NCBI GenBank assembly: GCA_965644315.1
Contig: CBFFRQ010000041.1
Coordinates: 124,001 to 188,000 of the forward strand
DNA: 64,000 nucleotides
Origin: Caecitellus pseudoparvulus
Lineage: Eukaryota > Protista > Bigyra: Bicosoecida
Direction of reading: 5' to 3'
Made by a program: the position numbers and the translations under genes. Below, piece after piece: positions 1 to 64,000 of the stretch (positions are counted from its first letter, which is position 1; each line of letters opens with the position of its first letter). The notes under the pieces are model-generated. The model was not told where the DNA came from. It saw nothing but the letters and a program-made list of their open reading frames with translations, and did not search any database.

Positions 1-226
1 GGAAGGCAGGCTGCAGCCCGACGCCGCCTCGCCCATGGGGCGGGGGCGGGTCCACCTCAACCCAGATGGCTCCTTCCGAGTCGTGCCGCAGCAGCCCCGT
101 GCGGGAGGCGGCGTGTCCCGGGCTGCAGGCGCTGCCAAGCCGGCAGCGGCGCCGCTGAAGCCCGGCCAGCACCCCCCTTCGCCTGCCAAGAAGGTGGGGG
201 GGCGAAAGAGAGGCCGCAGGCGGTAG
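1..226 (+). CDS. 3' end of an upstream gene (partial, unknown product, basic C-terminus)
   Basis: Open frame from the window edge ending ...KKVGGRKRGRRR* at 226, followed by AATGCATT at 247-254 as at other gene ends. Confidence 0.45.
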   Translation, partial: EGRLQPDAASPMGRGRVHLNPDGSFRVVPQQPRAGGGVSRAAGAAKPAAAPLKPGQHPPSPAKKVGGRKRGRRR

Positions 227-327
227 CAGGGGACGCAACATATTGAAATGCATTGTCGCTGCGTGCCGCCGCATTTCGCACTTGCAGTGGCTGGCCGCAA
301 GGCGGCGGGGTGTGTCACTGGTCAGGC

Positions 328-337
328 GCGGAAATTG
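328..337 (+). promoter_or_regulatory. Recurrent 5'-proximal motif GCGGAAATTG upstream of ORC1
   Basis: Exact 10-mer also at 47329 (+) and at 15818, 37672 and 52052 (reverse complement). Confidence 0.45.
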
Positions 338-347
338 GCCACCGACC

Positions 348-2636
348 ATGCCCTCTGCAAAGCGCAGGAGCAAGCGCCCACGCGACGAGGAACCCTCCAC
401 ACCCACAGGCCTGCAACCTGGCGAACGCAGGTTTCAATGGGTGGGCGAGGGCACGCCCGGGGCAGGGGGCACAGTCGAGTATGCTGCGCTTCTGATCGAG
501 ACTGGCTTGGGCGGGGAGGAGACACACACGGCCACAGTGCACGTGGGGGACAATGTGCTGGTCAGGGTAAATGCCGCCGGGCAGTACAACGTGCGTCTGT
601 CCTGCTGCCCGTCCTGCGCCTCACCAGGCCCACCACCCCGCTTGAGCGCCTTCCTGCAGTCGCTGTCTGTGGCCCGCGTGGAGCGGCTGTGGCACGGCGA
701 GGGCGACATGTGGATGACCAGCCGGTGGTACTACCACCCCCACGAGATGCCCGCCTTGAGCGTCGCGGTGTCCCTGGCCCAGTGAGCAGTCCGCCCCGCT
801 GCCATGGCCTGTACCCGCCTGCACCCCCCCGTCCCACCCCCCCATGTCCACAGCGAGGTGTGCCCCACACAGCACAGTGACGAAGGCATGGTGCGGTCCA
901 TCGTGGGGCCAGTCCAGGTGCGCCGTGTGCCTGTGACGTGTCCTGATCCAGCTGGCGGGCTGGGGCACGGCCACCTGTCCATGTCCATGCGGGTGGGCAC
1001 AGTGGCCACGGCAGTGCAGGCGCTGAACGAACTCAAAGTGCGCCGCACCGAGGCGCAGACGACGCCCGCCCCGCCAGCGCTGCCAGGGGACGCAGAGGAA
1101 GCAGCGGCACTTGCTGCGCAGTACGTCGTGCGTTACGCGTGTGACTACGGCACCAAGCAGCTGTACCCCGCGCCCGGTGACACGATGGAGGAGGTGTGGG
1201 CGGCGCTGGCCCGCACGGGGCATGCAAGTGCTGTCAGCAGCAGCAGCGGGGTGGCACGGGCCGTGGCGGGGCAAGAAGGGGGCACACATTCCCATGCCGG
1301 GGCAGGTGTGGGGGGCAGTTTTGCGGGTGAGGCAGTGTCTGCGGAGGGGGACGGAGGTGACCCGTTGGGCGCGGCGTGTGAGGCGCTGCGCCTGAGCGCC
1401 ATCCCACCCGCGCTCCCGTGCCGGGAGGAGGAGAGGGAACACATCAAACACTTTGTGGGAAGTGCAGTGCAGCAGGGCGGACTGGGCTGCGCCCTGTACG
1501 TGAGCGGCATGCCCGGCACTGGCAAGACTGCCACGGTCAGTGAGGTGGTGCGGGAACTGCAGACAGAGAGCCAGCGTGGGCAGGACATGCCGCCATTCAT
1601 GTACGTGGAGGTGAACGCCATGAAGCTGAGCCACCCGTACCAGCTGTACACCACGCTGTGGAATGCCATCGCGCGGCAATCAGCGGTGGGCACGGGCGGC
1701 GCGTCGCGGTTCAAAGGCAAGCGCACGACAAAAGCGCTGCCCACCACCACTTCCACGCAGCGCGCAGTGCAGTTCTTGGACGCACACTTCACAAAACCGT
1801 CCACTCACTTGCCAACGGTGGTGTTGCTGGTGGATGAGCTGGACTACCTCGTCACACGCAAGCAAACCGTGCTGTACAACCTGTTCGAGTGGCCAACCCG
1901 CCCAGCGTCGCGGCTGGTGGTGCTGGGCATCGCCAACACCATGGACCTCCCGGAACGCATGCTGCCCAAGGTGCACTCCCGTCTAGGCATGGGGCGCCTG
2001 GTCTTCCAGCCGTACACGCGGCAGCAGATCTGCACCATCATCGCCGACAGGCTGTCTGCACTGCAGGCGTTCGACACCAAGGCAGTGGAGCTGGCAGCCC
2101 GCAAGGTGGCCAGCGTCTCAGGGGACATCCGCAGGGCCCTGCAGGTGTGCCGTGCAGCGGTAGAGCAGGCTCGAAAGCGGCGGGCAGCAGCGCCTGGCGC
2201 CGCCTCCCGGAAAGCTGTGCGCGTTGGCGTGGCAGATGTCAACGCAGCAGCACGCGCCATGGCCGCCTCCCACGCTGTGCTGTCAGTGAAGCAGGCAGCG
2301 CCCCTGGAACGCCTGCTGCTGCTGTCCCTCGCACTGTGCTTGCGTTCTGCAGGCACGGAGGGCGTGCCAGGCAGCATGGTGGTGCAGCGGGCGGCGGGCA
2401 TTCGCCGCACGGCGCTGGGCCGCAGCGACGAAGTGCCGCACCGGCAGTGGCTGCAGTGCATGGGGCGCCTGCTGGACTGCCGCCTGTGCCGCGCAGAGAA
2501 AGACACCAGCCGGGGCATGGGCGCCGCCACCAATGCTCTGCCTGCGCAGTTGAAGCTGAACGTGCAAGTGGACGACGTGGCGCTGGCGTTGCGCGAGCAC
2601 GCTCAGCTGGGCACCCTCGCGCAGCAGCTGCTGTGA
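348..2636 (+). CDS. ORC1: Origin recognition complex subunit 1 (BAH domain + AAA+ ATPase)
   Basis: BAH-like N-terminus (VARVERLW...WYYHPHE...HEVCPTQHSDE) joined across introns 591-659 and 782-853; LPCREEE, Walker A GMPGTGKT, Walker B LLVDELD, IANTMDLPER, SGDIRRAL. Confidence 0.93.
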
Positions 2637-2753
2637 GGCGCGTCAGGGCCGGCGCAATGCAGCGCTTGTCACATTCTGCACTTCACTGACCTGACCGTGG
2701 TCAGTTGTCCCCGCTGGCGCAGCTCGCCATGCACTTGCACTTGCTTGCACACC

Positions 2754-5700
2754 ATGTACGGCTCAGCATCAGGGCGCAGTGATCGAGGGCGGTACGACCG
2801 CCCAGGTTCCGGTCCTGGGCGGGGCCGGGGGGGCTTTCGGGGAGGTCGAGGCCGAGGGGGGCGAGGAGGGGGCCGGCAGCCCAGCACGCGGCACAGGCAG
2901 GAAGGCGCCCGCTTCCGCGTAGCTGTGCGTGCGCCGCGGAATTTGAACGGCGCCTGTCGCAAGTGTGCGCTGCTCCGCCCAGCGCCTGACCACGCGCGCT
3001 GTGCCCTGTGCAGACGAACTTCTACTCCTCTGCCATTCGTGTCAGCGAGTTCCTGCAATACGGCTACGACGTGAAGGTGAGCCGTGGCGGTGCAGGGTCT
3101 CAGCCTGCGGCGATGTGCAGGTCCGCCGTGCACGTGCGCAGTTTTACACGGCGCCCCCCGAGGGAGAGCGCACTCTGCTGCCCGCCAGTGACCTGAAGGA
3201 CACATTGCGAGCTCTGCTCATTCACCGGGCGCTGGAAGACAAGTGAGTGCGCAGTGCGGCGCCGGCCAGTGCGGCGCAGTGCACCACTGGCTCACGGCTG
3301 CCCGCGCTGGTCACAGGCTGGGCAAAGACCGCGTGGCGCACCAGCGGGAGCTGGGCTCCATCTACGACGCAGCCCAGCGGGAGTCCAAGATTTTCCTGGT
3401 GCCGTCGGGCAACACCGTGTACACCACCCGCCTCCTGGGCGTGGACGGCTCGGGCGCGGCAGAGGAGTTCACTGCACACACGACCCTGCGCGGGAGGGAC
3501 GGCACCTCCACGGCCTACGAGCTGGACTTCACGCCCGTGGCAGACCTGTCCGACATGCCCGAGACGCAGCTGGAGGCAGTGGACAACGCGTACCTGCGCC
3601 GCCTGCAGGCCCTCATCCCAGAGGACTCTCGGCTGCTGGGGGCTGAGCACGTCCTGTCCATCGACAACGAGCTGGTGCTGGTGCCGTCCAGCGCCGAGGC
3701 ACAGCAGCACCAGGTGGGGCGGAAGGGGCTGGGCATGATGCCCTCCGTGCGCACCACCCGCCGCACGGTGGGGGAGGCCGCCTACCTCGTGGCCCGGGCC
3801 AAGACCAAGTGCATGTCCCTGGACCACATGGCCGGCAAGCTGGCCGCCTGCCGGGGGGACATCCGCGACTTCCTGGGGTGCAGCATCACCACCATGCACG
3901 GCGCGCGCCAGCGGCGGTCGTACCTCATCGCCGGCCTGGACAGCCAGCGGGCAGGGGACTACACCTTCGAGCACCAGGGCAGCAACATCTCCGTGGTGCA
4001 GTACTTCGCCCAGCAGTACCGCATCACCGTGCCGCCAGACGACTACCTGCTGAAGGTCATCCCCCGCCGCGACGCGCAGAAGATCGGCAAGCGCGCCCTG
4101 GCCCGCATCGCCGAGGAGGAGGGCAGGGAGGGACACCGCCCCCTGGCCCGCATCCCCGCCAGCACCGCGCGCCTGGTGGGCATGTCCGGTGCCGACCAGC
4201 GTGACTCGGAGGCGCGCCGGGACATGGTGCGCGTGGCGTCCATCGTCGCGCCAGAGGCCCGGCGACGCACGGAGGCGGTGGTGGCGGCTCTGCAGCGCGC
4301 CGACGCCAGCCTGGGCGGGGCGGTGGAGGTGGCGGGCAAGTACATGGGCCCAGCCAAGCTGCACGCGGCGCAGGGCAAGGCGCGCTTCCAGGCACAGAGC
4401 ATCCAGAGCAAGCCAGACGGCAACTTCACACTGGGGCGGGGCGGCTCCATTTCCGCAGGCGTGGACTGGGGAGCAGAGGTGGGCTCTGACTTCATCGTGG
4501 CGGCCACGGAGGCAGCTTGGCGCGACCTGGGCCACGTCATGGGCGGCTTGGAGCGGCAACTGCGTGCCATGGGCGTGGGGCTGGCCCAGGCGGCACACAT
4601 CCTGCGCCTGGAGGGGCGCGGCGAGGGCACGCAGTGGCTGGACCTCATCGCCAGCACGTACGAGGAGGCGCCGGCGGAGAACAAGCCGCGATTCGTGATC
4701 GTGGTGCTGGCGCGGCAGGATGAGGCGCTGTACTACGGCGTCAAGGCATACTCCATCTTCGGCCGCCTGCCCATCCCCTCCCAGTTCGTCATTGCACAGA
4801 ACTTCGAAAAGAAGGCCGACAAGCTGGCCGTGCAGCTGAGCGCCAAGCTGAACCGCAACGTGTACGGCTGCCCCGAGCTGCCTGCCGTCATGCAGCAGTT
4901 GTCCGGCAAGGCGCCGTACATGGTGGCGGGCGTGGACACGGCCCCCGGAGTGGCCACCCTCACCTTCACCCTGGACGCCTCCCTGTGCCAGACGGCGACG
5001 GTGTTCGCAGACTGCCCCCGCGGCAGTTCCCGCCTCCCTGTCGGGGAGCTGCTGCTGCGGGCGCTGGCGCTGTGGAACCGCAACACCCTCAAGTCCTCCA
5101 AGGTGGCCGCCTCCACGGGCGGCCGGGGGTACTTCCCCACGTGCGTGTACCTGTACCGCACAGGCGCGTCACAGGGCGTGCTGGACGCCCACGTCCGGGG
5201 CAGCCAGCCCCTGGTCATTGAGGCTGGCGACGAGAAGGATGCGCTGGCCTTCGAAGAGGTGCTGGGCGCAGTGCGCGCTGTGCCCACCGAGGCAGAGCAG
5301 CTGTGCTTCGTGCTCAGTCGGTGGGACGCCTACACCGGCGTGCAGCCCCAGCTGGGGTATGCCGTCATCCAGGCGGACACGGATGTGCGGCTGTGGGACG
5401 GGGAGAGCCCTGGCGGCAGCACCAACGTGCCCAACGGCACCGTCGTGGACAGCACCATCGTCGCGCCAGACTCCTTCGTGTACGTGCCCTGTGAGACCCA
5501 CATGGCCATGGGCCGCCCCATCGAGCACAAACTCGTGGCGGCGGTGGGGCCCACCCTCTCGACGGCGCTACAGGAAGGCCCCGACGGCGACGCGGTGCGG
5601 GGCTTGCTGCAGCGCGCCACCCGTGACTTCTGCTCCCTGTACTTCAACTGGCAGGGGCCCGTGCGTCTGCCCGCCCCCCTCGCCAAGGCCAAGCGTGCTG

Positions 5701-5948
5701 CAGAGCTCATCGCGGAGTGCCTGTCCAAGGCCAGTGGCGCAGTGCATGCTTGCGCTGCCGCAGCGACGCAGGGCGGCAGCACCTTCGCCCCGCCGCCCAC
5801 TGCGCCTGCAGGCATGGGTGACAGCGGCATCGCCCACGTGCACTCCGTGGCCGGGCAGGCCGGGGAGCAGGGCTTCTCGTCCCTCCTGGCTCAGCTGGCC
5901 GACCTTGGGTACGCGTCGGCACTGGCGCTGGGACAGTATGAATTGTAG
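2754..5948 (+). CDS. Divergent PIWI/Argonaute family protein (RGG-rich N-terminus, PAZ, MID, PIWI), predicted slicer-inactive
   Basis: Introns 2925-3013, 3077-3141 and 3243-3316 give GARFRVATNFY...YDVKF; PAZ-like ISVVQYFAQQYRI; MID YYGVK...PSQ...QLSAKL; PIWI MVAGVD, NVPNGTVVD, YFNWQGPVRLPAP. Confidence 0.88.
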
Positions 5949-5979
5949 GCCGGCGGAGCCTGGGCCGAGCATGACCCGC

Positions 5980-8900
5980 TCACATGTACAGGCCGCCCAG
6001 AGTGGAGGACAGCAGAGCCTCGGCCTGGGCGGCAGCTGCGGTGGCGGGGGGTGCGCCCCGGAACAGGAGCAAGGCGGTGCCCTGCCCCTCCCCGTGCCGC
6101 CCCACCACCATGCCAAAGTCCCGCGTGGCCTCCACGTACTCCGCCTTGTGGGCAGGCACTGCCAGGTGTGGGAACAGCGCTGTGTGCGGCGGCGTCTGCA
6201 GGGCTGTGTGCGCTGCGTGCAGTGGCACGCGCAGGGCCTTGGGCAGCTGCTCCAGGAGCTGGGAGGCCACCACTCCGCCGTGCGTGGACGCCTGCGAGGC
6301 GGTGGGGGGCGGCCCCAGCCCTGCCATGTGCACGAGCGCATTGCGCCCCCCGGTACTGCCCGGTCGGTCCGTGCCAGGGTAGTAAATGTGCGTGGGCATG
6401 GAGGTGGGTGCGGCGGCGCACGCCTGCGCCAGGGCAGGGTGTGCCTCGCGGAGGGCCGGCAGCAGCTCCCCCCGCACAGTCTGCAGCACAGCCCAGCGGA
6501 ATGCACGCCACGCCACCGTGTCCCGCTCACACGTGTCTTGTGCCTCGCTCAGCTCGCCGTCCAACCGGCGCAACGAGGCGCTGGCGCAGTGCTCCCCAGC
6601 TTGTGCTGGTGCGAGTGGCGCCGGGGCCGAGGACTGCTGAGGTACGAGGGCATCGCTGGCCTTGGCCCGCAAGGCCATCGACCCTGCCCGCCGGGCCTTG
6701 GGGCCCAGCGACAACCCCCGAACCCTGCTAGGGGTCACGCCCTCCCCGTCATCCTCATCCTCCTCCTCCTCCTCTGTGTGGGGGTCTGTGGGCCGCGTGA
6801 AGTCCTGCTTGAAGGCCGGGAAGGCAGACCCGGACACCAGCGGCTGCAGGCGGATGTACAGCAAGGCAGTGGCGTTGCCTGCCTGCACCGCCACCACGCG
6901 GTGAGAGGGTGCCTCCGGCCCCTCCAGGAACACGCCAGGACACCACAGCCGGGGCACGCGGGCGTCCACACCCCCTTCGTCCCCCTCTGCCCCCTCCGCC
7001 TCGGCAGCTGCGATGCTGGACGCAGACGCCTGTGCCTGCAGCTCTCGACTGGGGCGACCTCCGTACCTTCGCAGGATGTCACGCCGTCCCACAGCAGCAC
7101 GGGGCCCGCTGCGGGTAAGGGTGCCACGCCGAGTCATAGAGGGGGACACGGGCGCCTCAGGGCCAGTGTGGCTGCCGTCACTGCTACTGGCGCTGGCGGG
7201 GCTGTCCCGGGGCTGAGTGTGGGCGGCTGCCGCGCCCGCCCCGTCGGCAGTGGAGTGGATGGTGGAGGGGGGGTGGGCGGATGGGGGGGGCGCCGGGGCC
7301 CTGGAGATGGAGGCAGGCTGCTGCCCAGCTGGGTCGTTGAACCACACCATGCCAGGCCCAGCACCCCCACCCCTGAGCAGGGAGCTGACGTGGCAGCCAG
7401 GCTCCGGGGTGGGCGGGGCGGCAGTGTGGGGCACGCCCGACACTGCCTCTGCGAACACGCTCGCCGTGGCGGCTGCGTGGGGCAGGGAGTCCAGGTAGGA
7501 CAGCGCAATGGGCGGCACCCGCATCACGTGCAGGCGGGGCGGCACAGCTGCCAGCCCCTGCAGCACCCCCCCTGCGCCAGCTGCCGCGGTGAAGGCGGGG
7601 GGGCATGCAGGCGCGGGTTTGTGTGCGTACAGGAAGGCATGCGTGATGCCTGCCGCCTCCTCCCGGGCCTTGGGGGGGGGTGGCAGACGCCACTGCCCCC
7701 CTGCCGCACCCACCTCCTTGGGCTGCTCTGCCAGCGCCTCGGCCGGCAAGCGTGCGCTCCACCAGAACGCCACGGTGCCGGGGACACGCCGCAGCCCCAG
7801 CACAGCGGCGCCACGCAGGAGCCCAGCCGCACGCGCCATGGCGGCGTCTTCCGCGGACCCAGCACCGTTGGCATCCTCGCTCGGCGTTGCGGCAGCTGGG
7901 AGCGGAGGATCCGACGCAGCGCCCGCCCCCAGCACTGGCTCCACGCTGGACCACCCTCGTGGCCGCATGCCCACCGCCACCCCGACGGCGTCTCCAGACC
8001 GCTCTCCGCCACTCTGCAGGCCGGGTGTGGGGGGTGGGCCGGCGTGGTGCCACCTCCATGGCGGCACGTACGTGCCTTGGCACATGGCTGCCGTGTGCCA
8101 GCGGAGGTACCGCATGAGAGGGGCTAGCCCCGGCACAGCGGCCCCCGCCACCACCCGCCCGTCAAACAGCACGGACGTGTGGTCCACTGCCGCGCAGGAG
8201 GCACGGGCACGCCGCACAGCCTCCTTCAGACGCCGCAAGGTGCCGCCGAACAGGAGCCCCCCCAACACCCCCTGCCGCTCAATGGCGTGCAGCAGGTTCA
8301 GGCTGGCGAAGTCTGTGTGCCAAATGCCAAAGTCGTACACGGCAGCCAGGGTGTGGCGCAGGGCCACGATGGGCGACACCGCTTGCAGCTGCAGCAGCTC
8401 TGCCGCCTGCCCCATGGCCTCGCGCTGCCCCGCCTGCAGTTTGGCAGTGGGGGGCGGGGCAGCGGAGGCACCTGCGCGTGATGCGGCGTACTTGACGGCA
8501 TAAGCCTCCTTGTCCACCTGTCGGCAGGTCTTGCGGAACAGTGCGCGGAGGTGCCGGATGTGCGTGGCCACGGCGGCGGCTGCGGAGTGGGCCAGGACGC
8601 GGTTCACGCCGCCGTGCAACAGGCGGTACGTGTCGTGCAGGCCCAGGACGTAGTGCACGAGGGTGTCGTCGTCGGGCAGTGTGTGCAGGGGCAGGGTGTG
8701 CAGGGGCGTGGGCACGTCCCCGCCACTGGGCACTGGCGCCGGCTGCACAGGCGTGCACACGGCATGGGGCGACAGCGGCGACACGAGGTGGGCGGGCAAC
8801 AGGGAGGTTCGGGGTCGAGCGTACTGCACCTTGGGGGACTTCAGACACTGTCGTTGCGGGGGGGCAGGTGGGGAGGTGTGGCGTGCAGCACAGGCGGCGC

Positions 8901-9437
8901 AGGCGGCGCACGCACCAGGGCAGCCCACACTCCCGGTTCCACCTCCACCATGACGTAGCGGCGCTCCGTCAGGCGCACCACCGCCGTGCGGCGGCCTTGC
9001 AGGACGCTCTGTGACACCTTTGCGTGGTCCACTTCGGTGTGGCGCTTCGCAGTGTCCACTCCGAACCACCTGCACAGCGGGAGGTGTCCAGGAAATGTGA
9101 AGCGCAGGGAAGCTTGGCAGCAAGCCAGGCCAGCACGCACTCTGTGACGCTGAGCAGGCCCTTGCAGAACTGCACATGGCGACACATGCCCTCCACGGGC
9201 ACTGCAGCGGGAAAGAAATACAGGATTTCCTCGTGCTGCTCCGCCTCGCTCGCATCTTCGTCGCTGGTGCCTGCGCAACCGGCGTGGCCATCAAGTGCAG
9301 TGCCGCAGGTCTGGCAGCAGCAAAGCTCAGGTGCACCCACTCAAGTCCTCGGCGAAAATGCAGAAGCTGGAGAACATTCCTGCATCATGCTCCTTCGCGC
9401 TCAGCTTCATCGGCAAGGAGGCTGGCCCGGCCATCAT
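5980..9437 (-). CDS. CCZ1: CCZ1-like longin-domain vacuolar fusion protein with long low-complexity insertions
   Basis: Spliced model (introns 9271-9340, 9070-9140, 8848-8915) gives SFCIF...EEILYFFP...EVEPGVWAAL...LHDTYRLLHG; C-terminal MVVGRH segment resembles the CCZ1 end. Confidence 0.65.
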
Positions 9438-9692
9438 GGTGACGGGAGGGTCGGCTGGTGCGCAGCGTGGCGCTGGGCTGCTGGATGCCCAACCCTGCTG
9501 CGGCCACGCGGAGGCCAGCGCAGGCTGCACTGCCCAGCTTCAGGCGCTTGTCGATCTGGCTGGATACTTTATTTTGAAAAATTGCGAGGAGTACTGCTTC
9601 GTGGCAGGGGCGAATTGGCGGCGTTTCGCTCCTTGGCAATGTCGAACCCATGCCAACACAGCACCAGTACATTGCAGGTGCGCCTCAGAGGC

Positions 9693-11693
9693 CTATCCGG
9701 CACTTTGTCGGATGGGCTCCTGGGTGACAACAATGCCATCCGCCTCGTCTGGGTCGTCTACGCGCAGCCCCTTGAGCCGGATGCGCAGGTACTTTGGCAG
9801 AGCCCAGGACGGTGGGTCTGCCACCTCCTGCACATGGATGGCGACGGCCCCAGGCGTCAGGCTCTGCACGCTCTCACCCCGTACATGCACTGCGTAGCGC
9901 ACTTGTTCGGAGCTGCCTTGAGCGTCCAGGTCCGTTGCGTAGCACAGCAAACTGTCCAAATCCCACACATCTCCTTGCGACAGTTTTGAGCGGTTGGCAG
10001 CTTCGATGAGGCTCCCGAACAACACAGGAGGGCACTCGCCTGCACCTGGCAGGGGGGGGAACAGGAAACCTGCCCCCGGTGGAGACAGCAAGACGCCCTG
10101 TGCTCCGCGCTCCGACGCAATGTGCACGAAGGAGGCATTGAAGCGGACAGGCGTGACCGTGTCTTCGACGGCAGTCACCCAATCGCCCACGCGTGCTGCG
10201 CTGTGGATCCACGCAGGAGCCGCCCCGCCCTCGCCTTCGAAATGAAGTTCCAAGGCAGGCAGGCAGGTCGCTGCAGGCGCACACTGCGCCTGCGTCTGCA
10301 GTCCGTAGCCATCGTTGAAAGCGTAGTGCGCCGCCCGTGCTGAGGCTGCAGGCACCCATGATGTGGTGTTCCACATAGGTATCGGAAGCGCCACGCTGTG
10401 GGGGATTACAACAACCTCGTCCACGTCCCCTGAGAAGAAGCCGGACAGAGGCTGATCGCTGCTCAGCTGCCCCGCGCCAAGGACCACCTGCACCCGCTCA
10501 CTCCCGCAGCCCACGGCTTTGTACTCTGGAATCCTGCGCAGATGGGCAGAGATGGGAGCTGCTCCATTCACTGACAGCAACGCATGCGTCCCGTTCCAAA
10601 CCCAAGTCACACCATGCCACGCCTGCAGCGGCAAGGCCACGTTTGGACTCCAGGTTTCTAGTGCCTCCAAGTCTGGCCCGGAGAACTGGATCGTGGGCCT
10701 GGCTGTGAAAGAGCCCCGCTCGAGTTTCATGCCAATGCGCACACCTCCCACCCCCTTGCTGGCCCAAGACATGAGCCATTGCGTGGTTGTCTCCTGGCCT
10801 GCGCTGGACAGGCGCACGTGCATACTGAGCGTGAAATCGTGCATGCAACGCCAAGGTTTTCGGTGGGCTGCCATGGATGCATATGAGCGCTTCTCGGCTT
10901 CAAAACGCAACGCGTACCCTGCTGTGGAAGCCGCTGGAGCAGGCAGAGACGGCGGGGAGGCTGCCTGCATGATCTGTGTGACCGACTCGTCAGTCAGCAC
11001 CTTGTCGAACACGAGGACAGAATCCGCGATGCCGACAAACCCTGGCACGTGGGGGGAGTCCTCAGAGGCGCTGCTGCCCAGCAGCAAAGTGCTGTGCTGG
11101 CCGCTGAATGTCGGCGTGCTCGGCAGCCTGCCGGAGTGCAGGCGGCCGTCCACCCACAGCCGGACAGAAAGGTCCGACATGTCGTAGGAAACAAAGACGT
11201 GGCTCCAGTGATTCGGGCGCACCGGGAACGGTGAGACCAGTGTCATGCCAAGCGCCCCGACACCCCACATCGCCTGCTCCGAGCCTGACCCGTGCACGAT
11301 GCAGATGCACCGTGCCGCAGCAGGGTCTGCATCCACGTTGCCCACCACCACACGCTTGCCAACCCCAGACGCCGTAGTGGGGAAGAACCACCCCCCGAAC
11401 GAAGCGACAGGCATGGCAACAGGGCGGACGTCCACACCGACGTCCACTGCGTCGCTTGCATGGGAGAAGTAGCCTCCAGAGCCTGACCGCCCGGCAACTC
11501 GCAGTGGCAAGCTTCGATTTCCGAATCGATTCAGCCCGCTCCAGCTGCCACCACGGAGAGGAGACTGGGGTTCGTCGAAAGAAACATCAGCCACGATGCT
11601 TCCCGCAAACGGCAGGTAGGACGGGGAGGGACCAGCCTTGCAAGCAGCAGCCAGGGCAAACGCAGCGGCGAAACGCCACGCAATCCGCGGCAT
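9693..11693 (-). CDS. Secreted protein with two LamG/concanavalin-A-like domains
   Basis: Signal-peptide-like MPRIAWRFAAAFALAAACKA; two LamG-like units (NHWSHVFVSYD...LWVDG...FVGIADSVLVFDKVLT; AWHGVTWVWNG...FSGDVDEV); intronless ORF. Confidence 0.75.
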   Translation of the reverse strand: MPRIAWRFAAAFALAAACKAGPSPSYLPFAGSIVADVSFDEPQSPLRGGSWSGLNRFGNRSLPLRVAGRSGSGGYFSHASDAVDVGVDVRPVAMPVASFGGWFFPTTASGVGKRVVVGNVDADPAAARCICIVHGSGSEQAMWGVGALGMTLVSPFPVRPNHWSHVFVSYDMSDLSVRLWVDGRLHSGRLPSTPTFSGQHSTLLLGSSASEDSPHVPGFVGIADSVLVFDKVLTDESVTQIMQAASPPSLPAPAASTAGYALRFEAEKRSYASMAAHRKPWRCMHDFTLSMHVRLSSAGQETTTQWLMSWASKGVGGVRIGMKLERGSFTARPTIQFSGPDLEALETWSPNVALPLQAWHGVTWVWNGTHALLSVNGAAPISAHLRRIPEYKAVGCGSERVQVVLGAGQLSSDQPLSGFFSGDVDEVVVIPHSVALPIPMWNTTSWVPAASARAAHYAFNDGYGLQTQAQCAPAATCLPALELHFEGEGGAAPAWIHSAARVGDWVTAVEDTVTPVRFNASFVHIASERGAQGVLLSPPGAGFLFPPLPGAGECPPVLFGSLIEAANRSKLSQGDVWDLDSLLCYATDLDAQGSSEQVRYAVHVRGESVQSLTPGAVAIHVQEVADPPSWALPKYLRIRLKGLRVDDPDEADGIVVTQEPIRQSAG

Positions 11694-12050
11694 GAGCGAA
11701 GCGCAGAGCTTGGAGCGACGAAGGCCACGAAAGCTACCGGAAGCGTGACAGGAAACTCTTTGCAGCCTTGCCCTTTTGAGAGTGGCCACTCCAGCGCACT
11801 GCAATCAGTGTGGCAATTGGTGTGTGGTGGAGAGGGTGTGGGAAAGCCTCAGCCGCCGGCAACCAGACGCGGCCCTGTTGTGTGCCTGCACAGTAGGGAG
11901 TAACTTTCTGATCGCCTTTGGGAACTACTTCGCAGGTAGTACAGAAATTGTCGCTCTATCTTCAGTGTCCAGTCGCGAGCATTGTTGAGCCCAAACCTGG
12001 AACTGTGCTTCACGGCGCTCGTTGCTTGCGCTCCGCCCAGCACCTCACAG

Positions 12051-12809
12051 TCACTTGTGCTCTGTCCCACCTCCACAGTGCTCAGCACACGGTGGGATGG
12101 GGGCATCGCTGCTGCCCACTGAGGACTCACTGCTGGAGCTGGACAGCGAGCCGGCTGGGGAGGGCGGAGCATGCACGTCGCTGCCCCGAGCGTAGGTTGG
12201 TGCGCCGGGTCCTCGGTAAATTGGTGGTGGAAGCGCAGGCACATCGCCCCAAGTCAGACTCGTGTCCATGTCTGCAGCAGGTGTCTGTGCAGGGGCTGCC
12301 ACACGTGCAGGTTCGTGCTCCTGGATGGCAGCAGGGGCGTCCTGAGACACCTCCCCCCACACAGCAGGCTCGGCAAGCCCCACATCCAGATCGGCCAGCA
12401 GAGTCACGCCGTCAACAGGGAGTGCCTCGGGGAATGCCTCGCCGTGCCCCTCAGCGCTGTGTGGCGAGGGGGGGCTGTCCACGGGCGCTGGCCTGGGCAG
12501 CAGCGAAGCTGGAGTGGCCTGCACCTGCCCGCCTGCAGCGCCCCGCGCCTCCTCCTGCGTTAAGCCGTTCACGTGCTCCAGCTCCCCCAGGAAGCGCTTG
12601 AACTGCTTGCTCTCCGAGGGGCCCCTGCGCCCTGCGCGGGACGCCCCTGACGTCCCGTGGCGCAGCTTCGACACTCGGCGCTCTGCGAAAGCCACGGTGC
12701 TGCTTGTGGATGCACGGGCGGTGCGCAGTCGCGCGGCAGGACTACAAACCAACTCTAGCCTCGAACCGCTTCGATACATCTTCGTACTCGAACGTGACTG
12801 AGCTGCCAT
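12051..12809 (-). CDS. Hypothetical low-complexity protein
   Basis: Long ORF filling the gap between neighbouring genes; no recognisable domain; start uncertain. Confidence 0.4.
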   Translation of the reverse strand: MAAQSRSSTKMYRSGSRLELVCSPAARLRTARASTSSTVAFAERRVSKLRHGTSGASRAGRRGPSESKQFKRFLGELEHVNGLTQEEARGAAGGQVQATPASLLPRPAPVDSPPSPHSAEGHGEAFPEALPVDGVTLLADLDVGLAEPAVWGEVSQDAPAAIQEHEPARVAAPAQTPAADMDTSLTWGDVPALPPPIYRGPGAPTYARGSDVHAPPSPAGSLSSSSSESSVGSSDAPIPPCAEHCGGGTEHK

Positions 12810-13002
12810 CGTAGTTTCCCCACGCGTCAGAGGCGGCTGCCGCGTGCGCCGGCGTTTCGCCTGCCGTTTCGTCTGCCATCCAAGCCGCTCTTCCACCTCG
12901 CCCAGCTGTTTCTGGGTCTCGTGAGTTGGATTGGACTGGATTTGGTTTCTATTATACTTATCAAGGTAGGATTCCTCGGTTCTTTAGTGATAATTGTGGG
13001 AA

Positions 13003-15655
13003 ATGTCCAGTGCAGGGGCTCCGCAATGGTGAGCAAATGCCGCTGGCGCCGCCATCGCCCGACAGCCCAGGCAAGCCCCTGCGCCTCCTCCACAGGGCCG
13101 AGGCGCCAGTCTCCAGCCTTCGACTGGACGTGTACAAGGACGGGTCCCTCGTGGACCGCATACCGGCAGACCAGCGGCCATGGCATGTGCTGGGGCGAGA
13201 CAGTGCCCAGGCTGACATCGTGCTGGCCCACGCCAGCCTCAGCCGCGCCCACGCCGGCATCGCGCAAGACGAAACCGGCCAGCCATTCGTACGTTGCCGT
13301 CGCTGCCTGTTTCACCCTGCTGCCTCGTCGCCCTGCACCTGCGCCGCCCATGCCTGTGCACAGCTGGTGGATTTGGGCGCCGCCAACGGCACAACCCTGA
13401 ACGGGCGGACACTGGAGCAGAGCGAGCGCGTGCCGCTGCAGAACGGAGATTCGCTGGTCTTTGGGGCTTCCTCTCGCACATACATCGTGCGCCTGCGGAA
13501 AGTGGCCCCCCGTGCCCCCCAGGTGGAGCGGTACCCCGAACCAGCCCCAAGGGTGGCAGACGCAGCCGCGCCACGCAAAGCTCACACAGAGCCGGAAAAA
13601 GAGACGGCGCCCTCATCAGAGGCCAGCGGCACTGCTGCAGAGCTCGCCTCCCTCATGCCAGAGGTAGCCGCCGGCTTCGGGTTGTCTGCGGCACAGCATG
13701 CCGCCTCCGCGGCGTTTGATCAGCCACGGAAACCTGGCGCAAGCGAGGGCGGTGGCATTCGAATCGGCGCCAGCGTCGCAAAGGCGTCTCTGCAACGCGG
13801 CAGTGCCATGCCGCCCCCACCCGCCAAGCCTGCCGCTGCCCAGCCGGCAGAGCGTGGGCTGGACAGCATGCCCCCCCCTGCCAAGGCTGCTGTGGACAGC
13901 ACCCCCCTGCCAGCCTCGGCTGCTGGGGCCGGAGAGGGGGGGGAGCAGGATGCCACTGGTGACGGTGAGGAGGCGGCGGTGGAGGTGTGTCCCCATGGCT
14001 ACGAGTTCACGCTCAAGGGACAGGAGGAGGGCAAGCGCTCCGTGACCGCCCTCGCCTTCGACCCCAGCAACGGGCGGGTGGCTGCCGGGAGCACGGACAG
14101 CACCTGCGTCATGTACGATTTCGGTGGGCTGACGTCTGCAGGGCAGCCGTTCCGGTCCTGGACGCCGTGGGAGGGCCACATGGTCAAGCGCGTGGCGTGG
14201 TCCAGCTCCGGCGCCTACCTCGCCGTGGTGGCCGGCGAGAAGCGCGTGAAGGTGTTCGACAGGGAGGGTGTGGAGCAGCTCATGTGTGTGCAAGGGTACC
14301 TGAACATCCGAGACGTCGTGCGTACCAAGGGGCACATCGCCGAAGTGACGGACGTCGCGTGGCACCCCAGCGACGACGACTGGTTCGCCACGTCAGCCCT
14401 GGACGGCTCCGTGCGTCTGTGGGACGCCACAGGGAAGAAGACACTAGGGGATCTCGTCGCAGCCCACACGCTGCGAGTGCAGAACGCGCGGGGCTTGCTG
14501 GCAGAGGTGACTGCCGTGGCGTGGTGCGAGGGGCAGTTGCCAGGGGGCAAGGCGGGCGGCACCACCCTCATCGCCGGCACGTCAGAGGGAGCACTGCACC
14601 TGTGGAAGTCAGCGCAGTACTACACCCGCCCTGACCTGTCCATCCCCGCAGCACACGGGCCTGGGGAGATCTCCGCCATCGTGCCTTGCAATGGGGCTGG
14701 CATTGGCGCGCGGGGCCGCTGGTTCGCCACGCGGTCGGTGGGGGACGGCAGCATCAAGGTGTGGGACATGCGGAAGTTGAAGCGTGGGCCCATCTGGTCC
14801 GTCTCCGGCGTGGTGGGGCTGCTGCCCATGTGCAACATGGCGTGGGCCCCCGACGGCGCCCACCTCGTCGCTGGCACCTCTGTCGTGCGGGGCAAGGGCA
14901 ACGGGCAACTCCTGGTGTGGGATGTGGCCACTGCCTCGCGCCAAGCAGCCAAGGCGGCCCGTGCAGCGGCCAAGGCAGCCCGGGCAGCAGCGGCAGCAGG
15001 TGGCGAGGGTGAAGGGGATGAGGGTGCACCGGACGCCGCGGCTCCGAGTGATGGCGATGTGCCTGCGCCTGTCTGGGCGTCGCGACTGGGGCGCGATGGC
15101 TTGGTGCAGGTGCACACGGTGTGTGAGGGGAACAGTGCCGTGGTGGTGGCGTGGGGGCACGAGGTGAACCAGGTGGCGATCGGCTGTGGCGACGGCTTCA
15201 CGCGTGTGCTGTACCACCCCCAGGTCAGCGAGAAGGGCGTGCTGCTGGCGGTGGGCAAGCGCCCCAAGCGCCGGGACATCGGCCTGCCGGACTTCATGCG
15301 GCCAGTGGTGCACAACCCCCACGCCCTCAAGGCATTCCAGCAGCAGGGCGGCAGGAAGCGGGCACTACCTGCCAAGCCGTCAACGGGGGGTGCCCCAGGC
15401 AAGGGCCGTGACGGCGTCATTGACTCTGCCAACACCTTCACGCAGCACTTCATGCAGAAGCAGCTGCGTGTGAACTTGGCCCAGCAGAACCCGCAACACG
15501 AACTGACAAAGCTGGCACACGTGGCCAAGAAGGGCCGCTTTGTGGAGTACGCTTACGCTGGCAAGGTGAAGCAGCTGGCAGACGAGACGCTAGAGGCGGA
15601 GCTGGACACCATGGCGCCGTCGGCGCTGGACCTGGAGGAGCAAAGCAAACAGTAA
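13003..15655 (+). CDS. WDR70: FHA domain + WDR70/GAD-1-like WD40 repeat protein
   Basis: Introns 13029-13095 and 13289-13363 give PQWAEAP...LDVYKDG...GR...SRAHA...DLGAANGT (FHA); WDR70-type YDFGG...FRS...FDREG...RTKGH WD40 series. Confidence 0.8.
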
Positions 15656-15783
15656 TGCAAGCGTCCAGGCCGCGTTACTCGGCCCTCGTTACAATTCACG
15701 ATTTCGGAAACCCCACCAGTGTGTAGTTTACATTTGCTGGCGTTGATCCACGGGACACCCACGCACAGCACACTCGCTGCAGG

Positions 15784-16554
15784 ATGCTGGCTCGATGTGT
15801 TGCGGGGGGGCGAGCTGCAATTTCCGCAGTGGACGTCCTGCCCACGCGGTGGGCCCGTGCCACCATGAGCAGTGCAGCGACGGGCTATGCCTTCCCCCTG
15901 ACCTACGAAGCCTTCCAGCCGAACGATCACGTGTTCTTGCGCATCGAGGGTGTCTCCTACAACACGCGAGGGATTGAGCTGCTGGAAGCGATGGAGGCGA
16001 TCGGAGTGCACCTGACCCTGCAAGACCTGGCCGTGGCTGTGCAGCCACGGGACTGGCGCGTGAGCAAGTACTTGATCAAGGTCCCTCCCAGCCAGGCCAG
16101 GGCTGCCAAATCGCTGCAGCGGCAGCACCCCTTCCTGTTGAAGCTGCAAGTTGAGCAGGTGCGTCGCCTGCCCGCTCGCCAACGTCGCCTGCCTCACTCC
16201 CTGGCGTCCCCATGCACGGCGCAGAGCTCATACCAGGAGTTCATGCGGTGCCGCAGCCAGTACCCTGGTGTGGTGGGCGCACCGGCCCTCACAGTGCGGG
16301 GCCTGCCCCCTGCAGCCACCGCAGACGATGTTCTGCGAGCCTTGGACGGCGGCGTGCGACTGGCGCCCGTGCCGGAGCCAGTGACGGTGCACGCCCCCCT
16401 GGAGCGCAGTGGAGGGGGAGTGAGCATCGCCCTCATCCGATGCTGGGACGAGGGGGAAGCCAAGTGCCTGCTGACCACCAAGCAGGGCTGCATGGTGGGC
16501 GCCGGGCCGGGGTCATTTGAAGCCTGCTCAGTCGCGTTGGAGCTGGCCCCTTGA
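15784..16554 (+). CDS. Hypothetical protein with degenerate RRM-like segments, possible mitochondrial presequence
   Basis: LRIEGVSYNT and LTVRGLPPAATADDV resemble RRM beta1/alpha1; probable in-frame intron 16159-16224; Arg/Ala-rich N-terminus. Confidence 0.55.
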   Translation: MLARCVAGGRAAISAVDVLPTRWARATMSSAATGYAFPLTYEAFQPNDHVFLRIEGVSYNTRGIELLEAMEAIGVHLTLQDLAVAVQPRDWRVSKYLIKVPPSQARAAKSLQRQHPFLLKLQVEQVRRLPARQRRLPHSLASPCTAQSSYQEFMRCRSQYPGVVGAPALTVRGLPPAATADDVLRALDGGVRLAPVPEPVTVHAPLERSGGGVSIALIRCWDEGEAKCLLTTKQGCMVGAGPGSFEACSVALELAP

Positions 16555-16918
16555 TGCATGGCAGGTGAAGTTTGGTGAGCACAAGAGGGGCACTAGGGGA
16601 CAAGTATTGGTCGGGCGTTCAGCCCCCACCGGCAGCATGTGGAAGCCAGGGCGAGCCTCAGCTGCTCGAATCTTGGCGGCGTACAAAACAGTGTACAAGG
16701 CAAGCACCGAGAAGTGGAGCGCGTCCCTGCCATGCATCGTGTTCGAGCTTGCGGCTTGGCCCCCAATGCACCAGTGAATCCTGCCGCCGGGCATTTGTTG
16801 AGCTGTCTCCTTACTTTTCATCGCGCAGTGACTCTGACCACGACGCAACGCCAGCAGCAGACGCAGCGCAGCAGCTGCTGGCTCTCAAAGCCAAGTCACA
16901 GTCCGCAAACAGCTTGTC

Positions 16919-19900
16919 ATGGCAGCGTCTATTGCCGCCGCCTCGCGGAGGTGAGGAGCGCGCTGCGTTCCCAGCTTGGTGTGCGGAATTTGAGCGCCGC
17001 CCTTCACTCGCAACAGGCGGAGCCGAGCAGAAGAGCAAGAGATCCTGAGGAGAATGCGACGGGCCAAGCGCATGGGCATCACGCCGCTGGCACTGCGTTG
17101 CAAGGAGGCACGAGCGGCAGGACTGAGCGGCCAAGACGACATGCAGCGCCTGCTGCTGCAGCAATTCCAGGAGCTTGACGTGGACAGAGAGGGCCTACTG
17201 TACATGAAGACGGTCAAAAGGGTCCTGACTGACGAACTGCCCAAGGTCATTCGGCTCGATGCAGGTGAAGTTGACTTCCTCCTCCACGCCTTGGACCCAA
17301 GCATGACAGAGCACGTGGACTACAAGCAGTTGCTGCAGGTCATGCGAGACTACTTGATGTTGCCAGAGTTGGAGCTGGTGAACCCCATCTTTCGAGACCC
17401 AAAGCAAGCAATCAAGCCGGGAGACGGCAGCAATGCCGGGTCGAGAGCTGGAAGGGTGCGCTCCGCCGCGGCACGGCACGCTCGCAGTTTGTCGCGCGAG
17501 GGGCGCGTCTCGTACCAGGAGCGAAGCTCAGGCCGCCTACATGCCCCTCGGGAGCTCACGCATTCAGCGCGGCTGGAACCCCTGTCACGGCATGCGCCTC
17601 TCGTTCCCCGCGAGGCGTTCCCAGAAGTGACCACGTCAGGGCGGCGACAGGGCGGCCTGCCGCCAACTTCCCCTGTCGCAGGCATGAGCGGTGAGCTGCA
17701 CACACAGCACAGTGGGTTTTTGGAGGGCAAAGAGGGCGAAAATCTCGTGCCATTGCCAAGAACAGCGGCTTCTGACCTCGGAGGAGGCTGGCTCAGCCCC
17801 ATGCGCCGAAGCCATAGCGCCGAGGATGCGGCTCAACTCGCAGCAGAAGCATTAAGAACCGCCAATCAAGGTGTGCAGCCTCCAGGGCGCTATCAAACGT
17901 TCAATCCCTCGGCTTCCATGCCCAACATTTCACGTAGCCTGGCTGAAGACATGGCGAGCATGGCAGGCGGTCATGCCCGCCCCCTGCCGTCGGCGCCAGA
18001 TCGTGAGCGACACGTCCCTTTCTGGGGCGTGGACATGCTAGGGCAAGCACATAAAGCCGAGTTGACGAGGAAACTCACTGAGGCCGCGAGTGGGGCCGCC
18101 GCTGCTGCCACCCCATCCAGCGCCTCGGGCTCCCTCGTCCGCGCTTCTGCACAAGCCCGAAACGATTCCAGCCTCATCCTGCCCCGTCAGGCTTCGCTGG
18201 AGAGTGGCAGCAGCCTGGACGACCTGGAGGTGTCCCTGACGGGGATGTCACTCACCGCGCCTGCCAGGGCTCGGCAGCTGGGCCCGGGGCTGCAGAACGT
18301 CGCCGGGCTGGCAGGCAGCAAGGGGGTGTTGTTCGGCAAGACGAGGGCCGAGGCATTCCTGACCCACCTCCGCACGGGTGTGGACACGCTTGGCAGGAAA
18401 ATCATGAGAAACCTTAGCTCCATTTCTCATCCTGAACAGTCCCCGAGACTGCGCAGTCCTGCAGTGGAGCAGGATTCACCTGCAAGCAAATCGCCTGAAG
18501 CTCCAGCACAGAAGCTGGGTGAGGAAGCCCTGGCCATCGTGCAGCAGCACACTGCAGCGCGAGAGGCATACGCAGAGACTTCCACTGCAGTTCCAGTACG
18601 GCCACAGGCGCTGGAGGGGGCACAGCGACTGGCAGCCTTGACGCGCCGCATCGAGCGATCTGTGTGTGCGGTGGCAATGCTGGTTTGGGCAGAACACACC
18701 GAAAGCATGCGGGCACGCGAGCAGCGGGTCTTTGTCGCGAAGTTCAGAGGAGCTGAGCGCTTTGCACGGGTTCTTCGAAAGCTCTTCCTTCGCCGAGTAG
18801 GACCACCTTTCATGCTGTGGCTGCACCGTGCGAAACCCGCCATTGACTCGCTCCGGAACGCGGCAGCCTCCAGCATCCAAGCAGCAGCGCGGGGTCATTC
18901 GGTGCGCCGAAGGCTACAGCGTGAGAAGGAAGCACGGGGGGCGTCAGCTCTGCAAAGTGTCGTGCGCATGCACTTGGCGCGCAAGGACTACATTCCCCGA
19001 CGCGACGAGGAGAGAGCGCATCGTTCAGCGACCCGCATTCAAGCGGCTGTGCGAGGCCGGCAGGGGAGAGCAAACGCGCAAAGACTCGCAGTGGAGCTGG
19101 AACGTGAGAGGGCTGCGCTCTCCATTCAAGCAGTTGCCAGAGGGCGCCAAGCAAGGCGGCGGGCGAGGGTGTACCAGCGAATGGCACGGGAAGTCAAGGA
19201 AACGCAGCGCTCCATTGCAGAAGCCCGCGAGCATGCCATGCGACACAGAGACAAAGCAAAAGCAGCAAAGAAGGAGCTGGAGATGTTCATTTCTGCCTCC
19301 CGAGATCGCAGGAAAGCTGAGCTGGAGGCGAAAGCCGCCGCTGATGCCAGTCGGGCAGCAGCGAAAGCTCGCACAGGGCAAGAGTCAATCACTCGACAAG
19401 CACTGCGGCAAGCGGAACGCATCGCGAAGGAACGCCTTGCACTAGAAGAGCAGGAAGCTGAGCTTGCCAAGAAAGCGGTGCAAGCTGCAAAAGAGGCACG
19501 TGACAGCGCTGTTGCGCTGCTTGCAAGGCGCAAGCGCGCCGAGGTGCGGCACGTCGCTGCGCTGCGCATCCAAGGCCGTTGGCGGGAGCACAAGCAGCAC
19601 ACTCTGGAGCGATTAAAACTGACACTGTCTTTGGGATCCACAACAGATGCAGGACTGCAGCGCACGCTGCTAGCGCAGGCAGAGACTGATGTTGTGACCC
19701 GCAAGGCCGCCGAAAAGGTGGCCGACGCAGCCAAGGCGCTGAAACTGGCTGGTGAGGTGCTGCAAGAGCACTCTGCAGCCGACTCTGAGAGCAAAGATGA
19801 ACAGCAGCAACCATTGAGCAGGTGTCAAGTCGCCATACGAGATGAGACCGTGCGAGTGGGAGCGGGCACGGTCGAAGCGCTGTCCGCAACGCTGCGCAGT

Positions 19901-21019
19901 CTGGCCAAGGCCGTGCGCCTGGAGCGCAAGGCTGCTCAGGACCAAATTGCCCAACTGCAAGCCGCCGAGTTGCATGCGGGGCGACAGGTTGAGCAGGCCA
20001 TCGCCGAGACGCTGCGAGACCCGATCGGCATGGCAGCCAAGCTCGAAGCGGGCACAGCGGGGGAGCTGCGTGTGCGCAAGTACCAATCCGCACTTGCCCG
20101 AGAGTACAGTAAGCGACGACGCAGGGCCAAGAGGTTCGGAAAACGGCAGCTTAGATGGCGCCGCCAGACTGAGCCGTGGGACTATGGCTTTGTGGCAGCG
20201 CGAGGCACGAACGTGCCCCCACAGCGCAAGTGGGTTAAGTTCTACGAGCCTGCAGCCGACGCCCTGTACTACGTTTCCACCACAACTCTTGAAAGACGGT
20301 GGATCCGCCCCACACAAGCCGAGGGGTACGAGACATCAGATAGCGAGGCGAGTGACGACGAAGTCGGACAGGCGCCATGGGCTGCAGGCATTTCTAAACG
20401 CCCAGGCGAAGCCTTCGCAGGGGAGGGCTTCGTCAAGACGATGGACCCGGCGGTCGTCGCAGCGCAGAATGCCCGGTGGAAAGCCTATGCCTGTGCAGAG
20501 TGTGCTGCGGCAAGGTCCACCCGGCGATGCGACGTGTGTGCCGAAGCATACTGCGACCGCTGCTTTGCTCTGCTGCACAAGCGGGGCAAGCGCACCATGC
20601 ACACGTGGAAGGCAGTCAGACCGTGGAATCCAGTTGAGCAACCAGGGAACCTGCTCCGTAAGGACGCATGCAGCGAGTGCCGCGTCGCCCCTGGCACGCG
20701 GAGATGTGTGCAGTGCAACGACGAGTTCTGTGGCACGTGCTTCGAGCTGACCCACCGATCAGACGCCTTGAAGTCGAAACATGCATGGGTGGAGACAGAG
20801 GCCGGCAAGCAGCAGACCCTCGCGTCTGAACGTAAGGGCCTTGGAGGGGTGGAACTATCAGTCGCACCGTCGCCTGCTGAGGTCGCTGAAGAGGATGTGC
20901 AGGAAGATGAAGGGTACTACGACGAGCATGGCGGGTACGTTGATGTTGATGGTGGGTACACGGATGCGGAGGGAGGATACACTGATGCGGCGGGGACGTA
21001 CTATCCTCCAGAGGCCTGA
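16919..21019 (+). CDS. Large protein with EF-hand pair, multiple IQ motifs, coiled coil, WW-like domain and two B-box zinc fingers
   Basis: Intron 16951-17016; FQELDVDREG/LDPSMTEHVDY; repeated IQxxxRG motifs; WVKFYEP...LYYVSTTTLERRWIRP; two CxxC...CxxC...CxxC...H...H units; GGYxDxxG acidic tail. Confidence 0.8.
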
Positions 21020-21495
21020 ATTGGAGAGAATATGCTTCGGTAGAGATTGGATTGATTGTGCCGGATCATTGCGTGCCAGATTCTACGCTTGTGGGCGGAG
21101 CCACATGACGCTATAGAGTGTGTGGAATGTTGGACGCTTGCATTCTTGATGCAGTTCTACGCAGGTGTGTCAACCCACAGGGGCTGATCGGACTCTATCG
21201 CTGGGTATGGACGGGACTGGCTGTGCGAACCACTATGGCGAATGCTGGCCAGGAGCTCATGCATCTGTGAAGCAACAGGAAGCTCTCCATCATTGAGACA
21301 ACGCGTTGTACAATCCGACCTGCTGCAGCGTTGCTGTCAGTTGGGGGTGTGTCGTGGCGATGAGCACTGCTGCCCACCCTTTCACTGAACGTCAAGCAAC
21401 TCAAAAATGAACATTCGTCCGCTTCGATCCGGAGACTGAGGAGTTCCTTCGTAATTCACAGAATAATTTCGGATTTGACACTGCATCCCGAGCCT

Positions 21496-24400
21496 TCAAA
21501 TGAAGTCTTTCAAACTCGAAAACCTGGCAGCTTCCTGCCGCACACTGTCTGAAATTCTGCGATCACCAGCCAGGCTCAACAACTCATACATGGTGTCTGT
21601 GTGGCCATTGCGGCATGCCCGTCGGAAGGCGGCCTCAGGTCCATCCCTGTTCGCCGCGTGCACATCCACTGCCCGCGCCCCAGTCAGGCCCAACAGCTCA
21701 CGCACGATGTCGAGGTGGCCATTCTCGCATGCCAATCGGAAGGCCGCCTCAGGTCCATCCCTGTTCGCCGCGTGCACATCCACTTCCCGCGGCCCAGTGA
21801 GGCTCAACAGCTCACGCACGATGTCTGTGTGACCAAGGCGGCATGCCCATCGGAAGGCGGCCTCAGGCCCGTCCTCATTCGCCACATGTACATCCACCTC
21901 CCGCGCACCTGTCAGGCCCAACAGCTCACGCACGATGCCTGTGTGTCCGCCGGCGCATGCATCTCGGAAGGCGGCCTCAGGTCCATCCCTGTTCGCCGCG
22001 TGCACGTCCACCTCTCGCGCACCTGTGAGACCCAGCAGCTCACGCACGATATCTGCGTCGTTCCAGCGGCATGCCTGTCGGAAGGCGGCCTCAGGTCCAT
22101 CCCTGTTCGCCGCATGCACATCCACCTCCCGCGGCCCAGTCAGGCCCAACAGCTCACGCACGATATCTGCGTGGTTCCAGCGGCATGCCTCTCGGAAGGC
22201 GGCCTCAGGTCCATCCTTGTCAGCCACATGTACATCCACCTCCCGCGCCCCAGTCAGGCCCAACAGCTCACGCACGATGTCTGTGCGGCCCCGCTTGCAT
22301 GCCTGTCGGAAGGCGGCCTCAGGTCCATCCTTGTCAGCCACATGTACATCCACTGCCCGCGCCCCAGTCAGGCTCAACAGCTCACGCACGATGTCGAGGT
22401 GGCCATAGTAGCATGCCTCTCGGAAGGCGGCCTCAGGCCCGTCCTCATCCGCCACATGTACATCCACCTCCCGCGCACCAGTCAGGCCCAACAGCTCACG
22501 CACGATGTCTGTGTGGCCATGGAAGCATGCCCGTCGGAAGGCGGCCTCAGGTCCATCCTTGTCACCCACATGTACATCCACCTCCCGCGCACCAGTCAGG
22601 CCCAACAGCTCACGCACGATGTCTGTGTGGCCATTGGCACATGTGTACCGGAAAGCAGCCTCAGGCCCACGACCATCCGCCGCGTGCACGTCTACCTCCC
22701 GCGCACCAGTGAGGCCCAGCAGCTCACGCACGATGTCTGTGTGGCCCCGCTCGCATGCGTCTCGGAAGGCGGCCTCAGGTCCATCCTCATCCGCCGCGTG
22801 CACATCCACCTCCCGCGCACCAGTCAGGCCCAACAGCTCACGCACGATGTCGAGGTGGCGATTGCGGCATGCGTCTCGGAAGGCGGCCTCAGGTCCATCC
22901 TCATCCGCCACATGTACATCCACCTCCCGCGCACCTGTCAGGCCCAACAGCTCACGCACGATGTCTGTGTGGCCATGGAAGCATGCCCGTCGGAAGGCGG
23001 CCTCAGGTCCATCCTTGTCACCCACATGTACATCCACCTCCCGCGCACCAGTCAGGCCCAACAGCTCACGCACGATGTCGAGGTGGCGATTGCGGCATGC
23101 CCGTCGGAAGGCGGCCTCAGGTCCATCCTTGTCACCCACATGTACATCCACCTCCCGCGCACCAGTCAGGCCCAACAGCTCACGCACGATGTCGAGGTGG
23201 CGGTTGCGGCATGCGTCTCGGAAGGCGGCCTCAGGTCCTTCATCATCCGCTGCATGCACATCCACCTCTCGCGCCCCAGTCAGGCCCAACAGCTCACGCA
23301 CGATGTCGCTGCGACCCCAGCGGCATGCGTCTCGAAAGGCGGCCTCGGGTCCATGCCTATCCGCCGCGTGCACATCCACCTCTCGCGCCCCAGTCAGGCC
23401 CAGCAGCTCACGTACGGTGTGTGTGTGGCCATTGCGGCATGCCCATCGGAAGGCGGCCTCAGGTCCATCCTTGTCACCCACATGTACATCCACCTCCCGC
23501 GCACCAGTCAGGCCCAACAGCTCACGCACGATGTCTGTGTGGCCATTGGCACATGTGTACCGGAAAGCAGCCTCAGGCCCACGACCATCCGCCGCGTGCA
23601 CGTCTACCTCCCGCGCACCCGTAAGACACAGCAGCACACGCACGACCTCTGAGTGGCCATAGTTGCATGCCCATCTGAAGGCAGCCTCAGGCCCACGACC
23701 ATCCGTCGCATGCACATCGACTTCCCGAGCCCCAGTGAGACACAGCAGCTCACGCACGATGTCTGTGCGACCATTGCGGCATGCGTATCGGAAGGCGGCC
23801 TCAGGTCCATCCTCATCGGCCGCGTGCACGTCCACCTCCCGCGCCCCAGTGAGCCTCAATAGCTCACGCACGATGTCTGTGTGGCCATTGCGGCATGCCC
23901 ATCGGAAGGCGGCCTCAGGTCCAGCCCGATCCGCCGCATGCACATCCACTGCCTTATCCCCCGTCAATGAAAGCAGCTCACGCACCCTCGCAAGTCTGCC
24001 TTCCTTGCACGCTTCCACAAACGCAGCGGTGTTCTCCTCACTGAACCTCACTTTCTCCGGGGCGTGCACTGCCTGCGCCTGCCCTACCGAAGCACCTGCC
24101 TGCTCCCCATCAAGCACACTCCGCACTGCACTGTTCACACCTGACAAACGACCCACCTCACCTGTACTTCTCCCACACGCCATCGCATATGCACCCATGC
24201 AACAACCACTCCCTCCCCGCGCCAACACCTCCAACGCGCTCGACAGTGCATGCTCACCACCTTCACCGCTCCCCACGAAGCTTGACCCAACGCCCGAACT
24301 GCCCCCCAACGCACCACTCCCCACGCCAAGCACCTCACGCAGCACACCCAACACACCACCACTATCACCGCTGCCGCCATCAGCGCGACCTGTGCCCCAC

Positions 24401-33362: not shown

Positions 33363-36300
33363 GTCCTTGCACCGCATCCTTGCCGCGTCGACGCAGGAGG
33401 AGGCAGCTGCCGTTTCCATCCAGCGCCTGGCTCGAGGGCAGGCTGTGAGGCGCCGTCTCGCAGCCGACAAGGCCGCCCGGGACAAGGAAGCCGCGAACCG
33501 AGCTGCACGAGCTGCTCGCATTGCAGCCAGGCGGCGCGAGCTCGCCCTGCTCAGTGCGCTGCCGTCAGACCAGCTGGATTCATACCTGCAGTGCGTGGCC
33601 TGCCGTTGCACTGGTGCACCCTGACCTGCTGTCACCCCCCCTTCCGCCACACAGGTTCGAGAGGAGCAAAGCTGCCCGGACACTGCAGCGATTCACACGG
33701 CAGAAGGTCCTGGGTGACTCCCGCCCGTCCTTCGGCGGAGTGGCCTGTACGGGGCCCCCAACCAAGCCGGTCGGTGCAGCTCAGAGTTCGGGTTCGGCAC
33801 GGGAGGGGGAGGAGGGGGGTGGCGCCGGCAGCGGCCGGTCCTTGCCTCCTCGCTACCGCCGGCCCGCGACGCAGGTGCAGGGGCCCATCGCCTCTGGCGG
33901 GCGGCAGGAGCAGGGGGGGGATGACGCGATCTGGCGGGGGGGGGACGACGGCGGTGACCCTGACCTGCACGCTGACGGATGCCTGGCCATGTGGCCAGTG
34001 GACATGCTGGCCATGTCCGACCTGCAGAGCCGCATCTCCTCCCGTGCCACACAGCAGGAGCGAGGCGCACACCTAGCCCAGCTGGCGTCTCTGCACTCGG
34101 GACTGGTGTCCGCAGGGCTGGGGGGAGCCGAGGGGGATGCGCTGTCTGTGGCAGGCCAGGCGCGCACCCTTGCCGGTGGGGCGGATGCGGAGGCCGCCGA
34201 CGCCAGCATGCGTGCAGCGCGCGTGTCGGCCCTGCGTGAGGCTGCCAGTACGGTGTATGAGACGCAGCTGGGCGGCAGCGTGCACCGGCCTGATCTGGAT
34301 GTGCGGCGGCGGCGGCTGGTGTCTCGCATGCACCGCCACATGGACGCCACGACCCGGCCACCTGCCCTTGCCGAGGTGCTGGCGCGGGGGGATGTGCCGG
34401 CTGAGGAAGAGGGGGGCTCTGAAGGCGCACAGGGGGGGTGGAGCGCGCAGGCGGCCGCGGACGCCACTCCCTGGCCTCCCCACCCCACACTGGCCGCCGC
34501 CGGTCGAGCAGCCCACGAGCGCGCCATGAAGGCTCTCGCGCCAGACCGGCCTTGGTGGCTCGTGTACACGGCTTCTGCGCTGGCTGACCTGCGGAAGGTG
34601 CGCGCGCCACTGCCGTGGCGGGACTGGTGTCCACCTGGAGAACACCATCCCCCCGCGGTTGGGGGGTCTGAGGGGGGAGAGGCTGCCGCCCGCCAGGCCA
34701 ACCAACGCCGGGACAACCGCGAAGAGGAGGTGTTCGGACCCCCTCTGCACGACACTCAGGCGCGGCAGGGGGAGTTCACGCCGCGCATGGCGTCTGACAT
34801 TTGGCTGACGTACGCGTGTGGCGCCTTCGGGGGGGTGGGGGGGGCATCCCTTGCCGTGCCGGGGGATGGTGGGCACACGGAACACAAGGACGACGGCAGC
34901 CAGGCCCCTGAGGCCGTGTCCACCTTCGGCCGGTGGGCCATCAGCACCGGCATGGCCAACCTGGGCGTGCCTGATCCATGGGGCGAGGCGCCTGCCGCCA
35001 CAGATGCCTTGCTGGCTGACCTGGAAGCTCGAGGTGTGCGGGCAGTGGGGCGAGGTGCTGACGCGCCGCCCGGCTCTGACAGCGTGCTCAGCACCCGTGA
35101 GGCGGTGCAGGGCGCCGAGGCGGCCTTGCAGCAGCCGCCGCAGCAGCAGGGGGATGAGGCGGGGGACGCGGCGGGCGACGCCTCAGCGCACGAACACCTG
35201 GACCTGGCTCTATCCCTGCTGGAAGCCCCTGCTTTGGACCTGCCCTCTGGCGTGGGGGCGGCAGGTGCACTGGGCTGCCTGGCCATGCCCGGCACCTCCA
35301 TCTCGGACCGCGTCAAGGCGGCAGGGGAGGCCTTGCGGCGCCACACACGGGCGGCAGCGGTGGCCAGGGAACACTCCGCCCATGACCGTGCCGTGGCTGC
35401 CCGGCGCATCCAGCAGGCGTGGCGGGCGCGGTGCGTGCGGGCAGCTGCGCGGGCGGAGGCTGACCGCCGCCGCCAGGCACGTGCCAAGGCGCAGGAGGCC
35501 GCCAAACGGGCCAAGTGGGAGGAGGTGTACGGCCGCATGTCGGCCATGCTGCGGGAGGTGGTGTCGGATGCCGTGGGGTGGCAGCCGCAGGAGACGGCGC
35601 CTGCCGGCTACAGGGGGGCCAGGCACGCCAGGCCTGCACGGCACGGCAGCCCGCAGACGAGCAAGGACAGCGACGGCTCCCTGTGGGGCCTGTCGCCTAG
35701 CCCCGGCCGGGGGGCTCCCGTGTCCAGGGTGGCACAGCCCACGCCTGGCTCCAAGCCCGTGTCGCTGGAGGTGTCTGCCGTGGCAGATTCGTGGGAGGAG
35801 GGGTCCGAAGCCCCCCCCACACCCCCTCGGGATGTGCCCTCCAGCACCCTCTCCGCGTCGCCCCCCAGACGAGCTGGCCAAGCGGCTGGCACCACGGGTG
35901 GCTTGACCTCCACCACAGGCAGTCGGGTTGGTATCCACGGTTTCCGACAGCTGCCCAGCACCGGACTCGGAGCCTCCCACGACAGTGGAGACTCGTCCCC
36001 CCTCGCTGCTTCCTGGGCTGCCGGGGGCATCCTGCGAGGCCTGGGCGACGCGCCAGTGCGTCAGAGCGGCGCGTCAGTGTCGTTCGCCAGCCAGCATGAG
36101 GCAAGCGGCGTGGAGTCGGCCGGTGCGGGGGCAGGGCGGCGCAGGGGCCGAGTGAGCGTGGACACGTCCCTGGGCGACGTCTCCAGCGTCTCCCTCGGCT
36201 CCAGCACCGCCAGCGAGGTGGGCGCCGCGATTAAGAGTAGCATGGCCTTTGCCACACCCTCTGCTCGTGCCGCCCCGGCGGAGCGCTTCTTTGACCCAGG

Positions 36301-36397
36301 ACGCGTGCGGGCGACGGCCAAGCCTGGCGTGTCGGCGGCAGCTGATGGCGTGCATGCTGCAGCTCGGGCTGCGCGGGCCAAGGCGGCAGCGGAGTGA
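33363..36397 (+). CDS. IQ-motif protein resembling the C-terminal half of IQCB1/NPHP5, with a long low-complexity extension (5' end unresolved)
   Basis: IQRLARGQAVRR...LALLSALPSDQLDSYLQ, intron ~33591-33655, then AARTLQRFTR...AAAGRAAHERAMKALAPDRPWW and a further IQ motif IQQAWR. Confidence 0.6.
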
Positions 36398-36489
36398 TGC
36401 AATGCAGGTGGGGCCTTGGGCGAGGAGGGGGCGACGTGCATTGGCGGCGGGGGGATGGCTGAGTTGCGCCTGCCACGCGGCCCCCACCT

Positions 36490-37224
36490 TCACTCTGCAC
36501 TGGCGCCCAGGAGCGGTAGCAACTGCAGCAGCGCCGTGAGCCAGTGCTGCCTGGCCAGCTGGTCAGGAGCAGACAGCACCGTCTGCCTGCCCCCCCGCCA
36601 ATGCAGCGTGAACCTGCAGCAACCATCCTCATCGCCCAGCGTGACCTCTGTCAGGCGAGACAGCGGCAGGGTGGAGATGTGGGCAGGGTCATCAGCTGCG
36701 CCAGCCTCCAGCGCCGCGCGGGGCACCCACTGCAGGCTCGTCGGGTCACTCGCATCCACCCACACAAACACAGGCTGCATGGCAGACGTCTGCAGTGTGT
36801 CTCCAGGCTCCACGATGGCGCCAGAGAAGCTCATGCCTCGCACGAGCATCGAAGTGGACTGGGCGAGAGCCCCCTGTGCCGCGTGCAAGATGTGTTCGGA
36901 AGCAGCAGCGTCCACCTCCAGCTGCTCCACAGTCTCGTCGCGGAATTTGGCCGCTGCCGTTGCAGGCGCTCGAGCTGGCTCTGGTGCTGCCGGCGCAGCG
37001 GCGTCTGACGCTGCATGCCCTTCAGGCTGTGGCTGGAGACTGGACGCTGTGCCTGATGCACTTGCAAAGGACGCCTTGAGCTCCTTGGCTGTGTTGGGTC
37101 CGCCTGGCGCGAGGCGGGCGCTGTCGTCTGGCAGCTTGTGCTGGCGCCGCCGTGCCTGCCGCCGAGCGAGGATGACTTCGATGTTGTACTCCACGCCCTT
37201 GCTGGGGTCCAGCACGCCTGCCAT
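36490..37224 (-). CDS. PH-domain-containing protein
   Basis: C-terminal VFVWVD...LQW...LPLSRLTEV...FTLHW...VLSAPDQLARQHWLTAL fits a PH fold. Confidence 0.72.
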   Translation of the reverse strand: MAGVLDPSKGVEYNIEVILARRQARRRQHKLPDDSARLAPGGPNTAKELKASFASASGTASSLQPQPEGHAASDAAAPAAPEPARAPATAAAKFRDETVEQLEVDAAASEHILHAAQGALAQSTSMLVRGMSFSGAIVEPGDTLQTSAMQPVFVWVDASDPTSLQWVPRAALEAGAADDPAHISTLPLSRLTEVTLGDEDGCCRFTLHWRGGRQTVLSAPDQLARQHWLTALLQLLPLLGASAE

Positions 37225-37420
37225 GGTGCTGGGCAGTGCCCCCTGTTCGCTATGGCCTGCTGCAGTGGCGCGCCTGGCAGCGCGTTTGGGCAGTTGAGGT
37301 GCTCAGGAGGCACTGCACTGCCAGCTCACGGGTGCTTTGTGCACACAACTAAACACAGAGCAATCCAACTATCGAAGCTGTAAAGCGCCCGGAGTTGTTG
37401 TGTTCGCGTCACTCACTTGA

Positions 37421-37950
37421 ATGGCCATGCTCGCTGTCGCTCGCCGCGCGGCGGCCGTGTCAAGCAGGGCAGCATGGCGAGCTCCAGCGCTCAGCATGAG
37501 CACTGTGCCAGCGAAGCTGACGGATGAGGAGCGCAAGGAGCTCCTGCCAGCCCTGTCCAAGTGGGAGATGGTGGAGGGCCGAGATGCCATCACCCGCACC
37601 TTCATTTTCGACGACTTCGAGTCGGCATGGAGCTTCATGTCCAACTCAGCCACGTATGCCCAGGCAGTGAGCAATTTCCGCCACGCTCGCTGCGCTGAAG
37701 GCGAGCGCTGCACGCTTGTGCTCGGCCGTGCCGCAGATCAACCACCACCCCGAGTGGTTCAACGTGTACAACAAGGTGGAGGTGACGCTGTCCACCCACG
37801 ACTGTGCAGGGCTGTCGAAGAATGTGCGTGGCCGTGCCGCACCACGCCGAGCTGGCTCGCCCGTCGCACGCAGCGCCCGCCGCCGCCGCGCAGGACACGG
37901 ACTTTGCCGCACAAATGGACGTGTTCGCGGAGAACCTCAACGCAAGCTAG
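37421..37950 (+). CDS. PCBD: Pterin-4-alpha-carbinolamine dehydratase with presequence
   Basis: [20 protein letters not shown]...[30 protein letters not shown]; introns 37667-37736 and 37824-37893. Confidence 0.95.
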
Positions 37951-37967
37951 GCGTCCAGTTCAGCAGC

Positions 37968-37975
37968 AATGCATT
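37968..37975. terminator. Candidate bidirectional 3'-end signal AATGCATT
   Basis: Palindrome inside the 28-nt gap between convergent stops at 37950 and 37979. Confidence 0.55.
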
Positions 37976-37978
37976 TCC

Positions 37979-40900
37979 TCACGTGCCTGCGCGGGCAAGG
38001 GCTGCCTCCAGCGCCTCACGTCTGGCCCGCGATGCGCCCAGCGCCGCACGCGCACGCGCCACACTGGCAGCTTCCGCGTGCAGAGAGGGACTACTGGCAC
38101 CTTCATCAGGCTGGGCGTGTCCTGCACTGCTTGCGCCTGCACTGCGTGTGCCGTCAGCAGACAACAGCTGCGCGGAGCTGGCTGAGCTGGGTGCTGACCG
38201 CGGCACGTGCAGCATGCTGGGGTGCAGGGCTGCCCCTCGTTGGGCAGTGGGGGGGTGTGACGGCGGCAGGGCAGAGCCCCATCCTGATCCGGGGGTGGCG
38301 TGCTGTGCCCCGATGGCGCGCGCCCACCACCCGTCGCTGCCGGCAGCTGACACTGGAGCTGGCGCCGGGACTGTGTGCTGGGCGCGGTAGTGGGCTGACA
38401 GACTGGACCGTGGCGCCTGAGCCGCCCCACCAAGCACTGCCAGTGCCCGTTGCAACTGTGCCGCGTGCTGCGCGCGCTGAGCGGCCGTGTGGGCTTCCCC
38501 TGCCGCCGAGACAAAGGTGCGTGGGGTGCTGCCTGGGGTGAGGGAGGAAGGCCAGGAGGGGGGGGCCATGGCGAGCGGTCCATGCTGCACGTGGTGGGCA
38601 GGCGGCAGGGCGCTGTGGCTGTCTGCAGTTGTGGAAGGGGGGGACAGACCCCCCTCCTGGACGAGGGGGGGCGGGACCGCAGACCCCGCCATGCTGTGCT
38701 GCGGTGGAGGCTGGGGCGCCTGCTGGGGCGCCGGGTGCGCCGCCCCACTGCCCTGTGACATGGGTGCAGAGGCCGGGGCGGCAGTCCAGCTGGCGGCAGG
38801 CGTCTCAGGCAGTGCTTTGTATCCGTATCCACCGGGAGCGTGGAGTTGGGGCGGTGGGTGCGACGTGGGCCCAGGCCACGCAGTGGGCGCCTTGCGGTGC
38901 ACCGTCACAGACCCATCAGGCGCCCGCAGCGCTGTGCCCCGCACACCCTTGGCCTGCAGCGCGTCCTCTGCCTCCTCCACGTCCGGGTCGCGGTAGTTCA
39001 GGTCTCGGAAGGGGGGTGCGTCTGGTCCCGCGGCCAGAGTGGCCACGGCCCAGGGGGGGAGGGTGACACCCCCCCCCGCCTCGGGGGCATTCAGAGACAC
39101 CTCTGCCTTGGGCCTGTACACATAGTCTGCCACCAGTGGCGCAGCAGGCGTGAAGGTGCTGGGCACGGCAGAGTAGGGGGGGGGTCCAGGGGGGGCCTTG
39201 GACATGAAGGCGCCATACGGCACCAGCACTGGGCGAGGGCCGCGCGTGTCCGTGGGCGGGGCGCTAGTATCCCTCTGCTCTGGCACCTCGGCAGCGCCAT
39301 CGCCATCGCCTTCTCCTGCAGCCGCCGGCGAGTCGGTTGCAGGTGCAGGGGCCGGCTGGTCTGAGCCGCCCTCCTCCTGCGCCCCCCCTTCTCCCTTCCC
39401 TTCCTCCGCTTCAACTCCGGCGGGCTGCACGCCCTGCTGGGCGAAGGATGCTTCAGGCAACGGCAAGAAGGTGGTGTGGGGGTTCCAGGGGGGCCGCAGG
39501 GAGGTCACCGGTAGCACCGGCCCTGCCGCCTCTGACAAGTTCGCCGGCGCCACCGCCTGCCCCTCCAGCGGGTCGCCGATGTACGGCAGGGCGGACTCGG
39601 GCTCGGGACCCAGGGCACGCTGTGCCAGGCCTGTCCACGGGGCTGACAGGGGGGGGGCCACCTCCTCCCCCTCGCCGCCCCCTTCCGCAGCTTCCGGCAC
39701 CTGCTCCGGCGCCTGCTCCGCCACTGCCCTGCCTCGTGTCTGCCACTGCATCGCCACGGCCTGCCAGGCAGGGCCCACGGGGTCCCCCGCAGGCGGCAGC
39801 GCCCGCCCTGCGTCGCCCGACTCGCCTTCGATGTCCGCGTCCTCAGGCTGCGTGGGCGAGACAGCCCCCCCCTCCTCCCGTGGCTTGGGCAGGAGTATCC
39901 CCGCCTCCGCCAGGGCCCGTGACAGGCTGCCTGTGCTGTGCTCCATGCCGCCCTGCTCGCCACTGGGCGAGGCGGGCGCCTGGTGCGGGGGCAGCCCCCC
40001 CGCCGCCCGCACCATGGCGGCAGTCGTCTTGAGCTCGGCGCTGAGGGCGAGGGCGGCCGCCAGGCCCGGCAAGACAGCCTGCTCCTCCTCCTCCTCCTCG
40101 TCTTCCCCCTCTTCGCTGCTGTGGGCGCTGTGGGCGGCGCCACGCGCAGAGGGGGGCGCTAGACGCCGCCGCGCCCCTCGCCGCCACCACGGCCGCCGCC
40201 CCTCGCCGTCTTCCTCAGCGTCCGACCCCGACCCCGACGTGGCCCCGCTGCTGTCTTCTAGGGAGGACTCACGCGCACGGTGGCGGGGGCGGGAGGCTGC
40301 CATGGCCGCGGCGAAACGAGCCGCCACGCCGCCCCGACTGAGGTCCGGCGTGCCGTCCTGTCCCGGTGTGGCACCGGCACCGGCCTCTGCGGCACCTGAC
40401 GGCAGCAGGCCTCGTAGGCGCGCGACGATGCTGGCTGCCATGTGCATGCGGGGGGGCTTGGCGCGGCGGGCGGCGCGTGGCCCTCGGCCGCCGTCCAGGC
40501 GCCGCCGCATGCACATCATGGCGACATCAAGGCCCTCCGCGATGCCCGAGCACGCAGTGCGGTACTCAGTGGCGTCCAGGTCGCCCCCCGCACCCCCCTC
40601 GTGGCTGTGCTCAGGGGGGGGCGCCAGCAGGCGTGGTGGCGCCGGCCCTTCCCCCGTGAACCCTGCTAGGAGCGCGTCGAAGGGGACGTCAGGCAGGTCG
40701 CCGGCGTCCCCCAGAATGGCGCCGGCGGCCAGGAGGGCCTGCGAGTGCTTGGCTCTGAAGTCGGCCAAGTGCCCTGCAAGGGAGTCAGCGACGGCCCGTG
40801 CGTTGCGAGGCAAAGGCTGCCTGCCCCGGCGACGGCGACGGCCTCGGGTGCTGTCACCCTCGTCACTTCCAGAGGCACTGACGTCAGAGACGTGCCATGA

Positions 40901-41692
40901 TGACTGGCTGGCGTCGCTGTCCGAGTCGTCGAAGCCTTGCTTGCGCTCGTCAAAGGGCTGGCGTTTCCTGCGCCGGCGCCGCACGGGCACTTGGAAGTCC
41001 AGAGCGCCGACTGCTTCAATGGCACGACGCAGGCCCGAGACAATGCTCTCCCCGCTGTCTTGAACGTCTGGCTGTGGCGTTCCCAGCTCAGACAGGGACT
41101 GTGCGGAGGGGGCGCGTGGCAGGGAGTGTCGCTCTCGACTGCTCGACCTGGCTGCCGCAGCAGCCGCCCTCTGCTCCGCAGCGGCAAAGAAGGAATTCGC
41201 GGACTCCTCCAGACTCTCCCGACCAAAACTGCGTAGGTGCGAGGGACTGGTGTGCCGCGGAGCAGAGTAGGCGTGTGCGTGGCGTTGGGCTCACCTCCTG
41301 CGCACTGCGGAACTTGGAGTGCCAGGCACAGGTTGCTGCCGCCACGAAGACACGCTCAAGCGGGGGTCGATGGAGGTCGCAGTGGGCGGCGGCGGAACGC
41401 TGCTTGCAGTGGACGATGCAAGAGACGCCCTTGTCGTGCTGAATGTCGCTGCAGGAGGCATGCCTGGGTTGCTGGGCATGGTAACGGCAGGCTGCCAAAT
41501 GGGCACTTGCGGACTCGCCCACGACGGCGTGTGGGGCTGCTGGGCGCCTGGCCCATCTTGCTCAAACCAGAACTTCTTACCACTGGAAGCCTGCCGTTCA
41601 TGCCTGGCGCGTGGAGGCGCGCTGCGGAAGCGCTGGATGGCTGCTCGGATTTGCTCGCCTGGCGCAGCGCCGTGCACACTCGTCTCCGCCAT
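37979..41692 (-). CDS. Large Pro/Ala-rich protein with a PROSER3-like N-terminal motif
   Basis: Intron 41229-41294 joins MAETSVHG...[15 protein letters not shown]...FWFEQ in frame to the 1003-aa ORF; motif resembles the RFRxAxPxxRxER...FWW motif I recall from PROSER3. Confidence 0.55.
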
Positions 41693-41854
41693 GCTGCCGC
41701 CGTGCGTTCCACCAGGCCCGAAGACTGGAGGGCACTGAATGCAAGCCGTATCTACGAATACCAAACTGTGCGTACTTCGCTGTGGCCTGGGCAGGGTGCA
41801 CCTGGCTGGCGTGTTGTGCGGGGCGCTGCATTTTGCGTTGCCGCTTGGCGCTGG

Positions 41855-44288
41855 TCACTCGCCGCGTTGCCGCTTGGCGCCGCCCACCTTGACTCGCGGC
41901 GGGGACTGCGCCTCCTCCTCCACTGCCAAGAAGTCCATGTTGGACGCTGTCCACTTCAACTCGTCCCACGACACGGGCAGCAGCGCCACCACGGGGCGTG
42001 CCAGCGTTTCTGCGCTGCGCACCTGCCGCACCAACACACTCAGCTCCAGCCCCGGCGCATACTCCGGCGGCGGCAGGGGCATGTTCCCATGCACTTCACC
42101 CGTGTACACCGCGCCTGCCCCCGCCATTCCCGCTGCCGCTGCCGACAGGTGTGTGGCTGACCCTGAAAACGCTGCGCCCGGCGGCAGTAGGCCTGGAGCT
42201 GTGCTGCCTTCTGGCACTGGCATGCGGCGCAGGGGCAGGTGGGGGTGCAGGCCGGGCGGCCGGGCCCGCCTGCGTGTGACCTTGGGCGCCACGCTACCGC
42301 GGCGCACGTTGGCCCAGCGGGAACGCCGTGCCTTGCCACGCCGCCGCCGCCGCTTCACTTTGCGGGGGGCGGGCGTGTCGTCAGCCTGGGAGGCAGACAC
42401 GCCGGTGGCGGCGCCCTCCTCCTCCTCCTCCTCGTCCCCTTCTTCCTCATCTTCCTCCTCGTCATCCTCCTCCTCCTCCTCTTCATCCTCCCCCTCTGAC
42501 GCACTGCCCTCGGAGCTGTCCCCCTCACCGCCCGACCCGCCCTCACTCCCCCCCGTGGCAGCCACATCATCCGCACCGGCCTCCTGCCCCATCAACTCGG
42601 GTGGCAGCTGCAGCAGGGGGAAGGGCGCCTTGGCAAAGTGCGTCGTCTCGGGTGTCGCCGCCTCCCCTCGCAGCAGCATGGCCAGCACCGCCGCCAGCGC
42701 CCCGCTCCCTCCGCCTGCGGCCTCCTGCCCCAGGCTGCGCAGGGAGTGGTTCGCCACCCCCACGATACACGCCGGCAGGAGCTGCGGGTCCACCGTGGGG
42801 CAAGCGTGGCTCTGCAGCCCCGCCGCCGTCGCTGCAGCGTTGATTTGGGCCTGGGAGCCGGGCGGGGCGGCCACCGGCAGCGGCAGGGCGCCGTGCCACC
42901 GCCGGGCACCCAGGAGGGTCAGGGCCGTGGCTGCCTCCGCCCTGCCAGCTGCTGCCGCCGCTGCTGAGGCGGATGCCGTCCACGTGGTGTGGGGGCGGGG
43001 TGTGGCAGGTGCCAGGGCGGCCAGACACCGGCGCCATACCCGGGCCAGCAGTGGGGCGGCCCTGCCTGCTGGGAGAGCACGCTCCACCTCCTTGCGGGGC
43101 TCCATGTGCAGGTCCAGGAGGACGTTGTGCAGGGTGGACCGGGGGCGTGCCTCCACGACGGCCTTGTCCAGGTTGGCGCCCACCCCCCCCACCGGCACCA
43201 TCTTGTGAGTACTGCGGTCCCATTCCCGGACTCGCCCGAAGCGGCCGGGGCTGCCGCGGAAGGCGAATTGGCGGTGTTTCCAGGGGGCGCCGGCCAGGGT
43301 GGGGCGGCAGGGCCCGCTCAAGGCGTCTGCACCGCGCAGGGCACGGCTACTGGCATAGGTGGCGCTGGAGGCCATCTCGGGCCAAGGCAGGGCTCGGGTC
43401 AAGTGCCCCACCACCGTGTCGGAGAGGGTGTGCTGAGCATGCCAGGAGGGCGGCAGGCGGCGGTCGTCCCCCGGGTGGGAGGAGCGGTAGTGGTCCGCCG
43501 CCATGGCCAGGCGGTTGGTGGAGGTGGCCATGTCTGTCGCCGGCGGCGTGCAGGGTGGCACAGGCACCGCCGTGCTGAGGGCGAAGGACGGGTGACACGA
43601 GCCGTACACGGGCGGAGGCGCCGACAGGGCCTGCAGCAGGGTGGCGTTGCGCGGGACGCGGTGCAGGCGAGGCTCGAAGGGGGGTGTGGGGGGGGCCCCC
43701 TCCTCCCCCACACCGGCTGCCGCGGCCACCTCCCGCCAGTACGCCACGACAGCCTCTGGGCACCACAAGTCAGCCTCCAGCACCCAGGTGGCGTGGGCGT
43801 CGCTGACACCAGCCCAGGCCACCAGGTACTGCACCCCCGCAGGCAGGGTGGTGCGGTGTGCCAGGATACGCCGCACTTCAAATGCCCAGCTGCGCTGGCG
43901 GTCGGTGCCTTCGTGCACGTACTCCCCATGGGTGGAGCGCAGGTGCCCACACTCCACCGCCAACTGCGCGTCGAGGTTGCCACCCACAGGGCCTTCTGGG
44001 ACGGGCAGTGTCTCTACTGCACTGCCAGTGCTCTCGCGGCTGCTGCGCGGCGTGCTGGGCCGTGACGCCCGGGAGCGGTTGGAGGAGGAAGGCCGGGTGC
44101 CGGGGCGCACCTCCTGAGGAAGGCAGCAAGGAGACACATAAAGTGACGTGATGAGTGCCTTTTCCCTGCGGGTTCAGGGCCGTGGTGCGCTGCGCGGCAC
44201 TCACCACAGCGCTTGGGTCTGCAAGCCAAGCCACGAGGATGCTGCGCACGCGATTCCGCTGTGCCTCCGAAGGCAGCTTCTGGTTCAT
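41855..44288 (-). CDS. Chromodomain-containing protein with acidic tract and basic NLS-like segment
   Basis: FEVRRILAHR...QYLVAWAG...ATWVLEADLWCPEAVVAYW is a chromodomain; intron 44114-44204; poly-Glu/Asp followed by RKVKRRRRR. Confidence 0.72.
42416..42495. repeat. (TCC/TCT)n coding microsatellite encoding poly-Glu/Asp on the minus strand
   Basis: Directly visible trinucleotide run. Confidence 0.8.
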
Positions 44289-44685
44289 GAAGCACGACAA
44301 GGCAGATGCCCTGCGAGAAGGCGTGCCGTGGGCAGCTGTGTGGGCCTGCGCAGCCCGCGTGCTCCGCGGAGAGGGACGCACCCAACGTGCAGTGCCGCAC
44401 AGAGGGCGTTTTGAGTGAGGCCATTTTGCGAGAGAAAGCGCCGCGTCTGTGGGGCGTGGGGGGCAGCAAGCATGTACACAGTTCAGGGAAACCACCACTC
44501 TACACACGGACCTTGGAGATGATTTCCCGGTCGTCCATGGTGCCGCGAGTGAGGCTGGCACGCTGGTGCCTGGCTCCCTTGGCCTGACCCTCGCACAGCG
44601 CCCAAACTTAGAGACGGGCAAGCCAAGTCAGCCGACCAAACTCAATGTATTCAGATTGAGAGCACGGCTGTGGAATGTGTACTGG

Positions 44686-46236
44686 TCACTGCCCTGTCCC
44701 CGCCGCTGCGGGCGCCCCCACTGCCGTGGTGGAGGTGGCTGGTGCCGGCTCCGTCGGCGCCCCTGTCGCAGCGGCAGCTCGCCCTGCCGTCGTGGTGCTG
44801 GTGGTGGGGGCCTTGGCAGCAGCGGCTGCACTGGGCGTGGCTGCTTGTCCGGCTGTGGTGGTGGTGGTCGAGGCAGCCGCCGCCGCCGCCGCAGCAGGAG
44901 CAGGAGCAGGGGCAGCACCACCTGAGGCGGCGGCTGCGGCTGCCTTGGCACGGGCCCGGGCGCGCTGCTTCATCTCCTTGATCTCCAGGTACAGCTTTTT
45001 GCGGTAGTGCGAGGTGGAGTACTTGGTGTCGTCGTCCAGCTTGATGCGGAGGATGCGGGGGGCCGTCACCTCCTGGCTCTCATCGTGGAACTGGGCCACG
45101 AAGGGGTGTGCCAGCGCCTCCACCGCCGTAATACGCTTGGCGGGGTTGAACTGCATGCACTTGGTCATGAGGTCGATGGCGTCCTCCGGAGCGCCAGGGC
45201 ACAGCTTCTCCAGAGTGGTCTTGCTGGCCGTCGCTGGCACCTTGGCGATCATCTGCTCGGTGTACTTGGAGCCGATGCTGGCGACATCCTCCGGCGAGGG
45301 GCGCCCAGTGATGGCCAGCACGAGCTCCAGCTGGTTGATGGTGCTGTTGCCTGGGAACATGGGCTTCTTGCGGTAGCACTCCCCCAGCACCGTGCCCACA
45401 CTCCACATGTCAATGCCGAAAGTGTGCTTGGGCGCGCCCAGCAGGATCTCGGGCGGGCGGTACCACCGTGTCGCCACGTAGTCTGTGTGCACGACATCGG
45501 ACTTGCCGGTGTCAGTCAGGGAGCGGGACAGGCCGAAGTCGCACGCCTTCATGGTGCACGCTGCGTTGAGCAGCATGTTGGAGGGTTTCACGTCGCGGTG
45601 CAGCAACTCCGCCGAGTGCAGGTACTTCAGCACCTTGAGCAGCTGGTAGACAATGTACCGAATGTGCACGTCTTGCAGAATGCCAGCCCGGATGACTGCG
45701 TGCAGGTCTGCTTCCAGGTACTCGAACACGAGGTACAAGTCTCGGTCTGCAGCGAGCAGGCGTGGAGCGCGTCGGTGCGGCGCGGCGAGCGGCAACCCAG
45801 GCGCCGCGGCACGCACCGTTCTCGGCCCTGATAATGTTCAGCAGCCGCACGACGTTGGGGTGATCGCGCAGCTCCGTCAGGTACATGCACTCGCGAAACG
45901 TGCGCTGCGCAGGGGCGGGAAGGGATGGTTCGGGAAGTGCACTGGCGAGGCGGCTGCGGCTGCGGCGCTGCCTGGCCTACCTGGGCGTCAGTTGCGTTGC
46001 GGAAGGCGTCGTAGCACTTCTTCAGGGCCACAATCTGGTCTGTGCGGTTGTCCTTGGCCTTCCACACCACGCCGTAGGCCTGCGGGAGGGCGTGTCGCCG
46101 GAGCGTGGCGTCGCTGCGACGTGCGCGGCAGTTGCCGAAGCCGACGAGGGGCCCGCCTGGCCGCACGCACCCCCTTGCCAAGCTTGCGGATGATCTGGAA
46201 CTTCTGCAGCACGTGCTGCTCGATGGTGTCTGTCAT
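44686..46236 (-). CDS. MAPK15: MAP kinase ERK7/8 (MAPK15) family
   Basis: [47 protein letters not shown]; several short introns; Ala/Thr-rich tail. Confidence 0.93.
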
Positions 46237-46544
46237 TGCGCTGGGGGAGGTGGGGCGCCGGTGGGCCTGGTGACGCGGCGGCCGTCTCGCCGAGCAGGCA
46301 AACCTCGCCGGTGTGCGCCGACGCTTGCAGGGCGCTGGGCAAGTCTGGGATGAGTGGGACGTGTCTTGGCTGCATGCAGAGTGCCGTGCGCCGGGTCGGT
46401 GTGTGGGAGTTGGATTGTGCGGCGGGGCGGGGGGGCTGGGAGGTGGTTGTCCGGGTTCGCCGTGTCACCTTGTGCACGTCGCAAGAGGCGAGGGAAGGTC
46501 ACGCATAGAAGGGGGGCAGGAGCGCGGGGCGGCGCAAGGGGCAG

Positions 46545-47012
46545 TCAGCTGGGCGCGTCTTCTGCACCACTGACACTGGATCGGGCAGTTTGGATCACTT
46601 CCTCAGCCCGTTGAAGCGTTTCGTGGGCTGTCGGCTGGACGGCTTGCAGCGAAGCCTGTGCGCTTGGTGAAGTTGAGGGCGCGGGCGGAAGGAAGCCGCC
46701 AGCGACGGCGCCGTACCGCAGGGACAGCTCAAGTGCGTCCTGGGTTGTACCCAGGGGCGGCAGCTGCTGCACGGCAAAGCGCAGTTCCCGTGGCATCGTG
46801 GGTATGCCGCTGCCAGGCGTGCGCTTGGCAAGTTCAAACCGTGCAGCGTGTGTTGCCATGCCGTCCAGAGCTCGCAGCGCGGCCAGGTAGATGTCCTGCT
46901 TGTGTTCAGGGGAAATATCTTGCCCTTCCAGCTCCTCCTCCACAAGCTTGCGCACAGCGTCTGCGGCTGCGACGCGCGTTTCGCTCGCGTTTTGGTTTCC
47001 TCCAGCAGCCAT
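46545..47012 (-). CDS. Hypothetical helical protein
   Basis: Intronless ORF with protein-like composition, divergent from TEX10; no domain recognised. Confidence 0.5.
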   Translation of the reverse strand: MAAGGNQNASETRVAAADAVRKLVEEELEGQDISPEHKQDIYLAALRALDGMATHAARFELAKRTPGSGIPTMPRELRFAVQQLPPLGTTQDALELSLRYGAVAGGFLPPAPSTSPSAQASLQAVQPTAHETLQRAEEVIQTARSSVSGAEDAPS

Positions 47013-47328
47013 AAAGGCGGGGGGCTTCAATCACGCTCTGGGAGACCAGTGCCGCAGTGGGCACGCGATCAAGGGATACCCACCCCTGGCTTAGACAGGT
47101 TGAGGGTGCAGTGTGGAATGGGCTGCTAGGGGTGCGTTGCCCAGGAGTGAAAAGTGACTGAGGCTGTCGCCACGAGGACGCAGCTAGCGGCAGCAAGCTG
47201 CAAGGCATGTGCAACTTCACTCGAAGTGCAAACCATACAGCCCATTAGTATTTGCAATCTTTCTGTTTTCCAGCGTACTGAAATCTTGCAAAGGTCGGTG
47301 TGCACTCCGTGTAGGGGCGGGGTCGCCT

Positions 47329-47338
47329 GCGGAAATTG
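47329..47338 (+). promoter_or_regulatory. GCGGAAATTG motif upstream of TEX10
   Basis: Exact copy about 70 nt before the ATG, in a divergent intergenic region. Confidence 0.45.
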
Positions 47339-47407
47339 GTTCCGGCAAACCAGACCCTGGGCCCGTCCAGAACACGCCGGTTGTCGCCAGCCTCAGCCTG
47401 TTCAAAC

Positions 47408-50400
47408 ATGGTGCGCACGAGGAAGGCGAAGAAGGTCAATGCCGACTTCAAGCACCGCAAGGCAAAGGTCGGGGGCAGGAAGCTGCCTGCGCTCAACAGC
47501 ACAAAGACCAGCTTCCAGTTCCGCACGCTGCGCGTGGCTGCGGGTGCCGAGCACGATGACACGCCAGAGACGGGCACCGTGCCTTCCAGCGTCGGCAGCA
47601 TCAGCTTCAGCCAGTGCATGGGCAATTTGAAGCACCACAACGTGAACATCCGGCGGGGCGCGCTGCAGCAGCTGACCAGCCTGTTTCAACACTCCGCTGC
47701 CTCCCTGCGCCTGCACCTGTCCGACGTCCTCTCCGCCCTGGGCACGCGCCTGACGGACACGGAGAGCACGGTGCGATCTGCGACGCTGGACTGCCTCATC
47801 GCGGCGCTGGAGGCGGTGCAGGGAGCCAGCCTGGCGCCGCACCTGCCCGTCCTCGTGGCGTACCTGGCCTCCGGCATGACCAAGCTGCACGCTAGCCAGC
47901 GCCTGGACACCCTGGCAGCGCTGCTGGCAGTGCTGGCGCGAGTCCCCCACCTCATGCAAGCGCATGTGGCGACACTGGCGCCCCTGCTCATCCAGCAGCT
48001 GGCAGCTGAGAGCACGACGGTGGTGGTGGGCAGCCACGTGCCGGCCCTGGCGCCGCCTCAGCTGGCGCTGGCCACAGACGCCGCACGAGCTGCCCAGACA
48101 GCCGCCAAGACCAGCGCCAGCAAGGTGGGCTCCCACGGTCCCGCCGGCAGCAGCAACGTGCGCGGCAAAAGCCTGCTGGGCGGCGTCAAGCGCCAGCGGG
48201 AGAAGGAGGCCGCCCTGGCCCCCACTCACGCCGCCAAGCGATCAGCCGTCGCTGATGCCGCAGAGGGCGTCGCGGCTGCGCTGGGAGAGGGAGCCCCAGG
48301 CGACAGTGGCGCTGGGCAGAGCAGTGCGGCGGCGGTGCCTGCGGCGGCAGCGTACAAGCAGCGGGGCAAGCTCACCAGCATCGAGTGCCGCCTGGCCTTC
48401 GCCGCAGCGCTGACCCAGCTGCTGAACACGCTGCAGCAGTCGGAAATGGGGGCGCAGAGCCAACCGGCACCATCTGCGCACACGCCCATCGTACTGCACC
48501 TCGACGCAGAGCAGGCCCAGGCGACAGCGGTGCAGCGTGCGTGGGTGCCAGCCCACAGTGCGGAGGGTGGGCCCATCAGCGCCGCCCCTGGCGCCCGGCG
48601 CACGCTGGACCTTCCCCTGCCGTCCGTGCTGCATGGCCTGAAGGCCCTCGTGGCCATGTGGAAGGAGTGCTGTGCCTTCTCCACGGGGGCGCTGGGGGGT
48701 GATGCGGGCACCAGCAAGGCCAGCGGGGCTGTGGCCGCGGCCATGGGCGGTGCACAAGACGCGCCCTCTGTCACGTTGCACCCCATCGCCCTGCAGCGCT
48801 GCAAGGCCGTGGCGGCGGCGCTGTCGGCGCTCCTGCGGCACTGCCCTGCAGCGGGGGCCACGGAGCCGAGTGCCATGTACGCCCCCCCGGATGCGGCGTG
48901 GGTGGCGCAGCACGGACTGCCTCAGGATGACGGACGCTTCAAGGCGCCGGTCACGGGGAAGGTGTTGCCGCCCCCGCCCCACGTGCCGGCTTGGGCCACC
49001 CCCGCCGCACTGTCCCTGCAGCTGCCGCCGGCCCGGCAAGTCGTCGTGAGCGCTGTGGGCGGCGCGCTGGGGCGTGTCTTCCCAGTGCCGCAGCCCAGCA
49101 TCGGTTCCTCCTCTGCCGCAGCTGGCGTGGCCCGCCTGGTCACGGAGCTGAACGTCGCCGTGGCCACCTGCCTCCTGCACCTGTCCCCGCCCACACACGT
49201 GCAAGCTGCCGTGGCGGCTGCCACCACGCCTTCGCCTGAGGAGCTGCTGCGGTGGGATGAGGTGGCGGCGGCCGCCTTTGTCGCCGGGCTGAAGCTGCCC
49301 GAGCAGGGCACCTACCCCGCCGTGGCCAGCCTGGCTGCAGCACAGGACGTGCTGGGCATCACCCTGCCTGCCCGAGATGTGCGGCGTTTGGAGGGCATGC
49401 GGCAAGAGGCCCAGGAGAAGGCGCAGGCTGTGCACCACTGGGCAGCGCGGCGCCTCAAACGAGTGCGCAGCACACTGCAGGAACGCTACACGTGGGCGCC
49501 TGCCGTGCTGGGGTGGGTGTTGCACGCGCTGCGGCGGGCTGCCGGGGTCCAAGGAGAGGGGGGGGGCGCGGCGGATACGGCGGCGCAGGTGCAGTCCAGG
49601 GCAGCCCTCCCCCTGGCCCACGGTGCCTCCTCCACGCGCGACGCCTTTGAGAGTGAGATGGAGGCGCAGGTGGCTGACGGCAAGCGCAAGGTGGGGGCGG
49701 GGCGGGGCCTGCTGGCCTGCTCCTGTGCCGCCCTGGGCGTCGCGGACGGCATCACGGCAGGCGAGGTGCTGGCCCTGCTGACCCAGCTGGGCACTGTCCC
49801 GGGCCTGGCACGCCAAGACGCGGCGTGGCTGCTGGAGGGCCTGCTGGCGCTGGCCCAGGACAGCCGTCCCTGGCTGCTGCACCACCTCGCGCCTGCCGTG
49901 CCCAGAGCGCTCTGGCGCCTGCGGGGCCACCTGCACGGGGGTGAAAGCACAGACGCCGCTCGGTTGGCTCGGGGCCTGGTCGCCGCTTTGTCCTTGTGGG
50001 CCCGCCAGACGCCCCAACCTGCCGCTGTGGCGCGGGTGCTGGCGGAGAGCACGCCCCTCTTCGCCACGGTGAAGCGGGCAGCCGGTGGCGTGGCGCTGCT
50101 ACTGGGGCCAGCCGTGCAGCTGCCTCGCGATACGCTGGCCCAGCTGGTGGGCGCCCTGGTCATGTGCGGGGCACAGCCGCAAGCGACACCCAACGCCAAG
50201 CTCCTGCGAGGGCTGGCCTGGGCGGCCCGCAACGCCGACACGCCCACTGCTGCACGGCAGGAGCTGCTGCACGGGCTGACCCTGCTGGGGCAGGCTGCCG
50301 GCTGCAGCCCCGCCGAGGTGTCGGCTTGGGTGGTGTGTGGCGCAGGGGCAGGGGGGGAGGACGCCAGCCCCCTGCAGGCCACAGCTGGGGAAGACGCCGC

Positions 50401-51058
50401 CTGGGTGTGGCTGCTGCCGCCCGCCCTGCCGACCCTGTGCGCTCGGGCCCTCGCCCCTGCCACTGTGCCTGCTCACCAGCACGCCGCCTTGGCAGCTGGT
50501 GTGGGGCAGGCGGTGGCGCAGCTGCTGCGCGGCGTGCATGCGAAGGACGCGGAGCAGGCTCAGGCTGCCGCACAGCTCGTGTGGCCGGCGGTGGCCACGG
50601 CTGCCCAGCGCCTATCCTGTGGCGTCTCCGGCCTCGGCGGCGTCCTGGAATCTGCCGTCGCGCCAGTGCTGGTGCAGCTGGCCCCTGCAGTGGGGGATGA
50701 GGCCCCCGCCACGCCGGTCGCCCTCCCCCCGCCACACGCTGAGCTCTTCCCCTCTGCAGTCTCAGCGGCCAACGCCTTGGTCCAAGGTGACGCGTCTGCG
50801 CTGTGTGCAGCCCTGCACTGCGCTGCGCAGCAAGCAGCCCGCGGCGCCGTGCCAGCGCCATTCGTGCAGTGGGTGTACGCAGCTGGCACAGCCCCCGCGC
50901 CTGGCGCCGCGTGGCTGCACGCTGACGTGCTGCAGCACTTGCAGCGCTTGCACGCAGCCATCACCAGCCACGGCCAGGGGCCTGAGGCTGCGGCACAGGC
51001 TGCCAAAGTCGCCGCGGCAGCCCAGGCAGTGGAGCGGGGCCTGGCCACCGACCTGTGA
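47408..51058 (+). CDS. TEX10: TEX10/IPI1 pre-rRNA processing (Rix1 complex) protein
   Basis: N-terminal ADFKHRKAKVGGRKLPALNSTKTSF, LKHHNVNIRRGAL, YLASGMTKL; HEAT-like remainder. Confidence 0.88.
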   Translation: MVRTRKAKKVNADFKHRKAKVGGRKLPALNSTKTSFQFRTLRVAAGAEHDDTPETGTVPSSVGSISFSQCMGNLKHHNVNIRRGALQQLTSLFQHSAASLRLHLSDVLSALGTRLTDTESTVRSATLDCLIAALEAVQGASLAPHLPVLVAYLASGMTKLHASQRLDTLAALLAVLARVPHLMQAHVATLAPLLIQQLAAESTTVVVGSHVPALAPPQLALATDAARAAQTAAKTSASKVGSHGPAGSSNVRGKSLLGGVKRQREKEAALAPTHAAKRSAVADAAEGVAAALGEGAPGDSGAGQSSAAAVPAAAAYKQRGKLTSIECRLAFAAALTQLLNTLQQSEMGAQSQPAPSAHTPIVLHLDAEQAQATAVQRAWVPAHSAEGGPISAAPGARRTLDLPLPSVLHGLKALVAMWKECCAFSTGALGGDAGTSKASGAVAAAMGGAQDAPSVTLHPIALQRCKAVAAALSALLRHCPAAGATEPSAMYAPPDAAWVAQHGLPQDDGRFKAPVTGKVLPPPPHVPAWATPAALSLQLPPARQVVVSAVGGALGRVFPVPQPSIGSSSAAAGVARLVTELNVAVATCLLHLSPPTHVQAAVAAATTPSPEELLRWDEVAAAAFVAGLKLPEQGTYPAVASLAAAQDVLGITLPARDVRRLEGMRQEAQEKAQAVHHWAARRLKRVRSTLQERYTWAPAVLGWVLHALRRAAGVQGEGGGAADTAAQVQSRAALPLAHGASSTRDAFESEMEAQVADGKRKVGAGRGLLACSCAALGVADGITAGEVLALLTQLGTVPGLARQDAAWLLEGLLALAQDSRPWLLHHLAPAVPRALWRLRGHLHGGESTDAARLARGLVAALSLWARQTPQPAAVARVLAESTPLFATVKRAAGGVALLLGPAVQLPRDTLAQLVGALVMCGAQPQATPNAKLLRGLAWAARNADTPTAARQELLHGLTLLGQAAGCSPAEVSAWVVCGAGAGGEDASPLQATAGEDAAWVWLLPPALPTLCARALAPATVPAHQHAALAAGVGQAVAQLLRGVHAKDAEQAQAAAQLVWPAVATAAQRLSCGVSGLGGVLESAVAPVLVQLAPAVGDEAPATPVALPPPHAELFPSAVSAANALVQGDASALCAALHCAAQQAARGAVPAPFVQWVYAAGTAPAPGAAWLHADVLQHLQRLHAAITSHGQGPEAAAQAAKVAAAAQAVERGLATDL

Positions 51059-51069
51059 TCGTGCATTGG

Positions 51070-51921
51070 CTACAGCGCTCCCCGCCGTGCGTTCTGCAGC
51101 TGCCTGTGGAACTCCTCCCTGTGGCTGCGTGCCTCGGGCGAAGCGCCCTTGAAGGCACCCAGGTACACTGTAGAGGTGGTGACGGCACCCGGCTTGGCTG
51201 CACCACGCATGGTCATACACATGTGGCTGGCCTCCACCATCACGGCGACACCTGCCGCCTCCACATGCTCCTCCACCGCTCGCGCCAGCTGAGACGTGAA
51301 GCGCTCCTGCACCTGCAGGCGCTTGGCGTACACGTCGGTCACCCGTGCCAGCTTGGACAGGCCCACGACTCTGCCCGTGGGCAGGTACCCGATGTGCACG
51401 CGCCCCGTGAAGGGCAGCATGTGGTGCTCGCACTGGCTGGCGAATGCAATGTCTTGCACGACCACCATGTCCTCCGACCCCACATCGAACAGGGCGCCCC
51501 GCAAGAGGGCTCCAGCGTCCATGCCGTACCCGGCAGTCATCTCCAGCAGCGCCCTGGCCACACGTGCAGGGGTCTTCACCAGGCCCTCCCGACTGGGGTC
51601 CTCCCCAATGCACCGCAGCAGCGTCTCCACCGCACCCTCCATCTGGGCCATGCGCTCCTCCTTGCTGCCTGCGCTGTGGGCTGCCTGGGCGCCCACTGCC
51701 ACATCAGCAGAGCCACCTCCCGACTCTGCCGCGGGGCTTGGGGATGACCCTTCACCCATGTGTCCTTTGCTAGGCATGCTTCCTGTGAAGGCGTAATAAT
51801 AAGGGTGGATGCTGCGCGTGCAGCCGCTGCGCCTGCCTTTGGCCGCGCACGAAGCCGCCTTGGCCAGCGCGTGTGGTGCTCGCCACGCACCAACAAGGCC
51901 CCCTTCAGCGTCACTTGCCAT
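51070..51921 (-). CDS. GCH1: GTP cyclohydrolase I
   Basis: GEDPSREGLVKTPARVA, CEHHMLPF, GLSKLAR, RLQVQER, HMCMTMRG; probable in-frame intron 51783-51890; start uncertain. Confidence 0.96.
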   Translation of the reverse strand: MASDAEGGLVGAWRAPHALAKAASCAAKGRRSGCTRSIHPYYYAFTGSMPSKGHMGEGSSPSPAAESGGGSADVAVGAQAAHSAGSKEERMAQMEGAVETLLRCIGEDPSREGLVKTPARVARALLEMTAGYGMDAGALLRGALFDVGSEDMVVVQDIAFASQCEHHMLPFTGRVHIGYLPTGRVVGLSKLARVTDVYAKRLQVQERFTSQLARAVEEHVEAAGVAVMVEASHMCMTMRGAAKPGAVTTSTVYLGAFKGASPEARSHREEFHRQLQNARRGAL

Positions 51922-52051
51922 TCCTGTTGCTGTCGGAAGCAACGGGAGCCGATTCTCAATTTGAACAGGTGCACGCAGACGCGGCGCTATTTTCCTGTGC
52001 CTTGTCGGAATTTGTCAAAGTCCGTGTCCTCGCCAGTGTGACGTGTGGGAG

Positions 52052-52061
52052 CAATTTCCGC
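52052..52061 (-). promoter_or_regulatory. GCGGAAATTG motif in the GCH1/TatD divergent promoter
   Basis: Exact reverse-complement copy caatttccgc. Confidence 0.45.
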
Positions 52062-52262
52062 ACGCCAACCCTGCGCTGCTGCGACTGCCCACGCGTCTTC
52101 CCCGTCGAGTGATCCGGATTTTCACCAATCTACATGAAACACGCATGTGGATGTGCCGCACACTGCGCAGCGTTCACTCGGTTTCTGTCAAGAAGGTCGC
52201 AGTCTGCTGCCAGGATCTGGCTCAACCTTGGCGCTGGCAAGAGACGTAGGTATTCGACACCC

Positions 52263-53183
52263 ATGGCTCACGAGGGCACCGGCAGCGAATCGGATGGACT
52301 CTGGGATGCACACTGTCACTTGCAGCTCGCCGTGGCGCGCGGCGAGGACCTGGGCGAGCTGTTACGCCAGGCTCAATTGGCTGGCGTGAGCCGGGTTGTG
52401 GTGAATGGCACCCAACCCTCGGACTGGGCTGCGGTGGCGGACATGGCGCGGGAGGACTCGCAGACCCCCGTGCACATTACCCCTTGCTTTGGAGTTCATC
52501 CGTACTGGCTGCTGGAGGCTGGGGACGAGAAAACCTGGCTGCCTGCGCTGGAGTCAGCGCTGGCTGCCGACCCAGCTGCGGGAATTGGGGAGACTGGCTT
52601 GCACAAGCCTGGGGCGGGCACGACACTCGCGTCAATGGAGGAGCAGGTGTCTGCCCTTCACCACCACCTGTCGCTGGCCAGACGCCTGGGCCGCCCCATC
52701 ACCCTGCACTGCGTGAAGGCGTTCGGCAGACTGCAGCAAGAGCTGCACCGCGCAGCGAAGGCAACGGCAGCTTCCCCGGCTTCAGGCCGTGCAGAGTGGC
52801 CGCTTGGGGCGCCTGTGATTCTACATTCGTACTCTGGATCAGCTGACATGGTGCCGGGCTTTGTGAAGCTGGGCTGCTTCTTCTCGTTTTCTGGCAGCGT
52901 TACACGCCCGAAGGCGACCAAGGCCCGTGCGGCGGCCATTGCCGTGCCGCAGGACCGTCTGCTTGTCGAGTCAGACTGCCCAGACCAGCCTCCGCACGGG
53001 ATCACCGCAAGTTCACCCGGAACTTCTCTTCCTGCCGTCCTCCAGGCCCTGGCAGGCTTGCGGGACGAGAGTGTTCAAGAGCTTGCGACCGCGACAGCGC
53101 GCACGGCCAACAGCTTGTTTGCTCTCCCTGCCCAAGGCGACCCCATCCAAGCAGCTGAGGAAGAGTCCCCCGACGAGGCATGA
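52263..53183 (+). CDS. tatD: TatD family deoxyribonuclease
   Basis: DAHCHL, GVHP, IGETGL, LHC, LHSYSGS, LLVESD. Confidence 0.93.
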   Translation: MAHEGTGSESDGLWDAHCHLQLAVARGEDLGELLRQAQLAGVSRVVVNGTQPSDWAAVADMAREDSQTPVHITPCFGVHPYWLLEAGDEKTWLPALESALAADPAAGIGETGLHKPGAGTTLASMEEQVSALHHHLSLARRLGRPITLHCVKAFGRLQQELHRAAKATAASPASGRAEWPLGAPVILHSYSGSADMVPGFVKLGCFFSFSGSVTRPKATKARAAAIAVPQDRLLVESDCPDQPPHGITASSPGTSLPAVLQALAGLRDESVQELATATARTANSLFALPAQGDPIQAAEEESPDEA

Positions 53184-53588
53184 AGCATTCTAGATCTTCC
53201 CGTGGGTAGCCTGTCCGGCAGCTGTCTAGACGCCATGACCTTGGCAACACTGACAGTCAGGCAGGAGCGGGGGGGATGAGGGGGGGTATCGGCAGCACCT
53301 TGCCTCGGGGAAAAAACAAACAACGCCTCATTCCATCTCGCGGCCATGCCTTTGGCTTCAATGTTTCGTGGCAAGATTCAACGTGCAATGCTCGTGCCTG
53401 TTTGCCCAGAGCAACCGGGCTCTGCCAGCTTGCCGCAACTTCCGTCCAGTTGCAGTTCGACCAGTGGCGGCGTGCTCTGGACCCGCCCACCTCGCCAGGC
53501 CTGCTCACAGACCAAGGCTGTCACGCTGCCAAGGAGTTGATCAGTTGCATGACTCCCTTGGTGCTTCCGCTCACACCGCTCGTCCTCC

Positions 53589-54791
53589 ATGACATCTGAA
53601 GACGGCGAACTCCCTGCTGCGACTGCAGCTGCTGCAGCAGGCGCTGGGCCGGCGCTGCCACCGTCGCGTGTCCTGCACGCCATGCCAAGTACAGTGTACC
53701 AAACTGATACTCAGAAGGGTATCCAGGACTCGTCCACACTCATGGAGGTGTGTGGCGCTGGGTTGCATTGACGCAATTCTGCAGAGAACATGCACTCATT
53801 CACCACCACACAGGTGGTCATTTCCCTGAGCGATGCGGCGTTCCAGTCGCTGAGCCTCGTGCAAGACCTGCACACAGCTGTGACTGGGGCCATTCGACGT
53901 TTTGATGGCAGCCAAGTGCAGCTGTACTGGTGCGTGGCCCGCGCCGCAGCGCTTCTCGGCGCCAGTGCAAGCCTCAGCCCACCTTGCCCTTCCCTGCACC
54001 GCATGGCAGCCACGACTCGGGGATGATGAAAATCTTGAAACTCAGTCCATCCATGTTTCAGTACTACTTGCAGCCGTCGAAGCGGGCGCTTCAAGTGCTG
54101 GTGCGTGCGCGTTCAGCAGCCGTGGCCACATTGCACTGGCTGGATTGTGCCCTGGCTGGCGAGCACCTTCTCGCCGCTGCCTCGGGGCATTGTGCAGGTC
54201 CACCGAAAATACTTGCCGGCTTCAAAGGCCCACAGCAATGCCCCGTTCAAGTTTGTCTGGTTCCTGCACCCAGTGCGAGAAGTTGTGTGTTCTTCTGCGT
54301 TCCTGGTAGCGTCCAAGCAGCCCCAGCAGGCTTCACCAAAGCCGGCGCCAAAGCGCCAGCGCCCCCCCTCGTCCAAGAAGCCCTGCACTGCTCTGCCAGA
54401 TGCAACGGATGCCTTGATTGACCACCATCTGTCCCGCTGCGACAAGAAGCGCCCGTTGGACTTGCCCTCCCCGCACTTGGTGGGAGTGCCCTCCAGCAGC
54501 AGCTTGGCAACCACCGCCAGCGACGTGCCCCTCGCGGCCGTAGCTCCTGACTCCCCCAAACGGGCACGAAGGACTTGCCATGACGGCAACCTGCAGGACG
54601 TCTTTCCTGTTGAATTCTTCCTGGGTGATCCCTTGGACCTCCTGTTTCATCCACAGGGTGAGCATGGCGGGCGCCGGGCTCCCCGCCCGCCGGCACCACC
54701 CATCGTGAAGAGTGTCAGCCCGTCGTGCTTCCTCAACACACTCCCGCCTTTGCTGTCGGCGGAACCGGAGCACACAAGCAAGGGGACGTGA
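53589..54791 (+). CDS. Four-exon hypothetical protein, possible Ig-fold DNA-binding factor
   Basis: Three phase-consistent GT-AG introns (53748-53813, 53930-54009, 54101-54197) join four short ORFs; PFKFVW...VCSSAFLVASK followed by a basic PKRQRPPSSKK segment. Confidence 0.6.
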
Positions 54792-54797
54792 CACAGT

Positions 54798-54809
54798 GCA
54801 ATGCATTGC
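54798..54809. terminator. Candidate bidirectional 3'-end signal GCAATGCATTGC
   Basis: Perfect 12-bp palindrome between convergent stops at 54791 and 54831. Confidence 0.55.
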
Positions 54810-54830
54810 GTGCGCGTGTGCGGGGCCATG

Positions 54831-56768
54831 CTACGCCGCTGGTGCGAAACTCAGGCGGCGTTGGCGCGGGACGCCATCCGTCACAGCACGTCGCAGGGGA
54901 GGCCTCGGCGCCGGCGTCAAACTCGTTTCTTGCCCAGACGCACTGCGATGCAGGGGTGGGGGGCTGTTCGCCTCAATGTCAAAGTGCTCCTGGTCAGCGC
55001 TGGGTCCCTGCCCACCTTCCTCGGGCGTGGGTGGCTTGACGGTGGCAGCGAGCGGCAGGTCGGCGTTGATGATGGGCGTGTGGTAGGGGTTGTAAATGGT
55101 GGTGGTGGAGATGGGTTCGTCCAGGAGGGGCATGTCCGCCCCCCCCTCCTCCGGCAGGCGCGCGTCCAGCTCCAGCGCCTCTTCCCCCTCCTGCTCCCCA
55201 CTCCGCCGAGCATCTGGAAGAGGGCTGCCAGCTGGCCACTGGATGAGGGACGTGGCACCTGGAGGTAGAGTCAGGGCGGCCAAGCCCGAATCCTCGTCCG
55301 TGGGCGACAGCGCCCGGCGTCCCTTCGTCACACGCAGCGGCGTCGCCAGCGTGTGCGCCATGCCCCGATTGCGCTCCCGGCTGGTGGCCTTGCGCTGGCG
55401 CAAGTCTGTGGCCTTGGCGTACAGTGCGTACGGCACGTACTTCTTGCCAGAGCGCAGTTTCCGCGTCGCAACGCTCTCTGGCGCCGGCCCTGACTGCATG
55501 AAAGTGGAGCCGTCAGCCAGCTCAGGCGGGCGCCAGTTCGGGTCCAGGTACGACGACAGCGTCTGGATGATGCCTGTGGCAGAGGCGTGCACGTCCGCCG
55601 CCAGGCCAGCGACAGTTTCGTGCAGCCGCCGGCGGAAGAGTGTGTTGGCGCGGTCCTTGGTGAGAGGCCTGCCGTCCTCCCCTTCTGCGGCAGCCCCCTC
55701 GTCGCCGTCCTGCGCCAAACTCAGCATAGCTGCAGTGCTGGGGCGTGTGGCTCGCCGCCACCAGGCTTGCGCACTGGCCCCGCCGTCGTCGAAGGCGTCC
55801 GCTGGAGCGCTTTCCGGGAGGCCCTCAAGCTGCTCGGCGCTGGGGTCGTCTCCCCCCAGCTTGCGTTGCCGGGCGCCACCAGACACCCCCCGAATGTACT
55901 CGCCCAGGGGCGGGTGGGAAGGCGTGTTCTGCCTGCCTGTTCCGGGTCGCACAGGGAACTCCGACGTGGAGGACTGCACCACATCTTCGAAGAGCGGCGG
56001 GCAGCGCAGGAAGGGATTCTTGGACTCGTGGCTGGTGCCTCGCACCGGCAGACCGTACATCTTGCCCTGGGTGCCTGGAGGCGGCAGCGTCGCGGCGAGG
56101 ACAGCGCCCAGGCGGGCCTCACGAGGACCGGGCGAGGGCGCGGTGCTGGGGCGCGTTGGGCCGATGCTCCACTTCCCCGATGACGGCCTGCGGGCTGTGG
56201 ACTGCGCCGGAGGCCGACTACGAGCGAGAATGGCGCTGTCCCAGCCCAGCCGGCGCAGGTAGTCTGCGTCGCTGCGGGAGCCGGGGCGCAGCGTGGAGTT
56301 GACAGCGGTGCCGGCCAGGACATCCCGTGCAAAGTGCGAGGCGGCGTCCAGAGCTTGCCTCGCACTAGTAGGCGCGGCATGCACCCCCCCTACCTCGCCC
56401 CGTCGCTTGCTGCCTGGGCTGGGCACGCTGGAGGAGTGCCTGGGCTGCAGCAGGTGGGCATGCCCTTCGCCTCGGACAGCTTGCTCGGCCGCCGCTCGGG
56501 CTTGGGAGACTGTGGCTGTGGCAGACGAGGCAGTGAAGGGGGACTGGAAGACGAGTTTGTCAGGTTTGAATGCGTGGGCACGTTCGAGGGGCCCTGCCTT
56601 GGCTTCGCGAAAGATGCCCGCCGGACCAGCCCGCCGCTCAGACGCGTGGGTCGTCATGAGGCTTGCATGTCGGAAGTGGTCCACTGGCACGGCATCCACA
56701 GCGGCTGCCACCTCCTCAGCAGTCTGTGAGCATCCAGTGCGTGAAGGTAGCGCAAGCGTGTGGGCCAC
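54831..56768 (-). CDS. Hypothetical low-complexity protein with repeated RPST/RPGS-type motifs (start uncertain)
   Basis: 645-aa ORF; its stop converges on the palindromic GCAATGCATTGC site. Confidence 0.55.
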   Translation of the reverse strand: MAHTLALPSRTGCSQTAEEVAAAVDAVPVDHFRHASLMTTHASERRAGPAGIFREAKAGPLERAHAFKPDKLVFQSPFTASSATATVSQARAAAEQAVRGEGHAHLLQPRHSSSVPSPGSKRRGEVGGVHAAPTSARQALDAASHFARDVLAGTAVNSTLRPGSRSDADYLRRLGWDSAILARSRPPAQSTARRPSSGKWSIGPTRPSTAPSPGPREARLGAVLAATLPPPGTQGKMYGLPVRGTSHESKNPFLRCPPLFEDVVQSSTSEFPVRPGTGRQNTPSHPPLGEYIRGVSGGARQRKLGGDDPSAEQLEGLPESAPADAFDDGGASAQAWWRRATRPSTAAMLSLAQDGDEGAAAEGEDGRPLTKDRANTLFRRRLHETVAGLAADVHASATGIIQTLSSYLDPNWRPPELADGSTFMQSGPAPESVATRKLRSGKKYVPYALYAKATDLRQRKATSRERNRGMAHTLATPLRVTKGRRALSPTDEDSGLAALTLPPGATSLIQWPAGSPLPDARRSGEQEGEEALELDARLPEEGGADMPLLDEPISTTTIYNPYHTPIINADLPLAATVKPPTPEEGGQGPSADQEHFDIEANSPPPLHRSASGQETSLTPAPRPPLRRAVTDGVPRQRRLSFAPAA

Positions 56769-57345
56769 AGCGCAGCTTGCCCGCCAGCTGGTCGCCGCGA
56801 CCGCGCGTTTCGGACGTCACTTACCCGGGGCCGAGCGTATGAAAACGACTCTTGCTGCAGCAGAAGCTCCTCCTCTCGAATGCGGCTGGGTGGTTGGCGC
56901 AGCGGGGCCACCTCCTTCGCGGCTGCAGCTGTCAGCCTGGCTCCCCGACTGGCGCCCCGGCTGCGCTGGGGATGCACGTTTGCAGGCATCCTGCGCTTGC
57001 TTCGTGCAGACGAGCTGCAGCGGCACCCTGCACGAACAGGAAGCACAGCATGCGGCACTCCATCCCTCGGAGGTCAGTTTGAGGGTACTGCATTTGTGTG
57101 AAGTTTGACGGCTGAGGTGCAGCTGTCTGCAGCACTGAGCGGCTGTGCTGCACGCCTGCTCGCAGTTTGCCGAGAGGGCGGAGGTCGAGGAGGACAATGG
57201 CACCCCTGCAACACTTGCAAATTCACCCTTTTCAGTCCCACGCACCAAGTTCTAGCACGCAGCTGCACCTTGGAACCCAACGACAGCCGTGGAAGCGGCA
57301 CCAGCATCAGAGCAACACCACCCGTCATCACCCCTCCATCACAAC

Positions 57346-58842
57346 ATGGCTGCAACCGGCGAGGCAACTGGCGCAGCGGGGAAGGCGGTCACGCCAACTG
57401 AAGTTGTAACCAAGGCAGCAGTCGTCCTTGACTACGCTGACCTCAGCAAGCCCACTGAGGAGTTGAAGGACCGCATCGAGGCCGCGTTCGGGTGCGTGGC
57501 ACAAACATGTCCCGGGTTCCCCGCCGCCGCCTCCACGCTGCGCTGGGCGGCCCTTTGCTGTCACAGATACGACGGACTGGGCATCATTGCCATTACAAAC
57601 GTACCAGGATATCTGGAGAAGCGCGAGGCGCTCCTGCCACGTGCACGGGAGTGAGTGAAGCATCGTTTTGCCTGCGTTTCGCTGGCGCCACAGCCTGTCA
57701 ACACCTGATCGCCCTCTGCGGTGCTGCGCGTGCAGGTTGGCGCACCTACCAGCTGAGGCACTGAAGCAGTACGAGCATGAGGCTTCTCATTATTCTGTTG
57801 GGTGGAGCCATGGCAAGGAGATCTTCGAGGGTGCGGCAGCGTTGGCACCCGGCGCCAGCGCGTGAAGGATGCCCCACCCTGGCTCCGCTCGCTGACGGTG
57901 CGCAGGCAAGCCCGACTTCGCCAAGGGGTCGTTCTACGCCAACCCGCTGCATGACAAGCCCGTGGATGACGAAGAGCTCATCAAGAAGTGTGCGTGGCGG
58001 TGCAAGGGCCTGGATGGCAGCCAAGCCATGGTCGCGAGCAGGGCCCGTCACAATTGCCTGCGTCCTCCTCCACAGACCCCGCCTTCCTGGAGCCAAACAT
58101 CTGGCCAACAGAGCACATCCCCGCGCTGGAGGGCGCCTTCAAAGACTTGGGCAACCTCATCGTCTCCGTGGGCCGGCAGCTGGCCGTGCACTGTGACGGC
58201 TTCGTGGCAGGGAAGGTGCCAGGCTACCCAGCCGACCGCCTGTCCAAGTTGCTGAAGGAGTCCCGCATGTGCAAGGCGCGCCTACTGTACTACTTCCCCC
58301 GTTCCGAGGAGGAGGCCAAGGCAGCTGCCGAGAAGGAGGCCTCCCTGCCGCCCATGGACGCCATCTCGAGCTGGTGCGGCTGGCACAACGACCACGGCTC
58401 CCTGACCGGCCTGTGCCAGGCCATGTACACTGACGAGGCGGCAGGCGGCAAGGAGATCCCCAACCCAGACCCTTCTGCAGGCCTGTACATCCGCTCCCGC
58501 CAGCACGAGCTGGTGAAGCTGCAGCTGCCGCCAGGGTGCCTGGCGTTCCAGATCGGCGAGTCCGCCCAGATCCACACTGGGGGCGCGCTGCAGGCGACGC
58601 CCCACAGCGTGCGCGCGGCAGGGCAGGCCAATGTCGGGCGTGCCACATTGGCTGTGTTCATGGAGCCAGAGTGGGATGAGCCCATGGCACCTCCCAGCAC
58701 GGGGGAGGAGGCGGTGGCGAAGGTGACCCAGGGCGCAAAGGGTGAGACCTTGCCCCCCGGCGTGCCGGCGCTGGACAGCCGGTGGAACCCGACCATGGAC
58801 TTTGGCGAGTTCACACACGCCACCCTGAGCGCATACTACTGA
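57346..58842 (+). CDS. 2-oxoglutarate/Fe(II)-dependent dioxygenase (IPNS-like fold)
   Basis: HNDHGSLT (HxD), QIGE...LQATPHSV, RATLAVF; N-terminal AFGYDGLGIIAITNVP, YSVGWSHGKE and KGSFYANP exons separated by short introns. Confidence 0.9.
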
Positions 58843-58915
58843 ATGCACAGGCGCCAGTCACGGGGGATGCATTGTTCATACATATAGTCAGGTGCGCGGG
58901 CCGGTGCCCGATGCG

Positions 58916-61563
58916 TCACGCCATTCCTGGCAAGCCGCATGCCATGGGGGAGGCAAGGGCGGGAGGCGAGGGCGTGTCCTGGGCGCGGCGCTTGGCCGCA
59001 GGCCGCAACTGGGGGGACCCCTCCTCATCCAGCTGCGTCATGCACTCCTCCAGGGTGAACCGGCTCACCACCGGTAAGGCTGCTGCGGTGTCTTGCCCCG
59101 CTCCCACCGCCGCCAGGTCCAATACCCACTGCCTCAACAGCAGCGGGTGGGCTGCAGGCATGAAGCGGCTGCGCTGCATGCAGTGCATGAGGGCATGCTC
59201 CTCCACCAGGGTGGGCCAGGGCACATCCAGGCCGTGGCCCACTAAGGCAGGCAAGGCGGGCGGAGGCAGGGAGGCGTGCAGGTGAGCCGGGTGCGCTGCC
59301 TGCGACGGGGCAACGTGCACCCAGGCCAGAGCGGCACCCAGCAGGATGCCACGCCACGAAGCTGGTGTGAGCGGGATGACGGGGATGTGCTGCTGGTCAT
59401 GCGGAACTTGCTTCCGCTGCCACCCTGTGGCCAGCTGGGCTGACCCGCGCAAGGCCAGGGACAGGGCATACGCGACGCACTGCGCGGCTTGGCCATGCTT
59501 CTGCAGGACACCAGAAGCACCAGCCTCACCGCACAGGCTGCCCACCATGGCCAGCACCTCCTGCAGCCACTCGCACACCTGGGGGGAAGAGGGGCAGGCG
59601 GAAGGGGGAGGGTACGCGGGCGCTGCCGCGATGGGGCTGCGAGAGCCAGCTGATGCCTCATCCCCAGAGCGCGGCCCCTCGTCTTGTCCCAGGATCAGGT
59701 GCAGGGTGCCCTTTGCCGCAGGCCCCCGGGTGGGGGAGCCGTTGCACGCCACGTGCAGGTCCGGCTGCAGGCCGCCTCCGGACGGGGCCAGGGGCAGCAC
59801 GTCCATAGCAGTGGGGGGGTACCCGACGGGAGGCGCTGTTCCCGCTGCCAACAGGCCGTGCTGTAGCCCCAGACGGGCGGCACAGGAGGGCAAGGCTTCC
59901 TGCGCCGCCAGCGGCAGGCGTGGCGTCAGCCTCTGCGTCGCTCGGCGTACCATGGCGGCGACATCCCGAGGCAGCGCAGAGAGCAGGGACGATGCCGTGG
60001 CGGCAGCAGAGGTGGCTGGCAGCTGCAAGTGGGTGCCGGACCCGAGTGAGCCTGCCTGCAGGATGGCAATCTCATCCCCCGGCTCCTCCCACAGCCCGGG
60101 CACAGGCAGGCGGCTGGCAGGCTGGCGCAACTCCACCCCGGGCGGCAGCCCGTGCATGAGCTCAGCTTGGAAGTCCCGCAGGCTGGACAGCAAGCGGCGA
60201 CAGGACGCCAGCATGGCATCATGTGCCGCCCGGATGTGCTGCGTGGCAAAGCCAAGGTGTGTGGCCACGGCGGGCGCGGCCTGCCGCATAGCACCCTCCA
60301 CGACATCCAGGAGGAATGCCTCGTAGCCACGCTGGATGAAGGCGCGAGTGCTGGGGTCCAGCCACGTGTGCACAGGGCCACCCACCGTGGTCGGGCTTCG
60401 CAGGCAGGTGAGGATGGGCTGCAGCTGATCCGGCGTCAGGCACTGCGTCGCAGACTGCAGTCTGCTGTCATCCCGCTCAGGCAGCCACGTGCCACCCTCC
60501 ACCTGGCCCAGCAGGCACATGAGGCTGTGGGCCGTGTAAGCGAACTGCTTGGCCGCTTCCGCAGTCCCGACAGCTGCGTGGCTGGCCTGCGTTGAAGCGT
60601 CCACATAAGCCTCAAGGCCTTGCTGTCGCTCGAGCAGCTCCCGGCGGGCCAGGCGCAGCCCGACGGGGTGCACCGCTTGCTGGTGCACGGGGGCGCTGGC
60701 TGTGCTCTGGCGCACGTGGGAGGCCTTGGCCATGCTGGCCTCTGCCTCTGCAGCCAGCATGTCCAGCAGCGCCAGCTGCTGCGCCACCATCTCCCGCCGT
60801 GTCTCCACGGCGCGCTGCAGGCAAAAGACTCGCGTGAACTCCACCAGGGCCACGTGCACGTGTTCCGTCGCACGTGCTTGGATGGAGGCGGGCGTCTCAC
60901 CCACCCACGGCATGGTCAGGAGAGCTTGCAGCATGCTGTCACTGAGCGGATGCGCGGTGCCCAGCCGGAAGAGGGCGGCTGCGTTGTGCACGTGCTCCAC
61001 ATCAGGCTGCACAGTCCACTCCCAGGGCCGCACGCCATCCAGTGAGGCATGTTGCATGGGGTCCCACGTCCACGTGGACGCTGCTGTGCTGCGCGTGCCA
61101 AGGGGTCCTTGGACCTCAGCGCGCAGGATGGCTTCTGGGGCGGACTGCGGCGCAACCAGCGCAGTGGGCGCCCCAGACTTTGACGTACTTTGCGATACTC
61201 GCTGAGGTGGCGTGCCTTCGTCCACCCTGCCAGTGCTGCGGCGTTGCGTTGGGGCGTTGGGTGCCGGCGCCAGGGGCTGCACCGCACCGATGCTGCCGTC
61301 ATCGCTCCAGCTTTTGCACAGCCGCATCTGCTCAGCAATGCAGCGCACAATCGCACGGGAAAGTCTGCAAGAGGAACATTTGCGGTGGGCAATGAGTGCC
61401 TATGCGCCCCTTGCACGAGGCGTGGTGCACAGTTGAAGCGCCTCACGCACGGGATGGCTGCGGGATTTGGCAACACTTGAGGTTGTGGCTGCCGCCTGCG
61501 TTTACGCCGCCTCATGGCAGCGGCACCAGAACCAGGAGGGCCCATCCCAAGAAAGGCCTGCAT
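58916..61563 (-). CDS. Hypothetical protein, possible degenerate cyclin-Y-like box near the C-terminus
   Basis: Intron 61365-61450 joins the first exon in phase; AQCVAYALSL...LTPASWRGILLGAALAW resembles cyclin Y helices. Confidence 0.45.
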
Positions 61564-61847
61564 ACTCGGTGCTGCAGGGGCCTGGGCAGCTCCAAAGCGA
61601 GCAGGTTTTCCACGAGGGGGGCTTGTGCGGGGAACGTCCCGACGAAGGCCTGATGCTCCACGGCTAACCTGGCCAATGGTTCTAGAAGTGCACGGCAATC
61701 GCCAACATCTGCGAGCTAAACGTGGATGTCTGTCCAAGAAATCCATCAAGGTGAATTGGTATGACGCCTGCATTGCCACTTCGTGCCTGCAAACGCCAAG
61801 AGCTGCCTCCACTCCTCCTAAGCAAGCACCAGGAAGCCTGCTGTTGC

Positions 61848-62636
61848 TTACAGGCGGCCGCCAGCGGTGCCCATGGCCTCCACGGTGCCCTCATCGACCT
61901 TGGAGATGGCCTTGCCGCTGTCAGCAGCGCCATCACCGTGCACCTCCATGAGGCGGGTGAGGTCGAACTTGGGTGCCTTGACGATCTTGACCTTGCGCAG
62001 GAAGACGTTCTGCATGGGGAAGGTGCTCTCCACAGACTTGGTGATCTCGTCGGCGATGGAGCCAGCAACGAGCTTCTGGAACAGCTCCTTCATGTCGCCC
62101 TTGGACACCTCCTTGTTCAGGACGTCGATCATGGTCTGGCGGATCTTGCGCACCTGAGCGGACTGGGCGTAGGCAGTGCGCTTGATCTGGTTCTGCTGCT
62201 TCTTGGTGAAGCCGATCACGAAGACGCGCACGGTGAAGCCGTCGGTGGTCTTGACGTCCACGTTGGCCTCGATGAGGGTCTGGAACTTGCGCACCAGGGA
62301 GCACAGCTTGTCCCGGGTGAAGGTCATGCCGTAGAAGTTGCACAGCACAGCAGAGCCCTGCACCTCCTCGCACACGAGGCGGATCTTGCGGAACTCGGCA
62401 TCCTCGGCCTGCTTGTTCAGGTCACCCAGGGAGATCTCGAACACGCGGCCCTTGAGCTGCTCAGAGGCGATCTTGGTGCCGATGGTCTTGGTCACTGGGG
62501 TCTTGCCGCACAGGCGGTTCTGGAAGATGGCGGGCACCTTGATGTCGTACCACTCCTTGCGGGTGAAGGGGTCCACGACCTTCTTCTTGCCGCCCTTGCG
62601 GCCCTTGCCCAGCTTCTTGTTCTTGCCGATGGCCAT
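61848..62636 (-). CDS. RPS3A: 40S ribosomal protein eS1 (S3a)
   Basis: [35 protein letters not shown]...[13 protein letters not shown]...[12 protein letters not shown]; strong codon bias. Confidence 0.98.
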
Positions 62637-63075
62637 CTGAGCGGGGGAGGGGGAGGGCAAGCGTGAGTGAGGCGAGGGCAAGGTGGTGAACAGCGCCAGC
62701 AGACTCCGTTGCCGAGAGCACCGTCACGGGGCTGGGGCCGGCACACAACGAACACACTGCCCAGTTGAGTAGACCAAGGCATACTGGGCGAGAACTGCTC
62801 AACCCCAGGAAGACTGGGCAGGCTGCAAGCAGCGGCCTCCCGCTCAGTGCGGAATTAGACTCCTCGCCGACTGCTGCACCGCTCCCCAGCCAGCCACACC
62901 CCCAAGGCACAAGACACGGCCACACGGCAACAAAGCATACAGGCCAGAGGTCAAGGTGCCGCCAGTTCAAGCCGTGCTTGGAGCAACAGGGCAAGCGCAG
63001 GGCAGGCACGGTCAGACACTGCCTCGGTTGCGCCTTTGCCTGCACCGTGGCACGAAACACGGCACACAAACGTAC
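62637..63075 (-). other. Probable 439-nt 5'UTR intron of RPS3A
   Basis: Pyrimidine tract and CAG immediately before the ATG; candidate donor GTACGT at 63075. Confidence 0.6.
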
Positions 63076-63240
63076 AGTTGATGCGTGTGAGACAGGGAAA
63101 ACCCACAACTCAGCACAGAGGAGGATGTTGACAGTGGAGATGGCTCTATGGAAAGTACACGCGGGCGGTGGCAGAGGTGGGCAGCTTGGGGCTTGCATTA
63201 TGAGTTCCGGGAATGATGCAAAATGACATCCGCCGCAGCC

Positions 63241-64000
63241 TCACCGAGCTGCCGCATGCGCACTGAACACGCCGGGAGACTGAAGGTACGCAAAGTCCTG
63301 CAATAGTGAGGATGCAGAAGTTGCCTTTTCCCAGGGGGTTCCTGTCCCGTGCAATGTCCACTCCCGCGCTTGGGGGTGTGCTGGGGCGGCGGAGCGGGCA
63401 GCGCTCAGCGCCGCGTCCGCGATGAGGCGGGAGAACAATGCGTCGCGGGCTGCGTAAGTCAGCAGCCGCTGAGGCAAAGGTGCTGAGCCCCAGGCCTTGA
63501 TCCGGTGCACGCCCCGCGACTTCCACGAGGTCGCCCCCAGCAAATGCCGTGAGAGGCGTGCCAGCCCCTTCTCACCTCCCACAGCCGCCCCCAGGGTGCC
63601 GCCGTCCACAGTGCCTGGCACAGGCACGCCCCAAGCAGTGGCGACGAGGTCGGCATCCCCTTCGACGCCAACCCCCACGACACGGGGTGCAGCGAGCACA
63701 GCAGCCTCCATTTCGGCGGCGGTGCCGTCTGCAGGCAGGCTCGCCTTGCCACTGTGCCCCAGCACTCGCAGCAAGGCGAGCAGGCCACTCGGCACCCCAG
63801 CCTCATTCACGACGTCTGCCTCGCCGCCATCACACCACTCCAGCGCCGTGGCGTTCTCGCTGGGTGTGGCCGGGGTCCACGGTGCTTCCGCCTCCCCGAA
63901 AGCCTCCTGCAAGGCGGCGCGCTCCGCTTCTCCTACCTGCAGCGGCGGCGCGGTGAAGGCGCCGCCCGCCTTGGCAGCGTCCTCCCAAGCCGAGAAGGCC
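63241..64000 (-). CDS. DEDDy 3'-5' exonuclease domain protein (WRN/EXD2/mut-7-like), 5' part off-window
   Basis: VGVGVEGD (ExoII-like), GLARLSRHLLG, WGSAPLPQRLLTYAARDA (ExoIII YxxxD). Confidence 0.8.
   Translation of the reverse strand, partial: AFSAWEDAAKAGGAFTAPPLQVGEAERAALQEAFGEAEAPWTPATPSENATALEWCDGGEADVVNEAGVPSGLLALLRVLGHSGKASLPADGTAAEMEAAVLAAPRVVGVGVEGDADLVATAWGVPVPGTVDGGTLGAAVGGEKGLARLSRHLLGATSWKSRGVHRIKAWGSAPLPQRLLTYAARDALFSRLIADAALSAARSAAPAHPQAREWTLHGTGTPWEKATSASSLLQDFAYLQSPGVFSAHAAAR

Follow-up and report, generated by a model that had tools for sequence, protein, structure and literature searches.

Hypervariable ankyrin arrays as the probable binding modules of a large protein family in the marine protist Caecitellus pseudoparvulus

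An array of 38-residue ankyrin units in the genome of Caecitellus pseudoparvulus is, in our reading, the C-terminal binding module of a large, lineage-restricted protein family that evolves under diversifying selection, a statement to which, taken as a whole, we assign a probability of about 0.6. The family bears the signature of a recognition repertoire, namely a fixed framework, a diversified binding face, a variable number of repeats and tens of paralogues. That it serves as a recognition repertoire of some kind is very probable in our judgement; a specifically immune role is suggested here only tentatively.

The window analysed comprises 64,000 nucleotides of contig CBFFRQ010000041.1 (positions 124,001 to 188,000 of the forward strand). 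Its GC content is about 67%, and the assembly from which it was taken measures 30.6 Mb in 215 contigs. The array belongs to a single gene, the parts of which are given in Table 1. The start was placed at the ATG at 25707, which is common to the paralogues and the metagenomic homologues; the consensus of 23 homologues begins at the same methionine. The neighbours of this gene in the window are ordinary housekeeping genes. Long plus-strand open reading frames also run across the array (e.g., 21601-23652), and these were rejected as genes, being stop-free frames of a GC-rich repeat.

Table 1. Features of the array gene, in positions of the window
Feature	Position	Strand	Remarks
Complete intronless CDS	21496..25707	-	1,403 residues plus stop; from ORF
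N-terminal all-helical domain, residues ~1-228	25024..25707	-	AlphaFold model, pLDDT 85
Fold of protein-kinase type (probable pseudokinase), residues 229-514	24166..25023	-	Structural matches
Linker, residues 515-557, poorly conserved, low confidence	24037..24165	-	pLDDT 36-43; dN/dS 0.49 among paralogues
Lead ankyrin unit, degenerate, N-cap-like; kept as cap in paralogues	23923..24036	-	
20 core 38-residue ankyrin units, fixed scaffold, hypervariable positions 8, 11, 12, 37 and 38	21643..23922	-	
Last ankyrin unit: canonical first half, divergent C-cap second half	21529..21642	-	
C-terminal tail of ten residues, ending ...FSSLKDFI, and stop codon	21496..21528	-	
Neighbouring units 8 and 9, near-identical	23011..23238	-	4/114 bases differ
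Unit 13, same bases throughout as unit 5 (23467-23580)	22555..22668	-	

Tandem Repeats Finder reported a period of 114 bp with 20.9 copies, 83% matches and 0% indels over positions 21564-23949 (score 2758). In the minus-strand ORF, the motif GPEA occurs 21 times at a spacing of exactly 38 residues, which together with a degenerate lead unit gives 22 units. A preliminary description of this DNA had proposed an ankyrin array of 22 such units at 21560-24027. The number of units, their length and their ankyrin identity were all borne out (Pfam Ank_2, E = 7.6e-125, 408 bits against a cut-off of 27.3 bits), and the Ank, Ank_3, Ank_4 and Ank_5 models were likewise far over their cut-offs on the array protein; the array itself is real, but its true span is 24036-21529. 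The period of exactly 38 residues departs from the canonical 33, and alignment to PDB ankyrins placed five inserted residues in each unit: one after G-P, one in L-T-G and three before V-D-V. The A-A-x-x-G-H / V-x-x-L-L framework of ankyrins is retained in residue alignments to 4qfv, 4o60 and 9jxq, and AAFR stands in place of TPLH in all 20 core units. Both 34- and 38-residue variants of the unit are used by related metagenomic proteins. At the N-terminal end of the array, the lead unit was modelled as two helices (unit positions ~1-11 and ~15-25), and its nearest match is unit 1 of a paralogue on contig C95 rather than any unit of its own array. At the other end, the C-cap and the tail motif are common to paralogues L011, L037 and L043, and a more divergent version is found in L009.

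No variation occurs at 17 of the 38 positions in the 20 core units, and the fixed scaffold residues include G1, P2, E3, A4, A5, F6, R7, C10, V18, R19, L21, L22, L24, T25, G26, R28, V30, D31, V32 and H33. Entropy in the same units reaches 2.2-2.7 bits at positions 8, 11, 12 and 37. Family statistics were drawn from 42 loci and from genome match tables; among 372 distinct units of the family, positions 8, 11, 12, 37 and 38 each exceed 3 bits, and 12 scaffold positions lie below 0.5 bit. Units are 79% identical overall; the figure rises to 87% for scaffold positions and drops to 28% for the hypervariable ones, and tryptophan and arginine make up 7.5% and 10.9%, respectively, of the residues at the variable sites. 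The variability attributed earlier to helix 1 was confirmed and extends to the end positions of the hairpin, 37 and 38. The whole hairpin pentapeptide, however, which had been described as widely variable, is not so, since positions 34-36 vary only to a moderate degree among the 372 units.

By phmmer alignment to solved natural and designed ankyrins in the PDB, unit positions 8, 11, 12, 37 and 38 correspond to ankyrin consensus positions 10, 13, 14, 2 and 3. On this sequence-based mapping, the five hypervariable sites are not scattered but coincide, as had been anticipated, with the surface randomised in DARPins and other synthetic ankyrin libraries, that is, helix 1 and the hairpin tip, and their side chains are predicted from the same alignments to be exposed. 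The site at ankyrin position 14 corresponds to a position that is randomised in DARPin libraries. The other four sites match the positions randomised in the ANK-N5C synthetic library (2, 3, 10 and 13; PMC4308713). The natural array and the synthetic binders are thus alike in having a consensus framework, capping repeats and variable residues at the hairpin tip and on helix 1. However, ankyrin position 5, which is randomised in the synthetic libraries, is fixed in the natural array, and this counts against full equivalence. The natural units also differ in their 38 residues with five insertions and in the frequent occurrence of glycine at variable sites, and natural arrays reach 22 or more units joined to other domains, whereas synthetic binders have 2-5 units.

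Selective constraints were estimated as dN/dS from independent pairs of units, with held-out controls in which separate codons were used for pairing and for testing. A first estimate (omega 3.9-4.9) was biased, the units having been paired on the dS codons, and was superseded by these split designs. Mutual information between variable positions, within units or between adjacent units, was inflated by the shared ancestry of duplicated units and was not used. In the separate-codon design, dN/dS was 1.8-2.3 at the five hypervariable codons (lower 95% bounds 1.5-1.9) and 0.21-0.29 at the scaffold, these figures being pairwise values for units that are recombination mosaics and not the output of a recombination-aware codon model. 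A ratio above 1 at the variable codons, on which the preliminary description had staked its claim of diversification, was therefore found with the pairing bias controlled. Part of the excess may reflect the shuffling of old variable codons rather than new substitutions. The multi-nucleotide codon changes that had been noted at the variable residues were also recovered: in pairs of near-neighbour units, changes of two or three bases made up 60% of the differing hypervariable codons, compared with 11% of the differing scaffold codons. For example, units 8 and 9 are distinguished by hypervariable codon 8, in which every base differs (Asp to Arg), and by one silent change. The evidence supports diversifying selection on a receptor-like repertoire.

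The 30.6 Mb genome encodes the N-terminal region at least 74 times in intact form without internal stops, and many of these copies lie in tandem clusters; the open frames that contain them measure 359-1,932 residues, almost all exceeding 600. As the preliminary description had expected of paralogues, repeat number varies widely among these copies, the smallest arrays having about 3 units and the largest over 30; the complete genes retrieved have 3-12 units and the gene in the window has 22. Match lists from the genome also revealed about 30 or more array loci with no copy of the N-terminal region nearby, and for two of these arrays, L006 and L012, its absence was confirmed by sequence. For half of all units, the closest relative sits in another gene, and identical or near-identical units recur at non-adjacent places. 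Units 13 and 5, which lie eight units apart, share an exact match of 174 nt, which we read as left behind by duplication or gene conversion at the level of units. In a set of 1.84 billion protein clusters, the N-terminal region is represented only about 20 times, and an annotated search with it gave 9 matches, none of them named and all from ENA metagenome assemblies. Logan contigs from four runs contained fragments of 100-300 nt within the gene that cross-match paralogues, and none of these spans the array. A library labelled metatranscriptomic and flagged as probably DNA held fragments 90-95% alike to the N-terminal region.

The two domains that precede the array and linker are under purifying selection, with dN/dS among paralogues of 0.39 for the helical domain and 0.35 for the kinase-like domain. 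The best structural match of the latter was the MLKL pseudokinase 4m67 (VIA-align, Z 14.1, rmsd 3.7 A, 219/264 residues aligned), a score that, to within about 1.5 Z, equals those of many other kinases, including RIP2, the JH2 domains of JAK2/TYK2, and FGFR (Z 12.4-13.9). Its Foldseek matches were kinases only (best E 7e-3), and a Pfam search gave no kinase (Pkinase) match to the array protein. In addition, the beta-3 lysine, HRD and DFG motifs are absent from the invariant and near-invariant columns of 23 homologues, with the motif positions placed by predicted secondary structure. On these models and alignments, the domain is probably a pseudokinase. For the helical domain, no recognisable fold relative was found in the PDB (best Z 6.9 over only 51 residues; Foldseek E >0.3) or in the ESM Atlas (TM <=0.36), and a language-model feature search returned nothing usable. 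The order of a helical domain before a kinase-like domain is shared with MLKL. However, the helical domain modelled alone gave no match above noise to the MLKL four-helix bundle (HeLo-type) in the PDB or ESM Atlas, and Foldseek aligned the whole protein to MLKL 4btf only weakly (E 0.06, rmsd 23.6). RIPK4 and ANKK1 carry ankyrin repeats after a kinase-type domain, an order that the array protein also shows. None of MLKL, RNase L, ILK and RIPK4/ANKK1 has sequence similarity to the array protein by Pfam, and none forms a large hypervariable family. Neither NACHT nor NB-ARC matched the array protein in Pfam at E <=0.01, and the analysis detected in it neither a death domain nor an immune signalling domain of any known kind.

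The closest precedents are the repeats of fungal NOD-like receptors (NLRs) and the Nek and Protein 21.1 proteins of Giardia. Giardia encodes 198 Neks, of which 71% are catalytically dead, and in 133 the kinase domain is followed by 1-26 ankyrin repeats; kinase-less 21.1 relatives occur as well, and the Nek family differs among strains (Manning et al. 2011, PMC3218828). Like the family described here, it is a protist-specific expansion in which mostly inactive kinase domains are followed by a variable, lineage-specific ankyrin subtype, and it is evolutionarily dynamic, with kinase-less ankyrin relatives and an obscure function (PMC3218828). The Caecitellus proteins might then be cytoskeletal or scaffolding components, and their variable residues would mark paralogues specialised on different endogenous partners, with no recognition of non-self. 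A Giardia-like split is present between the copies of the N-terminal region and the array loci without one, yet we consider this explanation unlikely. First, the repeats of Giardia have a TALM motif and show divergence throughout, whereas the array units have A-A-F-R at the corresponding residues in 20/20 core units and are near-identical with a few hypervariable sites. Second, Giardia possesses recognisable Neks with no extra N-terminal helical domain described, whereas the kinase-like domain of the array protein is not recognisable by sequence as a Nek or as any kinase. Third, the variation is limited to five binding-face positions and, even when neighbouring units in the same protein are compared, outpaces silent change, so that the binding of a fixed set of cellular partners is hard to accept as its explanation.

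Fungal NLRs, in Podospora anserina and others, possess highly internally conserved ANK, TPR or WD repeats, with ANK arrays of up to 21 units (Dyrka et al. 2014, PMC4986451). These genes and the array gene are alike in their near-identical tandem repeats with few positively selected positions on the inner helices and hairpin of the concave ankyrin face, and the families are alike in variable repeat number and in shuffling within and between paralogues. However, a kinase-like fold and a helical domain precede the array instead of NACHT or NB-ARC, the units have 38 residues rather than 33, the host is a marine protist rather than a fungus, and the unit identity of 79% is under the 85% cut-off used for fungal NLR repeats (PMC4986451). 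In allorecognition, Podospora uses repeat domains in the same regime of internal conservation, few positively selected surface positions and repeat-number polymorphism (PMC4986451), which speaks for self/non-self or mating-type recognition within the species, as by fungal heterokaryon-incompatibility genes, instead of pathogen sensing. We give this explanation little credence, since a family of at least 74 paralogues is far beyond the numbers in known incompatibility systems.

Also to be weighed is a neutral origin as a by-product of concerted evolution, in which conversion homogenises the units while a few unconstrained positions drift. The traces of unit duplication and conversion agree with such a process, and whole-codon differences could be imported from other units without new mutation. 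However, unconstrained sites cannot surpass the silent rate, and divergence at codon positions 1 and 2 of the hypervariable sites was 2.5-3.9 times that at four-fold silent sites (lower bounds >=2.0). The variable codons also lie only a few bases from scaffold codons, and conversion tracts would homogenise both unless selection opposed it. In addition, the variable sites fall where ankyrins are known to bind their targets, and we regard a neutral origin as very improbable. The preliminary description had also offered a recognition code read repeat by repeat along a polymer; the array would then resemble TALE or PPR proteins, each unit recognising one monomer of a nucleic acid or of a repeating extended peptide. 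Despite the large number of units in tandem, with two or three positions on a single helix face that resemble specificity determinants, the binding of extended peptides along the groove of long ankyrin solenoids and the presence of an ankyrin-1/ankyrin-2 repeat chimera (4rlv) among the PDB matches of the array, this idea is to be set aside as extremely improbable, since the 372 units hold 197 distinct triplets at positions 8, 11 and 12 and 319 five-residue sets, with no small dominant alphabet, and are therefore library-like rather than a small code, and we know of no ankyrin protein that reads nucleic acid bases unit by unit.

Under the reading that we favour, of a binding module diversified by selection, the proteins consist of a helical domain, a kinase-like and probably inactive domain, and a capped ankyrin solenoid. 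Each unit is an ankyrin repeat of the canonical type, lengthened by insertions to 38 residues. Of these, 33 are conserved, and five, displayed on the helix-1/hairpin face, would be maintained as different from one unit to the next and from gene to gene. Units would be duplicated, lost and converted, both inside a gene and from one gene to another, which would reshuffle variable codons already present, and selection would retain the diversity produced in this way, so that the genes together would form a germline-encoded repertoire of differing binding surfaces. The proteins may be cytosolic receptors for variable, probably foreign, proteins of viruses, parasites or other cells, with binding relayed via the pseudokinase and helical domains. 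It is possible, though on balance doubtful, that they represent an undescribed class of protist innate immune receptors, in which the solenoid senses viral or parasite proteins, the pseudokinase acts as a switch and the helical domain is a new effector.

Free-living marine protists suffer heavy attack from giant viruses and parasites, and to our knowledge their defence and recognition systems are almost unknown. The domain architecture of this family is not in use among known immune receptors. If the innate-receptor interpretation were true, the family would be a non-NLR solution, arrived at convergently through germline repeat shuffling, to what the NLRs of fungi and plants and MLKL-type death effectors achieve. 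Should the family prove to be a receptor system, repeat shuffling would be a source of receptor diversity outside fungi, plants and jawless vertebrates as well, and the genes of the family would offer a naturally occurring library of stable ankyrin binders with 38-residue units.

The ankyrin array reported in the preliminary description is real, because Tandem Repeats Finder detected a 114-bp period at 21564-23949 (20.9 copies, 83% matches, 0 indels, score 2758), the motif 'GPEA' recurs in the array protein every 38 residues exactly, 21 times, and Pfam matched the units to ankyrin repeats (Ank_2, E 7.6e-125). However, the span given there, 21560-24027, was not exact and is corrected in the table. 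The gene encodes a helical and a kinase-like domain (together, the N-terminal region) followed by the array, and its start methionine, common to 23 homologues, lies at 25707, giving a protein of 1,403 residues. Antisense and out-of-frame ORFs of up to 683 residues also cross the array, for example at 21601-23652 of the plus strand. The long plus-strand ORFs were rejected as genes, as they are periodic stop-free frames of a GC-rich repeat and nothing points to genes. Plus-strand GC skew is strongly negative (-0.21 to -0.32) at 22001-26000, which matches the Gly/Val/Ala/Ser-rich coding strand of the gene, most strongly for the Gly-rich loops that were modelled with low confidence in the kinase-like domain. 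The neighbours in the window are ordinary eukaryotic genes (ORC/Cdc6, PAZ-Piwi, FHA-WD40, ADA2 and a chromo-domain protein). The C-terminal tail of the adjoining 1,321-residue protein comes from a 21-bp tandem repeat of four copies at 20906-20990.

Features of the ankyrin-array gene and selected neighbours in the window
Feature	Coordinates	Strand	Remarks
ORC/Cdc6-like AAA ATPase	804-2636		adjoins the Argonaute-type gene
Argonaute-type protein	3243-5948	plus	PAZ and Piwi domains
1,321-residue protein	17054-21019	plus	adjoins the array gene; IQ motifs, two ANCHR-like B-box zinc fingers
Array gene	21496-25827	minus	single unbroken ORF, bacterial start rule; conserved start methionine at 25707
Ankyrin array, exact span	24036-21529	minus	one degenerate lead unit, then 21 'GPEA' units; followed by a ten-residue tail

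Among the 20 core units of the array, 17 of the 38 unit positions are invariant, and entropy reaches 2.2-2.7 bits at positions 8, 11, 12 and 37. Within the array, identity between units is 87% over the 33 scaffold positions but only 28% over the five variable positions. In the family, 372 distinct full units, drawn from the fetched part of the family loci, showed entropy above 3 bits at five positions (8, 11, 12, 37 and 38) and below 0.5 bit at 12 scaffold positions. Searches of PDB sequences with phmmer gave residue-level alignments of the array units to ankyrins, both designed and natural: ANK-N5C (4qfv and 4o60), 1n0r, DARPins and Kidins220. By these alignments, each unit has five insertions, a single residue after G-P, another in L-T-G and three ahead of V-D-V, and its length is therefore 38 rather than 33. 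In these alignments, unit positions 37, 38, 8, 11 and 12 correspond to ankyrin consensus positions 2, 3, 10, 13 and 14. DARPin libraries are randomised at positions 2, 3, 5, 13, 14 and 33. The ANK-N5C library was randomised at positions 2, 3, 5, 10 and 13, plus 33, and its crystal structures place the randomised positions on the beta-turn and helix 1, where they form an uninterrupted surface for binding (PMC4308713). The AlphaFold model of the N-terminal region also includes the lead unit, whose helices occupy unit positions ~1-11 and ~15-25. The i, i+3, i+4 spacing of positions 8, 11 and 12 brings them to one side of the helix. Homology mapping to solved ankyrins thus places the five variable positions as probably exposed on the ankyrin binding face, in agreement with the earlier assignment to helix 1 and the hairpin.

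Within the array, NG86 proportions gave a pN of 0.60 at variable codons, a pS of 0.31 overall and a pN of 0.016 on the strict scaffold. Selection in the family was tested on disjoint nearest-neighbour unit pairs. An initial dN/dS estimate was discarded, because pairing and dS relied on the same codons, which biased it upward; in the replacement design, units were paired on half of the scaffold codons, and dS was taken from the remaining half. A second test, free of transition/transversion assumptions, took the first two codon positions of the five sites and compared them with four-fold sites in held-out scaffold codons. As pairwise figures over units that are recombining mosaics, rather than estimates from recombination-aware site models, dN/dS at the five sites was 2.26, 2.22 and 1.79 in three designs (lower 95% bounds 1.89, 1.90 and 1.52), and the four-fold ratios were 2.9, 3.9 and 2.55 (lower bounds at least 2.0). 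Scaffold dN/dS in the split-codon design was 0.21-0.29. Both tests thus place the variable sites above 1, which supports the diversifying selection proposed earlier.

Among differing variable codons, 60% show 2-3 base differences, compared with 11% in the scaffold. For example, the neighbouring units 8 and 9 (23238-23011) show just 4 base differences, namely all three bases of codon 8 and one silent change elsewhere. In addition, units 5 and 13 are identical, units 10 and 14 differ by two bases, and a 174-nt exact match recurs at an eight-unit distance within the array. For roughly half of all units, the nearest relative by scaffold belongs to a different gene. The simplest reading is that unit duplication and gene conversion move existing variable codons, in which case whole-codon changes need not be new multiple substitutions. 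Unit-level duplication and conversion, within and between genes, would carry pre-existing variable codons around an invariant background against which conversion boundaries would be invisible, and selection would counter homogenisation of the five sites.

In the 30.6 Mb genome, the N-terminal region has at least 74 matches free of stop codons. The open frames that hold them range from 359 to 1,932 residues (almost all >600), and many of the matches form same-strand tandem clusters with a spacing of ~5 kb. The contig of the window carries a second member of the family (G000 C41:108515-111502 in the source assembly), ~12.5 kb ahead of the start of the window; the match table shows a single in-frame TGA in the array region of this member. 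The array query gave 99 matches from 485 first-look candidates, and comparison of the two match lists left ~30 or more array loci with no N-terminal match nearby. At two of these loci, L006 and L012, the sequence starts directly with an ankyrin cap; arrays of the 38-residue type with no such match also occur at G000 C54, ~236900-263000. Paralogues differing in repeat number, as envisaged earlier, do exist: complete genes in the fetched loci have 3-12 units, compared with 22 here. The C-terminal cap and tail motif is conserved and recurs in several paralogues. Outside the genome, the N-terminal region had 9 matches among 5.8 billion proteins, all unnamed and all from ENA metagenome assemblies, and ~20 representatives among 1.84 billion clusters. 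The one homologue contig inspected carries eukaryotic genes, and public sequencing runs located relatives in marine metagenomes. Related arrays have 34- or 38-residue units; in locus L007 (G000 C23) and many metagenomic proteins (P0021-P0053), the two lengths alternate or switch, the four-residue difference falling within the hairpin and the start of helix 1.

Residues 1-595 had no Pfam match. An AlphaFold model of the N-terminal region from 23 homologues (pLDDT 79, pTM 0.78) retrieved only kinases in Foldseek, with weak E values (best 7e-3). VIA-align on this model revealed a clear protein-kinase-like fold at residues 229-514, with the MLKL pseudokinase as the best match (Z 14.1, rmsd 3.7 A, 219 residues aligned), followed by RIP2, the JH2 domains of JAK2 and TYK2, FGFR and others (Z 12.4-13.9). 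Because no beta-3 lysine, HRD loop or DFG motif was found among the invariant or near-invariant columns of the 23 homologues, we infer that this domain is a pseudokinase. Residues 1-232, modelled separately (pLDDT 85), matched nothing better than noise, either in the PDB (best Z 6.9, over 51 residues; Foldseek E >0.3) or in the ESM Atlas (TM <=0.36), and these searches gave no support for an MLKL-like four-helix bundle. Comparison of paralogues shows purifying selection on both domains (dN/dS 0.39 for the helical and 0.35 for the kinase-like domain).

The main rival explanation is a scaffold family of the Giardia Nek/21.1 type, which has in common with the family described here both a pseudokinase plus variable ankyrin architecture and kinase-less relatives (PMC3218828), the Protein 21.1 relatives of Giardia Neks being paralleled by our arrays with no N-terminal match nearby. 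However, the fixed scaffold with hypervariable sites is absent from Giardia Nek/21.1 (PMC3218828). The preliminary description also suggested a per-repeat recognition code; a small code of this kind is unlikely, because among the 372 units positions 8, 11 and 12 form 197 distinct triplets, and the five variable positions together form 319 distinct sets. Our results support a repertoire of ankyrin binding surfaces that is encoded in the germline and diversified by selection. In one metagenomic homologue (P0008), the same helical and kinase-like region is followed by two ankyrin units and then a long Sel1-repeat array; thus, the N-terminal module pairs with different repeat types, a likeness to NLR families. 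The ankyrin, TPR and WD repeats of fungal NLRs evolve under the same regime (PMC4986451), and by this analogy the family may function as immune receptors.
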